From Mizuhopecten yessoensis (lineage: Eukaryota): a stretch of 64,000 bases of DNA. The notes beneath the pieces are model-generated. The model was not told the origin of the DNA, searched no databases, and saw nothing but the letters and a program-made list of their open reading frames with translations. The stretch covers positions 943,873 through 1,007,872 of the forward strand of contig NW_018408021.1 in assembly GCF_002113885.1 (NCBI RefSeq), given 5' to 3'. A program made the translations under genes and the position numbers. Positions 1-64,000 of this stretch are shown one piece after another (the first letter of the stretch is position 1; each line of letters starts with the position of its first letter).

Positions 1-3000
1 TGGCGACATTGTAGGGGCTAACCTCCTGTATGACGTGTCAGCGTAAGTGTTTATTGTCAATTGTTTAATTTTTGTGAATATCTGTTATTTTTTTTTTTCA
101 AACTGCTTATCAGTATTACCACGGACTTAGATAACTCTAGATATCTTCCTTTGACAAGACATTCATGATGACTTAAGGAATATTAATGTAACACACTATA
201 TATTTGAATACAAGAATGGCGGTCCTCTCTAATTTATGTGAAAACAAACATCTCCGAGGTTAAGTAAATGATTGACAGCACAGCCATGGTTTTTGAGGAC
301 AATAAAATATGGTCAAACCTGTACTTGTATCCAAGATTAACTTATTTGTCAGGCAAAGCTTACAGTCACTCAATTTAACGTACTTTCTTCCCGTTCTGGG
401 AGTCTGACCTAATTCTTGACAGTGTAATGTTCATTACAATATGTAGAAATGCATTGTAAAATTTTATATAAAGCATCATATTGGTCCATGAAAAATAAAA
501 TAGAAATAACAGTATTTGTGTAACTCCCTACCCTATTTCTCTTTGGCATGTTACATGAAACACACTTACAGTATGTTTGTTTTGGGCTCAATGTAATAGG
601 ACATTTATCTGTATTTGCAAACTTATTGCTGTAAGAGGCAGTATTACTATTTTATCTGAGGGGTAACAGAGTTTCAATTCATGTAGAAAGTTGACCAATC
701 ATTTGGTTGGTTTAAATCAAACCATTGTTGAAAAATGGAAAACCATTATTCCAATTTCTCAAATTTAATTAATGCGATTAAGTAAAGGTGAATGTATTTG
801 TCCTAAAACATTATATCTGAATGATTAGCAGAAAAAAATTAGCAGCAATGAAGACAGTGAGGTTCCAGTCGACCACATATTGTAAATCTTTTTCATAACT
901 GTTCAGGTTCTGTACCAGTATTGTAATGCAGGATGACAAAAACATGATCTGGCACGCTCGAAACCTGGACTTTAGTTTTACTGATCTCCTAAGGAATATC
1001 ACAGTCTTCATTGACTTTCAAAGAAACAATCAGGTATGTCTCTGACCTATTGTTGTACATACAGGCTCCTCTAGAAATAAATAACTATATGGGAAGAAGG
1101 GGAGGGGTCAGGGAGACACTTTTTTGACCCCAATTTAGCAATTATTTCAAACTGCTCCACCCAAATATTATTGAGTATAAGTGCCTTTCTGCAGAATATT
1201 TTCATGTTTAGAACATCATCATAGTCTTAATGGACTAGGTTTTTAAGTTTTTTTTAGAAATAACTGGAATTAATAATGTAAAGAAATAGTTTTAGGAGGA
1301 TAGAGTGACTTAAAAGTCTTGTTAGCATTAAATTTTAGTTTTTCATTTATCCATCTTTGTATTACCTTGGTACAGTCTGTATCAGAAAAAATGTAAAATC
1401 TGCTTATGTTTTGAATAATGTTTCGGGTATTTTCAAAGTGTGTGTAAAAATGATCACGTTGTGACTCGTCAAACTGGTTTCTGTGTTTGAAATGTTCGTG
1501 TGGACAAGGGTTCTAAAATCTATATAATTTCTGTTTTATTTGTTCTATTTAATTTTCTCAATACAGAAAATGTGATCACTTTAACACTGCGATCGTATCT
1601 ACTTTTACAGTAGTTAAATGTATTATGGATACCTAAACTGTACAGTTGGTCATTAGGTACATTAAAGGGTCTCACTCGTTCATTACAAGATGAGCAATTA
1701 AAAGCTCATGACAACCACTTGAGTATCCTATTGTCCACTTATATAAAAAATGTAAATGTTTTCAATAATATTTCAATCTAAACAGGGATTTGTGCCTTAA
1801 AAAATGATAATAAAATGATTTCATAACATTAGTCGAAGAATGTTACACTATTTTTATTTTTGAAAAATTGCCTCCAAAAGCATTTGTTTCCTTGAAAGTG
1901 CTTTTAAAGACTGTTGTTAAGGGTGGTTGGGTGGTGCAGTGGATATCACACTTGCCTTTCACCAAGGTGGCCAGGGTTCGATTCCCCGATCGGGCGTGAA
2001 AAAGTATGGGGTCACCTGCCTGATCACATGGGTTTTCTCCTGGTACTCTGGTTTCCTCCCACATTAAGACCCCCACGCGCTAACATCCGGGCCAACGAGA
2101 GAGAGATTAATATAAGTTGAAATAACATGTTTCATAATTGTTGTAAAATAAATAAAGTTTATATATAAATTTAAATATATACTGTTGAATATGTTTGGTT
2201 TTTAGACTGTGTACAGTGGAGTCACCTATGCTGGGTACATTGGTCTAATGACTGGACAAAGGCCAAAGGTATTTACCATCACTGCAGACGAAAGAGGTAT
2301 ATATTTCATGTGTTGGGATCTTGTATCTGTTAATGAATCAATCATTGTCGGGAAGCGATGATGTGTTAAATGATAAATCACATCTTTTATCGGTATACGA
2401 AATCTTGTGAAAGTCTGATATTCTGATGCAAGTGATTATTTATATAATAGAATATAGATGAGGTGTAGCTGGGTCCGGAATATTGCAAAATATCATTCCA
2501 TGATAACTTATGTGATAGATGTTCTAGGTAATTTTTAATGTCTGAAAACAGAATTTATGATGTCAGAATAGAGACATGGTTGTGTGGCGAGCTAAGAAGT
2601 ATTGTATATAAGTTTTCATTTTTTATGAAATAGTACTTTTAACATATACACACTGTATCACCACCAACAAGGTCAAGGTCATTAATAAAGGTCATTACCT
2701 ATGTTACTTTCCTTGTCTGAAATATAAGTTCAATTCGAAGATGAATTTATGAAACTCCATGATGAAATATTTAGTAACGTCATAAGCTATGTGTTGTGTA
2801 CAAGGCAAATTTCACTAAAATAGGTGGAAAAGTAAAACGTGTGCTTCCTCTCTATGGACTATAAATGTCAGTATGGTCGAAGAGAATTTCATGGATCTTC
2901 ACAAACATGTATATACTTCACCAAAAAACATTTTGTGGTAACATTTTACATGTTTATGCAATCAATGTCAATGTCATGACTTCAGGTTAAATGTGCCCTT

Positions 3001-6000
3001 TTCTTTGTATGGGAATTTTGTACGGCTAAAGACGTTCTCATCAACACTACGTCATCAATTTATAATCACTGACGTTTTAGTCCACTTATATAACCTGCTA
3101 TACTAGTCTCCAACATGTCAAGGTGACTAGTAGGGGTCACAGATCAAATAGGCTCATATATAATATACACAACATACTTTTTTCCTTTCTTTACCACAAT
3201 ATCTGCACTAAATGGTGCGTCGTATACTTTTTGTTTCACCTGAGAACAGGTGACCTATTGCAATCACCTTTCATCCGTCATCATGGTTTGTACGTCAATG
3301 CGTTAACAGTTACATTTTTATTTTTTTCTCAGAAACCGTCTGTCTGTTTGATGAAACACAAAAATGTTAGAAAAATAAAAAAATGATATAATACTACTGG
3401 TTGCTAGGTCCAGTTTTACATGTATTTTATTCCCCGTTCTTACGGGAGCTGTGTGGTGATAGAATTATTGAAGGACCTTCATACTCATTTGTGTATAACA
3501 TTAGTACTACCTGGTATATCAATTAACATTTATAAACATATAAAATAATTGTCAGTTCATGATTCAACTCACAAAATTTTGACATCTAATAAATGGTTTA
3601 TTGTTAAGGGTATTTTGTGTTTCTGTTTTAATGACAGATGACGGGAGCTTTTGGATGAACTTCCTGGTTGGGATACTCCAGAGGGATGCTGTTCCTGTCA
3701 GCTTCCTTATCAGAGATGTAATTATTCTTACTTGAATTAACCAAGATTAGTACATGTCTAGTTCTCACCTAAGGGGAGGAAACTGGAGTACCCGTGGTCA
3801 GGCAGGTGAAGAAGTATGGGGTCACCTTCCCGACCATGTGGGTTTTCTCCGGGTACTCTGGTTTCCTCCCACATTAAATATAAGACCCACTGCGTGCTCA
3901 AATCTGAGCCAACAAGAGAGATTAATATAAGTTGAAATAACTTGTTTCATATTTGTTGTTAAATAAATAAGGTTTATATTCACCTATAGCTGAACTCCTA
4001 GTTTTTGATTCCCTGTTAAAATTAATTTTATCCAGATATTTATTTGGTCTCCAATATATGCTTTTCCCATTTTTATAACAAAAGTTATTTGTAATAATTA
4101 TAATGAAAGTTAGTCGTGCCAAGTTTTATTTAATGAAAAATAACATATTCTGAAGTATGAAATTATGTGTTAATTAAGTGTGGATATTGTGGTGTTGAGG
4201 TCATTTCTCAAAGGTTACCCTAACCAAATTCTTGGAGAAATCAATGTAATAATACCAGGTAGGTTCATTGAGTCCAATTTTCTGTGCGAATAATGACATG
4301 GCATACTTGATATTCCGTCTTTGCGTATTGCAGAGTTATCTTCTCTTGGGAGCAGGTATTGATTGTTACGACATTCGTTTGTGCGAGATAATTACGTCAT
4401 TTTCTCAAAAATTCATGATGTTACTCTCACAAACAAGTGACGAAACAATCAATACCTGCTCCAAAGAGAAGATAACTCTGCAATACGCAAAGACGGAATA
4501 GGAGATGTGTGATTAATGTATAGAATATGAATATTAAATGACAAAATATTGATTTGTGTTATTTACTATACAGACACTGGAGGAGAGTACAAATTACCAA
4601 GCAGCCGTAAACAAGCTGGCCTATAGCATTACTATGGCTTCTGTGTACCACATCGTGGCTGGCGTTAACCCTGGGGAGGGAGTCATCATCACTAAGGGTC
4701 GTGAGGAGCCAGTTGACATCTGGCCACTCAACCTTTCAAAAAACAGGTATGCAAAATCATGTGTGCTATAAGTAAAACTTAAACCCTTTGCTCATTTGCA
4801 TTTTATCAAGACAGTCAGGTCGCATTTCTATAGGTAATCTGGTGTCATCCCCACGTTAAGAACCCCTGCATGCTAACTTTTGGGCAAACAAGAGTGATTG
4901 ATATAAGCAAACATAATGTGTTTCATAATTGCTGTAAAATAAAAACAAAATTATATTTAACCAATTCAAGACTACCATATGGCCTTGTATTCCCTTATTG
5001 TATTGAAGTGCCTTTTTCTATGCCTCTTCAAAAAATTATCATATAGCCAAAATCATGTTCTTCATTTCCTTTCCAAATTTTGTTATACTCTGCTGATATA
5101 ATCACTTGATGCTGAAATCGTGCACCTATTCTCATTTTTGTTCATTCTAGCTATATGTGTATGGGATTTCTAGCTATATGTGTATGGGATTTAAGCTCTT
5201 TTGCAAAGTTATTTGCTGAATGTAATCCAACCTTTAGGAAAACTTCACAAATGAAATCATCAAACTTTAAGTGTTCTGGGATATGGATAAGAGTGGGTTA
5301 CAGTTGTTGTTTTGATATTATTAATATGAAGTTGGCACAAAAACGGCTATATTATGATAATAGATAATTCTAAATTTTTCACATTCCTGCATGTCAAAAG
5401 ATAGTTGTGACACTAAATATTGATGTGTGTTACTGTAATTTGTAGATTGTCACCTATACACAGAAGTATGTGTTCGCCATTACAAGTATCTTAACACATT
5501 CACCCCTGAAGACACATTTGAACCCTTCTAATTCAAAGGTTGGAATAGTTCATTACGAAACTTCAGGGGTGAATGAGTTAACATTAATCGATTGACAAAC
5601 ATTTTAAGGATATTTTCGTGACTTTTTGTCAGGTGGTTTGAGGTGGAGACAAACTACGACCACTGGAACAGTCCACCCCCAGATGATGACCGCAGGTCAG
5701 TATCCCCGGTGTTACAATGTCTACATGTCGTGTTAAATCTATTCAATCTTACCAGTAATACATTGTTATAGATAAAACTAGATGTCTGCACCGACATCTC
5801 TTTACAGGACTTGCAATCACTATACTAGGTTCATATACCTAGATTATCATATTTTCTTTGCAACTTTAGAATTTTAGATGCAGTACCCTCCTCTTTAGAG
5901 GAAATATGTGTATTTCATCGAAATCCTTGCCTTAGAAAATCCTATGTCACAGGATGTTTTCAAAGACAAATAGTTCATTTTAATACTGATTTTCAAACAA

Positions 6001-9000
6001 GGTAGGTATACAATACAGATTAATACTACATATAGAATTACACTACTGTTACAAAATTACACTACTGTTACAGAGTTACACTACTGTTATAGAATAACAC
6101 TACATTTACAGAATTACACCACTTACAGAATGACATGACATATTTTGATTGCACAACATTACATTAAATATATAGAATTACACTATATACACATACTCAA
6201 ACTGCATATATATACATAACATTACATATGCATAATGTATATACTTACAAAACATAAACAGAGTTATACTACATTTTCAAAATTGCACTACATACAGAAT
6301 CACACTACGCATATAATTACACTATATATATAGTCCACATATATACATAATTCCATTACATAATTACATAATTTATTATACTACATATATATAATTGCCA
6401 TACATCCACAAAATTGCACAATTTTTACATACTGAAACTACATTTACAGAATAACATTACATTTATGGAATAATTAACACTACATTTATAGAATAACACT
6501 GCATTTATAGAAAAACACTACATTTACAGAATAACACTACATTTATAGAATATCATTTATAGAATAACATAACAGTTATGGAATAACACTACATTTATAG
6601 AATAACACTACATTTATAGAATAACAGTACATTTATAGAATAACACTATATTTATGGAATAACACTACATTTATAGAATAACACTACATTTATTATATAA
6701 CATTAAATTTATAGAATAACATTACATTTATAGAATACATTTATGGAATAACACTACATTAACAGAATAACATGAAAATTTATGGAGTAACACTTCATTT
6801 ATAGAATAACATTACATTTATAGAATAACACTACATTTATAGAATAACAGTACATTTATAGAATAACACTATATTTATGGAATAACACTACATTTATAGA
6901 ATAACACTACATTTATTATATAACATTAAATTTATAGAATAACACTACATTTATAGAATAACACTGCATTTATAGAAAAACACTACATTTACAGAATAAC
7001 ACTACATTTATAGAATAACATAACAGTTATGGAATAACACTACATTTATAGAATAACATTACATTTATAGAATAATACTACATTTATGGAATAACACTAC
7101 ATTAACAGAATAACATGAAAATTTATGGAGTAACACTTCATTTATAGAATAACATTACATTTATAGAATAACACTACATTTATAGAAAAACAGCACATTT
7201 ATAGAATAACACTATATTTATGGAATAACACTACATTTATAGAATAACACTACATTTATTATATAACATTAAATTTATAGAATAACATTACATTTATAGA
7301 ATAACACTAATTTACACAATAACATTACATTTATATAATAACACTACATTTATAGAATAACACTACATTTATAGAATAATACTACATTTACAGAATAACA
7401 TTACATTAATAGAATAACACCTCATTGATAGAATAACACTTCATTTACAGAATAACACTTCATTTATAGAATAACATTTCTTTTATAGAATAGCACTTCA
7501 TTTATAGAATAACACTTCATTTATTGAATAATGTTACATTTATAGAATAACACAACAACTATATAATAACACTTCATTTACAGAATAACATAACATTTAG
7601 AGAATAACACTACATTTATAGAATAACATTACATTTATACAATAACACTACAATTATAGAATAACACTTCATTTACAGAATAACACTACATTTATGGAAT
7701 AACATTACATTTATGCAATAACACTACATTTATAGAATAACACTACATTTACAGAATAACACTACATTTATAGAATAACACTACATTTTATTAAACTACA
7801 TAGACATAATTCATCAAAAATATCATAAAACTACTTATATTTAACTACACTACATAAACAAATAGTTTCATTACTTAAATATCTACAAATATAGAATTAA
7901 AATACATAATACCATTGCTTAAACATAATAAAACGTCATATAGAATTATGCTACAATAGTTACCCTACATCATGTTTTATAGAGACCCAGCTATCAAGGC
8001 TATGACTAACCTTGGACAGAAAAACATCAGTAAAGCAACCCTGTTTAATGTCATGTCTACAGTACCAATCAGAAACAAGTAAGTGTTTAATGTCATGTGT
8101 ACAATACTAATCAGAAACAAGTAAGTGTTTAATGTCATGTCTACAGTACCAATCAGAAACAAGTAAGTGTTTAATGTCATGTCTACAGTACCAATTAGAA
8201 ACAAGTAAGTGTTTAATGTCATGTCTACAGTACCAATTAGAAACAAGTAAGTGTTTAATGTCATGTCTACAGTACCAATTAGAAACAAGTAAGTGTTTAA
8301 TGTCATGTCTACAGTACCAATCAGAAACAAGTAAGTGTTTCATTACATGTCTACTGTACCAATCAGAAACAAATAAGTGTTAAACATCATGTCTACAGTA
8401 CCAATCAGAAACAGGTTAGTGTTTAATGTCATGTCTGCAGTACCAATCAGAAACAAGTAAGTGTTTAATGTCATGTCTGCAGTACCAATTAGAAACAAGT
8501 AAGTGTTTAATGTCATGTCTACAGTACCAATCAGAAACAAGTAAGTGTTTAATGTCATGTCTACAGTACCAATCAGAAACAAGTAAGTGTTTAATGTCAT
8601 GTCTACAGTACCAATCAGAAACAAGTTAGTGTTTAATGTCATGTCTACAGTACCAATTAGAAACAAGTAAGTGTTTAATGTCATGTCTACAGTACCAATT
8701 AGAAACAAGTAAGTGTTTAATGTCATGTCTACAGTACCAATCAGAAACAAGTAAGTGTTTAATGTCATGTCTACAGTACCAATCAGAAACAAGTAAGTGT
8801 TTAATGTCATGTCTACAGTACCAATCAGAAACAAGTAAGTGTTTCATTACATGTCTACTGTACCAATCAGAAACAAGTAAGTGTTAAACATCATGTCTAC
8901 AGTACCAATCAGAAACAGGTTAGTGTTTAATGTCATGTCTGCAGTACCAATCAGAAACAAGTAAGTGTTTAATGTCATGTCAGCAGTACCAATTAGAAAC

Positions 9001-11431
9001 AAGTAAGTGTTTAATGTCATGTCTTTGGTACCAATCAGAAACAGGTTAGTGTTTAATGTCATGTCTGCAGTATCAATCAGAAACAGGTTAGTGGTTAATG
9101 TCATGTGTACAGTACCAATCAGAAACAGGTTAATGTTTAATGTCATGTCTATGGTACCAATCAGAAACAGGTTAGTGTTTAATGTCATGTCTACAGTACC
9201 AATCAGAAACAGGTTAGTGGTTAATGTCATGTCTGCAGTACCAATCAGAAACAGGTTAGTGTTTCATGTCATGTCTATGGCACCAGTCAGAAACAGGTTA
9301 GTGTTTAATGTCATGTCTATGGTACCAATCAGAAACAGGTTAGTGTTTAATGTCATGTCTGCAGTACCAATCAGAAACAGGGTAGTGTTTCATGTCATGT
9401 CTATGGTACCAGTCAGAAACAGGTTAGTGTTTAATGTCATGTCTACAGTAACAATCAGAAACAGGTTAGTGGTTAATGTCATGTGTACAGTACCAATCAG
9501 AAACAGGTTAATGTTTAATGTCATGTCTACAGTACCAATCAGAAACAGGTTAGTGGTGAATGTCATGTCTGCAGTACCAATCAGAAACAGGTTAGTGTTT
9601 AATGCCATGTGTACAGTACCAATCAGAAACAAGTTAGTGTTTAATGTCATGTCTATGGTACCAATCAGAAACAGGTTAGTGTTTAATGTCATGTCTGTAG
9701 TACCAATCAGAAACAGGTTAATGTTTAATGACATGTCTGCAGTACCAATCAGAAACAGTTTAATGTTTAATGTCATGTCTGCAGTACCAAGCAGAACCAA
9801 GTAAGTGTTTAATGTCATGTCTACAGTCCCAATCAGAAACAGGTTAATGTTTAATGTCATGTCTATGGTACCGTAAGTGTTTCATTACATGTCTACTGTA
9901 CCAATCAGAAACAAGTAAGTGTTTAATGTCATGTCTAAGGTACCAATCAGAAACAGGTTAGTGTTTAATGACATGTCTGCAGTACCAATCAGAAACAAGT
10001 AAGGGTTTAATGTCATGTCTATGGTACCAATCAGAGACAAGTAAGTGTTTAATGTCTTGTCTGCAGTACCAATCAGAAACAGGTTGGTGTTTAATGTCAT
10101 GTGTGTGGTACCAATCAGAAACAGATTAGTGTTTAAGGTCATGTCTGCAGTACCAATCAGAAACAAGAAAGTGTTTAATGTCATGTCTATGGTACTAATC
10201 AGAAATAGGTAAGTGTTTAATGTCATGTGTATGGTACCAATCAGAATCAGGTTAGTGTTTAATGTCATGTCTGTAGTACCAATCAGAAACAGGTTAGTGT
10301 TTAATGTCATGTTTGCAGTACAAATCAGAAACAGGTTAATGTTTAATGACATGTCTGCAGTACCAATCAGAAACAGGTTTATGTTTAATTCAGAAACAAG
10401 TAAGTGTTTCATTACATGTCTACTGTACCAATCAGAAACAAGTAAGTGTTAAACATCATGTCTACAGTACCAATCAGAAACAAGTAAGTGTTAATGTCAT
10501 GTCTATGGTACCAATCAGAGACAAGTAAGTGTTTAATGTCTTGTCTGCAGTACCAATCAGAAACAGGTTGGTGTTTAATGTCATGTCTGTGGTACCAATC
10601 AGAAACAGATTAGTGTTTAATGTCATGTCTGCAGTACCAATCAGAAACAGGTTAGTGTTTAATGTCATGTCTATGGTACCAATCAGAAACAAGTAAGTGT
10701 TAAACAAGTAAGTGTTTAATGTCATGTCTGCAGTACCAATCAGAAACAGTTTAGTGTTTAATGTCATGTCTGCAGTACCAATCAGAAACAGGTTAGTTTT
10801 TAATGTCATGTCTGCAGTACCAATCAGAAACAGGTAAGTGTTTAATGTCATGTCTGCAATACCAATCAGAAACAGGTTAGTGTTTAATGTCATGTCTACA
10901 GTACCAATCAGAAACAAGTTAGTGTTTAATATTGTGTCTGCTGTTTGGGTCAGAAACATCTTCAGCTATCTTATTCGAAGTGTTTCCAAAGCTGTCACTC
11001 ACTTTATATTTTTTTTCGAATTTCATTGCTGAAGGTTTGATAATAGGTGAAATACTGTAACAGAACTACAGTTGTTCCCCAAGAAATAAGGAAAAAGAGG
11101 GAAAACTGAAGAGGGTACAAGCCAAAATTTAATATCACAAGCTGACTTTGTTAAAATGAATTTCTCACGAGACTCATTAGATAATCGTTCTTGGGTAGAT
11201 AAATCATAAACGTCACCATATAGTTGTCAACTTTGGATACTACAGCATTGTAATACATACTTGATTAAGTGGTATTGTTATGGCACATATCCAGGAATGT
11301 AGATGTGAGGATATTCTTGTTTAAGATGAATCAAATTTTTCTGTTTCAGCCACACAACCTATTCTGTTGTGATGTCTGCTGCGCAGCCCCAGATCATGCA
11401 AGCCTGGATACGACACGGAGACGTGTACTGA
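1..11431 (+). CDS. NAAA: N-acylethanolamine-hydrolyzing acid amidase-like (Ntn-hydrolase, acid ceramidase family); 5' part lies outside the window
   Basis: Eight phase-consistent GT-AG exons: <1..42, 907..1033, 2206..2296, 3638..3717, 4574..4746, 5633..5695, 7983..8078, 11350..11431 (TGA). Spliced translation includes LLYDVSAF-CTSIVMQD (catalytic Cys after the autocleavage site), WHARNLDF, YAGYIGLMTGQRP..FTITADER, VPVSFLIRD, GEGVIITK, VETNYDHW..PP.DDRR, AIKAM and TTYSVVMSA. These are collinear with vertebrate NAAA as I recall it. Confidence 0.93.
1921..2160 (+). mobile_element. tRNA-derived V-SINE, full length, in NAAA intron
   Basis: A box (TGGTGCAGTGG), B box (GGTTCGATTCC), V-domain core GGGTTTTCTCCTGGTACTCTGGTTTCCTCCCACA, and an A-rich tail with AATAAA. 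Confidence 0.8.
3773..3975 (+). mobile_element. V-SINE copy, 5'-truncated with an inverted 5' segment
   Basis: 3806..3975 aligns to the body and tail of 1921..2160; 3773..3809 is the reverse complement of V-domain sequence. Confidence 0.75.
4311..4500. mobile_element. MITE family A, ~190-bp fold-back element with TA ends
   Basis: Near-perfect palindrome TATTCCGTCTTTGCGTATTGCAGAGTTATC...GATAACTCTGCAATACGCAAAGACGGAATA; three copies in the window. Confidence 0.85.
4848..4945 (+). mobile_element. V-SINE 3' fragment
   Basis: Degenerate match to the tail of 1921..2160 (CCCAC.TTAAGA.CCC...GTTTCATAATTG.TGTAAAATAAA). Confidence 0.6.
5491..5581 (+). mobile_element. MITE family B, ~90 bp, TTAA-flanked (piggyBac-like ends)
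   Basis: TTAA-C(A/T)CATTCACCCCTGAA ... TTCAGGGGTGAATGAG-TTAA; five copies in the window. Confidence 0.8.
6035..7790. repeat. 19-bp minisatellite (GAATAACACTACATTTATA)n in NAAA intron
   Basis: Direct tandem units from ~6440 with a degenerate lead-in from ~6035; recurring variant blocks (e.g. ACATGAAAATTTATGGAG near 6770 and 7113) show higher-order duplication. Confidence 0.92.
8043..10958 (+). repeat. 42-bp minisatellite, ~70 copies, derived from an NAAA exon end plus splice donor
   Basis: Unit GTTTAATGTCATGTCTACAGTACCAATCAGAAACAA|GTAAGT; the first unit overlaps the last 36 nt of exon 7983..8078. Confidence 0.95.
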
Positions 11432-11588
11432 TCATTGTAACGTGTACTAACCGATGTATTGAAAAGCTGTATTGACCACAACTATTTCTACTGATTAGGC
11501 CGTTGATTCACCTGTTTCATTTACATAAGAAGAAATCCTTGACGTCCTTGTTCGCATTGAATAGTATTGCTTCAGTAAAGGAGATTAG

Positions 11589-11680
11589 TTCACCCTTTCA
11601 ACCCTATGTAACTTTAGTAGACATTAACCATTCATTGATATGGATGAGTTCATTATGGTCTACAGTGGTGAAAGGGTTAA
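11589..11680 (+). mobile_element. MITE family B2 (~90 bp, TTAA-type ends)
   Basis: CCCTTTCA.CCCT ... AGTGGTGAAAGGG-TTAA; second copy at 12636..12726. Confidence 0.7.
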
Positions 11681-11823
11681 GGATATTTTTCTTACATTTA
11701 GCAATGATATTTTTCTTACATTTAGCAATGGAGATACTTAAGTCAAGAAATAAACTCTTCTATGAACCTGGGTAAGTTGATATTTACTCACCAAGATGAA
11801 TTCCATAGTCCCTACTTACCACA

Positions 11824-11914
11824 TTGACACATTCACCCCTGAAAGTTTATAATGAACTATTCCAACCTTTAAATTGGAAGAGTTCAAATGTGTCTTCAGT
11901 GGTGAATGAGTTAA
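11824..11914 (-). mobile_element. MITE family B copy
   Basis: Reverse-orientation copy of 5491..5581. Confidence 0.8.
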
Positions 11915-12635
11915 CTATTTGCTACAAAATCTATTTACTATTTGATGACCTCTACGTACAAAGTTCATGTCTGTATGCTATCTGAAAGACCTATTTGTCA
12001 CTGTTGTTTATGTCCAGATAGATAAAAACAGTGAAAAGTTGGTCCTAAAAATTTGATATTCATCATGAACATATTTCTTATGATACTCATTTTACAAGTG
12101 CAATGGAAACCAAATTTTATGATACATGTATAGATTTTTGGATGAAGGTGTTCCTGCAAAATGAACAAAATTAAATGCCCATTAAGACATGATTTTACAA
12201 TAGAGGAAGTTCAGTCTCATTGTATTAACATTTCCTTTTCTATATATTTTAAAGTTTAATGCTATATCAATATTTGCATCACTGATATCTGGTATTTATG
12301 AAAACATTAAACCAACCATATTATCCATAAGTTGGTATGTGTCACCAAGTATGAAGTGGCGTATTACTTATTCAAAGGTGCCTTAATTTTATCATGTCTC
12401 GTCTTTTATTATAATGTTTTCTTGATTTGTTAATATTCAATATATATAGACAATAATTTGTTATTGGTCAACAAACATGTTGCTATAAGCGGGTGCGATA
12501 TCTAGTGGGGTGCGATAACATATCATATATTCCAGAACCCGAGCACCTGTGGCCAAAATAGGAAATTTCCAAACAGGGATATCATGAACACTTCAGCAGA
12601 TTATATCTCTTTGGTTTGCTGTATTGTATCACCTG

Positions 12636-12726
12636 TTAACCCTTTCACCCCTATGTAACTTTAGTTAACTCTTCCATGCATTGATCTGGATGAGTCCATT
12701 ATGTTTCACAGTGGTGAAAGAGTAAA
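12636..12726 (+). mobile_element. MITE family B2 copy
   Basis: Aligns end to end with 11589..11680. Confidence 0.7.
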
Positions 12727-13247
12727 CTAAAAAATACTCACAATTAAATGATATGTAATTCAATGCTGATGGGAATTCGAATGAGCAAGCCAACTGTACT
12801 GGTATTGTCTCCCATTTGACCACCTTTTGTAAACACACATGAATTGTGTTTTATATGGGTAAGAGAATTGAGAACAATTACATACTTAATCCATATCTAG
12901 GGAAGTGACAAAGCGATTTACCGTTGTGTATTTAAGGGAATCATAGCTCCATTTATATTTATCAATAAATGGTGTTTAACAGGTAAAAATCAGCAGTTTA
13001 TTACCTGAATGGAATGTGATTTACATGTGATAAATAGCTGTGTAATACAACTCACTGCAAATGAATGATATTTATTCTCCACTACTTTGTATGGGCACAG
13101 GTTACGGGAAATTATAGATTTTCCAGGGAAATGTTTTTATGATTTTCAAGAGAAATATACCATGATACATATATTGCTCTATACTGTTGTGTCATATACC
13201 CCGACACATAACATGGTATAATGTGATCTACTGTATGTGAAGCCATC

Positions 13248-13435
13248 TATTCCGTCTTTGCGTATTGCAGAGCTATCTTCTCTTGTGAGCAGGTATTGAT
13301 TGTTACGTCATTGGTTTGTGTGAGAAAATTACGTCGTATTCTCAAGTTTATGACGTTATTCTCACAAACAAATGACGTAACAATCAATACCTGTTCACAA
13401 GAGCAAATAACTCTGCAATACGAAAAGATGGATTA
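13248..13435. mobile_element. MITE family A copy
   Basis: Same terminal inverted repeats and body as 4311..4500. Confidence 0.85.
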
Positions 13436-14708
13436 GTGTGACCTTAATTACTACAGAGTATTTTGTATCAATGAAAGTATTGCATGGATTTACATATCTT
13501 AATTATTCCAATTTGATATTAATTTTATTTATTATTTATTGTTTTGATAATCCATTGTTAATGATGCTATAGATTTATTTTTATGAAATGTAATAAAATC
13601 AAATAATGTCACATGTACATGTTTTGTTTAATTTTAAGTCACCCCTGGGGGAACCCCAGCGGGGACCATTAATTTTGGTTTCAGTCCCAGATTTTGACCT
13701 GTTAGGAGGGCTGTTGTGTATCTTGCTTCTGTCGGAATATACCAGACGCTATATATATAATTACAAGCTCTTGGATAACTCAGATATCGATTTCCTTTTT
13801 AAACAGGAACAGTATAAAAACTAAAGGCGTTCCAAATTCCCCACGGGAATTACATTTAACCTAAAGATGTTCCGAGTATGAATCAAACACCTTTGAGGTT
13901 CCCGAAGGGGTAAACTGTCATATTATAAATTGCGTTTGACCGATTTAGATAGCAATACAACTGCTAAATTTCGTTGAATAATCCCTGATTGCATTGCCAA
14001 TTTAACAATTACGAAAAGCTGCAAGTTAAAGTCATATAATACTATAGAATCGGATAAATAAACTCGAGTAAAGTAGGCTGAACTTTTCAGGACGTTACGT
14101 TGCGAATTGATAAATACCACGTATTGGGAAACATAACGAAGAATTACATCGGATTTATTACGCACGCCCATTACGCCCTCATGATGACCTGGACCCGCCC
14201 CTGCGTAGGAATGTATCAAAACGACACGGGTAAAGTGGCGAAGTTAGCGAGTTTGTGTAGCCCAGAGGGTCGAAGTTGCGTGATACTATTAACCGGCAGG
14301 AATTTACAAATGACATCCATGCGAATTGAACCGATAATGATAAAAGTGTTTGACTTTGAAAATTAAATATCAACGGGTTCAAAACAGCCAAATACATTCC
14401 GATCTTTTCTTTTCGAAGGAGAATTGCTGACAATTGTTTGGTGTTCTTCATGTCTTGCGAATTAGGCTGTTGGCGGTCCTCGTCGGAGTGACTGCCTTTA
14501 GTGTACAGTACACATTCTGCCGATATCGATGACCGATTCAGTCGGATTTGCAGACGATCAGAAAACTACTTGGAAAAGTGTATTTCATAGCAAAAAATAG
14601 AAACTTAATGTTGCCAGGTGACCGTGTCAGCGCGCAGATCTCCCCGTATTCGAGGTCGTCAACGCTATAACGTTATATTTGCGACATGCTTTCCTATTAA
14701 TTCCCTGT

Positions 14709-14722
14709 GTTGCCATGGCTAC
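14709..14722. promoter_or_regulatory. Candidate RFX X-box
   Basis: GTTGCCATGGCTAC, one mismatch from the palindromic GTTGCCATGGCAAC, next to a CpG-richer stretch. Confidence 0.3.
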
Positions 14723-15500
14723 CTGAACAGCATGTATGTTTTTACACCTGGTAATTGTTTACTATTTTGATTGACAGGTGGAAATATATCCGTTGTAGCT
14801 TGGTCAATGATTTATCGGAAAATGATCATACAGAATGAGGGGTGACTTTCATGTCATTCTGACATATTTCTAGTTTCTCTCGAGGGTGTATTTGAATTTG
14901 GAACGAAATGAAACATTACAATCAATGAATGTTTGAATATATCATGAAATGGTAGGACTATTAAGGGATTGGATAAATATTTGTTAAAAGGCCTTCACTC
15001 CATGATCAAACAACTTGATGATTTTGGAGGACACCTGGAATATTCTTTATGATGCATAGTGGATATCCAAATTAGTGAATACGATTAAATCAAGATGCGA
15101 ATATATTCTTAAAAGTGTCATACAAGCTTTTAAACTTCAGCTCTACTGGTGAGAGTCCTTAATGGGCTAAGTAGTCGTACATAACATGGTGGTTGGCTGG
15201 CCTGTACTAGTCGAAGCCGAGGCTGACCCTTCAGCGAGTCGCGTCAACTATGGTTTTACAGACACGATATAACAAACAAAGCTCAGAATGAGGGACTTTC
15301 TGGTCAAAGTTTCACTACAAATCTTGTGTTGTCTTCCAAATAATTCACAGATGCTAGAAACATTCTTAGAAGAAAACGACATTCATGTTCTGATGAAGTG
15401 GACTTCAATGACCTTGTAGAATCTGGAAGTTTGCTGTCGTTCTACTAACATCACATACTAGAGCCGATGGTACTGTAAGAACAACGGTATGTCTCAATAG

Positions 15501-15832
15501 CATCCTCGATACTCAAGTGGTTACCCTCACTTTCGTTTTCTGCAACCCTGGACTATGTCATTACAAATTGAAGGATTGCCTCATGTAAAAAAAAAAAAGA
15601 CTTGACCAATTTCTAGGCCGATACATTTCCTTTGAACATTACAGAGGTGCGACTCCCGACTTCAAAGACAGTCAATATTACCGTTACCCTGTTGCGAGAT
15701 TCTTTTGATGTACATCAAAACTTATCAAAGGATCAAACTTGTCTTCTTGTCTCGAGGCTTTCGATTTTGTCATGAAAAATTCTAGAGGTGCAGAAATCGT
15801 AACTGAGGGTGACCCCTGGAGTATCGAGGTTG
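15501..15832 (-). mobile_element. MITE family C (~330-350 bp, ~45-bp TIRs starting CATCCTCGATA)
   Basis: CATCCTCGATACTC...GAGTATCGAGGTTG; the internal part is the reverse complement of the 18189..18534 body. Confidence 0.75.
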
Positions 15833-16941
15833 CGTCAATAGATTTGATAATGGTTTTGGTGATCCTCACTTCCATGGCATTTTCTAAGTACACAGGATTA
15901 TGCCCTTTTAAATGACTGTATGGTAACAGTCTCCGACATCTCAATGTTGTATACAAACACATTTTTCTATGAACTCAAAAAGAAATCGGACTTAAAAATT
16001 CGAGGAAGTTGTACCGATTCCGAGATATTTAGTTATTTGGTTCCATTCCCGTTTGGACACTTTTCCTTATATTTTATGATTTTATGATACTTATGATTTC
16101 AAAATGCCAAGAAGGTAAAGTTTTGTCCTAAATGACACTCTGTCTGAATTTTGCGAATATATTTATAGCAGAAACAGTTAACATACGATCGTAAAATGAT
16201 TTCGCAAGGCATATGTGCAACATTTTACAGTCTTTGTGCCATTAAAATATTAACTTTCAGTGTTTGGGGCTCGTGATATCTATTCGCCAGACTGTTCTGT
16301 CAATAGCCTAATTACTTGGGATCTCGTTGCCGTGTTTAGTTTGCTCATTGCGGCAAGTCCTGTAAGTAAATATACAAATGTACACTTGTTTTCATATTAA
16401 ACAAAAACCTGATTCAAACTACTGTTTCGTCGTCCTCAATATCTCAGGGATTATGCTCACTTTCGTGAGCTTAGCCGACGGAGTGGATGCTGCTTCGTAT
16501 TCGTGTTGTAATATATTGACATAAAACAAGCAACGATGTATCCTCAAAGTGGAAATTTGTGAAAAAATCAACTGAACAACAGAGATTTGTGTTTTAATTA
16601 TGTCGTTTACTTCAGTAAGCACTGCTCTAGGCCATGATTCTCAATATTTCGAATTGCTTCAACAATAGAAGTATAAGCGATGCTCTCAGACTCAACAGTA
16701 GAAAGAAAACGCTTTGGTCCCTGAAGGGTTAATTACGTCTGCCATAAAGTCAGTTACCATTCCGACATTTCAGGCAAATTTTAAGTTTGTACATCCTCGA
16801 TATCCAGAGGTTACGCTCACTTACGCTCTCTGCACGTATTGAATATCTCAAAGCAAATTCGAAGGCTCAGTGGATGAGACGAGAAGGTTAGTTTGATCCT
16901 TTGATGAACATAAAACGAATCTCGCGGTCACATAACGGTAA

Positions 16942-18153
16942 GTAATAGATACATAATGTACACGAGTGATGTATCGGATATATCACACGAGTCCGTTAGG
17001 ACGAGTGTGATATATCCGATACGTCACGAGTGTCGATTATGTATCTGTTTTATCCAATGACCGCCGAGGTTTTTGTCACCCACGTGTCAAGGGGCGGAGC
17101 TATACAGCTGATCAGGATCTGTCAAGTAATCACTTTGATATTTTCCCGCCACTTTCTGACCCATCCCATTTCCTGCCACAGCATTTCAGTCTCAGGTGTT
17201 AATGATGGAGGGTCAGGCATGGCATGGCGTCCCTGGATTGTATATGATATTTACACAGAGTTGCCCACAGACTGTTGAATAGGGTCCATTTTACATGAGA
17301 CCCCTTGCCGGTAGGAAATTTGGAACACAGCCGATTGGAGTAAATAAACTGAATGCAATTGTGAAAAACATGTGTAAGGAAGCAAGATTCGAGGGGAAGT
17401 TTTTAAATCACTACGGAAAGAGAACATGCGCCACAACTCTTTACCAAGCCGGTAAGTCTGAAATTAAAGTGTGTCTAAACATAATTGTGAATCACGAAAA
17501 TATTAGCGTGTGTATATGTTTTTTCATAATCTGTAAAATGGAATACATGTTCTTTTTCGTATATGAAAATAACTTTCGATGTCCATAAATAACATAAATC
17601 CTAAATAATTCATTAACACGATATTTGAAGTTAAATTACAGACGCGTTATTTATTTTGTTTATATATTCTCCCATTTATGATTAGGTATTTACTTTTTCC
17701 GCAACGCATGTGTTTATATTTTTTTTTAAATACAATGTAGTGATGAAACAATTATTAATTTTTATGTTTTTTTTTTTTTAATTTGACTTGAATGTTATAC
17801 GCATTGACATTAACCTAAACCTTACACGATAAAAATGTCCATTTATTTTCTACTTTCATTGGGTTTTGATGAACAGTTGATTATGGAAAGGACTGGACAT
17901 CGCAGTACCGCTGTCCGTGCCTACAACAGACCGTCCGTGCCTACAACAGACCGTCCGAGGCGCAACAGGTGGAAATAAGCCGGGCATTAGAGTGTGGGAA
18001 AAGTGCGATCAAGAGTCGAGACCGAAACACAAGATAACAAAAAAAGTGTAACGTAGCGTTAAAAATATAATACCAACACATTATTGGTGCTTGATAGAGA
18101 AATGCTGTTTTTTCACTTACGGTGTCTAAATTAAATTAAATTCGTTTGCAATA
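16942..18153 (+). mobile_element. Crypton-like (tyrosine recombinase, DUF3504-type) transposon relic with a spliceosomal intron
   Basis: ~100-bp imperfect terminal palindrome at 16947..17046. Coding relic GPFYMRPL...PIGVNKL...NHYGKRTCATTLYQAG (17283..17451, donor GTAAGT), then GFDEQLIMERTGHRSTAVRAY (from ~17862). Acceptor is mutated and a 20-bp duplication causes a frameshift. Confidence 0.8.
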
Positions 18154-18188
18154 NCATTTCGACATTTCAGGCAAATTTTAAGTTTGTA

Positions 18189-18534
18189 CATCCTCGATAT
18201 CCAGAGGTCACGCTCACTTACGCTCTCTGCACGTATTGAAAATCTCAAAGCAAATCGAAGGCTCAGTGGATGAGACGAGAAGGTTAGTTTGATCCTTTGA
18301 TGAACATCAAACGAATCTCGCGGTCACATAACGGTAAAACTTATTGGCTTTGAATTCGGGCGTTGCTCCTCTGTTATCTTTAAACTTTAAAAGACAAGAC
18401 TCAGCCTAGTGACTGATCAGGTTTATTTTCCCTAACACCAATTAAAAAGTTAGCCGCGTGCCTTCGATTTTTCTAAGACATAGTCCAGGAGTGCAGAGAG
18501 CAAATGTGAGCGTAACCCCTGGATATCGAGGATG
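18189..18534 (+). mobile_element. MITE family C, intact copy
   Basis: TIRs CATCCTCGATATCCAGAGGTCACGCTCACTTACGCTCTCTGCAC / GTGCAGAGAGCAAATGTGAGCGTAACCCCTGGATATCGAGGATG. Confidence 0.8.
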
Positions 18535-20407
18535 ACGTAACTCCTGGATATCGAGGGTGGAGTTTGCATGAAGAGCCAGTTTTCAGGTCCGACTCTGTAT
18601 TTGTATGTATTGTATGGCAAGCCAACTTGTCCGACTCTGTATTTGTATGTATTGTATGGCAAGCCAACTTGTAAATTTCACATACTATTTATCATCAGGA
18701 ATGTGCCACCATATTGCCTTTGACCGTTGCATTGTACTGTTCTGCGGTATTGATATGACATCGGAGAAAGGCCGGGACGGTGATCCAAACTGTGAAGTGT
18801 CCTCGAAGAATCTCGGAAAAGACATCATGTGACCAAACCCTAATGTGGAAAGTATTATTGAAGGTGCATATAGCGATCATATAGTTTTTTGAGCTTTAAA
18901 TAGAAAGGAAAACCATAGATTAAATGGAAACATATTGAACTATCAGTTTGGCACAAAACCATTCTCAGGTTAAAGATTATAGTCCAAGCGACTTTATAAA
19001 GGATGAAAAAACTATCAATGAATCTCAAAATATAAACCTGATTATTACTTATTCATATACAAAATGTGTTTTTAATTCGTTCTTCTGAGACAAATTTGCT
19101 CACAATCACAATATATCATCACCCTTCAAAATTGGGCAGCCGGGCGGCCATGGAGATATCTTCGTGATAGAGTTGTACAAAATGTACATTTCTGCAACAC
19201 ATGCACTTAATATATGAGTGGACAAAGGTTGAACAGAATTTGTATTATCCGCTTTAATATATCATTTAATGAAAACGCCCTTTTCAGTCGTTCCAATGGT
19301 TTAATAGAGCAGCACCTCTCAACGGCATACCGGTTTACTGGGTGTTGACACACACACAAGGAACAATCCTTACATATTAAGACAGGTCTAAACATTTATA
19401 AGCACTGTAATTATCAGGCCCTCGCGTTGTGCATGAATGCACTGCACCTATCGATTACATGGAATTCGTCGTTGCTTTTAAATAATTTCAGAATATCTTG
19501 CATACCAGATATGATGTATCGAAATTTTCAATTTATTTCAGACTTTACAAAAAGGTATCATATCGTTCTGAAATGTAACCTTCGTTGCTGCGGTACTACT
19601 TGCTGCGGACTATGACCTGAGAGTAATTGTCTACTGTCTGTACAGGGGAACTAAAACAGCTATTTATATGGATATGTTAACTATAATTTATATATTAAAG
19701 GTGTCAATGACATGTTAAATGTAGAGCGATAACAAATTGATAGCACGTTTATGACGCTAGATAGTACGTTGTATACATGTATACCTGTTACGCCTATGCA
19801 ACTGAGTGTGGTAGCAAATCTATTTATAGCAAGTGTACATGTATATACACATACGCTATTGCTAGTACACTTGTATAGAGTAACATTGAAGAAAAATCTA
19901 CAAACAGTGAGCTGCTATTCAATTATGTATCCCTTCACAGTCGTTTTGATATAATATATTTGTTACTGGATATGTAAAGACATCTTTCTGGAACATTTAT
20001 TCTTATATATTGAGGTTTTAGGTACTAGGAGTGACCTAGTTGATCAGTATGGGTATATGAACAACATAAATCTTAACAATTCAGGTAACCAAATAGAAAA
20101 GCAAATGCTTTATTACAGCCATTACAGTAAAAAACACAATCTTATACTCCCCCAAAACCAAAATACCTTGTTGTCGGCTATATAGATAACGGTTTGATTG
20201 ATTACACGCCTTTACTGCAGATAATCGATAAATACCTAGGGATCTAGTTTACTCTAGCGCGTCTTGTTACAACCGTTCTATTAATTAACCTTTCCAGGTT
20301 TACATAGCTGAATCACTCACGTGCCTGTGGCCATATTGTGCAACCAGCATTGGCTTAATTTTACGTTGATTAAGTTCGGCAGAAGACAACGTTTAATCTT
20401 CTGTAGA

Positions 20408-23400
20408 ATGGGATCAACTACGTCTTTCCCCCGGGTGTCTATTCCAAAAGACAACATTTCTCTTGTTACCGGAGGAAATGCGGGTAAATATGAAGATCCT
20501 TGTTGGTATAATGGTAGTATATTTTATCGTTGTCATAATCACTAACACTTCAAAGATGCGTTAAATCACTGACTCACCTTGCCTAATCTAAGCCGACTGT
20601 CATTGACTGTATTAGAATTCAAATAATGCTTATTTAATAATAATAATAATCATGTTTCAAATATTTTCCAGTTTTCTTACATTAAACAAACTTAACCATA
20701 TCCAAGTTATCAATAAGATGCATTTTCCCCATTACATTTTCAGGGATAGGCTATCATACTGCTAAGTGGTTGGCCATGATGGGTGGTACTGTTATCATAG
20801 CATGTAGATCAGAGGAGAAAGCTAATCAGGTGAGTATAACGTTAGCACGTAGCTGTGATATTTTGCGGATATTTGTAACTGGATCCTTACAGTATACACT
20901 ATTGTCAGTGTATTAGGATATGAGGATGTGGCATTCGGAGTCAACCTTTTGTGAAATTTCACCCAAACATTCATTATGATGCTTTAAAATGTTTTGGTGT
21001 TGGAAAACATAGATGCATACATAATCATCCGGATATTGCGTGCAAGTCACAAGAACTTGACCCAAGATACAGCGTCCCGGATGTTAACAATGATACAACG
21101 TCCCGGATGTTAACAATGATACAACGTCCCGGATGTTAACAATGATACAGTCTTCTCAGACGCTAACAATGATACAACGTTCTCAGATGTTAACACTGAT
21201 ACAACGTTCTCAGGCGTTAACACTGATACAACGTTCTCATTCATTAACAATGATACAGCGTTCTCAGACATTTACAGCGATGCAGAGATATCAGATGTTA
21301 ACAATGATACAGCGTTCTCCGTCGTTAACAATGATACAACGTTCTCAGACGTTAACAATGATACAGCGTTCTCAGACGTTAACAATGATACAGCGTTCTC
21401 AGACGTTAACAGTGATACAACGTTCTCAGACGTTAACAATGATACAGCGTTCTCAGACGTTAACAATGATACAACGTTCTCATACGTTAACAATGGTACA
21501 GCGTTCTCAGACGTTAACAATGATACAGCGTTCTCAGACGTTAACAATGGTACAGCGTTCTCCATCGTTAACAATGATACAGCGTTCTCCATCGTTAACA
21601 ATGATACAGTCTTCTCAGACGCTAACAATGATACAGCGTTCTCAGACGTTAACAGTGATACAACGTTCTCAGACGTTAACAATGATACAGCGTTCTCAGA
21701 CGTTAACAATGATACAGCGTTCTCAGACGTTAACAATGATACAGCGTTCTTAGACGTTAACAATCTATTAGACGTTAACACTGTTACAGCGTTCTCAGAC
21801 GTAAACAATGATACAACGTTCTCAGAAATTAACAATGATACAGCGTTCTCAGACGTATACAATGATACAACGTTCTCAGACGTATACAATGATACAACGT
21901 TCTCAGACGTTAACAATGATACAGCGTTCTCAGACGTATACAATGATACAACGTTCTCAGACGTTAACAATGATACAGTCTTCTCAGACGTTAACAATGA
22001 TACAGTCTTCTCAGACGTTAACACTGTTACAGCGTTCTCAGACGCTAACAATGACATAACGTTCTCAGACGTAAACAATGCAACAGCGTTTTTAGTCGTT
22101 AACAATGATACAGCGTTCTAAAACGTTAAAAATGATACAAGTACAGCGTTCTAAAACGTTACAATGTCGCTAACAATGATACAGTCATCTCAGACGCTTA
22201 CAATGATACAGCGTTCTCAGACGTTAATGAAGATACAACGTTCTCAGTCGTTAACGAAGATACAACGTTCTCAGACGTGAACGAAGATACAACGTTCTCA
22301 GACGTTAACAATGTTACAGCGTTCTCAGACGTTAACAATTATGCAACGTCATCATACGTTAACAAAGATACAACGTTCTCAGATTTTAACAATGGCACAG
22401 CGTTCTTATACATTTACAATGCCACAGCGTTGTCAGACGTTAACGACGATACAGCGTTCTCAGACGTTAACAAAGATACAGCGTTCTGAGACGTCAACAA
22501 AGATACAGCGTTCTAAAATGTTATTAAGAGTATCGCATTGTTTTCGAAGATCTGAGATTTCAATCATATTGATCAGACAATTTTGAATGTTATAAGCTTT
22601 GTTTTTTGCTGGCAACGCATTGAAACTGTGTCAAAGGTAAACACGATATCTTCCCTTGTTCATTTTGCTCTTTGTGTTTATATTTGTTTTATTTATATTC
22701 CTTTATGACATCTTTTGATTCAATGTTGGACACTATTTCTTAATCAAGAAAACGACAGCACCATTTGTTTGATATTCTCTTAACATTATTTCAAACTAGT
22801 CAGTAATGTTTGGAATAAGATTCATCAGTTTGCTTTGAAAAATAAAGACTAAGTTTGTTTTAGTCTTTAATCAAAAATGCTTTAATGTACTACTGCTTCA
22901 TCTATCATTGCGAAAAAATCACTTTAAGATCTGCTTTCTGAACCTATATAAAAACATACAGCAGCATAAAATTCGTTTCTTGTTAAGAGTTACTCCCCTT
23001 TGCAAGGAATATTACAATTCTCCGATGTTGTTGTTGTTATTGTGCGTGTGTGTGTGTTTTCGTTTTCCTTTAAATTGCTAAACTAAGAATAGTTGTAATT
23101 CCCTGAAAATACATTGAAAGATCGGGTTTATCTAGAATAAATCCGAAAACAGACAAATAGTTATTAATGGTCAAAATAGTTGCAATATTTTAGCTATATT
23201 TGGAGTTTAGCTCCTTTAAATCCTGTGCTACTATATAACTGCGCTGACGGAGGTTCCTATCTATTCTATTTTGTTATAGTGCGTTAATTCTTATTTTTTT
23301 TTAATGATAAGCTTAAATGTGAATCCACGAAAATAAGTACACTAACAGTGTATTAACCCAATCTTTACCTAAATTGTTAATATTGTATCAACTTGTACAA

Positions 23401-26400
23401 CGTAGTGAAATGAAATATTTTGACATATGGGCGGATTGGTCGTGTGGTTAACACTCCGGCCTTCCACGCAGGCAGCCGGGTTCTATTCCCCGAAGTTGTC
23501 GTACAGATGGAATATTCAGAGGAAGTTATTTTCGCCTGCCCTCACAACTCCAACTACCCAGGTGGAGATTAAACTGGTCTGGGGCGGATGTTCATGTGAG
23601 GTGGCACTATAAATGATGCCGTTGGAAGCACGGTACCACTACAAACAGAACCCACGCAGGCATACAGACATAGGGAGCTATTAGCCAGGTGGCATAGGAC
23701 TAGAAGTTAGCGCCTTATATGGCAGCTCAGGACTGCGAATTCCTCAAAAAATGAATTGATTAATGTAGATGCTAATTGTATTAATTGTATATCTATGTAC
23801 TGTAACGCGCGTTAGAGTGGCTTATGCTAGCTAGATAGGGCACTATATCAAATGTTGTATATATAATTTTTTAATTTATTTGTACCTTGTATACTTATAA
23901 TTAAACGAACAGTGTTCATCGAGGTATTAATTCATTTGATAATAATTAAGGTTACGCATCTTAAATTAACTTGTCTTAAATTAACATATGTAATTGGCTG
24001 ATTATGTGCTGGCTTTTATATAACATGTCTGACATAGATGATCAAATACTAATACATTTTATTAGTCAAATACGAGCTGTTGTTACCTTATTTTTGTTCT
24101 TACAAATTACGTGACATCATGATAGCCACTACGTTGCAATTCAGCATTAGATGTCACTTTATTGATGACTATCTGTTCATAGAAGCTCTTTTCTTTGTAA
24201 AGATTAACGCATTGAACAGCAGGTTCTGGGCTTTTGTGATGATAAACAGCAACATTTCACTCGTAGCTTGTTTTTTGTTGTCGTATATTTTGTAAATTGC
24301 GATTCTCACTCGTGAAAAAAATATCAGAATATTCTCACGTGAAATATTACTTTATTCATAAAACAACAATATCCATTGAAGCAATGCTATTATATGATAT
24401 ATGATGAAATAGAAGTGTAACTGATTGCCTTTTTGTTTTGGTAAAGGCCATACAACAAATGAACAAAGAGTTCACAGAAGAAAAACAAAAGCAAACCGTC
24501 GGGGTAGTTGACTATGAGCAACTGAATGTTGAGTTCATGTCGTTGAACCTTAACTCATTAAAGTCAGTCATGAATTTTGTTGAGACGTACAAGGCGTCCG
24601 GGAGAAAGCTACACAAGTTGTACTGTAATGCCGGAATTGGTTTACAAGACAAAGTATGTAAGTACGCTTAATTGTTATGATAATCTTTACTTCGAGGCTT
24701 TGTCCTCCAACCACAGGTGCTTGGGTTCTGGAATATATGTGATATATTTAGGTATCGTACCTCACTATAATAATACATTATTGGGTTCTAGAATACATAT
24801 AATATTATCTGTTTAAGTAACGCACCCAACTGGATATGGCATCCCCAGTATACTTTATGATTTGTTAGTGTAGTGGGGTGCGGTATTCAGTGGGGTGTGT
24901 TATACGTTAACAGATAACGTTTAGTAGTGTGTATATATATATACATGAAAGACAAGAGTTTCATCGACTTCCCTAGCGCTTTCTCCTCTTTAGAGGTTCA
25001 TCGGAGGAATGGTTCATTCACGCTTATATATATATATGTATACATATAAGTGCATAAGTGTTTGATTACATGCTTAATAACTTAAATTGAAATCACAGCA
25101 CTGTCTTTCAAAATTATTATTGAATAACTCAAACTATGTTGGATGTGCCATTATAAAACTGCCTATTATTAAAATTTTGTTTCAGCATACACAGAAGATG
25201 GTCACGAACAGATATTCCAGGTAATCAGGCATGTCTGTTAAATTTCATAACAAAAAAACAAAAAACAAAAAGTCCCTCATAATGTCATTATGCATTTTTT
25301 TCTTCCGGACCAATTTGATATATGTAGTTCAATTATCTAGCTTATCGTGGTTTTCTGTATATTGTATACAAAAGGAGACTTAAACATTACAATTTTCTTT
25401 TATTCAGGTGAATTATTTGAGTCATTTCTTAATGGTATCTCATCTACTTCCGGTGATGAAATCTTCAGGTCCTGACTGCAGAATAGTTCTATTATCTAGC
25501 CTTGCCCATCGATCGGCTCACTTTGATGCTGCAGACATTGAAGGCAAGAAGTATTCTGAACCAAAATACGATTCAACGGAAATATACGGCAGATCAAAAG
25601 TGTATATGGTAACTTTTAACAATTTCCGATTCATGATACATGTTGGTTTAAGTTTTAAGTAAGCTGCAACACGGGATAGAGAACCATAATAACATTAGTA
25701 TTTTGACTAAATCTTTTCGTCGTTACTCAAATTTGTATGAACATTCACAGCAAAGATATAACTATCTTTAATATTAAGATTCATAATGAGAAACAAGTCC
25801 AATTTTATACGACTGTGCTTAATGCTGTTTTTTTTTTAGTTTACACACTTTGCGAATTCCACATTCATGGAACATTTTTGCAAGTATTAATATTTTCACA
25901 AATATGTTTCAAACGACATATTTATGGGGATATGAATGAGTTTTTATGATTAAGGCCTCCCATTCAAAAGAATTTTTAAACAATCATTATATTTTCCCGA
26001 AAGTTATATACCTGTGCCTATACATTCTCGTTAACATTGTCTCACACATACATCTTTGCATAATAATATTGATGAAAAAGTCAAAACATTAAACGAAATA
26101 TTCATTTGAAAGATCAACTAGAAGTTTTGAATGTTTATGGACAAAAAGGCTCAAACCATACATAGTCCATTACAAATGGTTTAATTCGCGAAAACGATAA
26201 CGCAAAAGAACGTATCTTGCAATGTCACGATGCTGTAAAGCTCTGATTTGGGGCACCCTCGATACTCCAGGGGTTGCGCTCACTTACGCTCCGCACACCT
26301 TGAATTCGTCATTCGATACAAGAAGACTTGTCTGGTCCTTTTATGAACATCAAAAGCATCCCGCGACAGCGTTACCGGAATTTTGACTGGCTTTGACATC

Positions 26401-27724
26401 TGGAGTCTTGAAAGGACAGGTATCAGCCGAGCGATTGGTCAGTTTCTTTTACCCGAGACCAATGAAATAACTAACTTTGTGCCTTCAATTTAGTCATGAC
26501 ATACTCGAGGGGAACAGAGAGTGTAACTGAGCGTAACACATTGAAATTCGAGCATGGATGTTTCGATTCAAAACAATTACTATGACAAGATGCTATATTT
26601 TTTTGTTCAGATTATGCAGATGTTCAGTTTGAATGAAATCCTCAAGGACACTAATGTGACTGTACTATCGTTACATCCGGGCATCGTGAGAACTGTTCTG
26701 CTGTCTTCCTTCGGAAGAGGAATAGTGAAACCATTCTTAGCACTTGCAAATGCCTTTGGTAAGAATGTGATTGTTCTTACTATTAAAAATGATTTTATCG
26801 ATAAGAATAGATTCGTTTACAAAGCTAAATTAAATAAGCACCAATCAGAACAGTACAAGGGAGATAATTCAACAGGCGAACTACACATAAATGATTCACG
26901 ATAAAACTAATTAAAATTCATATCTTAAAATTATAAAAAAAATACTGTAATTAAGACATTATTCACTGATCTCGGTAACAAACTAATTCTAGTCATGTTG
27001 AGTATGTATGTATGTTAAATGTGGAAAGAATGCCAGTTAAAACAACAGTCGTCAGAACATAGATGCACATGCAGATAGGTGCACATGTTACCTTTCTATA
27101 CAACCTGTTTGCTTCTTTGAGTTTACTTTCAGTTTTCTGAGGAATAATGGAATACGTTTTTGAAAAGAAAATTGTGATCAATCATTTACGTCCTACACTA
27201 AAACATCTGTTGTCTATTTGTTTTCTATTTTCTGTTGTGAACTAACACGGAAGTGTTCTTTCCCTACAGTTTGTTATATACACCATGTTTTCTCTTCATT
27301 TAATTAACAAAGGTGCGACTAAGAGCCCGTTTGAAGGGGCATGGACTTCGCTCAATGCGGGCGTTAACCCAGAACTAGTTGGTGTACGAGACGTATACTT
27401 TTCTGATTCTAAGCCAAAATCCTCCACAGCAGCTTCTAAGTAAGAGTTTCCTTTTACAATTTCATATAACATTATAATTGCTAATTTATACATGTATCAT
27501 TCTTTTTCTTTCTTTTCTTCTTTTTGTTTCAGAAATGATACAAATCTTAAGTATTAAAGACAAATATATATATCAATGATAATATACCATCTCTACTAGT
27601 GTGTACTAATAAGATGTTTTATTCTGCTTCCAGGAACAAGTCCTACCAGGAAGCACTCTGGGCTTACTCCATTGAGTGTCTCAAAGATTACCTCCCAGAA
27701 AATATCCTTAGAGAACTACAATAG
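20408..27724 (+). CDS. Short-chain dehydrogenase/reductase, retinol dehydrogenase 12/13/14-like (classical SDR)
   Basis: Eight phase-consistent exons: 20408..20483, 20744..20829, 24447..24657, 25186..25220, 25408..25608, 26611..26758, 27313..27439, 27634..27724 (TAG). Motifs: LVTGGNAGIG (TGxxxGxG), IIACRS, CNAGI, TEDGHEQIFQVNYLSHF, RIVLLSS, YGRSK (YxxxK), SLHPGIVRT, EGAWTS, QEALWAYS. Confidence 0.93.
21065..22515. repeat. 27-bp minisatellite (AACAATGATACAGCGTTCTCAGACGTT)n in SDR intron 2
   Basis: Roughly 50 direct units; explains the repetitive ORFs on both strands. Confidence 0.93.
23429..23870 (+). mobile_element. tRNA-derived SINE with Meta-like motif and L2-like tail
   Basis: A box TGGTCGTGTGG, B-box-like GGTTCTATTCC, GTGAGGTGGCACTATAAA shared with the SINE at 44360, and tail GCGTTAGAG...GGGCACTATATCAAAT. 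Confidence 0.6.
26254..26556 (+). mobile_element. MITE family C copy in SDR intron
   Basis: Degenerate TIRs and body matching 18189..18534. Confidence 0.7.
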
Positions 27725-29494
27725 TACCTTCGTCAGGACTATGTATCATCCTCACAAGTGAAAACAAAGTGGAATTAGGAATGATGCATTTAATAGATGA
27801 GCATGTTAAAATTGGAATTTTGATCTGAGATATTTACATTCATATTAATTGAAAGTTTCTGTCATTTTACACATACAACTGAGATATTGTTATCTTCACT
27901 ATACAATCAATGATATACATATTCAAATTATTCTGAATTAATCACTATACAATCAATGATATACATATTCCAATTATTCTTAATCAAAATGTCTGTGATG
28001 TGACAGTAAGATAGCGTATATACTTGATGTTGGTTGCTACAATTTCCACCTTATATGGTGTTAATGTTTATGTGATATCATGTAGTTTTTATGTATCATC
28101 GATTATTATACATTATATGTTCTTGTGTCAATCCGATCTGTTCAATATGTATATAAACTGTTATTGTATATTTACAAAGATGAGAGACATTTTTAGTAAG
28201 CTATTTGTGTACACAGCTAGTACATCCGATGACATTTTTTGTATGAACACTGTATAAGACTTTTCCTATAACAACTCTTACAAATTACCTATAACAAAGG
28301 GGTATAAAGGTATGACCTACTTCGTTCTTTATAAAATATAGATAAAGGGAGACAATTGCATTTGTAAGAGTTGTTACAAATATGCCTAGACATGTTTAGT
28401 GTTAACATATATATTGTATACGTATACTGCAACAATAAAAGCAAGATGTGTCAATTATCGTGTTGTCAGCCTCTAAAAGATCCCCATATCGCTGCCACAA
28501 TACTTAAAGAGAAAAAAAGTGAGCCATGCCTTGCATACTTTTATGAAAAAATTACATGTCCAATATATATCCGATGTAAAATTAAAGGAAGGTAAATAAA
28601 TGCATGAAAATCGGTAGGGGATTTCTCTAGTGTCTGGCTTGCAGTGGGAAAGAGTTCCTGCTTGCAGTGGGAAAGGGCTTCGAAATGCATCTTATAAGTC
28701 ATTACCTAGTATAAACGTCCTCGATACTCCAGATTTTACTTCACTTTCGCTCTCTGCACCCTCGAAATATTGGAATATGTCGCACGGTTATAGTCACACA
28801 GTCGTAAACATTGGATAGAAATCACAAAAGAGTAATTAAATAACTAGTAGACATTTGTATGTATTCAAAACAGTTGCATTCTCACCAATAAGCCCACGCT
28901 CGAGATATTCGAATACAGGCACATTTTGAAATGTAAAGTTGACTAAGAAACCGGATCCATCAAACAAAACGATACATACTTGTGTCACATTAGGGCGGAT
29001 GTTGACCTTTGGTTATATGTCAATAGGTCCATTTTGAAGGATCGTAAACATACATTTGTCGGTATTTTATCAAGAAACTACTGAACAAAAGATAAGTTTA
29101 CATGTAACATAAAATAGTGAGAATGATTAACCCCTGCTTATGAAACACAAATAGCCAGAACCTTTCACAGACTCCTAATTTCCGGTTGATAATAAAATCT
29201 CCTGAATTGTGACGTATACAAAAGACTAACAAAATAGACCGTGTTTGGTAGTCAAACAACATTTCCGTTTTCCCATCTTGCATGAGGTGAAATGTTTCCA
29301 TGCATTGCATTTAAAGTATTTCTGAATAATTAAACATAAACAGACGCTATTCAAATTTCAAACGTGTTCTTACAATATTTCTATGATGTGAACTTCCGTA
29401 ACAAGATTAGGTTATTCATGTTTGTCGAGTAGAAACTATATAATGGTTACATCAAGTTGAAATAGACATTTAACTGTATCACTCTACTATAATA

Positions 29495-30907
29495 ATGACG
29501 TATATGCGGCGATCAGCAATCAGTGGTATCTGGACTGGCAATGAACTATTTGCCATGAAGAAAAATGTCGCTGAGGACATCAAATTAAAAAAGACCGTAA
29601 ATTGTCTATCAATGGATCAATCATATGAAAAGCATGCGGCAGAACGTGATATTCGGGGAACACGAGTCTTCTTGAAAGATGTTCGCTTGTCAACTGGACA
29701 TAGTAAGGAAGGAGTTGCATCTATAGAGTCTTTCCCCTCATGTAATCACCTGCCTATTTTACCGTATGATGTACCAGATAGACTCCTTCAGAGGTCAGAA
29801 AAATCGTTCTCACTTCGGCCAAGAGGATCGGTTATTTACGAAATAAACCAAGCTATCAGTGAGGATACTATGACATCTATCTTTCGTGAAACAACAGTTC
29901 CTGCAGTACAAGCGACGCGAATCCACCGACCAAGGGTTTTGACAGCAACTGGAGTCCATAGCGAGGCACCAACAGAACACATAACAAGACGGACGAAGTC
30001 AGACGGTATATCACCCAAATACCTGTCGGTCAATGAACGTCCAAGGGAAAATACCAAGTTGTCTTATTTCACTGATGACATAAACGATGATTTTGAAACT
30101 GAAAGTGTTGACGAAGAGGAGAAACGAATGCAAGAGTTTCAACGCTTGAATACTCGATACAATCCATGGAACATACAACAACGTAATGGCGTTTTGTACG
30201 ACGCATTGGAACTACCTCGCATCAGGGACTGTTACAGACCGGTATGTAGGCTATCCTGTAATACTTGCATGTCACGAAAACAAAACGCGCCATGTTTTGT
30301 TATTCCCGGAATCACCCATCCAGCTGGTTTTGTTTTGCCACTCAAAAGTGTTCCTAATAGGGTGAAAAGACAAAAAAAGAAAAAGAAATCCAAAATAATC
30401 AACACAACCAAAAGTATTGAGAGTACACGGAGCGTGTTAACACGGACCATTAGGGATATAACACAAGACGGACATTACCCTTGTGATGTTACAGAACACG
30501 ACGAAATTGACGACAAATTCCAGTTACGTGTTCAACAGGAGCTAAAGTTTCTTTTGAAAACAGATAAAAAGATAAATAAGGATCGTTTGAAGGAATTATC
30601 AACACCAAGAGAGGGATTCAAAAAGGATGTAAGATTTTCGAAAATGTTGATAAAAAAAGAGGTGAAGAGCTTGACACTTAAAAACGCAGCAGAGGTTGCA
30701 TCAGCTAATGAGACTGAGAACAAGAGGAAGATAGACAGTCGGGTCAATATGTTTCTGGCTATGCTGAACTCACAGGGAAACCACATACCTACTACCATGG
30801 TACATATTCCCCTTAGGGAGGACATTATGCAGGTGGATATATCCCACATTCAAACTGTGGATCTTGATATGCTTAAACACCACAATATAAACACAAGGAG
30901 GGTCTAA
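29495..30907 (+). CDS. Uncharacterized 470-aa basic, largely low-structure protein; single coding exon
   Basis: 1.4-kb non-repetitive ORF in AT-rich DNA, AATAAA just after the stop; no family recognised; the true start could be a later Met. Confidence 0.75.
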   Translation: MTYMRRSAISGIWTGNELFAMKKNVAEDIKLKKTVNCLSMDQSYEKHAAERDIRGTRVFLKDVRLSTGHSKEGVASIESFPSCNHLPILPYDVPDRLLQRSEKSFSLRPRGSVIYEINQAISEDTMTSIFRETTVPAVQATRIHRPRVLTATGVHSEAPTEHITRRTKSDGISPKYLSVNERPRENTKLSYFTDDINDDFETESVDEEEKRMQEFQRLNTRYNPWNIQQRNGVLYDALELPRIRDCYRPVCRLSCNTCMSRKQNAPCFVIPGITHPAGFVLPLKSVPNRVKRQKKKKKSKIINTTKSIESTRSVLTRTIRDITQDGHYPCDVTEHDEIDDKFQLRVQQELKFLLKTDKKINKDRLKELSTPREGFKKDVRFSKMLIKKEVKSLTLKNAAEVASANETENKRKIDSRVNMFLAMLNSQGNHIPTTMVHIPLREDIMQVDISHIQTVDLDMLKHHNINTRRV

Positions 30908-32091
30908 TTTGAGCGAATAAACACTGACATGAGATATCCTTGAATTGACCTCAGGTTTAACTATGCATATGCCTCGGGATTCGTGTTTTCATGTCATTTA
31001 TGACACAGGAACATAATCTTTTCAGATAGTGAGCCTTTTACACCAAATGGAAAGGATTTATCGTAAATGAAAACTGTATATATTTGAACTGTTTGTACAC
31101 AGTAAATCAGTATTATAGAACTTATTGTTACTAATGATAGTTTTCAATTTGCATTGGACCAAACAGAGACCTTAATCTTTATGAACAAAACTTCAAGTGT
31201 ATGCAGCAATTTCTTACAATGACCTTTCTGATTTGATAATTGAATTATGAAAAGAAATCATTGTGCCAGGTCATATTATGTGTTTTGATTTATTTCAAAA
31301 TATAACAAAAATAATTAATGAAAGGCCACAACAACGGATTGTAACCGATACAGACAGTTAACGACAAGCACACGATTTTGAAATGATATAATGTTATTTT
31401 CCACTAAATATTGATCTGATAAAAAAAGAATTGAATAAATTTGAACAATCATCTGAATTAAGAATAATCCTACATTTTAATGAAGTAAGGGGAGTGGGTA
31501 GGATGCCGTTTGCGTAGGGGTTTAACCAGTTCATACACAGTGCAGATTTGTAGCATCATGTGACTGTACAATAGAATGGCCTGACAAAGCACATATAAGC
31601 GTTTTACTGTATGGCTGGCGTAGTTTGTATACTTAATATATTACAAGACATGTTTGTATAGTAATGATATCCCTTCTAACCTAATAGATCTGTCACAGCA
31701 TCAAAGACACCAGGTTTAAAGTAACATATAATGCAAACATTGTGTGGGCTATTGTATATCAATTTATAGTGAGGAAATCGACCTCATTATACGTTTTTGC
31801 ATTCAGGTTATATATAACTTGTAATTATCACGATAAGGGCAAAATTCATGTAAAAATTAAAGTAGAAATTAAAACTTCTTTATCACTGTGATGGGCATGC
31901 TTTGTAAATGTAAAATTCTCTTTAAGGATCTCCGTTCAACTACCAGAACTATTACCTATCCATTGAAATTGTGTTTTTTGGTAAGCATTGGTAAAACATT
32001 TCTTGAAACAAAGCCCATAAATAATTATGTGGAGTTTTATGAAAATTTGATGAAGATGAAATTTAACAGAGTAGTGTTCAACACTGTTTTG

Positions 32092-32210
32092 TGTAAAAGT
32101 ACAATGCGGCTGGACAAGCATTCGAACCCTGCACCTCATATCATAATACTGTCGTTCTAACAAACTGAGCTATCTAGTCAACGGAAATATTCTGGCCTAG
32201 GCGCGCTACT
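32092..32210 (-). mobile_element. tRNA-like unit resembling a solo LTR of a tRNA-bearing TRIM
   Basis: Minus strand reads GTAGCG...GACTAGATAGCTCAGT..TAGA...GGGTTCGAAT...TTTTACA; related to 56436..56551. Confidence 0.55.
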
Positions 32211-34336
32211 GTAATATCAAAAAAGGTAACTGTGTACTCAGAAATCTACAGTGGAATTAGTGATCCTTAACGTACCTACTCGGATTCAAATCAAATTATT
32301 GATATTCAAATGTCATGTTAAGTATTTCTGCTTTCCTTGTTATCATGCCGTTTCGTTCCAATACATTTAGTGTTACCGATTTTGATGCATTTAATCATAA
32401 AAAATCATTTTGGAGCAAGTTATTTTTGAATGTAGTTCAATATCTGCCTACAACGTATACCATGATGCCAATTGAACATTCTAACAAAAAAATCACATGC
32501 ATTCGTAAAGACACTATCCAATGATGCTTCTGAGTTATAGAAATTGTTCACTGATTATATGGCCTGCTGAACTCATGAAATGGACAAAACGATAGCAGCT
32601 CTTACTTATAGTGTTATTTTCATAAATGCTAAAATTTATCTGTGCAACCATGTAAGAACCTCATATACGTAGTCAAAATGAAAAAGGAGTTCATGTGTTG
32701 CATACACAAATCGTGTTGTAATTCATTTGATCACATCTAACCGATTCCCATTACCATTTGTGCTGAAAATTTAGTCGGTACAAACGAATTGATATTTTTT
32801 TTTTATTTCAATTGACTAACAAACCAGAAAATTGTAATTGCTTTCTTTTATTCAATCTTCAGCCGACCACATCTTTACAAACATAGTAAATATTTACTCA
32901 GGATAAAGCATGATATTTAAACTATCAAAGTCAGTAACAGTAAGAGTAAATATAAAATGTCACAATTGGCCGTGTAAATCATATTGGCAAACACTTTATC
33001 TACGTCAATGCGTTGAATGGAATAATCCAGAGATTGTTTATTTAACCTTATAAGTATTCAGGGACATTATTATACATGTTAACATACACTTTTATACAAA
33101 CATCAATTAAAATCGCAAGCAGTTGATATTTTGATTCACTGGGTGGGTAGCATTTCTTCTATATCATAAACCAGTGTATTTACATCGTCTAATGAGGAAA
33201 AAGACTTGGGCTTTTTTAGTCGTGTTCCTAATCTACAAACAGCGTAATAATTGTAAGAATACAGGTTTGTGCAAATATACGTTAAGAATATAACCAGCTG
33301 ATATTTCTGAAGGGGATATGGCTTAGAATAGGAACAACAATTCACTAATTAATTCCTTTCAAAATGTAAGCTCTTTTTGGCTTGTAGATTTTTAAGATTA
33401 CAATAGAAATATCCACCAAGAAATGAAGGTCAGTCGAATAAAATGTAGATATACCAAGTATATCTCACCTATTATATGTAGTTAACAGCCACCCAGGTCG
33501 AGCTACTATAGGTTAAGTGGCTATTTGAATCAATTTTAATGTATCTTAAATTGGACTTATTCCAATACTTTTGAAAGTCACATTATTATGTTCAAACATA
33601 TATATTATGACAACAGACAAACGTTTTACATATGTTTTTGTACACTGTCATATGTGATTTTCATATCTTAACGATATTTTTATGTTAATGTCCGTACAAC
33701 ATTATATATTTACGTATACATCATTATGCTTGTAAAATTTGTGAAAAACATTAAGCTGTGTGAAACATTGATAAAACGATGTTAATGTATTTTCTTTTAC
33801 CAGTCGAATCAGCATGTAAATCAATATATTGTGCAAAAATAATTTGTTTCCTCAACCTACAATCACATATGATCTAGTTCCATCTTTTCATCGCCTAAGC
33901 CTATTAGCTACCAACAGTGGGAGATATAAATCCCGTAAATAAAACATCTTACGGTACACTAACAATGCACGACTCGTACATGGTTCAATAACTATAAGGA
34001 TGTTGCTATTCATTGTATAGAAAAAAACCGATAATTCAACAAGACATGAAAGGGACCTTTAGTGCAAATACAACAATACACTATCGATCAGATACATACA
34101 AAAGCAAAACCATGACATACATTAGAATATCCTTTCATCGGGTGCAGCAGTCTTGTCGTGTAGGGTTGAATATATCCAGCGTCTGGGAAAAGTGGTGAAC
34201 CATTTTATTTTAACTGTAATCTATGTAATCCTCTCATTCTATTCTCGCCTCCATGATTTCAATGAGAAATTGAAAAATAGAACATAAAAGGAGTTGATGA
34301 ATCAAATGTATGCGACATCAAAACGAGAAAATAAGT

Positions 34337-35506
34337 TTACAGCCTGATGATGCCTAGTTTACGTCTAGCCTCCTGTATTATAATCGCCCTTCTATTTTCG
34401 ACGTGCTGTTGTTTCGCTAACATTGCTTGTGATATTCTCACATTTTCCAATCCCTTTTTAATATACTCTGGTAAGGGGTGTTTTTTATTGAACGATTCCT
34501 GCGAACGACAAAATCGACTGATTCTGCTCTGTATCCCGTTGTCATGGGCGCTGCATAGAAACCCGTTACTTGCTGTAGTAGATTTATCCCCGTCCGTTCC
34601 ACCGCTATGTAATAACTCTCTCATTTTCGGAATTTCAGAACAGTACTCGGTCTCTAAGAGATGCATAAATGTCTTTACTTGTCGATCAGAGAAGGAATAC
34701 CGACTGTGATCACCGGGGTACGGGGCACCATCCTCTGACTCTAGTTCTCCAATATGATCCTCGTACATCTGTATAAGCTTCTTCATATACTCACACGTAC
34801 TGCACGTTCTCTCCCTCCGACGCCGTGCTTCGTCCTCCCCTTCTTCCTTCGGATCTTTTGGTCGCTTTTGGAAAAAAGAAACATAAGCCGGAGATGATTT
34901 TGGTCTCTGGTTTTTAGGTTTCTCATATGCTACATCCCTTGCTGGGTTGGATTTCGGAGTTAATCTGTCAAACACTCTCGCAGATTTTGCTCTGAACGAG
35001 TGCGTTGATTGTGTCCACTGTTTTTCGCGTGATCGTTGTTCTCTTTGCACGCGTGATTTGTAATTTTCTAATTTACATTCCTCTGTCCTGTTGAGTTTCT
35101 GGGCCTTGAACTCACTTTCTGTTTGACAGAGTTGTGTCTTGTATCCAATGCAGTTGTTTGCAGGGTATCCATCCAAAGATATACCCGTGTCTGTCGTCAT
35201 AATAGATAACGGTTTCGGTGGGTATTGAGCACCGATGTCATGAATATCTGGTTTTTGTTGAGCGCCAGTGTCTTTCCTACGGTTCCCTGATCTTATGCTT
35301 GCATAAATACTAGATGTGGTGCTAAGAACTCTAAAATTTTTTGAAGTTGCGTATGTGCTGAAACCAGTTCCATTAGACAAACACTGATCATCATTAGATC
35401 CCACCTCAAATTGCCTGTTGCCAGCACCTTCCGTTCTCGGCCTTGGAATGTTTCCTTTCCTTAGTTTAAGTTGACTGCGAGCAATTTTCGCTTGATTAAC
35501 CGCCAT
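34337..35506 (-). CDS. Uncharacterized 389-aa basic protein; single coding exon
   Basis: 1.17-kb non-repetitive ORF with good start context (AAACATGG); no family recognised. Confidence 0.75.
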   Translation of the reverse strand: MAVNQAKIARSQLKLRKGNIPRPRTEGAGNRQFEVGSNDDQCLSNGTGFSTYATSKNFRVLSTTSSIYASIRSGNRRKDTGAQQKPDIHDIGAQYPPKPLSIMTTDTGISLDGYPANNCIGYKTQLCQTESEFKAQKLNRTEECKLENYKSRVQREQRSREKQWTQSTHSFRAKSARVFDRLTPKSNPARDVAYEKPKNQRPKSSPAYVSFFQKRPKDPKEEGEDEARRRRERTCSTCEYMKKLIQMYEDHIGELESEDGAPYPGDHSRYSFSDRQVKTFMHLLETEYCSEIPKMRELLHSGGTDGDKSTTASNGFLCSAHDNGIQSRISRFCRSQESFNKKHPLPEYIKKGLENVRISQAMLAKQQHVENRRAIIIQEARRKLGIIRL

Positions 35507-36941
35507 GTTTTATTTTTTCCAGAGATCACGTTTGTATGTATCACTCTTACAGTTGATATTTGTTTAATATTAGCTGATGTTGTTGAAACTCATTCTGTGA
35601 TTAATGGCAATATAACATGCATTGCTCTAAACAAAATGTCCAAGAAGCATGATCAATCTAATACTGTCTTATCTCACATAACCTACTTCACGAAGTGTCA
35701 ACTAGGGATAACAGTTGACGCCATTATCATCCGTGATACTGTAACAAATAAGTAAAGAATGTTCGATATTCCTTGATTTGCAAACAATACACAGTACGTC
35801 CTGTTCACCTGACAGCGCGACACAGTTCTGTCACAATGATCTCACTAACGCTGGTGTTCTTCAGTCGTTTCCATGTCCATCAGTCATAAAAACTGATAAA
35901 TGATGAAAATATTTGACTTATGGATTTAACACTGAACAACGTGCTGGACCCTCGGTGTCGATTATTTAGACAAGTGGGATTATGTCGTGCAAACACCTAC
36001 AGTGATTTGTTTGCGTGCGTGAGGGGACTGGGTCTTATAGCCCTCGGTATGACAGCGACAATAATAAACACAAAATTTAATAATGGGAAAATCGGCAGCT
36101 TAAATGTATCCCATGTCTTACGAGTGTGTAGCGGAAACATTCTTCCTCTTTATTGATAGATCAATTATGGCTGGGAGAAGGGCGGGTATTTAACACCAAT
36201 ACAGAAATTGAGAAAATACAAGAGCTGTCCAAGTATTTATTCAGCCAAAATAATCCCTCTTACTTAAATAAACAGATGTGATTTATCTGTTGTTTGATAA
36301 AAGCGTTACTGTATGTGCCCTTTCGACAACAGTGTCGAAACAACCCGCTAAAATCACAAATGTGAATGGGAAAGTGATTTAAAGAATACTTTCAATTTCC
36401 ATACAATGGTATTTATTCATGCGAGTTAATCTGACAAATAAATTATAATTCTGCATCTCTTTACCTGTACAATATACGTCGCACAAAAACCAATATATGT
36501 GCAGGTTATGTGTGTCTGACACTGTACCTGGATTGAGCGGACGACGCCATAGCAGACACAGCTAGGTACATTGTTCGGTGACTAAACTGGGTGTACAGGC
36601 TCTTCAAACGGTGAACGTCTTTTAAAGTTAACGACTTGTAGATTAACGAAAATCGAAAATATATTTAGTTCATGTTTGTAATTGTGAAATCGTGATAATT
36701 GTTGATAATAGCAAGAAAATCATAGGTGGCAGACACCATGCTATACTCATATTAATCATTTTGACTGGCATCGTCAACCTGCGCCTCTCTAAACCCAAAT
36801 ATGGCTAAATAACTTTATCATAAATGAAAGATTTATAAAGCACATGGATATGAAAACGCTGAACGTGATTTGAAAGGTGATTCCATCTTGTATGGCAAGC
36901 CAAGTTGTCATTTATTCATGGAGCAATGTTGATCCAGTACT

Positions 36942-37254
36942 TAACCAAATTATATAATATATCTTATATAATTATAAGTATAATTATATAAAATATCTTT
37001 AATACTTAATGAAATATCTTATATACTTTATAAGATATCCTATATAATAAATGAGATATCTTATATACTTAATAAGATATCTTATATACTTTATAAGATA
37101 TCTCATAAAAGATATAAGATATCTTATATATTATATAAGATATCTCATAAAAGATATAAGATATCTTATAAAAAGAATTAAATGAGATATCTTATATCTT
37201 TTATAAGATATCTTATAAACAAAATTAAATGAGATATCTTGTATAATTCGGTTA
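36942..37254. repeat. AT-rich fold-back element built from ATAAGATATCTTAT palindromes
   Basis: Inverted ends TAACCAAATTATATAA / TTGTATAATTCGGTTA enclosing many short palindromic units. Confidence 0.7.
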
Positions 37255-37713
37255 TCAGATATCTTATAAAGAACGAGATTTTAATTTGAGATGATAAACC
37301 CTCCCCCACAGCGCTCGGAACCTATCGATAACCGAGGGGGTCAGAGAGGATTTGATCGAAAATGGCAGCCGATGCGTATAGTTAAATATCAAATACATGT
37401 AGTTTATTTTACAGTCAAATAGGAAAATTCACAATCATTAAGTTTTTAATCAAATTTAGTATGAGCCGATCAGGTTGTAAAAAAAGTATTATATTGTTTG
37501 TGTATAAAAAAATCAGGTCTTGAGTCCATATACGCAAGATGGATACATGTACATGTCAGCAGAATGACTGTACTAAACGATATTTCGTACGTCGCAGAAT
37601 ATCGGACAACTTGGTATAAAAAAACTTCATTTACCAATATTCGATAACTCTAAATAATGGAACCATAATATAAAGTTTTGTGTAATGCCGTTGACAATAC
37701 ACATCTGTGTGTG

Positions 37714-37903
37714 TATTCCGTCTTTGCGTATTGCAGAGTTATCTTCTCTTGAGAGCAGGTATTGATTGTTACGTCATTGGTTTGTGTGAGAAAATTACGT
37801 CGTTTTCTCAAAAATTGATGACCTTACTCTCAAAAACAAATGACGTAACAATCAATAACTGCTCTCAAGAGCAGATAACTCTGCAATACGCAAAGACGGA
37901 ATA
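37714..37903. mobile_element. MITE family A copy
   Basis: Same terminal inverted repeats and body as 4311..4500. Confidence 0.85.
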
Positions 37904-38072
37904 GATGGTCTACATTTTACATTAACATTTACTGAATGTAAATATCTAATTTCTGCATTTTCATTTTTGTTTTTTGAATCTGCAATTTTGCTTTATCATG
38001 TTGTCATTTGATGATTAAGAATGAAAATGAAAAAGGCGCCACGTGACAAGAGATGGTAGCGGTTTAAATTCG

Positions 38073-38450
38073 TGTAGCGGAACTGGACTGGGTCGATCGT
38101 CGGCGACCAGATTGCTTTATTGGTAGAGCGTCCGTCTAGAGTTCGGAGGGTCCCGGGTTCGAACCCAGGTCTGGCCGTGCATTTTTCCTTTCCTGTAACA
38201 GTGGTGCCTGTGACCAGCCCTTGTTTCAAGCATTTGGTGTATGCTTGACAAGGGGATACCCGAACCTGGGTTGTAAATAGTTGAGTCTTCGGGGGCAAAG
38301 ACTTAGAAAAAGGAGGGAGGAATGTAGCGGAACTGGACTGGATCGATCGTCGACGACAAGATAGCTAAATTGGTAGAGCGTCCGTCTAGAGTTGGGAGGG
38401 TTCCGGGTTCAAACCCAAGTCTGGCTGTGCATTTTTCCTCTCCTGTTACA
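38073..38450 (+). mobile_element. Complete TRIM (miniature non-autonomous LTR retrotransposon) with tRNA-containing LTRs, Helenus-type
   Basis: Two 128-bp direct repeats 38073..38200 and 38323..38450 (TGTA...ACA; 13 differences), PBS TGGTGCC(T)GTGACCAG at 38202..38217, PPT AGAAAAAGGAGGGAGGAA at 38305..38322, flanks TTCG/TTGG. Confidence 0.88.
38105..38177 (+). pseudogene. tRNA-like sequence inside the 5' LTR (anticodon position AGA, short variable loop); second copy at 38355..38427
   Basis: 73 nt that fit canonical numbering: G18G19, T33, T54T55C56G57A58; single mismatches in the acceptor, anticodon and T stems; T5 run at 38182..38186. Confidence 0.75.
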
Positions 38451-39134
38451 TTGGTATACCTAATACAATCGGCTAACGTCCACTTTAACATTACATACCG
38501 TGATATACCGTAACACATATAGTCATTATGATACGAATTAAACCATGGTCCATGCTACATTGCATAGGGATACATGTACATGTCTATTCCATTGAATTAT
38601 ATAATGTTCCAGCGGTTTTCAATACCAAATTGAACCTCTGTGTGCGATGCACTATCGTCTAAAATATTAATGCTTATTCTAAAACTATTATCAGGTGGTA
38701 ACCCTATTTTATTCAATGAATCAAAAAGTATACAATATAATTTTATTAAGCGTTCGCCTCTAGGTAGCACCTATTTCATATTATTAATTGTTTGTGTTGT
38801 TATAATTACCTAGTCATTAATACGGTAATATTACTTTTAAATGACATGTTTACTATTGTGCAAATGTTGATGACACACGATTTATGTCTGTTCTGAGGTT
38901 AAGAGATCGCGATTATTTTGGTACTATGGAGTAGAAAGATACACGAATCAGACAAACATATGTGTACTAAATTACTTTCAAGATTGGCTGATTGGCATGA
39001 ATTACTGGATGAATGATTCTTGCATTCAAAGCTATGATACTAGATGAATTGTACTGTTTTTTGTTATGTCATGCTAGGAGGTTTGGTACATATTTTCTAT
39101 TTATCAGGTTTCCAACTTTTAATACATTTACATA

Positions 39135-39490
39135 GGAGGTACGGTAGTCTAGTTGTAGGACGCCGGGCTCATGACCAAAGGGTTGCGGGTTCAGGTCACG
39201 GCACGGCACTGTGTTGTATCTTTGAACAAGATACTTTACTCCGCTTGTTCCAGTCTACTCAGCTGTAAATGAGTACGTGGTTGGACAGTGATTGAATTGT
39301 AGAATCTGAGCTGTTAGCGCCGAAAACGCAGCTCCGGCTGTATGCTCTCCAGGGAGTTGAGAAAGGTATTGGCTGGTTGAAAAGGACCTATAACCACGGA
39401 TAATAATTTGTGAACCGCTTTGAGACGACCTACGAACTAGATTGTGATAAAGCGGCATATAAGAACCTCGAGTTATTATTATTATTATTT
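39135..39490 (+). mobile_element. tRNA-derived SINE with CORE-like centre and L2-like tail ending in (TTA)n
   Basis: A/B box head, GTATCTTTGAACAAGATACTTTAC...CAGCTGTAAATGAGTAC, GCTTTGAG...AAAGCGGCATATAA, (TTA)5. Confidence 0.75.
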
Positions 39491-40141
39491 ATGTAGACAA
39501 GGTGACATCTGTATAGATCCATTTAAATGTGAACTGGCACGTATCCATCTGATAGTATCTAATCAAATAACATCTGGTAATTATTCAATACTAACATAGG
39601 GCTGTGTACAGGTGTTCAAAATGGAGAGTTATCTCCCCTAGATTGTAATCTGGACAAACTCTATTACAGTTATAACTTTTTGTTAATATCTATGACCATT
39701 TGTTTGTTTGATTTTTGTTTTGTTATTTTATTTTGTTATTTTCGGGTAATAGTATGTGAAAAGAAATAAAAGAAAAAAAGTTGTTCCCCTTTATAGACAG
39801 ATGGTTGAAATGTGTCCTGATATTTACCCTGATCTGAATTCCAGTTATAAGATTTGATTGACTGCATGAGTTAAACAAGTTAATTTCAAGACAGTTCACA
39901 TTTCTGTCCTTGTTGATAACACACCAGTCGTGGTTCAATACTACCTGTTGATGCGTCATGCTTACAAATGAATTACATAATCAGGTAGTCTGGTAGTCTA
40001 CTGGAAAAACCCTCCATCTAAACGTCGTATCTGTTACGCTCATCGTCAAACCTGAATTCTAACTAAATATATTTATAAGTCATCCGTGATTATTTAAATA
40101 TATACGATCAGTATACGATCACTGTCTCAGGACATGGTTTC

Positions 40142-40232
40142 TTAACTCATTCACCCCTGAATACATATTTAAACTCTTCCAATTCAAAGGTTGGAACAGT
40201 TCTTTATGAAATTTCAGGGATGAATGAGTTAA
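40142..40232 (+). mobile_element. MITE family B copy
   Basis: Same TIRs and TTAA ends as 5491..5581. Confidence 0.8.
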
Positions 40233-41559
40233 ATGAAAGTGTGCTATCCACTCCGCCACCCGACTTCACACATGCTTTCCTTCACGTGATAGAAGACATC
40301 AGATGGTCTAACATATGAATTCTATCTGATCTTGCTTTTCATGTCTGCTGGTGATTTTCAAATAAATTTCGTTTCATGTCGGGGTCTCACTCAATTTTCG
40401 TTTGTTTTATTTTTGTGAGAGAAATTTGAGTTTGCGACTATTGAATTCTGCGTTGACACTGTTGCTTAATTTACATTTATTACGTACCTATTGAATATGA
40501 CCAGAGTACTGCATGTGTTTAGCTAGTGTGCGATACCAAACCTTATTCCCCATACGAGTAATTGGCAATGTTGGTGGTAGTTATCGGTTGATCAGACCAA
40601 AAGCTTGAATCATGTCCGGATATTTAACCGCAATCTTATGTTATGATAATGTGACGTCATTATTCCTTTCGGCGTTATATCGTTATTTAACATAAATGAT
40701 GACGAAACAATTGTAGGTATGAAGTAAAAGTAAAACTACCCATACCACATATGACCACGTGTACATTTATGTAAGTCTAACTTTGAAAAAAACAGTAATT
40801 TTGTACATTTCCGGGACGTCCGAGAAAGTCATAATTTGTCGTTGTTTCCTATATACAAGAGGTCCTACAGAAGAAAATGTGTTTCATCGGATACAGGGAT
40901 GTAACGGGGTAGTTACACATCCCCCTCCCCCACAGAGTATCGAGATTTCTTTAAATCAGCTGATTGACTTTTAAGTGCTCTATCAAGTTTAACATTTTAA
41001 AATTTGCATATATATCCCCTCCAAGGCCGTGGCTACATCCCTGAACCTCATTTTCAATTTTCACAATACACATTTTTCCCAAGCTTTGGCCTTGCAAATA
41101 CTTTATATCCGCAAACCTGCATTTCCACGCTTGATGGATCGGCATTTCAATAGTAAATGCATATTGCGTTTAAGATCAAACAATATGCATATTATCAGTT
41201 GGCAAATTGTCAAAACACTGAGACATAAGTGAACGCTCTACAAACATTACATCACTCCTAAACACTTATGTAGCTTGCTGAAGTAAAACATGGCGTTAAT
41301 GCACTAAGGACCACATCACGAGTGAAGAAATTACATTTTGCAAACTGGAAATTCACAGTATTTGCTGGGTTTTTTATTCAGAATTTCATTTTCTCTTCCT
41401 GCTCTGTCCTCATTAGAGTTGCTAGACCTTTTTTTTATACGAAGATATCAAAGCCGAAACAGGTTCGTTATATGAATAGACCGAGACAGATTTTTGTATT
41501 AAATTGGCTGTGTTTATTAACAGTCAGGAGAAAAGCTTTACATCTCTGTTTAACACATT

Positions 41560-42110
41560 TGTGTATTGTCTATGCCCGATGCAAATATCCTTCAATCCTT
41601 GTTCAGATTGACTGACAGTGACTTCAAGTTTTGTCTGTGATAAGTCCTTTCGCGATGTGGATTTGTTTTTCTGTTTTCTTCTCCTACTGTTCCTTGCAAT
41701 CCCAATATGCCATGAATTGCAGATGCTGTTGGTTTTCCTATCATTTATGCCGTTTATGATCTCATCAACTTCGATCATATCTCCTCTGATCCGTCGATAG
41801 GCGAGTGTTGGCAATTCGTCTCTGGATACCTTCAGACTGTTCTATGCCCTTGCTTTTGAGCTGTCAAAGTCCAAATGGGTCCTTACCAGTGCTAATTACA
41901 TAGTGACAGAACATGTATTTGCATCCATGTAGTGGAACATTCCCATCACCCTGACAACCACAAAACAGTCTTTGTTCAGTGTTTCATTGAGATGGTGTTC
42001 ACATGAGAGTTTATAATCTTCATGTTGATATCTCTCTCCGATTCTGTTTGTACCAAGACTACGTTATTGATGTTAAAATCATTGGAATTCTTCCTTTGTA
42101 GTTTTCCTAA
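41560..42110 (-). mobile_element. CR1/L2-group LINE 3' relic
   Basis: Minus-strand LPTLAYRRIRGDMIEV..I.NG, the typical C-terminal ORF2 motif of CR1-group elements; otherwise decayed, boundaries approximate. Confidence 0.65.
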
Positions 42111-44050
42111 TATACATGTAGTCCCTCCGCCAATATGCAAAAAAGGAACCTGCATAATGGTTCGTATATAGTTATGGTGTTTAATATTTTTCAGATAGGT
42201 ATAATGTTAGGAAAAGGCGAGGTTGCAACTTTAAAAATACTTTGCCTGAAATAATTGATGGTGTGACTAGGGTTAGTTTGATGGCTATTTGTGTCGTTTG
42301 TAAGTATGTGTTTTCGCAAAAGTATTTATGTATTGTTCTGTGTGTTACCTAGTTCAGTCGAACTTCTTTTGATTATTGTACTTTCATTAGTATAAACCTT
42401 TTTGGCAGTGGCTATTACCCTTGTTACCAAATAAAAAAAATATTTTTTTGAATAAGCCACCCATGTTTATTTTATTGTGCATATTTTATTCTGATTGGAT
42501 GTAAATAATAGTAATTTTATATCTCTGCAGAGCTGAAACATGCGTGTATACGCACAAACTACACTAATGAATACAGAATCATGATTTTACATAGAACACG
42601 AATACCTGTTTGATTTCTTGACTACAGACATGTATCAACAATATTTATAACAGAATATCCTCGATATACGAGTTGTCTCTCTTTTTTAGAAACAAAATAT
42701 TTTCCGAGTCATGATGTAGCACATACAAATGAATGCAATTTGATATAATCGGACACATTCCTAAGTTAAAGGTACAACCACAAAACTACAAAAAAGGTTT
42801 TAAATGAGGATCTGATCAAATCGTGTCGGTTCCTGTAAGACCGTGTCATCATATCAACTCTCTATTGAATATCTGTTTACACCAAAATCTATCAACAAAT
42901 AGCGATTTTACTACATTTATCAATTGGTTGTGAGTTAAAATTGATTTCAAACAATTGGGCAGAAATATTTTAGATCATTCGATACCCATTGACAGGTACA
43001 CACTGTGGCTTTAACATGTTATATCTAACCGTATAACATAGTTTAAAAGCTTCTTGTTAACTTTGTTCTAAACTGGCCGGTTTAAGAAGGAGACAGTATT
43101 TACAACTTGCAACATGTGTTCCTGCTGAAGAATTATGGCATAATTTAAAGACACTCTAGATTCTTTATAAGATATTACATATGAGCAAGAACGTGATCAC
43201 ACAGATATTTATTTACTGTATTTAGATGATGACAAACATTGTTGTGAGTTTAAAATGAAATCGTAGTGCCTAACATGTAAAAGCTGTCTTGCACCTGGTT
43301 TTGTGTTCAGGATAAAGTACAACAGTTCATACAATTTCATCGAAGGAATGTTGGAGGCTTTCCCTTTAAATGTCCGTTATAGTTCCGCCGTCAAACATAT
43401 GTTAGCTGCTGGGGTACCTGAACTAACAGGTGAGAGCTAACATATGGACAATGTGTATCGTGTACGGAGGTCTGTGATTGGTCCCCCTGTAACGGGTGTA
43501 TTATCTACCTACCGTTACCAATAGAGCTTGACGGCCGTATGATGATACTATGCTAATAAACGCAGACGTGAAGTTTGATTGCAATAAAACCTGCAAAATG
43601 TACGACAACACATCTGCAGCACAACCAATCTAATCTTGACATTCTCAATTTTAAAAATGTCTTTGTGAAATTTGTTGAAATTCACATACAAATATATTTA
43701 CATGTATAGATTGTAAGCGCTAACTAGCACTCTTTTATTACGCATAGAAAATGTAGAGGCGATAGTTCTGTCTGTGTTTGTTTATTCACTTTGCTGTTGT
43801 ATGTATGTAACATATATAGGTATCACAGAAGTTTGTTTGCATTTACTACACATATTGTCATGCTTGCTTGAATTCACAGGTTTTCTTGCATATAATATAT
43901 ATAAACTTTCCTACATGAGTACACAATTATATATATATATAATAGAGAGGTTTGCTGTCCAACATCCTCATACTGTACGGAGCTCCTTGTAACGTGTACG
44001 GCAATGACATCATCAGACGGTGTTGGTATGAAAACCTTGCTACAAAAAAC

Positions 44051-44545
44051 ACGCTTCCCTGCAGGTAGGGCGTAAGAATTGTACCTGCTGCCCCCATTGC
44101 ATGATCGTAAGAGGGGACTAAATTTGGGAACTTATCTTTTCTCTTCCTTCTAAACAACCTTCTTCCTCCTATTGTCTCTGTTGACAATGCCTCACTTTTG
44201 GCCTTTAGCTGAGCGTTCGCCCCTGTGAGGAAGGCTTTGGGTTCTGTCCCTTGGCCCTTAACGCTCAGCAATTTAGGAGTGGGGCGACTGGTTCGCCCGT
44301 TGTCAGTATAATGTGACCGGGCGGGATGTCCTGCTGGATGTTTTCGGCAGTATGTTTCAGTGAGGTAGCACTATAAAGTCAGTATCAGTTCTGCGCTATC
44401 ACAAGGAGACGAACACGAACATATCGCAGCCTTCCAAAACACACAAGCATACACTACACGCATGCATCTTGCACACAGGGGAGGCCGTTCTTAAATGACC
44501 ATAGCTGTTGATAGGACGTTAAACAATACTATACCAAACCAAATT
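44051..44545 (+). mobile_element. Composite Meta-type SINE: structured 5' module, decayed tRNA-like segment, Meta-like core, ACCAA tail
   Basis: Decayed tRNA-like part GGCCTTTAGCTGAGCGTTCGCC...GGGTTC..CCC (~44200..44256); core GTCAGTATAATGTGACCGG...TTCAGTGAGGTAGCACTATAAAG; tail GCTGTTGATAGGACGTTAAAC...ACCAAACCAAA. Confidence 0.7.
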
Positions 44546-45074
44546 GCAACTTCATCTATCAGTGTGTTGTCAGTCACCATCATCCCTATACTTAAAAATT
44601 GGCTGTGTAACAGGTCATATTTATAGTTGGCAAATTGTCAAAATTCTGCAGTTAAACGACCAAGACAAGTACATGTGAAAAACCGGGTTTACCACTTAAA
44701 GTTACATCAACAATATAATCAATATCTAGAACATTTATCTTCTTACAAAATGAAAATCCACACGTTTCGCCCGTGCTAAAAATAACGACAGCGCACATAA
44801 GTACTTGTAGTTAGATGAGTGGAAATTTTATAATAAGGCTGAACGTTTACAGAGTGTGTCCCATATCTGTGTTTATGTGAAGTTTAAAATACACACGCAT
44901 ACATATGATTATCAGCACGTATATTCATTTCCCTCATTTGTAAACAAGTAACATGCTTATAAATGTTTGGGTGCCACTATCACTACACAAAGTTCTATTA
45001 TTGGAATATAATTCCAACAGCCGTCTTTGTACGCTAGACGGTTTGTATTGCTTTTGCAAGCTTTTAATACTGCA

Positions 45075-46117
45075 TGATTCCCGGTTAGTCAGTTCTCACA
45101 TTCCCTGTTAGCTGGTACTTACATTCCCGGTTAGACGGTACTTACATTCCTGGTTAGCTGGTACTTACATTCCTGGTTAGACGGTCCTTACATTCCTGGT
45201 TAACTGCTACCTACATTCCTGGCTAGCTGGTACTTACATTCCAGGTTAGCTGGTACTTACGTTCCTTGTAAGCTGGTACTTACATTCCCGAGGGGAGGCC
45301 GTTCTTAAATGAGGTTAGAAGGTTCTTACATTCCCGGTTAGAAGGTACTTACATTCCCGGTTAGCTGATACTTACATTCCCGGTTAGACGGTACTTACAT
45401 TCCCGGTTAGCTGGTACTTACATTCCTGGTTAGACGGTACTTACATTTCCGGTTAGCTGGTAATTACATTCCAGGTTAAATGGTTCTCACATTCCCGGTT
45501 AGACGGTTCTCACATTCCTGGTTAGCTGGTACTTACATTCCCGGTTAGACGGTACTTACATTCCTGGTTAGCTGGTACTTACATTCCTGGTTAGACGGTC
45601 CTTACATTCCTGGTTAACTGCTACCTACATTCCTGGTTAGCTGGTACTTACATTCCCGGTTAGCTGGTACTTACGTTCCCGGTTAGCTGGTACTTACATT
45701 CCTGGTTAGACGGTACTTACATTCCTGGTTAGCTGGTTCTTACATTCCTGGTTAGCTGGTACTTACATTCCCGGTTAGCTGGTACTTACATTCCTGGTTA
45801 GCTGGTACTTACATTCCCGGTTAGCTGGTACTTACATTCCTGGTTAAACGGTTCTTACATTCCCGGTAATCTGGTACTTAAATTCCCGGTTAGCTGGTAC
45901 TTAATTCCTGGTTAGCTGGTACTTACATTCCTAGTTAGACGGTTCTTACATTCCCGGTTAGACGGTTCTTACATTCCCGGTTAGACAGTACTTACAATCC
46001 CGGTTAGACAGTACTTACAATCCCGGTTAGACGGTTCTTACATTCCCGGTTAGACGGTACTTACATTCCTGGTTAGACGGTACTTAATTCCTGATTAGCT
46101 GGTACTTACATTCCCGA
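45075..46117. repeat. 23-bp minisatellite (CCYGGTTAGCTGGTACTTACATT)n
   Basis: Roughly 44 direct units, interrupted once at 45291..45312. Confidence 0.93.
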
Positions 46118-46337
46118 CTCATTCTGAGGTTGATTTCCAGTTGGTACAAACATTTGCGGTAAGGTGGTTATACATGTACATGTACTAACTGGTACTAACG
46201 TTCGAGGTAAGCTGGTACGTGTGACTGTTAAAATATATCAATTTGTTGTATTAACACGGGTGTTTCCACTGTTTACAAACAAAAGTTGACGATTTAAGGT
46301 TATTGGTAAAGGTATATACGATGGCCTCCGATGGCCC

Positions 46338-46428
46338 TTAACTCATTCATCCCCGAAGACACATTTTAACTCCTCCATTTCAAAGGTTGGAATAGTTCAT
46401 AATGAAATTTCAGGGGTGAATGAGTTAA
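46338..46428 (+). mobile_element. MITE family B copy
   Basis: Same TIRs and TTAA ends as 5491..5581. Confidence 0.8.
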
Positions 46429-48245
46429 CAAAGATATATTACGTTGTCTAGGGACGATTCAGTCCTGTCTTTGGCCGCGACAGATAAACAAAAAATAAAA
46501 GGTAGCTATCTTAAATCAATTATATTCGTAATATTTGATATATTTTCGAAAGACATTGTATTTCTTACAACTATTGATGGACATGGTTTCTGGTTCATGG
46601 GATTAGTATCTCTACATGCTATGCATGGATCCAGAGTAAATGTTGATATTATGTATCTATATTTTATGTATTAGTAAAAAGACTACCTACTGGTTTCAAC
46701 ACAATGGTAAGAAATACCATATCACATTTGGTCAATTTATATACAATAGACTTCCTATTTGTATTAAAAGAGAATTATTAATGCTATGAATAGTACGCGT
46801 TTTATCTGTGTAATCGAACTGCCTGACGCGGACGTACAACCATTCAAACAAATCAACAACACTCCGTATTATAGTAAGGATACTCCAGCTGTGACATTGA
46901 TTGGTATCCAGGATGTCGTATCGCAATCTCAACTCTTTATTTAGTTTAAAGATAACATTTCACCCTACTTTATTACCGTGTTATAAACTTCACACGATTA
47001 CTGTCGGTTTACAATTTCATCTCTGTGGCATGTTTTGACAAAATTTAGTGTCTTGTGAAGCATAAGCGCCATAAACAATTTTTAAAAACGTAGGACACTA
47101 AGGTCGTTTGACTCTTATAACTTGATTGAATTACACAGACGGAAGCATTGCATTAACTATGTTCCCTTTAGTTGACCCTGGATGACGAAACGTGTGTGAA
47201 ATATACCTGCTATCTAAGCAATGTGTTGTCAAGCGGAAGTTTGCGATTATGTCGCATATCAAAGATGCCAAGGAAACGCAGACAGCGGCATCGATAAACT
47301 AGGATTACTCGTTATTCTGTACTTTGTAACGGTGGAAATGCATTCAATAAAAAAAGAAGATCAAAGGTTATCAAATTTAAAATAAATATGATGTTATGCG
47401 AGTATCATCCCATGCATTGAAATGCAAATGTGGACTGGTTAGTTATTTTCGCGATTTCTAGAACACTTCTAAATCATAACGAACATTTTATTCCTTACAA
47501 CCTTCGCTAACATACTTACAACTTTACCCCACCCAACTGATAATACTAACAATACTTGTCTAATAATTCTCAACAATGTACGAATTTCTATGTTTCGTTA
47601 TGAAATTGAAAATACTACTGCAAGAATGCAAAGCGGCACAGATCAGTATATTTGAAATATCAAGTAGCTTGTAACGACAATAATGTTATGAGAATCATCA
47701 AATCATAAATACTGCAAAAGCATAAGATATGACTAAACTGGTATCATCTCCATCCCGTATACCGTAACCTCGATAATCAGAGTTAGCCTTTTGACTAGTG
47801 GTATCATTCATAATATACACACTAAATTCATCATTCAGTTGTAATAAACCTGTACTCCTGTAATTGTTAAATTTCAGAAAATAAAGGGGTTTTCACATGT
47901 TCTTTGTTAATCCTTTAACTGAAATCAAATAAAATCACAAATTTATATAGAAGAGCATATCTTGGAACAATGAAATACCAATTAAAAATAAATACAACAA
48001 ACATATTTTTTATACTTTTATTTTGTCACACCAATAAATGAATGAAGTGGTATAAAAACAACACTCTGTATAATCAAAAGAATCATATAGAATCGAGATA
48101 TTGCACACTAATCAAGAGGATGAAGCACCAATATTAAAGTCACACTGAATAAGAACATATTAAGCACATAGACTTCGCACTACATTAGGTATCTACTCAG
48201 CATCTAATTGCTCACATTTTGCAAACAGTCCGTTCACTCAGGTAT

Positions 48246-49427
48246 TTAGCTGAAAAATGGAACAAGTCCATAATCTGCCGGTATTTCTACGGAACAGGAA
48301 CCATAAACGGAAAGTGGCACAGAAAGGTCCTTGTCCGTCACGTGCCATGTACAGTTCTCGGGCGAATACACGTACACGGTTTTCAACACGTTGTCGTCAT
48401 TTGGAGTTTTTCCACCAGCAAAGAAGATACCTTCTCTTTCAGCAAACATGGCAAAGTTTGTGCAGCACACAGGCATGTTTGTACAGATGACGTGCTGATC
48501 TGAAGCTGGATCATACGACACAAGACGCCCATTACCGCACGTGACAAAAATCTTTCCCTCGCGCACAACCGCCTGGCCTCCTGATACCGGAAACGGGAGA
48601 CTGGCCAGAATTTTGCTTGTCTTTGTTTTGGGGTCGAACATCTGAACAATGGACGTTTCTTTACCCATGTCTAATATTCCCCCGAACACGTAAATCTGGC
48701 TGTTATGTATTACAGCTGTAGCACTGCGGACACCTATTTCTAGATTTCCCACTGTCTTCCAGGAATGGCGTTTTGGCGCGAATTCCTCAACGGTGCGAAT
48801 TGTCTCCCCTTTGCTACATTGCCCTCCCAACACATAGAGTTTGTTCTGAACACACGTCATACAGTGGTGAGATCTTCCCTTCACTAGTCTTTTTGAGCAC
48901 TTTTTCCTCTTGTTCATAACAATGTCACAATGGTATACGTCTCCCGAACATTTCCCGCCTCCAGACACGTACACGTGAGGCGCGTCATAACCATTGTCTT
49001 GTAAACAACACACTGCACATCCTACACCGACATTAGAAAGTTCTGGTATCCGACAGGTTTTCTGAAAATTCTTTCTGCAATCATACAGATGGAGGTCAAG
49101 AGGCCGAGATGACCGATCTTCTCTGTTTCCAGTAAACATTAACTGGTAGCGAGAGGCTTCATTTCTCGACCTCGGCTCTAAACTGAGGCGGCGGCACATA
49201 TTATTATTTCTTAGAAAGTTTTCACATTCATATTGTAATTTTTCATGATGAAGTGTCCTCGATATTTCGAGATATTGTTGAACGTTTGCAGAATTAATAC
49301 ACTCTTTGTGACTGAAACAACCTTCACAGAAATAGGCGGCAAGGTGCTTCTTCGATTCCGGGTCGAGACATTCATGAATGAGGTTTGGATAAAGGCTGTT
49401 CGATGCGTTATGCTTCTGGCACTCCAT
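48246..49427 (-). CDS. Kelch-repeat beta-propeller protein (KLHL-like) with truncated BTB remnant; intronless CDS
   Basis: Kelch blades HVYVSGG, KLYVLGG...VEEFAPKRHSW, QIYVFGG...VQMFDPKT, KIFVTCG...YDPASD, IFFAGG...YSPENCTW. Acceptor at 49526-49525 is followed by an in-frame stop before the ATG, so the ATG at 49427 is the start; a likely 5'UTR exon donor lies at 50039. Confidence 0.88.
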   Translation of the reverse strand: MECQKHNASNSLYPNLIHECLDPESKKHLAAYFCEGCFSHKECINSANVQQYLEISRTLHHEKLQYECENFLRNNNMCRRLSLEPRSRNEASRYQLMFTGNREDRSSRPLDLHLYDCRKNFQKTCRIPELSNVGVGCAVCCLQDNGYDAPHVYVSGGGKCSGDVYHCDIVMNKRKKCSKRLVKGRSHHCMTCVQNKLYVLGGQCSKGETIRTVEEFAPKRHSWKTVGNLEIGVRSATAVIHNSQIYVFGGILDMGKETSIVQMFDPKTKTSKILASLPFPVSGGQAVVREGKIFVTCGNGRLVSYDPASDQHVICTNMPVCCTNFAMFAEREGIFFAGGKTPNDDNVLKTVYVYSPENCTWHVTDKDLSVPLSVYGSCSVEIPADYGLVPFFS

Positions 49428-52400
49428 TGCGTGCGATGTAATGGTGAACGTTCGTAGCCAAGATTTTTCGTCGCTGTGTGGTCATTCCACACTATCTCCT
49501 TGTGTGGTTCGTTCTGTTTAGGACCTGGAGTAAACAAACAAGAGTATTATGTTAAGGACATACTTCCCCTCCAGAACACATCCTACAGGAAGCAGGCAGT
49601 TAACACAGTGTTTAGATTAAGTGGATGTACAACACTAACTCTATTATAATGTCCAGTTATAATACACTAGTTTGTGTCTCGAGAACGGGAAGTTTTGTAT
49701 AATTTATCTTCCTGTGTAGACGATCCACGCTTAAAACTCTGTCCCCACCACTCATGATAACACACACAAAGACAAATCGATATAACAAACGGCTACGCAA
49801 CGTGGCTCGAATCTTTTTAATATGTTTTTGATATAAAACATTAAATTACATTTGTTAAGAAATACTGTAACATATGAATGTTGACTACCTTGCTCATGTC
49901 TAAGTACTAGACGTATTGTTTTAATACAAAGCCTGTTGTTAAATTCGCCATACTCTGACGGAAAGTCATTGTCCCCAATGGACCACGAGGTATGAAATCG
50001 ATTCATGTATGAATCTGTAGCACAGATGAAGTGACTTACCTATTAAACGCCGTAGTACCTCGAGTCTGTTACATGTCAACTCCACTGTCCTGGAAGTAAG
50101 TTAGAAGTATTATTTACCTCGTTTTACTCGTGTAATACGGCCAACAAGCAGCTTCACGTTTAAAAATCCTTCCACTTTGATCAGTTTTAAATGCGGCACT
50201 GGTCTATTTTTACGGTACAGCGGGATTTCCCTCTTTGTTATCATCAATGCTATTATTAGATAGCATTACTACGTCGCTGTCGTTACCACAATTACATTAG
50301 CCAGGGCCTTGCTTTTTAATAGGTAACCCGCAGAACTCAGGCGTGTACGAACTCGATAAGGGTTTTATTTGGTATGCTACGAGTCGTTCAAATTTTACTA
50401 TCACTGTTGACCGTGTCCTGTTTTCAAACCCTTGTTATCTTAACGATTATTGAACTCAGTTTTTTCAAAATAATAATTTTTTAAAGAAAAAAACGGAAAT
50501 CCTTAAAAGAGTTTGTATTTTCAGGGTATCATTATCAATCTATAAATATGCAATTTTATTTTTATAATATGAACATTAAAAAACCCTGCATGCAAGATGA
50601 AACAGTTCACGTTTAGTTAAATATCAAGCTGTCTATCGAGGTAGGTATTGCATAGATGGGTTCATATCGGGGAAATACAAAGCCTTGTTAGGTGTGTATA
50701 ACCTTTGTACCAATCTACAATATATATATGCAGACGTATATGAATAAATATGAAAATAACAAATATGAACTGTTCTACATACAAACAATGAATACATTGA
50801 TTTATCTTGATATTAACACGGTTTGGAAACCTCTTCCACTGAATTTGTCATTGGTTAAGCTGACGATACTTTGTGCAATGTGTATTTGCTATTTGTTCGG
50901 CCATCCTTGATATGACCCGTACAGGTGTTATAACAAGGTTATCAGGGATAACTCATAACAATGGCAAGGAAGAAAACCGCAAGGCTGAAATCACATATTT
51001 AACATAGTATGGCGACTACTAATACAAGAGATGTTGTTTTAGGTTAAGAAAATTTTAAATACAATTGTGTTTAATCCATGCCATCAAAGCATGAATATAC
51101 TCTCTATTTAAACTAAAACCAATTTAAAGTATACATATACATGTGGGTGAAATGCATTGTTATACTTTTGCTTTGAGCGGTGACGTTACAACAATGATTT
51201 CATGTGACCTACTTTCGACTGTCAGACAAATCATTCATGACCTGGAACGTATACAAAAGTGTACGTCTATTATACGATTACGTACATTACTACAGAAACA
51301 TGTCAAATTATTTATCTGACAGCACAGCACCTATCCTCTGTGTGGGCAGATTTATTACGATGAAGTAAAATTAGTTAATATAGTAACATATCAAAGCATC
51401 GCACTCTGTTAGTGAGTCAGCGATTTGAAACAAAATTGCTTTCAATGTGTTGGACATTTACAATAATATCATTTTTAGAATTTAAATGGTAATATTATAT
51501 AAGGGGTCTACAATTTGTTATAGTCAATATGATTTGAAATAGATTGTTTTGAAATTGGCGAAATTCATTTGAAGAATGCAAAAAAATGAGAAAAAAATCC
51601 GTTAAAATAATAAACGACTACACATATACGTATGAAACTGACATTTTTACGTAAAATAATTATAACAATGTTCATTCTGTCTTCAAACAAACGACATTTT
51701 ATCTAGCACGGTTTATGTTTCTCTAATGCTATTGAAGAAACTAATACGAGTATAAACGTTGATTTCATGTAATACGAACTTACGTCATGCATTGACACGC
51801 AGGCTACACATTTACATAGGGTTCTTGTGAAGTCATTGTGAATGGCTAGATGTGACAATTTAACACAAAATTAGGAAGATGGTCATTTGATCTACTTTGG
51901 ACACATTTGTATTACAAACAGGTATTTTAGCCACACGAAATCCATGAGATATGACTTGTTGTATTTGTAATGTGCGAGTATGTGACATCCTACATGGAGC
52001 ATGTGTTAAACATATTTTCATGCGTAGAGGTATACACATTCACCCACGGTAGGACTTACCGGTGGACATGCTTCAGGGGAGAATCATATATATGTTTATC
52101 AGGTACACCGTCAGTGGCGGTACACAATGACAAACATATAATACAGTGGCTTAAATTACTTTATTATATTGCAAACTGCTGAATCACACTCTAAGTTAAA
52201 ATCAAGGTAAAATTCCATGGACTTGTACATATATATATACAAATTTATAAATAATTCGTTTTACATATCACAGGGAAAACCACTGTGATAGTCGATTTTG
52301 TCGTATGATTTTAGTCTGCATATTTGTTTCAGAAAAAAAAAGTTGAAACTGTTGTACTAATCACAAGTCAGTTCTGTTATATTCTGAAAAAAACACTTTT

Positions 52401-53489
52401 TTAGTCGTGTTAAAACATGTTCTAATGGAAAGTTGATATGCAAATTAGAATTAAATATTCGCGTATCAACCGTGGCCGTTGGGTAACCCGATATATGTGT
52501 GTATACGAAGTTTTGATGGCTGTAATTTTCCATGAGGACGCTATGAGAGCGAATTTTTAAATTACATTTTGACAAATACAAGGGAAAATACAAATCTACG
52601 AGGTTCCTCATTCCAAGAAGTTTGAATCAATTTGACTAATTGAAAATCACACGGAAGTTTTCCTACACATATAAAAATGAGAAATATACATACGAGAATG
52701 ATTATGCTTTATATAAAGTTAAAATTCTGGGTCCAAAGCGAATTATTCAACCTTGTCAGTCCAAAGAGAAAATTGAAAGATGTATATTTTATATTGACTT
52801 GAATGTACTGGAGAAAAATATTCAAGTGGCTGACACGCTTTTCTTATTCATTTACGCAATGATATCATTTAGCAAAAATCTCAAAAACCTCGTGGAAATC
52901 ACAAAGGGGGTGGGGGTGGGGTATGATAAAGAAAAGGCACACAAAATAAATCGATGCTATAGTGAAACACATATTAGTCGCCTCTTATAATCCTGAATTG
53001 AATAATACGAGTCATTCCTATCTTTCCGCCCACCCCTCACAATTTATGGCTAGGTCCCGGAGAAACATACCAATCAGTTTGCAGGAAAGTTTTGGTTTGT
53101 AGAGGCCAGACGCCACAGGAAGGACGGAAGGTTTCACGGAAGACACACATCCGTTTAGTACGACCCTTGTTATGATACTGCGTCATATGTACATGCATAT
53201 GCATTATCTACATGTACATACATTGTACGGATATGCAGCCCAGCACACATGTGGTCAATCGAAAATATTACATAGTACAATTCATATCAGATGTCATATG
53301 ATAATAACGTTTTTATCCCAGGGGAGTATTTCACATTATTTCATAGTTTAAGTATTGATCACATTATTTCATTTATTCAATTTTACAGTGATTCCTCGCA
53401 TTGATTAATAATAAAATGTTAAATAATAAAGTACTCAATTCAAGCCTTTTTAACAAAATGTGTACCTGTTACGTTTACTTAACACGTTG

Positions 53490-53805
53490 TAGGGATACTC
53501 AAAGGGTTACGGTCACATATATTCTCGTTACCCTGGAATATGTCATGAAAAAAGCGAAAAGTCAGAGTGCATCGCCTTGTCGATGATACAAGAAGACTAG
53601 TTTGATTCCTTGATGTACATCAAAAGAATCCCGCGACCGCGTAACGGTAAAATTGGCTGGCTTTGGAGTCATGTGTCACTCCTATGTATTCTTTAGAGGA
53701 CAGGTATTAATTAGCCCAGCGATTGATCAGTTCTTTTTAACCTGAGAAAAATAGCTAGCCGTGTATCTTCAATTTTGCCATGACATATTCCAGGGTGCAG
53801 AAAAT
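53490..53805 (+). mobile_element. MITE family C, degenerate copy
   Basis: Shares TTGATGTACATCAAAAGAATCCCGCG...GTAACGGTAAA and TIR remnants with 18189..18534. Confidence 0.65.
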
Positions 53806-54269
53806 ATAAGGATGGGGATTCCAAAGTAAAACAATGTTCCCATGAAATGATTTCACTTTATTCCATGGAATTTTAGTTTCGAATTTGAAAACTTTTCTCT
53901 TTGCTCATAGCATAGAAATGGTTTTCATGATCACATCGATACATACAAATAAATTCCAAAACATCTTAAATAATTTTACATTTTTATCTTTACAAAATCG
54001 AAAAATACTCAAGTTGAAATTTTGAGTCATTCAAAGAGTACATACGTATACGTTAGATAACGTATTTTATGGGATGATCATTTTCGAGTCTTTTTGTGGG
54101 GAAAATTATCACGAATTATATTATCCGGCAAATACAATGAAAAGAGTAAAAGAGCGTTTATTATATATATTCCGAAATATATCTTAGGTCACCCAAAATC
54201 ATATGCACGATTTTATCGACATTACTTTATTACATAATTATCTGACTGAAATCCAAAATCTTGCAAGGT

Positions 54270-54640
54270 CCCTTATCTTTATGTCGATGACGTACTGTCT
54301 TTATTTAAAAAAAGACTGTTTTTGTACACTCTTGAACTTATTTTAAGGACACTGAAGACTATTCCTCTTCATCCGCTCAGCTTCATATTTTCTTACAAAG
54401 TAACCGTTTACTGAGCTGAACGATATGCATGACGATTTCGATTTTCATGTATCATGAACGCTTTCTGACAGCAATATCCATGCCTCCCCCATCTACGGTG
54501 TTTACAAGTCGCAACTATTTCAATAATCAATGGTTGTCTCTGAATATCATGGTTTCCGAGAAAGATGTCAATTGCAGGCAGTAAAAAACAAACTTACATC
54601 AAAATGTTTCGACATTTACACAGATGCAGACTGTGTTCAA
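54270..54640 (+). mobile_element. Penelope-like retroelement reverse-transcriptase relic
   Basis: Frameshifted peptides YVDDVLS (54280..54300), DDFDF and SNIHASPIYGVYKSQL (54470..54517) match the RT and thumb region of mollusc-type Penelope-like elements as I recall them. Confidence 0.6.
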
Positions 54641-54928
54641 CTTTTTGTTGCCATTACTAAGATATATTCAATTTTATTGTGCGACAGGTCAATTGAAGTA
54701 AACAATATGCTCATTTGTTTATTGATTTGTGATTTCGATGTAGATACTCAGGTTCATAATTTGACGGGTCCACCATATTGGTAACGCTTCCAGAACTACA
54801 GCGGGGTTGTGGAGTGACAGCCTTCATAAGATAAAGATATAGATATAGCCCTACCTTACAAAATAAAGTCATCGAGGCAATATTACTTCAGGGGGACAAT
54901 ATTGCTTACATATTGTTCGGGACATCCA

Positions 54929-55012
54929 TTAACTCATTCACCCCTACCATTGAACTATTTCTATAATTGAATTGGAAGAGTTAAAATGTGTCTTCAGGGT
55001 TGAATGAGTTAA
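54929..55012 (-). mobile_element. MITE family B copy
   Basis: Reverse-orientation, slightly deleted copy of 5491..5581. Confidence 0.75.
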
Positions 55013-55752
55013 TATTTCTGGGTTGTTAAAGGTTATGATCTCAACGACAGTGGGGGCGTCGGGCGGCAGCTCCCGTATAGGATGTACAGCCTTATCTAAT
55101 AAAACGAGATGACAACACAATATCTTGCATGATTTATTTATTTCAGGCATCCCTTAAGACTTCGGTGATTTTGAAGGTTTTGATGTCCTCACCGGTAGCT
55201 GGTGGTTTCAAAGATTACTTTCAATATCCTTGTGTGTTTTGTTCAGTATTGGTAAAGACCATGCAGTTTATTGTTGAAAGTTACCACTTTACGAACTAGA
55301 GTGTTTGACAATGCAAATCCAAATCAGAGTATTAGCTGATTTATTGTCAACAGTAAATATTTTCACGGTTTGGCTAAGACATATACTGGAGTAGGGATAC
55401 CTAGGGTAAATGAAAGTTACAAAAATCAGTGCACGTACGAGTTCATAACTTCATAAGGATTTGTGTTTTCAATTCAACGAAATCTTGAATCTAGAAATAT
55501 GAATTTGTTTCTCTGATTATTTATGCACAGCGTCCATATCGAGGTTTACATCGACGAATCCAAGAGGAATTTGATGTCAATGTAATTCCTTTATATATAT
55601 ATATATATATTTCTTTGTATTCTGCATTGCCAAAATAAAGAGTAGAAGAAAAAAATATTTTTGCTATCTCAATAACCATTATGACTCTGCTTCAGTTTGA
55701 CATATAATTTGTTTCTCATAGATACCAAGAGGGAACTTACTTATCTGGAAGC

Positions 55753-56193
55753 ATGTCAGCATTTGTAATGTAGCATAAGTCCTGTAGAAGGTTCTTCCAT
55801 CCTTCAGGAGGTTCCCTAACCCCAAACAACGACACTCCACTGGTTAAACACCAGGATGTACATGCTGGAATGCACTTTGCATTTGACAAGACAGAAAACA
55901 GATAACAGATATGGTTACATCTGACACGTCGGACGTGGGAAATGCATTCATCCCCATGGCGGACAGCTAATTCCTGGTGATGATACTGGCTTGGTGTTAC
56001 ACCAGGTCGCCACCCCGTAGCTTTATTCTACATCGATATTCATAGTCACTACATTCGACACCATGGCGGAAAATATATTCATCCCCAAGGTGGTCACCCT
56101 AATCCCGGCAACGAGACTCGATTGGTTCTTCATGGAGACCTGCATGCTGCGATGGCGCTCCTTATCGTTTCACCATGTAAAACCAACCAAGAG
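55753..56193 (+). pseudogene. Mytilectin-like (MytiLec/CGL family) beta-trefoil lectin pseudogene
   Basis: Corrected translation MSAFVM*HKSCRRFFHPSGGSLTPNNDTPLVKHQDVHAGMHFAFDKTENRYGYI*HVGRGKCIHPHGGQLIPGDDTGLVLHxGRHPVALFYIDIHSHYIRHHGGKYIHPQGGHPNPGNETRLVLHGDLHAAMALLIVSP has three HPxGG...LVxHxDxH repeats. Lesions: TAG 55771..55773, 7-bp duplication near 55904, TGA 55922..55924, 1-bp deletion near 56002. Acceptor AG at 55720-55721, donor GTGAGT at 56194. Confidence 0.88.
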
Positions 56194-56435
56194 GTGAGTA
56201 TAATCATATTTATGTTTTCCTAAACATATTTATTCTGAAGGATCTTCGAACCACTGCAAAAGAAGTGAACCTATGCATTCGAAATGTAATTTCCCGGTAT
56301 GATTATTGCTTTGATAAATCATTTCTGAAATGAAAAGTATATTTTGCTGGTCTTTTATGAAAAAAAGATATGGACAAAATAATAAAGATAATAATAATAC
56401 AAATGATAATAAAATAAAAAAAATAGTGTTCTACA

Positions 56436-56551
56436 TGTATGTGGAGAAAGTCATCGTGGCTGAACCAGGATTCGAACCCGGAACCACAAACTGTTGTACT
56501 GTTGCTCTAATCGACTGAGCTATCTACTGAACAGAAGTATTCTGCGCTACT
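56436..56551 (-). mobile_element. tRNA-like unit resembling a solo LTR of a tRNA-bearing TRIM
   Basis: Minus strand reads GTAGCGCAGAATACTTCTGTTCAGTAGATAGCTCAGTCGATTAGAGC...CCGGGTTCGAATCCTGG...TACA; related to 32092..32210. Confidence 0.55.
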
Positions 56552-58671
56552 ATTGTGGCCTTAACGAAATGAAGAGGAGGGTATGCATATACGAAAATCA
56601 CAGTGCAGCGGGACAGGGATCCTTAAATAACATCTAAGAATTGGTAAATGTGATGTTCATTCCATACGTAAGAATGTACGTTCGGTTTATTATGATTTTA
56701 TGGATTATTTCGCCTTTATTTTAAAATAATTTGTCAAAAATTGAAGAGCACATCCTCTTGTTATCATCCTTTTAAACAATATTTACTTTAAAGGTTACTG
56801 AAAGGTAGTGTTACTTTTAGTTAGCTACTGTCACAGTAATCGAGCAGGGTCCAAGTGTCAAGCAAAAGTCTTTTTGACAGTTTAATATATCATGTAATTT
56901 GTATACATGTATTTGTTTATAAGCAAAACTTTCGTTGATATGTCCTTATCGTCATGTCGTGCACGTGATACATACATTGTTTTAATATTTTTCGTCAACA
57001 CTCTCTGCTGTTGGATAAACACAAAATATCCAACAATCTCTGATTAACTCCAAGTGAAAAGGATCTGACATTTACCATGCTTGACATAAATTTTAACATT
57101 TCATTTCTCAATATGTATATAATAATATGCTTTCCCAGATTTCACATATTTAAGGTTCAGGAATTACTGAATTGTACTTATTATCACATATATTTTTTTC
57201 ATAACTAAATTTGAATATATTAAATAGATAAACGCATCTTTTAAAATTTCATTCATCTACTTAAATAATCTGCATGATTTTAAACATAATTCTTGAGAAC
57301 TGATATGACTAATACACTTTTTGAAATAATAATGTTGTCATTTTTATTAATTGAGTTTTCAATGGATGTATAGTAAAAAATAGTGTTTTATTGATATGCA
57401 AATATAATAATGATATGCATTATAAAATCCATTCTTTCCCTGAATGCTATTGTGATAAAGTGCCCGATAATAATTACCGTCACAGTTACCAAAACGGGAC
57501 ACTATTAAGTTGAATATGTGTTTTATACCATAGTATCAATCAAAGATGTTTGTACATTTTTCATAAATAGATATCATCCACTTTTATTTCTATTAAAACA
57601 TTCCCACAATTGATCAACTTTGGGTCCCATCCCGTATTGGGTACACTGGCGTTAGCCACTTAGTACAGTGTACTCACTTTAAATATATATGATGGGGGGA
57701 AGAAAACAAGGACTCGTGCTAAAATAATACAATTAATATTACATAAAGAGGTGAACATTAAATTACCAGATTGAAATAAATGAGAAACATATATACGACA
57801 TTAGGTAAAAGTCATATTTAAAATTGTCATGTTAAAAATTAAACAATCAAATTAAAGCATACATATTTAAATTCGAACTTGGAAACTGACTCTGTGATTT
57901 TCAAATTTATATCGGCCTCCTCGATAGACATATCTTTTCTTCCATTCCCTTGGAATATTTCATGACAAAATTGAAGTCGTTTTACAGATGATAACGTAAT
58001 GTATTCTGATGTCTTTGATGAAATCGCTCTACATCGTAACGGTAAATCAGCAGTCTTTGATTTTGGAAGTAACATCTCTGTAATCTTTAAAGGCCATGGA
58101 GCAGCCTACCAATTGGTAAGATTTGTTATACCTGAAACCAATCAAATAGCTTACCGTCTAGGTTGGATTGTATAATGTGTACCGTGCATTTCAATACAAA
58201 TAGAGAAAGACTCTAATACAAAATGAATGCGGCGAATATATGCGAAAAGGAAGGATGTAGCACATTCTGTTGTAACAGTTGATCCCACAACAAAACAGTG
58301 TGGGTCGCGGGTTACCCGGAAAACATATCAACATTTCAATCCGTCTCTGAGTCGGTAATTGAGGAATCTTTTCGTATTGTGCTGAATTATGTTCACGATG
58401 AACAAGTATTACGTTTAAATGTTAATAGAGGAATCTTTGACCCGATTCATCCACGAACTGGCTTTGCAATATGTTTCTCAACTTATCTGAAATATATGCT
58501 TATTTACACCTACGTAAGCGCATTTCAAAAAGATTGTGATATGCATACATAATATGTGTGTGTTTTTTTTTTCTACATGAGACTTTACTTTTGTTCCTCA
58601 TTGGATTTGGTATTTTTCATAAGAAAAAAACGCATAATTCTTATTATCTTGGTGAAGTAACAAGCAAATAC

Positions 58672-59026
58672 CTCCACCACACCTCACCACCATCACCACC
58701 ACCAACACCACAAACTCACACAAACACCACAACCTCACACCACCACTAACACCACCACCACCACCACCACAACCTAACACCACCACTAACACCACCACCA
58801 CCAACACTACCACCACNNNNNNNNNNNNNNNNNNNNNNNNNNNNNNNNNNNNNNNNNNNNNNNNNNNNNNNNNNNNNNNNNNNNNNNNNNNNNNNNNNNN
58901 NNNNNNNNNNNNNNNNNNNNNNNNNNNNNNNNNNNNNNNNNNNNNNNNNNNNNNNNNNNNNNNNNNNNNNNNNNNNNNNNNNNNNNNNNNNNNNACACAA
59001 CCACCACCACCACTAACACCACCAAG
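58672..59026. repeat. (CAC)n-type microsatellite spanning an assembly gap (N 58817..58994)
   Basis: Directly visible. Confidence 0.9.
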
Positions 59027-60136
59027 CAAAAACGTTTAAATACTATCCTTTCTCATGCTATGACATGCGAGTTAGGAGATTTGTGAAAGGGTGTGCTTGT
59101 CTCATGTACATATGTATATGTTTGCATCATTGACGCTAGTTATTCGTGAATGATATATGAGATTGTTTAGGTATTTCGTGCTTCAATCAACTCTGCATCA
59201 AAATCGATTATATCTACTCTCGTCTTCCTATATAAAAATACATATGAAATGAATAACTCGACCTTGAATATACGCGGAAATCAGAGAGGAGGTGACAAGG
59301 TAACTGAAAATTATATCACGAATTCAAACTTCAATGTTGCTATCGACATATTCGCAAAATTCTGAGAACGTCTAGCAAAACTGCAGACAATTATCAAATA
59401 CATTCCTAACCAAATTAAAGTATGTGCTTAGCTTTAGCCATTTACACATTTATAAGATGAAGAATAATGCGACAGTATTTGTATTTGAACAGAGCGGAGG
59501 CTTCAGTAATATTCGTATTTTCTTTGTCTGAGAAAGAAACTGTAAAAAATAGATATCAAACTGTAGGTTCCAAGATTGAAGTATTTACTAGACGGATCCG
59601 CTCTTTTCTTAAGTTTAGAGACTACAAGGCTTGCGACTGCTCGATTGAATGTACAGGTAGCGTGTAATTGTTTAAATTTCTTAAATAACAATAAAAGTCT
59701 CCACGTACTGAACAAACATTAAATTTCAAATTGATCAAATTAGACACATGAACCGTTACAAATCAGACATTTAAATACCTGGATATACACCGGGAAATAT
59801 TTAATACATGAATGACAGAGGTGATGCAATATTGCTTTCTTCAATCAAATGTCTTCTTTTTGTGTTTTGACTCTGTAAAATGTGGACCTTGTCTCCATAC
59901 GTACAAGCTTAATTGAAATGATGCTTCATCAAAAATCAAGGATTTAGTTTAAGCATTTCATGTCTTAATTTTCTAATACGTCATACAAACCACGAGAAAT
60001 TCTTAGCGGTAGGAGAGGCATGGCAAAACTATGTAATGCTTCCCAACAATGACTATCCTGTTAACAGAACACATCCGGTGTTGTTATCAATGTTTTTAAG
60101 GAATGAGGTTGTGATGCGGCGGATGTAACAGAAGAG

Positions 60137-60221
60137 TATAAAGGACGGTTCGTTTGGGATGCTGCAGTTAACCCGCAGAAGGAGACCAGACCCGCTTTCC
60201 TAACATTCATAGACGGTATGT
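60137..60221 (+). promoter_or_regulatory. Candidate TATA box, initiator and non-coding first exon
   Basis: TATAAAGG at 60137, GCAGTT with its A 29 nt downstream (60166), and donor ACG|GTATGT at 60215/60216. Confidence 0.4.
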
Positions 60222-61444
60222 ACATGTTTCTTGATTGTAGGCTGTAATGAATGATACCTGGTTAAACTTTTGTTGATAGAAATAATGAGAACGTTAAAGA
60301 TTATAGTAACCTTTTACATTTCTTCAAGGTTTCAAGACCTTGAAATAATTCTTGTTTTCCCCTTAACAAAATAACTATTATACTGTTGGATTATTATGTA
60401 AAACAGTTGCTTATTCAGCTTTATAGTGCAACCTCATCGGAAGAGTATTAACAAAAAATATTAATATTTGTTTCAACAAATAATGTCAAAAGGATTGAGC
60501 AACATGCATAATGTTTTTTTTCTTCAAAAAACTCCAATCACAAAACTCAGGTAGAAAAATGTTGACATGTTTAAAATATCTTAGATATATGCATGAATTC
60601 GTAAGAAGTAGTCAATTTACATATAGAATATAAAAGTTGGCTTTAATTATCAATTATTGTCGGAATTGGAACAGAGACTCCAATGGGGAGTGGCACATAT
60701 CTGAGTGAAGTTGTTTCAGCAAAATATTAGAGACGTGTTATCCGAATAAAGATTGTAAAGATTGCCTTGTCCGGTACTTGTGAAAACGATAAGAATGCAT
60801 TTTCCCTATATCTTCAATGCAAATCGCCAGATTAGATGTCGCAAATACTAAAGGTAACTTTTGCTCGGATAAATACTTTTTGAAACTTGCACAGTAAATT
60901 GGTTTTCAAAGTCTTGCGGGTTTGTAGGACAGCTCAATATTCACATAATGCAAATTGTTCGGATGATAAGTTAACATAAACAGGCAATGTAAAAAGAAAA
61001 ATGAAAAAAAAGATGTTGGTCGACCAACTAAACTTCACAGTTTGGAGAAATATTCAGTTGTTAATATTTTACTACGACTATCCGCAAATCTCATTTTTCT
61101 TTTGTTCGTTTGATATTAACACTAACTTTGTATTAGCTGCAGGGTTTCAAACAGTGAAAACGTTGCCGGTAAAGCGTCAAACGCCTTCAAAAGTAAAATA
61201 GTTTAGAAGCTGTCGGTAAAGCGTAAAGAGATTTCAAAAGGAAAACGTAGGGTGACAAGTTTCTACCAAATTAGAAAGTAAACAGCTGAAAATTAAATAA
61301 AAGAAATTAAATTGACCATATAGTTACATATGCAACTTTTGTTATCTGTGTTAAAAATATGATATTGATAAACATTTTATGATGAACATGTAACATACAC
61401 ATCATATTGATAAATTACACCCTTAAGGTTCACAGCAGCTTTTA

Positions 61445-62060
61445 AAACACCACTCACGGCTATAATATACGACACTCAGCGCTATTATATACGACACTCA
61501 GAGCTATAATATACCACACTCTGATCCATAGTATACAATACTCGGAGCTATAAAATACCACCTTTCAGCTATATTAAACCACCCTACAGATATAATTTAC
61601 CATCATCCAGCTATAATCTACCACATTTAGAGCTATGATATATCAAACTCATTTCTTTAATATACCACACATGAGAGTTATAACATACCACAATCAGTGC
61701 TAAATATACCACTCAGATATATAGTATACCACACTCAGATCGATAATATACCACACTCAGAGCTATAATATACCACACTCAGAGCTATGATATATACACA
61801 CAGAGCTATAATATACACACTCAGAGCTATAATATACCACGCTCTGAGTTATAATATACCACGCTCTGCGCTATAATATACCACGCTCTGAGCTATAATA
61901 TACTACAATCAGAGCTGTACTATACCACCCTTCAGCAATAATATAGCGCTCGCAGCTTTTACACTCACAGCTTTAACACGGCGCTCAAAGTGAAAACACA
62001 CCACGTAGAGTTATAATATATCACTCTCAGCTATAAGATATCTCACAGCTATAATATATT
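61445..62060. repeat. ~22-bp degenerate minisatellite (CAGAGCTATAATATACCACACT)n
   Basis: Direct units, best conserved 61735..61910. Confidence 0.85.
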
Positions 62061-62269
62061 GCTCACTTTTACATTTTATACTAATAATGACATTTTACTA
62101 CATCAGTTGTACCATATAACCATAGTAACACTTAATCTACACAGTTTTATTTATACAAAGTTACCCTTTATTCAGCAGTATTACACTTTAGCATCATGGC
62201 TACACTATTTTAACATACATGTACATGTATCACCTCATATAAGGAATTCTATGATGGCATAAAAATATT

Positions 62270-64000
62270 CTTTATCTATTGGTTCCTTCGTTCTAAGATA
62301 AGTTCCTATATTATGTAATAGTATTTCTTTAAATAATGCAAATGCAGAAGTGATATTAATGTTCTTGTTTTGGTATTTCACTATATTTCGAACCTTTCAA
62401 ATGGTATATTTCATAGTTATTGTAACTGTGTAAAATAAATTATTTTGGTCATCTTCATAATCCCCAAGTAGATATTTCTTTTCATTTCAAATGATGTCAA
62501 ATAATTTACATTTCCACAAAATATTATCAGATATATGATGTTATACATGTGATATAAACTGCTGAACATAATCACAATTGTAAAACAGATGACAAAGTGA
62601 TTCTATGTTTTCACAAAAATGACATTTTCCATCGGATCTATTCATTAATTGCAATTTTGCTTCTGTGAAAATAGTCTTATGAATACAATTCCACTCAAAT
62701 TACTTCATTTTTTGGAGTGTTCTTGGTTTTGGTCTAAATATTTCCCCAGTTTTGTATCTCAATATTTCTGGTTTGATAGTAATCTTCCCATTTTATTTCT
62801 GCATTAGGATTACAGTCAGGCATAGCTATTTTTTGTATCTTGCTTTCTTGAAGCATTTTAGGTAGAATGATAAAGTGCTGCTTTTTTCATTATCTTTAAT
62901 AATGAGTTGTAATTTAAAATTAATGAAGCACTCCTTATCGTGGTACATATCATTTTTAAGTATTTCTTGATATTTTTGTGAGATTGATCTCTTGATTGTT
63001 GTAAACTCAGATATCCAATTGTGTTTTCTTATCAGTCTTTGTAAAAGAGAGTTACTGTCAATAAAGCATTTATCTGTTTCATTCCAAATATCTTTTAATA
63101 TTGTTTTGTGTAGAGCAGGGACTTAGAGTTAATCTTAAAAAGTAAATTTCTGAATAATTTCTGGTTTGAGACTTCATTTTTACTATTGACTGGTATACTT
63201 GCTCTAAAAATTGATCAAGCTTTAATACATAGTTGATAAAATTTTGAAGGATATTCAAATTAATGCCTTCTAGTCTGGAACATGAACAAATGAACTATCT
63301 ATTACAAAATTTTCTATCAAATTTCTGCAGGAAGAATTTCCCAAATGCATTCCATTTTTTTAAGTTGGAGTGCAATATTCTTTACAATGTTTTAACATTT
63401 TCACTTTAGTTAAATACATCAATATCTACCATATTCATTCCACCATTTGCTGTTGCATTACAACAGGTCTTCTTGCTGCACTGGTTTTATTGTCATAATG
63501 TTCTTTGATTTTTCTTTTTAAAAGTTTCATTTGTTCACTTGACTCAGAACTTTGTTCTAAAAGGTATTCTATTTTTTTCTCCATTTCTCTGATTGGTTTG
63601 TCCTTTGTATTTATATATCATCCTATTTCCATAGTAAATTCTTTAATTCTAATTTTTGTTATTTCCCACCATTCCAAAATACTTGCATGTTTATCTATTG
63701 ATTTTGCCCAGCTACATGTATTCCAACACTGTTCAAAGGTTTGTGAAAATATTGAATGTTTAATTACTTTGTTGCTCATTTTCCAATTACCTGGTCGACG
63801 TTCAATTTCATGTGGTAAATTTTTTATCGACACCATATTGTGATCACTGTAAGGACAGTGTTTTATTTGTGCATTAGTGAAAAGATGATTTAAAGGAGCT
63901 GGAGTTAATATTTTATCAATTCTTGATTCTGAGAGTCCACGTTTAAAAGTAAATTTCTTAGTGGTATCATATTGTCAGCGCCAGATATCTTCAAGGTTAT
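62270..64000 (-). mobile_element. L1/Tx1-like LINE ORF2 relic
   Basis: Minus strand: endonuclease motifs KFTFKRGLSESRID (~63915..63957) and CPYSDH...RRPGNWK, then GGMNMVDI (~63421..63444) and the C-terminal knuckle CHFCENIESLCHLFYNC (~62575..62625); many stops and frameshifts. Confidence 0.8.

What the first reader, a model, noticed from the sequence alone, without database searches (positions are those of the whole stretch)
38073..38450. Complete 378-bp miniature LTR retroelement whose LTRs each contain a whole tRNA-like Pol III unit
Seen: two 128-bp LTRs (about 90% identical, TGTA...ACA ends), a PBS directly after the 5' LTR, an 18-nt purine tract directly before the 3' LTR, a 122-bp non-coding interior and 4-bp flanks TTCG/TTGG. 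Each LTR holds a 73-nt tRNA cloverleaf with A and B boxes. Knowledge: the PBS equals the complement of the invertebrate tRNA-His 3' end (TGGTGCCGTGACCAG) with one inserted T. The layout parallels plant Cassandra TRIMs (5S in the LTR) and, as I recall, the recently named Helenus TRIMs. Inference: an LTR/SINE hybrid with an internal Pol III promoter, mobilised in trans by a tRNA-His-primed LTR retrotransposon. It would usually be mis-annotated as two tRNA pseudogenes.
Basis: partly seen in the sequence, partly recalled or inferred. Interest (0 to 1): 0.85.

Follow-up and report, generated by a model that had tools for sequence, protein, structure and literature searches.

The report
Old Helenus tRNA-LTR mini-retrotransposon copy
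This 378-base stretch is a worn-out copy of Helenus, a tiny non-coding LTR retrotransposon with a tRNA-like unit in each terminal repeat that was described in scallops and oysters in 2024. It is an ordinary member of a known class, and its only new detail is a second conserved match to its primer tRNA.

Summary
There are two 128-nt LTRs (13 mismatches, TG..CA ends), a tRNA-His-type PBS with one extra T, an 18-nt purine tract, a 122-nt non-coding interior and flanks TTCG/TTGG.

It is a Helenus TRIM (Kojima 2024, PMC10886601), reported from pectinid scallops with 4-bp TSDs and His/Lys primers. This scan has also met Helenus on other DNA of this genome (s1-507916 and others).

Genome-wide I find hundreds of copies with the same LTR-PBS-PPT-LTR layout, tandem arrays and solo LTRs. 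Of 33 intact-ended copies, 17 have perfect 4-bp TSDs (1.4% by chance).

The 128/122/128 family is not among the four families listed for Mizuhopecten yessoensis. Its LTR also carries a second, younger family with a tRNA-Lys PBS.

This copy is old (LTR K2P 0.11). It sits inside a larger repeat whose other copies point to an original TSD of TTGG. It is not detectably transcribed as a unit.

One thing the Helenus paper does not mention: a 12-nt box in the interior is the exact complement of the T-arm region of the genome's own tRNA-His. It recurs in all 15 other His-primed bivalve Helenus families I read, which suggests a two-part primer site.

Pol III use and the autonomous partner remain untested.

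The parts
38069..38072 (+). left target-site duplication, now TTCG (probably TTGG originally)
   Evidence: Other copies of the same host repeat read TTGG, CTGG, TCGG or TTGA here, and the right side reads TTGG in 9 of the 10 copies read (TTAG in L095).
38073..38200 (+). 5' LTR, 128 nt, TG..CA
   Evidence: Full-length LTR matches elsewhere in the genome.
38104..38178 (+). tRNA-like unit of the 5' LTR. The A box is mutated; the B box GGTTCGAACC is intact.
   Evidence: ARAGORN calls tRNA-Ser(aga). Rfam tRNA scores 37.7 bits against a cut-off of 29.
38182..38186 (+). T5 run four bases after the tRNA-like unit. It looks like a Pol III terminator and is the putative R/U5 border.
   Evidence: Read from the sequence. 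67 of 86 LTR copies have a run of T5 or longer, and 79 of 86 have T4 or longer. T4-T6 sits at the same place in related published LTRs.
38202..38217 (+). primer-binding site: complement of the tRNA-His 3' end with one inserted T
   Evidence: The inserted T is present in most of the 35 type A interiors. No uninterrupted form occurs in any sequence I held.
38218..38254 (+). hairpin 1, directly after the PBS
   Evidence: Fold. Other His-type Helenus families have a hairpin at the same place with a different sequence.
38261..38273 (+). box CGAACCTGGGTTG: exact complement of tRNA-His gene positions 44-56 (end of the variable loop, 5' strand of the T stem, start of the T loop)
   Evidence: tRNA-His gene sequence. 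The box is the only such site in the window. It is present, exactly or with 1-3 changes, in the 15 published His-type bivalve families I read.
38281..38306 (+). hairpin 2, before the purine tract. This part is shared with the Lys-primed sister family.
   Evidence: Fold. The homology covers interior positions 82-122 against the type B interiors.
38305..38322 (+). polypurine tract, 18 nt, ending in GGAGGGAGGAA
   Evidence: The same tract ends most of the type A interiors and 11 of the 15 full-length type B interiors read; the rest differ by 1-2 bases.
38323..38450 (+). 3' LTR, 128 nt. Its tRNA-like unit (38355-38427) is decayed. The T5 run is at 38432-38436.
   Evidence: Rfam tRNA reaches only 20.6 bits.
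38451..38454 (+). right target-site duplication, TTGG
37370..38790 (.). larger host repeat that carries this Helenus copy as a passenger. The limits are approximate.
   Evidence: Both flanks are shared with L020/21, L025, L080 and L094, the left flank alone with L059/84 and L090. The right flank gives 89 first-look candidates. All 6 further copies checked have the LTR next to it, as a full element, a solo LTR or a deletion form.

Best explanation
This is an old, dead copy of a Helenus-type TRIM, a non-autonomous LTR retrotransposon of 378 nt. Each LTR contains a tRNA-derived unit with A and B boxes followed by a T run.

Shown here: the family was inserted by an integrase that makes 4-bp target duplications, and it forms full copies, tandem arrays and solo LTRs. 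Its primer site matches the genome's tRNA-His with a one-base bulge. The same 128-nt LTR also carries a second, younger family primed by tRNA-Lys.

Inferred: reverse transcriptase and integrase come in trans from a Gypsy-type element primed by tRNA-His. The tRNA-like unit serves as an internal Pol III promoter. The transcript would start near LTR position 32 and end at the T run near position 112. That gives U3 of about 31 nt, R of about 80 nt and U5 of about 14 nt, and it requires read-through of the T run in the 5' LTR.

This particular copy did not insert here on its own. It lies inside a larger repeat of about 1.4 kb that was copied together with it.
For: Anatomy.

Family size: 4148, 1450 and 3578 first-look candidates for the element, the interior and the LTR. 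There are 430 LTR/His-PBS junctions and 197 LTR/Lys-PBS junctions at up to 3 mismatches in 29 nt.

Architecture in 64 non-redundant places: full copies, arrays of 3-5 LTRs and solo LTRs.

TSDs: 17 of 33 perfect and 9 of 33 with 3/4, against 1.4% and 9.6% in mismatched-pair controls.

Primer: the PBS is family-wide, and there are 14 identical tRNA-His genes.

Literature: Helenus in Pectinidae, including M. yessoensis, has 4-bp TSDs, His/Lys primers and Gypsy partners (PMC10886601). The LTR is homologous to Helenus-2_PeMa, -1_ArIr, -1_SaGl and -2C_CGi. A Helenus-4_MiYe 29-mer occurs 116 times in this genome.

Age: LTR-LTR K2P is 0.110 for this copy, and the type A median is 0.124.

Host repeat.
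Against: No transcript start or end was seen. RNA-seq reads on the element are 90-95% alike, come equally from both strands, mostly run on into unrelated sequence, and are absent from this locus's flanks. They therefore come from other copies carried in host transcripts.

A conserved T5 run lies inside the 5' LTR upstream of the PBS. Most Pol III transcripts should stop there before reaching the PBS.

The family is not in the published list for this species, and I could not check Repbase or Dfam.
Confidence: 0.9

Rival explanations
1. The layout is the same, but the RNA that is reverse transcribed comes from Pol II or from read-through of host transcripts. The tRNA-like unit with its T run then yields only a short tRNA-like RNA of about 80 nt, or serves another role such as packaging, processing or chromatin effects.
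For: A T run of 5 or more sits 4 nt after the tRNA-like unit in 67 of 86 LTRs. It would stop Pol III before the PBS. RNA reads enter the LTR from many different flanks and on both strands, and none pile up at the tRNA start. Several published Helenus families lack such a T run, so the layout is not uniform across the class.
Against: The A and B boxes are conserved across Helenus lineages. For the 5S counterpart Cassandra, the Helenus paper states that transcription starts in the 5S sequence of the 5' LTR and ends in that of the 3' LTR (PMC10886601). Element lengths fit Pol III limits. Random-primed RNA-seq is poor at showing small Pol III RNAs or exact ends.
Confidence: 0.3
2. It is a locus-specific tandem duplication of the head of an ordinary tRNA-derived SINE, or simply two tRNA pseudogenes.
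For: ARAGORN calls a tRNA-Ser gene in the 5' repeat. The flanking 4-mers differ by one base.
Against: Hundreds of dispersed copies share the same ends, PBS, purine tract and spacing. 4-bp TSDs are enriched more than 30-fold. Solo LTRs carry their own TSDs.
Confidence: 0.01
3. This copy is an independent Helenus integration at this site, not a passenger in a larger repeat.
For: It has complete ends and near-matching 4-bp flanks.
Against: The same left and right flanks surround Helenus LTRs at many other loci. All 6 extra copies of the right flank that I read have the LTR beside it, some as solo LTRs or deletion forms. No empty site was seen.
Confidence: 0.08

Closest known systems
Helenus-2C_CGi, Helenus-2_CGi (Crassostrea gigas) and Helenus-1_SaGl (Saccostrea glomerata), Kojima 2024
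   Same: The LTR is homologous (..CCAGATAGCTCAGTTGGTAGAGC.., B box, T run, CTCC..GTTACA end). The PBS is of the tRNA-His type and continues as GACCAACCC. The interior order is PBS, hairpin, GA(A/G)CCTGGG(T/G)TG box, hairpin, then a purine tract ending in GGAGGGAGGAA or GGGGGGAGGAA. TSDs are 4 bp.
   Different: Those families come from another order (oysters). They have no extra T in the PBS. Their LTR and interior lengths differ (interiors of about 100 nt against 122). The hairpin 1 sequence is unrelated. I compared them by eye only, because the published sequences have no reference that the tools can read.
Helenus-2_PeMa (Pecten maximus) and Helenus-1_ArIr (Argopecten irradians)
   Same: The LTR is nearly the same: 129-130 nt, roughly 85% identical by eye. 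The last 40 nt or so of the interior, including the purine tract, are also shared.
   Different: They carry a tRNA-Lys PBS (TGGCGCCCAAC) and a 90-93-nt interior without the His box. Their true counterpart here is the 344-nt 'type B' family, not the window's element.
Helenus-1 to -4_MiYe, the families listed for Mizuhopecten yessoensis
   Same: Same class and same genome: a 29-mer of Helenus-4_MiYe occurs 116 times here. Helenus-2_MiYe and -4_MiYe share the His-type PBS and the exact GAACCTGGGTTG box.
   Different: Their LTRs are 151-159 nt with unrelated 5' parts, and the totals are 405-425 nt. The 128/122/128 family is not in that list.
Cassandra (plant TRIM with 5S rRNA in the LTR)
   Same: It is a miniature LTR element whose LTRs hold a Pol III-type small-RNA gene with promoter and terminator. 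Tandem LTR-interior-LTR arrays occur here; that Cassandra forms them too is from my own knowledge, and the Helenus paper reports such arrays only for LTR-11_DR.
   Different: It uses 5S rather than tRNA, occurs in plants, and is an independent origin. Only for Cassandra does the Helenus paper state that Pol III transcripts were validated.
Two-part primer sites of Ty1 and Ty3, and the T-arm contacts of avian and human retroviruses
   Same: Besides the 3' end of the primer tRNA, a second template segment is complementary to the T arm. For Ty3, a Gypsy-group element, see PMC5371799. The retroviral cases are from my own knowledge.
   Different: Here the second segment is only predicted from sequence. 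It lies 44 nt after the PBS across a hairpin, not about 4.8 kb away in U3. The primer is tRNA-His, not the initiator tRNA-Met.

Membership tests
Helenus (TRIM with tRNA-derived LTRs; Kojima 2024) | Short non-coding element with two LTRs in direct orientation and TG..CA ends | tested here: met
   Layout 128 + 122 + 128 nt. The same layout is found in dozens of copies.
Helenus (TRIM with tRNA-derived LTRs; Kojima 2024) | tRNA-like sequence with A and B boxes inside the LTR | tested here: met
   ARAGORN and Rfam detect it in the 5' LTR. ARAGORN finds a tRNA in 44 of 86 LTR copies, mostly Ser(aga). The unit in the 3' LTR of this copy is below threshold.
Helenus (TRIM with tRNA-derived LTRs; Kojima 2024) | PBS complementary to a tRNA 3' end just after the 5' LTR, and a PPT just before the 3' LTR | tested here: met
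   The PBS was compared with the genome's own tRNA-His genes. It has a one-base bulge, as in several published His-type families. The PPT is 18 purines.
Helenus (TRIM with tRNA-derived LTRs; Kojima 2024) | 4-bp target-site duplications in animals | tested here: met
   17 of 33 perfect and 9 of 33 with 3/4, against 1.4% and 9.6% in controls. This copy has 3/4.
Helenus (TRIM with tRNA-derived LTRs; Kojima 2024) | Sequence homology to named Helenus families | tested here: met
   By eye against the paper's supplementary consensus sequences. No alignment was computed because those sequences have no reference.
Helenus (TRIM with tRNA-derived LTRs; Kojima 2024) | Mobilised in trans by an autonomous Gypsy element with the same primer | not tested
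None was found in the 64-kb window or in the 95 loci I held.
TRIMp3 (TRIMs driven by a Pol III promoter) | Transcription by RNA polymerase III from the small-RNA unit in the LTR | tested here: inconclusive
   RNA-seq shows no pile-up of starts or ends and equal coverage of both strands, and the reads come from other copies. The library type is unsuited to small Pol III RNAs.
tRNA-derived SINE | Single tRNA-related head, a body, and a LINE-type or A-rich tail, with variable-length TSDs made by a LINE | tested here: not met
   The unit is a terminal repeat with a PBS and PPT between the two copies and fixed 4-bp TSDs. There is no tail.

The most novel reading that the evidence does not exclude
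His-primed bivalve Helenus elements, and by implication their unknown Gypsy partners, may use a two-part primer site.

The classical PBS pairs with the last 14-15 nt of tRNA-His. A conserved 12-13-nt box (GAACCTGGGTTG, 38262-38273), placed one hairpin further on, pairs with the variable-loop end, the 5' strand of the T stem and the start of the T loop. Together they match 28 of the last 33 nt of the mature tRNA and leave out only four bases, three of the T loop and the first of the T stem's 3' strand.

The box is exact in six other published scallop families and differs by 1-3 bases in nine published oyster, pearl-oyster and scallop families, while the hairpin before it has changed sequence completely.

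If real, the box is a primer-selection or primer-unfolding signal of the Ty1/Ty3 kind. It would also be a handle for finding the autonomous partner.
Probability: 0.4. Interest if true: 0.5.

Novelty: new member of a known kind. Interest (0 to 1): 0.3.

Why it matters
The class is published, so the finding mainly confirms that a reader without tools can recognise a Helenus element. Three points add a little.

(1) The scallop genome holds at least two abundant Helenus families (378 nt His-primed, 344 nt Lys-primed) that share one LTR and are absent from the published list. This matters for repeat and tRNA annotation, because ARAGORN calls many of these LTRs tRNA-Ser genes.

(2) One LTR with two different primer sites is a clean natural case of primer switching by exchange of the inner part.

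(3) The conserved second match to tRNA-His gives a testable idea about how these tiny elements, and the Gypsy elements they parasitise, choose and unfold their primer.

Tried and rejected
(a) A tRNA that fits the PBS with its extra T perfectly. A genome-wide pattern for a T loop followed by an acceptor end ..CACAGGCA gave one unrelated hit. The PBS is therefore a bulged tRNA-His site.

(b) An equivalent T-arm box in the Lys-primed sister family. Only a 6-nt match (ACCCAC) to the genome's tRNA-Lys(CTT) was found, 7-8 nt in the Pecten and Argopecten consensus sequences. It also forms part of a hairpin, so it is no better than chance and the result is inconclusive.

(c) The box pairing with the element's own tRNA-like T arm. 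The commonest intact form of that LTR stretch, GGTTCGAACCCCGGTC, gives no contiguous match on its 3' side. A 9-bp pairing with one G-U is possible to CCCGGGTTC, so this is not fully excluded.

(d) Conservation of the box among the dead copies. It is not higher than the rest of the interior (0.912 against 0.937), as expected for neutral decay, so this is uninformative.

(e) Expression of this locus. The flanks have zero depth in the raw RNA run.

(f) Autonomous partner. No His-type PBS outside Helenus copies occurs in the sequence I held.

(g) The Rfam plant microRNA hits at 37721-37895 are sub-threshold hairpin matches to a MITE, not microRNA genes.

Comparisons with the paper's sequences are by eye.

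Full report
**Observation.** The window holds two 128-nt direct repeats at 38073-38200 and 38323-38450. They differ by 13 substitutions and no gaps (89.8% identity), and each starts TGTA and ends ACA. Between them lie 122 nt without coding capacity.
- One base after the 5' repeat comes TGGTGCCTGTGACCAG (38202-38217).
- The last 18 nt before the 3' repeat are all purines.
- The 4-mers outside are TTCG and TTGG.
- ARAGORN calls a tRNA-Ser(aga) at 38104-38178.
- Rfam's tRNA model gives 37.7 bits there (cut-off 29) but only 20.6 bits for the matching part of the 3' repeat.

So the description is accurate. The one caveat is that the second cloverleaf is decayed: its B box reads GGTTCAAACC. The A box of the first unit is also mutated.

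**The family in this genome.**
- The 378-nt element gives 4148 first-look candidates. The scored matches are mostly full length at 84-90% identity.
- The interior alone gives 1450 candidates and the LTR alone 3578.
- I mapped LTR and interior on 89 fetched loci and removed duplicates, which left 64 places.
- Two families share the LTR. Type A, the window's kind, has a 122-nt interior (378 nt in all). Type B has an 88-nt interior (344 nt in all), and only its last ~41 nt are homologous to type A.
- Both types form tandem LTR-interior-LTR arrays: three and four LTRs for type A, five for type B. Solo LTRs also occur.
- Of 33 elements, arrays or solo LTRs with both ends intact, 17 have identical 4-mers on both sides and 9 more match at 3 of 4. 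Mismatched-pair controls give 1.4% and 9.6%.
- Two solo LTRs show a perfect 4-bp duplication once an extra A before the TG is allowed.
- Exact-pattern counts give 430 LTR-end/type A PBS junctions and 197 LTR-end/type B PBS junctions at up to 3 mismatches in 29 nt.

This excludes a local duplication or a pair of tRNA pseudogenes.

**What is known.** Kojima 2024 (PMC10886601) named TRIMs with tRNA-derived LTRs Helenus.
- Animal Helenus have 4-bp TSDs. Bivalve families use primers that include tRNA-Lys and tRNA-His, and the likely partners are Gypsy elements.
- The window's genome has 987,588,634 bases in 82,659 contigs. It contains 116 near-exact copies of a 29-mer from Helenus-4_MiYe. From memory the assembly figures also fit M. 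yessoensis, so I take it to be that species or a very close relative.
- The paper's table lists four families for this species, with LTRs of 151-159 nt. Their sequences are unrelated in the 5' part of the LTR, so neither type A nor type B is listed.
- By eye, the window's LTR is about 85% identical to the LTRs of Helenus-2_PeMa and Helenus-1_ArIr. Those two carry a tRNA-Lys PBS and a 90-93-nt interior, so they are the counterparts of type B.
- The window's LTR together with its His-type interior matches the oyster families Helenus-2C_CGi, -2_CGi and -1_SaGl in order and partly in sequence.
- The His-primed form is therefore old, and one LTR lineage carries two different primer sites in scallops.
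- Earlier notes of this scan had already met Helenus elsewhere in this genome.

**Primer site.** The genome has 14 identical tRNA-His(GTG) genes.
- The PBS is the complement of their last 12 nt plus CCA, with one extra T after TGGTGCC.
- That T is present in most of the 35 type A interiors read. No uninterrupted form exists in any sequence I held.
- No tRNA-like gene end fits the bulged form.
- Published scallop His-type families have a similar one-base insertion nearby.
- Type B carries TGGCGCCCAACG, which fits the genome's tRNA-Lys(CTT).

**A second match to the primer.** Interior positions 61-73 (38261-38273, CGAACCTGGGTTG) are the exact reverse complement of positions 44-56 of the tRNA-His gene. 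Those positions cover the end of the variable loop, the 5' strand of the T stem and the first bases of the T loop.
- By my own arithmetic, a 12-nt exact match between the ~106 non-PBS bases and the ~56 remaining tRNA bases is expected about 2.5 x 10^-4 times.
- Exact box: Helenus-2_MiYe, -4_MiYe, -3_PeMa, -4_PeMa, -5_PeMa and -4_ArIr.
- One to three changes: Helenus-2_CGi, -2B_CGi, -2C_CGi, -1_SaGl, -2_SaGl, -1_CVi, -4_CVi, -2_PiIm and -4_PiIm.
- In every case the box lies between a first hairpin, whose sequence differs completely between lineages, and a second hairpin before the purine tract.
- The PBS and the box together match 28 of the last 33 nt of the mature tRNA. They leave out four bases, three of the T loop and the first of the T stem's 3' strand.
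- The paper does not mention this.
- Two-part primer sites are established for Ty1 and Ty3 (PMC5371799).

Against the idea:
- A box-like sequence also survives, in degenerate form, in an Ile-primed family, and as GAACCTGG in a Pro-primed family.
- The Lys-primed sister family shows only a 6-8-nt match.
- A weaker pairing with the element's own T arm is possible.

I rate functional pairing with tRNA-His at about 0.4.

**Promoter and terminator.** The tRNA-like unit occupies LTR positions 32-106, and a T5 run follows at 110-114.
- 67 of 86 LTR copies have T5 or longer, and 79 have T4 or longer.
- Related published LTRs have T4-T6 at the same place, though several other Helenus families lack it.
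- If Pol III starts at the tRNA-like unit and stops at the T run of the 3' LTR, then U3 is ~31 nt, R is ~80 nt and U5 is ~14 nt. The same T run in the 5' LTR would then have to be read through. This is an unresolved weakness of the Pol III model.
- In one raw RNA-seq run, 355 reads lie on the element. 311 of them are only 90-95% alike and 323 fit only in part. They split 176 to 179 between the strands and show no pile-up of starts or ends. The flanks of this locus have no reads.
- These reads come from other copies carried in host transcripts. They neither support nor exclude Pol III use.

**History of this copy.**
- Its two LTRs have a K2P distance of 0.110.
- Sixteen type A copies range from 0.094 to 0.222 (median 0.124). 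Eight type B copies range from 0.032 to 0.100 (median 0.066).
- Type A therefore looks extinct and type B younger.
- The flanks of the window's copy recur around Helenus LTRs at many other loci: about 700 nt on the left, with gaps, and about 335 nt on the right.
- In those copies the right 4-mer is TTGG in all but one (TTAG in L095). The left one reads TTGG, CTGG, TCGG, TTGA or, here, TTCG. The original duplication was therefore probably TTGG.
- All six further copies read have the LTR next to the right flank: one as a full element, one as a solo LTR and four lacking the 5' LTR, of which at least three are deletion forms that join an upstream part of the host repeat to the purine tract.
- The element reached this locus as a passenger in a larger repeat.
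- A 186-nt hairpin MITE with TA flanks (37717-37902) was later inserted in this copy only.

**Verdict.** I file it as a new member of a known kind. The modest extras are an unlisted family pair that shares one LTR, and a candidate second primer-binding box.

**Limits.**
- The tRNA gene sequences came from ordinary pattern searches.
- Published consensus sequences were compared by eye only.

Noticed in passing
window 37717-37902: A 186-nt hairpin element with ~28-nt terminal inverted repeats (TTCCGTCTTTGCGTATTGCAG...) and TA on both sides. It is a Stowaway/mariner-like MITE. It is absent from another copy of the same host repeat (L025). It produces sub-threshold Rfam hits to plant microRNA families. 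RNA reads show the same MITE family inserted in another Helenus LTR.
   Followed up: partly
window ~37370-38790: An unclassified repeat of about 1.4 kb carries the Helenus copy. Its right flank has 89 first-look candidates. Other copies hold a full element, a solo LTR or deletion forms at the same site.
   Followed up: partly
G000:C588:104861-110772: The type A LTR-end/PBS junction recurs every ~52-54 bp for dozens of units.
   Followed up: no
L067 (G000:C1665:54003-54992): A tandem array of five LTRs with four nearly identical 88-nt Lys-primed interiors. This is the sister family sharing the window's LTR, and it is not in the published list for this species.
   Followed up: partly
L065 and L086 (solo LTRs): There is one extra A before the TG of the LTR. 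With it the 4-bp duplication is perfect. This suggests an imprecise plus-strand primer end at ..GGAGGAA/TG.
   Followed up: no
window 38216-38298 (RNA joint): 16 RNA reads skip 81 nt of the interior (hairpin 1 and the box). This points to a shorter family variant elsewhere in the genome.
   Followed up: no
genome-wide: About 500 copies of GGTTCGAGTCACGTCACGGCA were found. This is another tRNA-derived repeat with a His-like acceptor end, probably a SINE.
   Followed up: no
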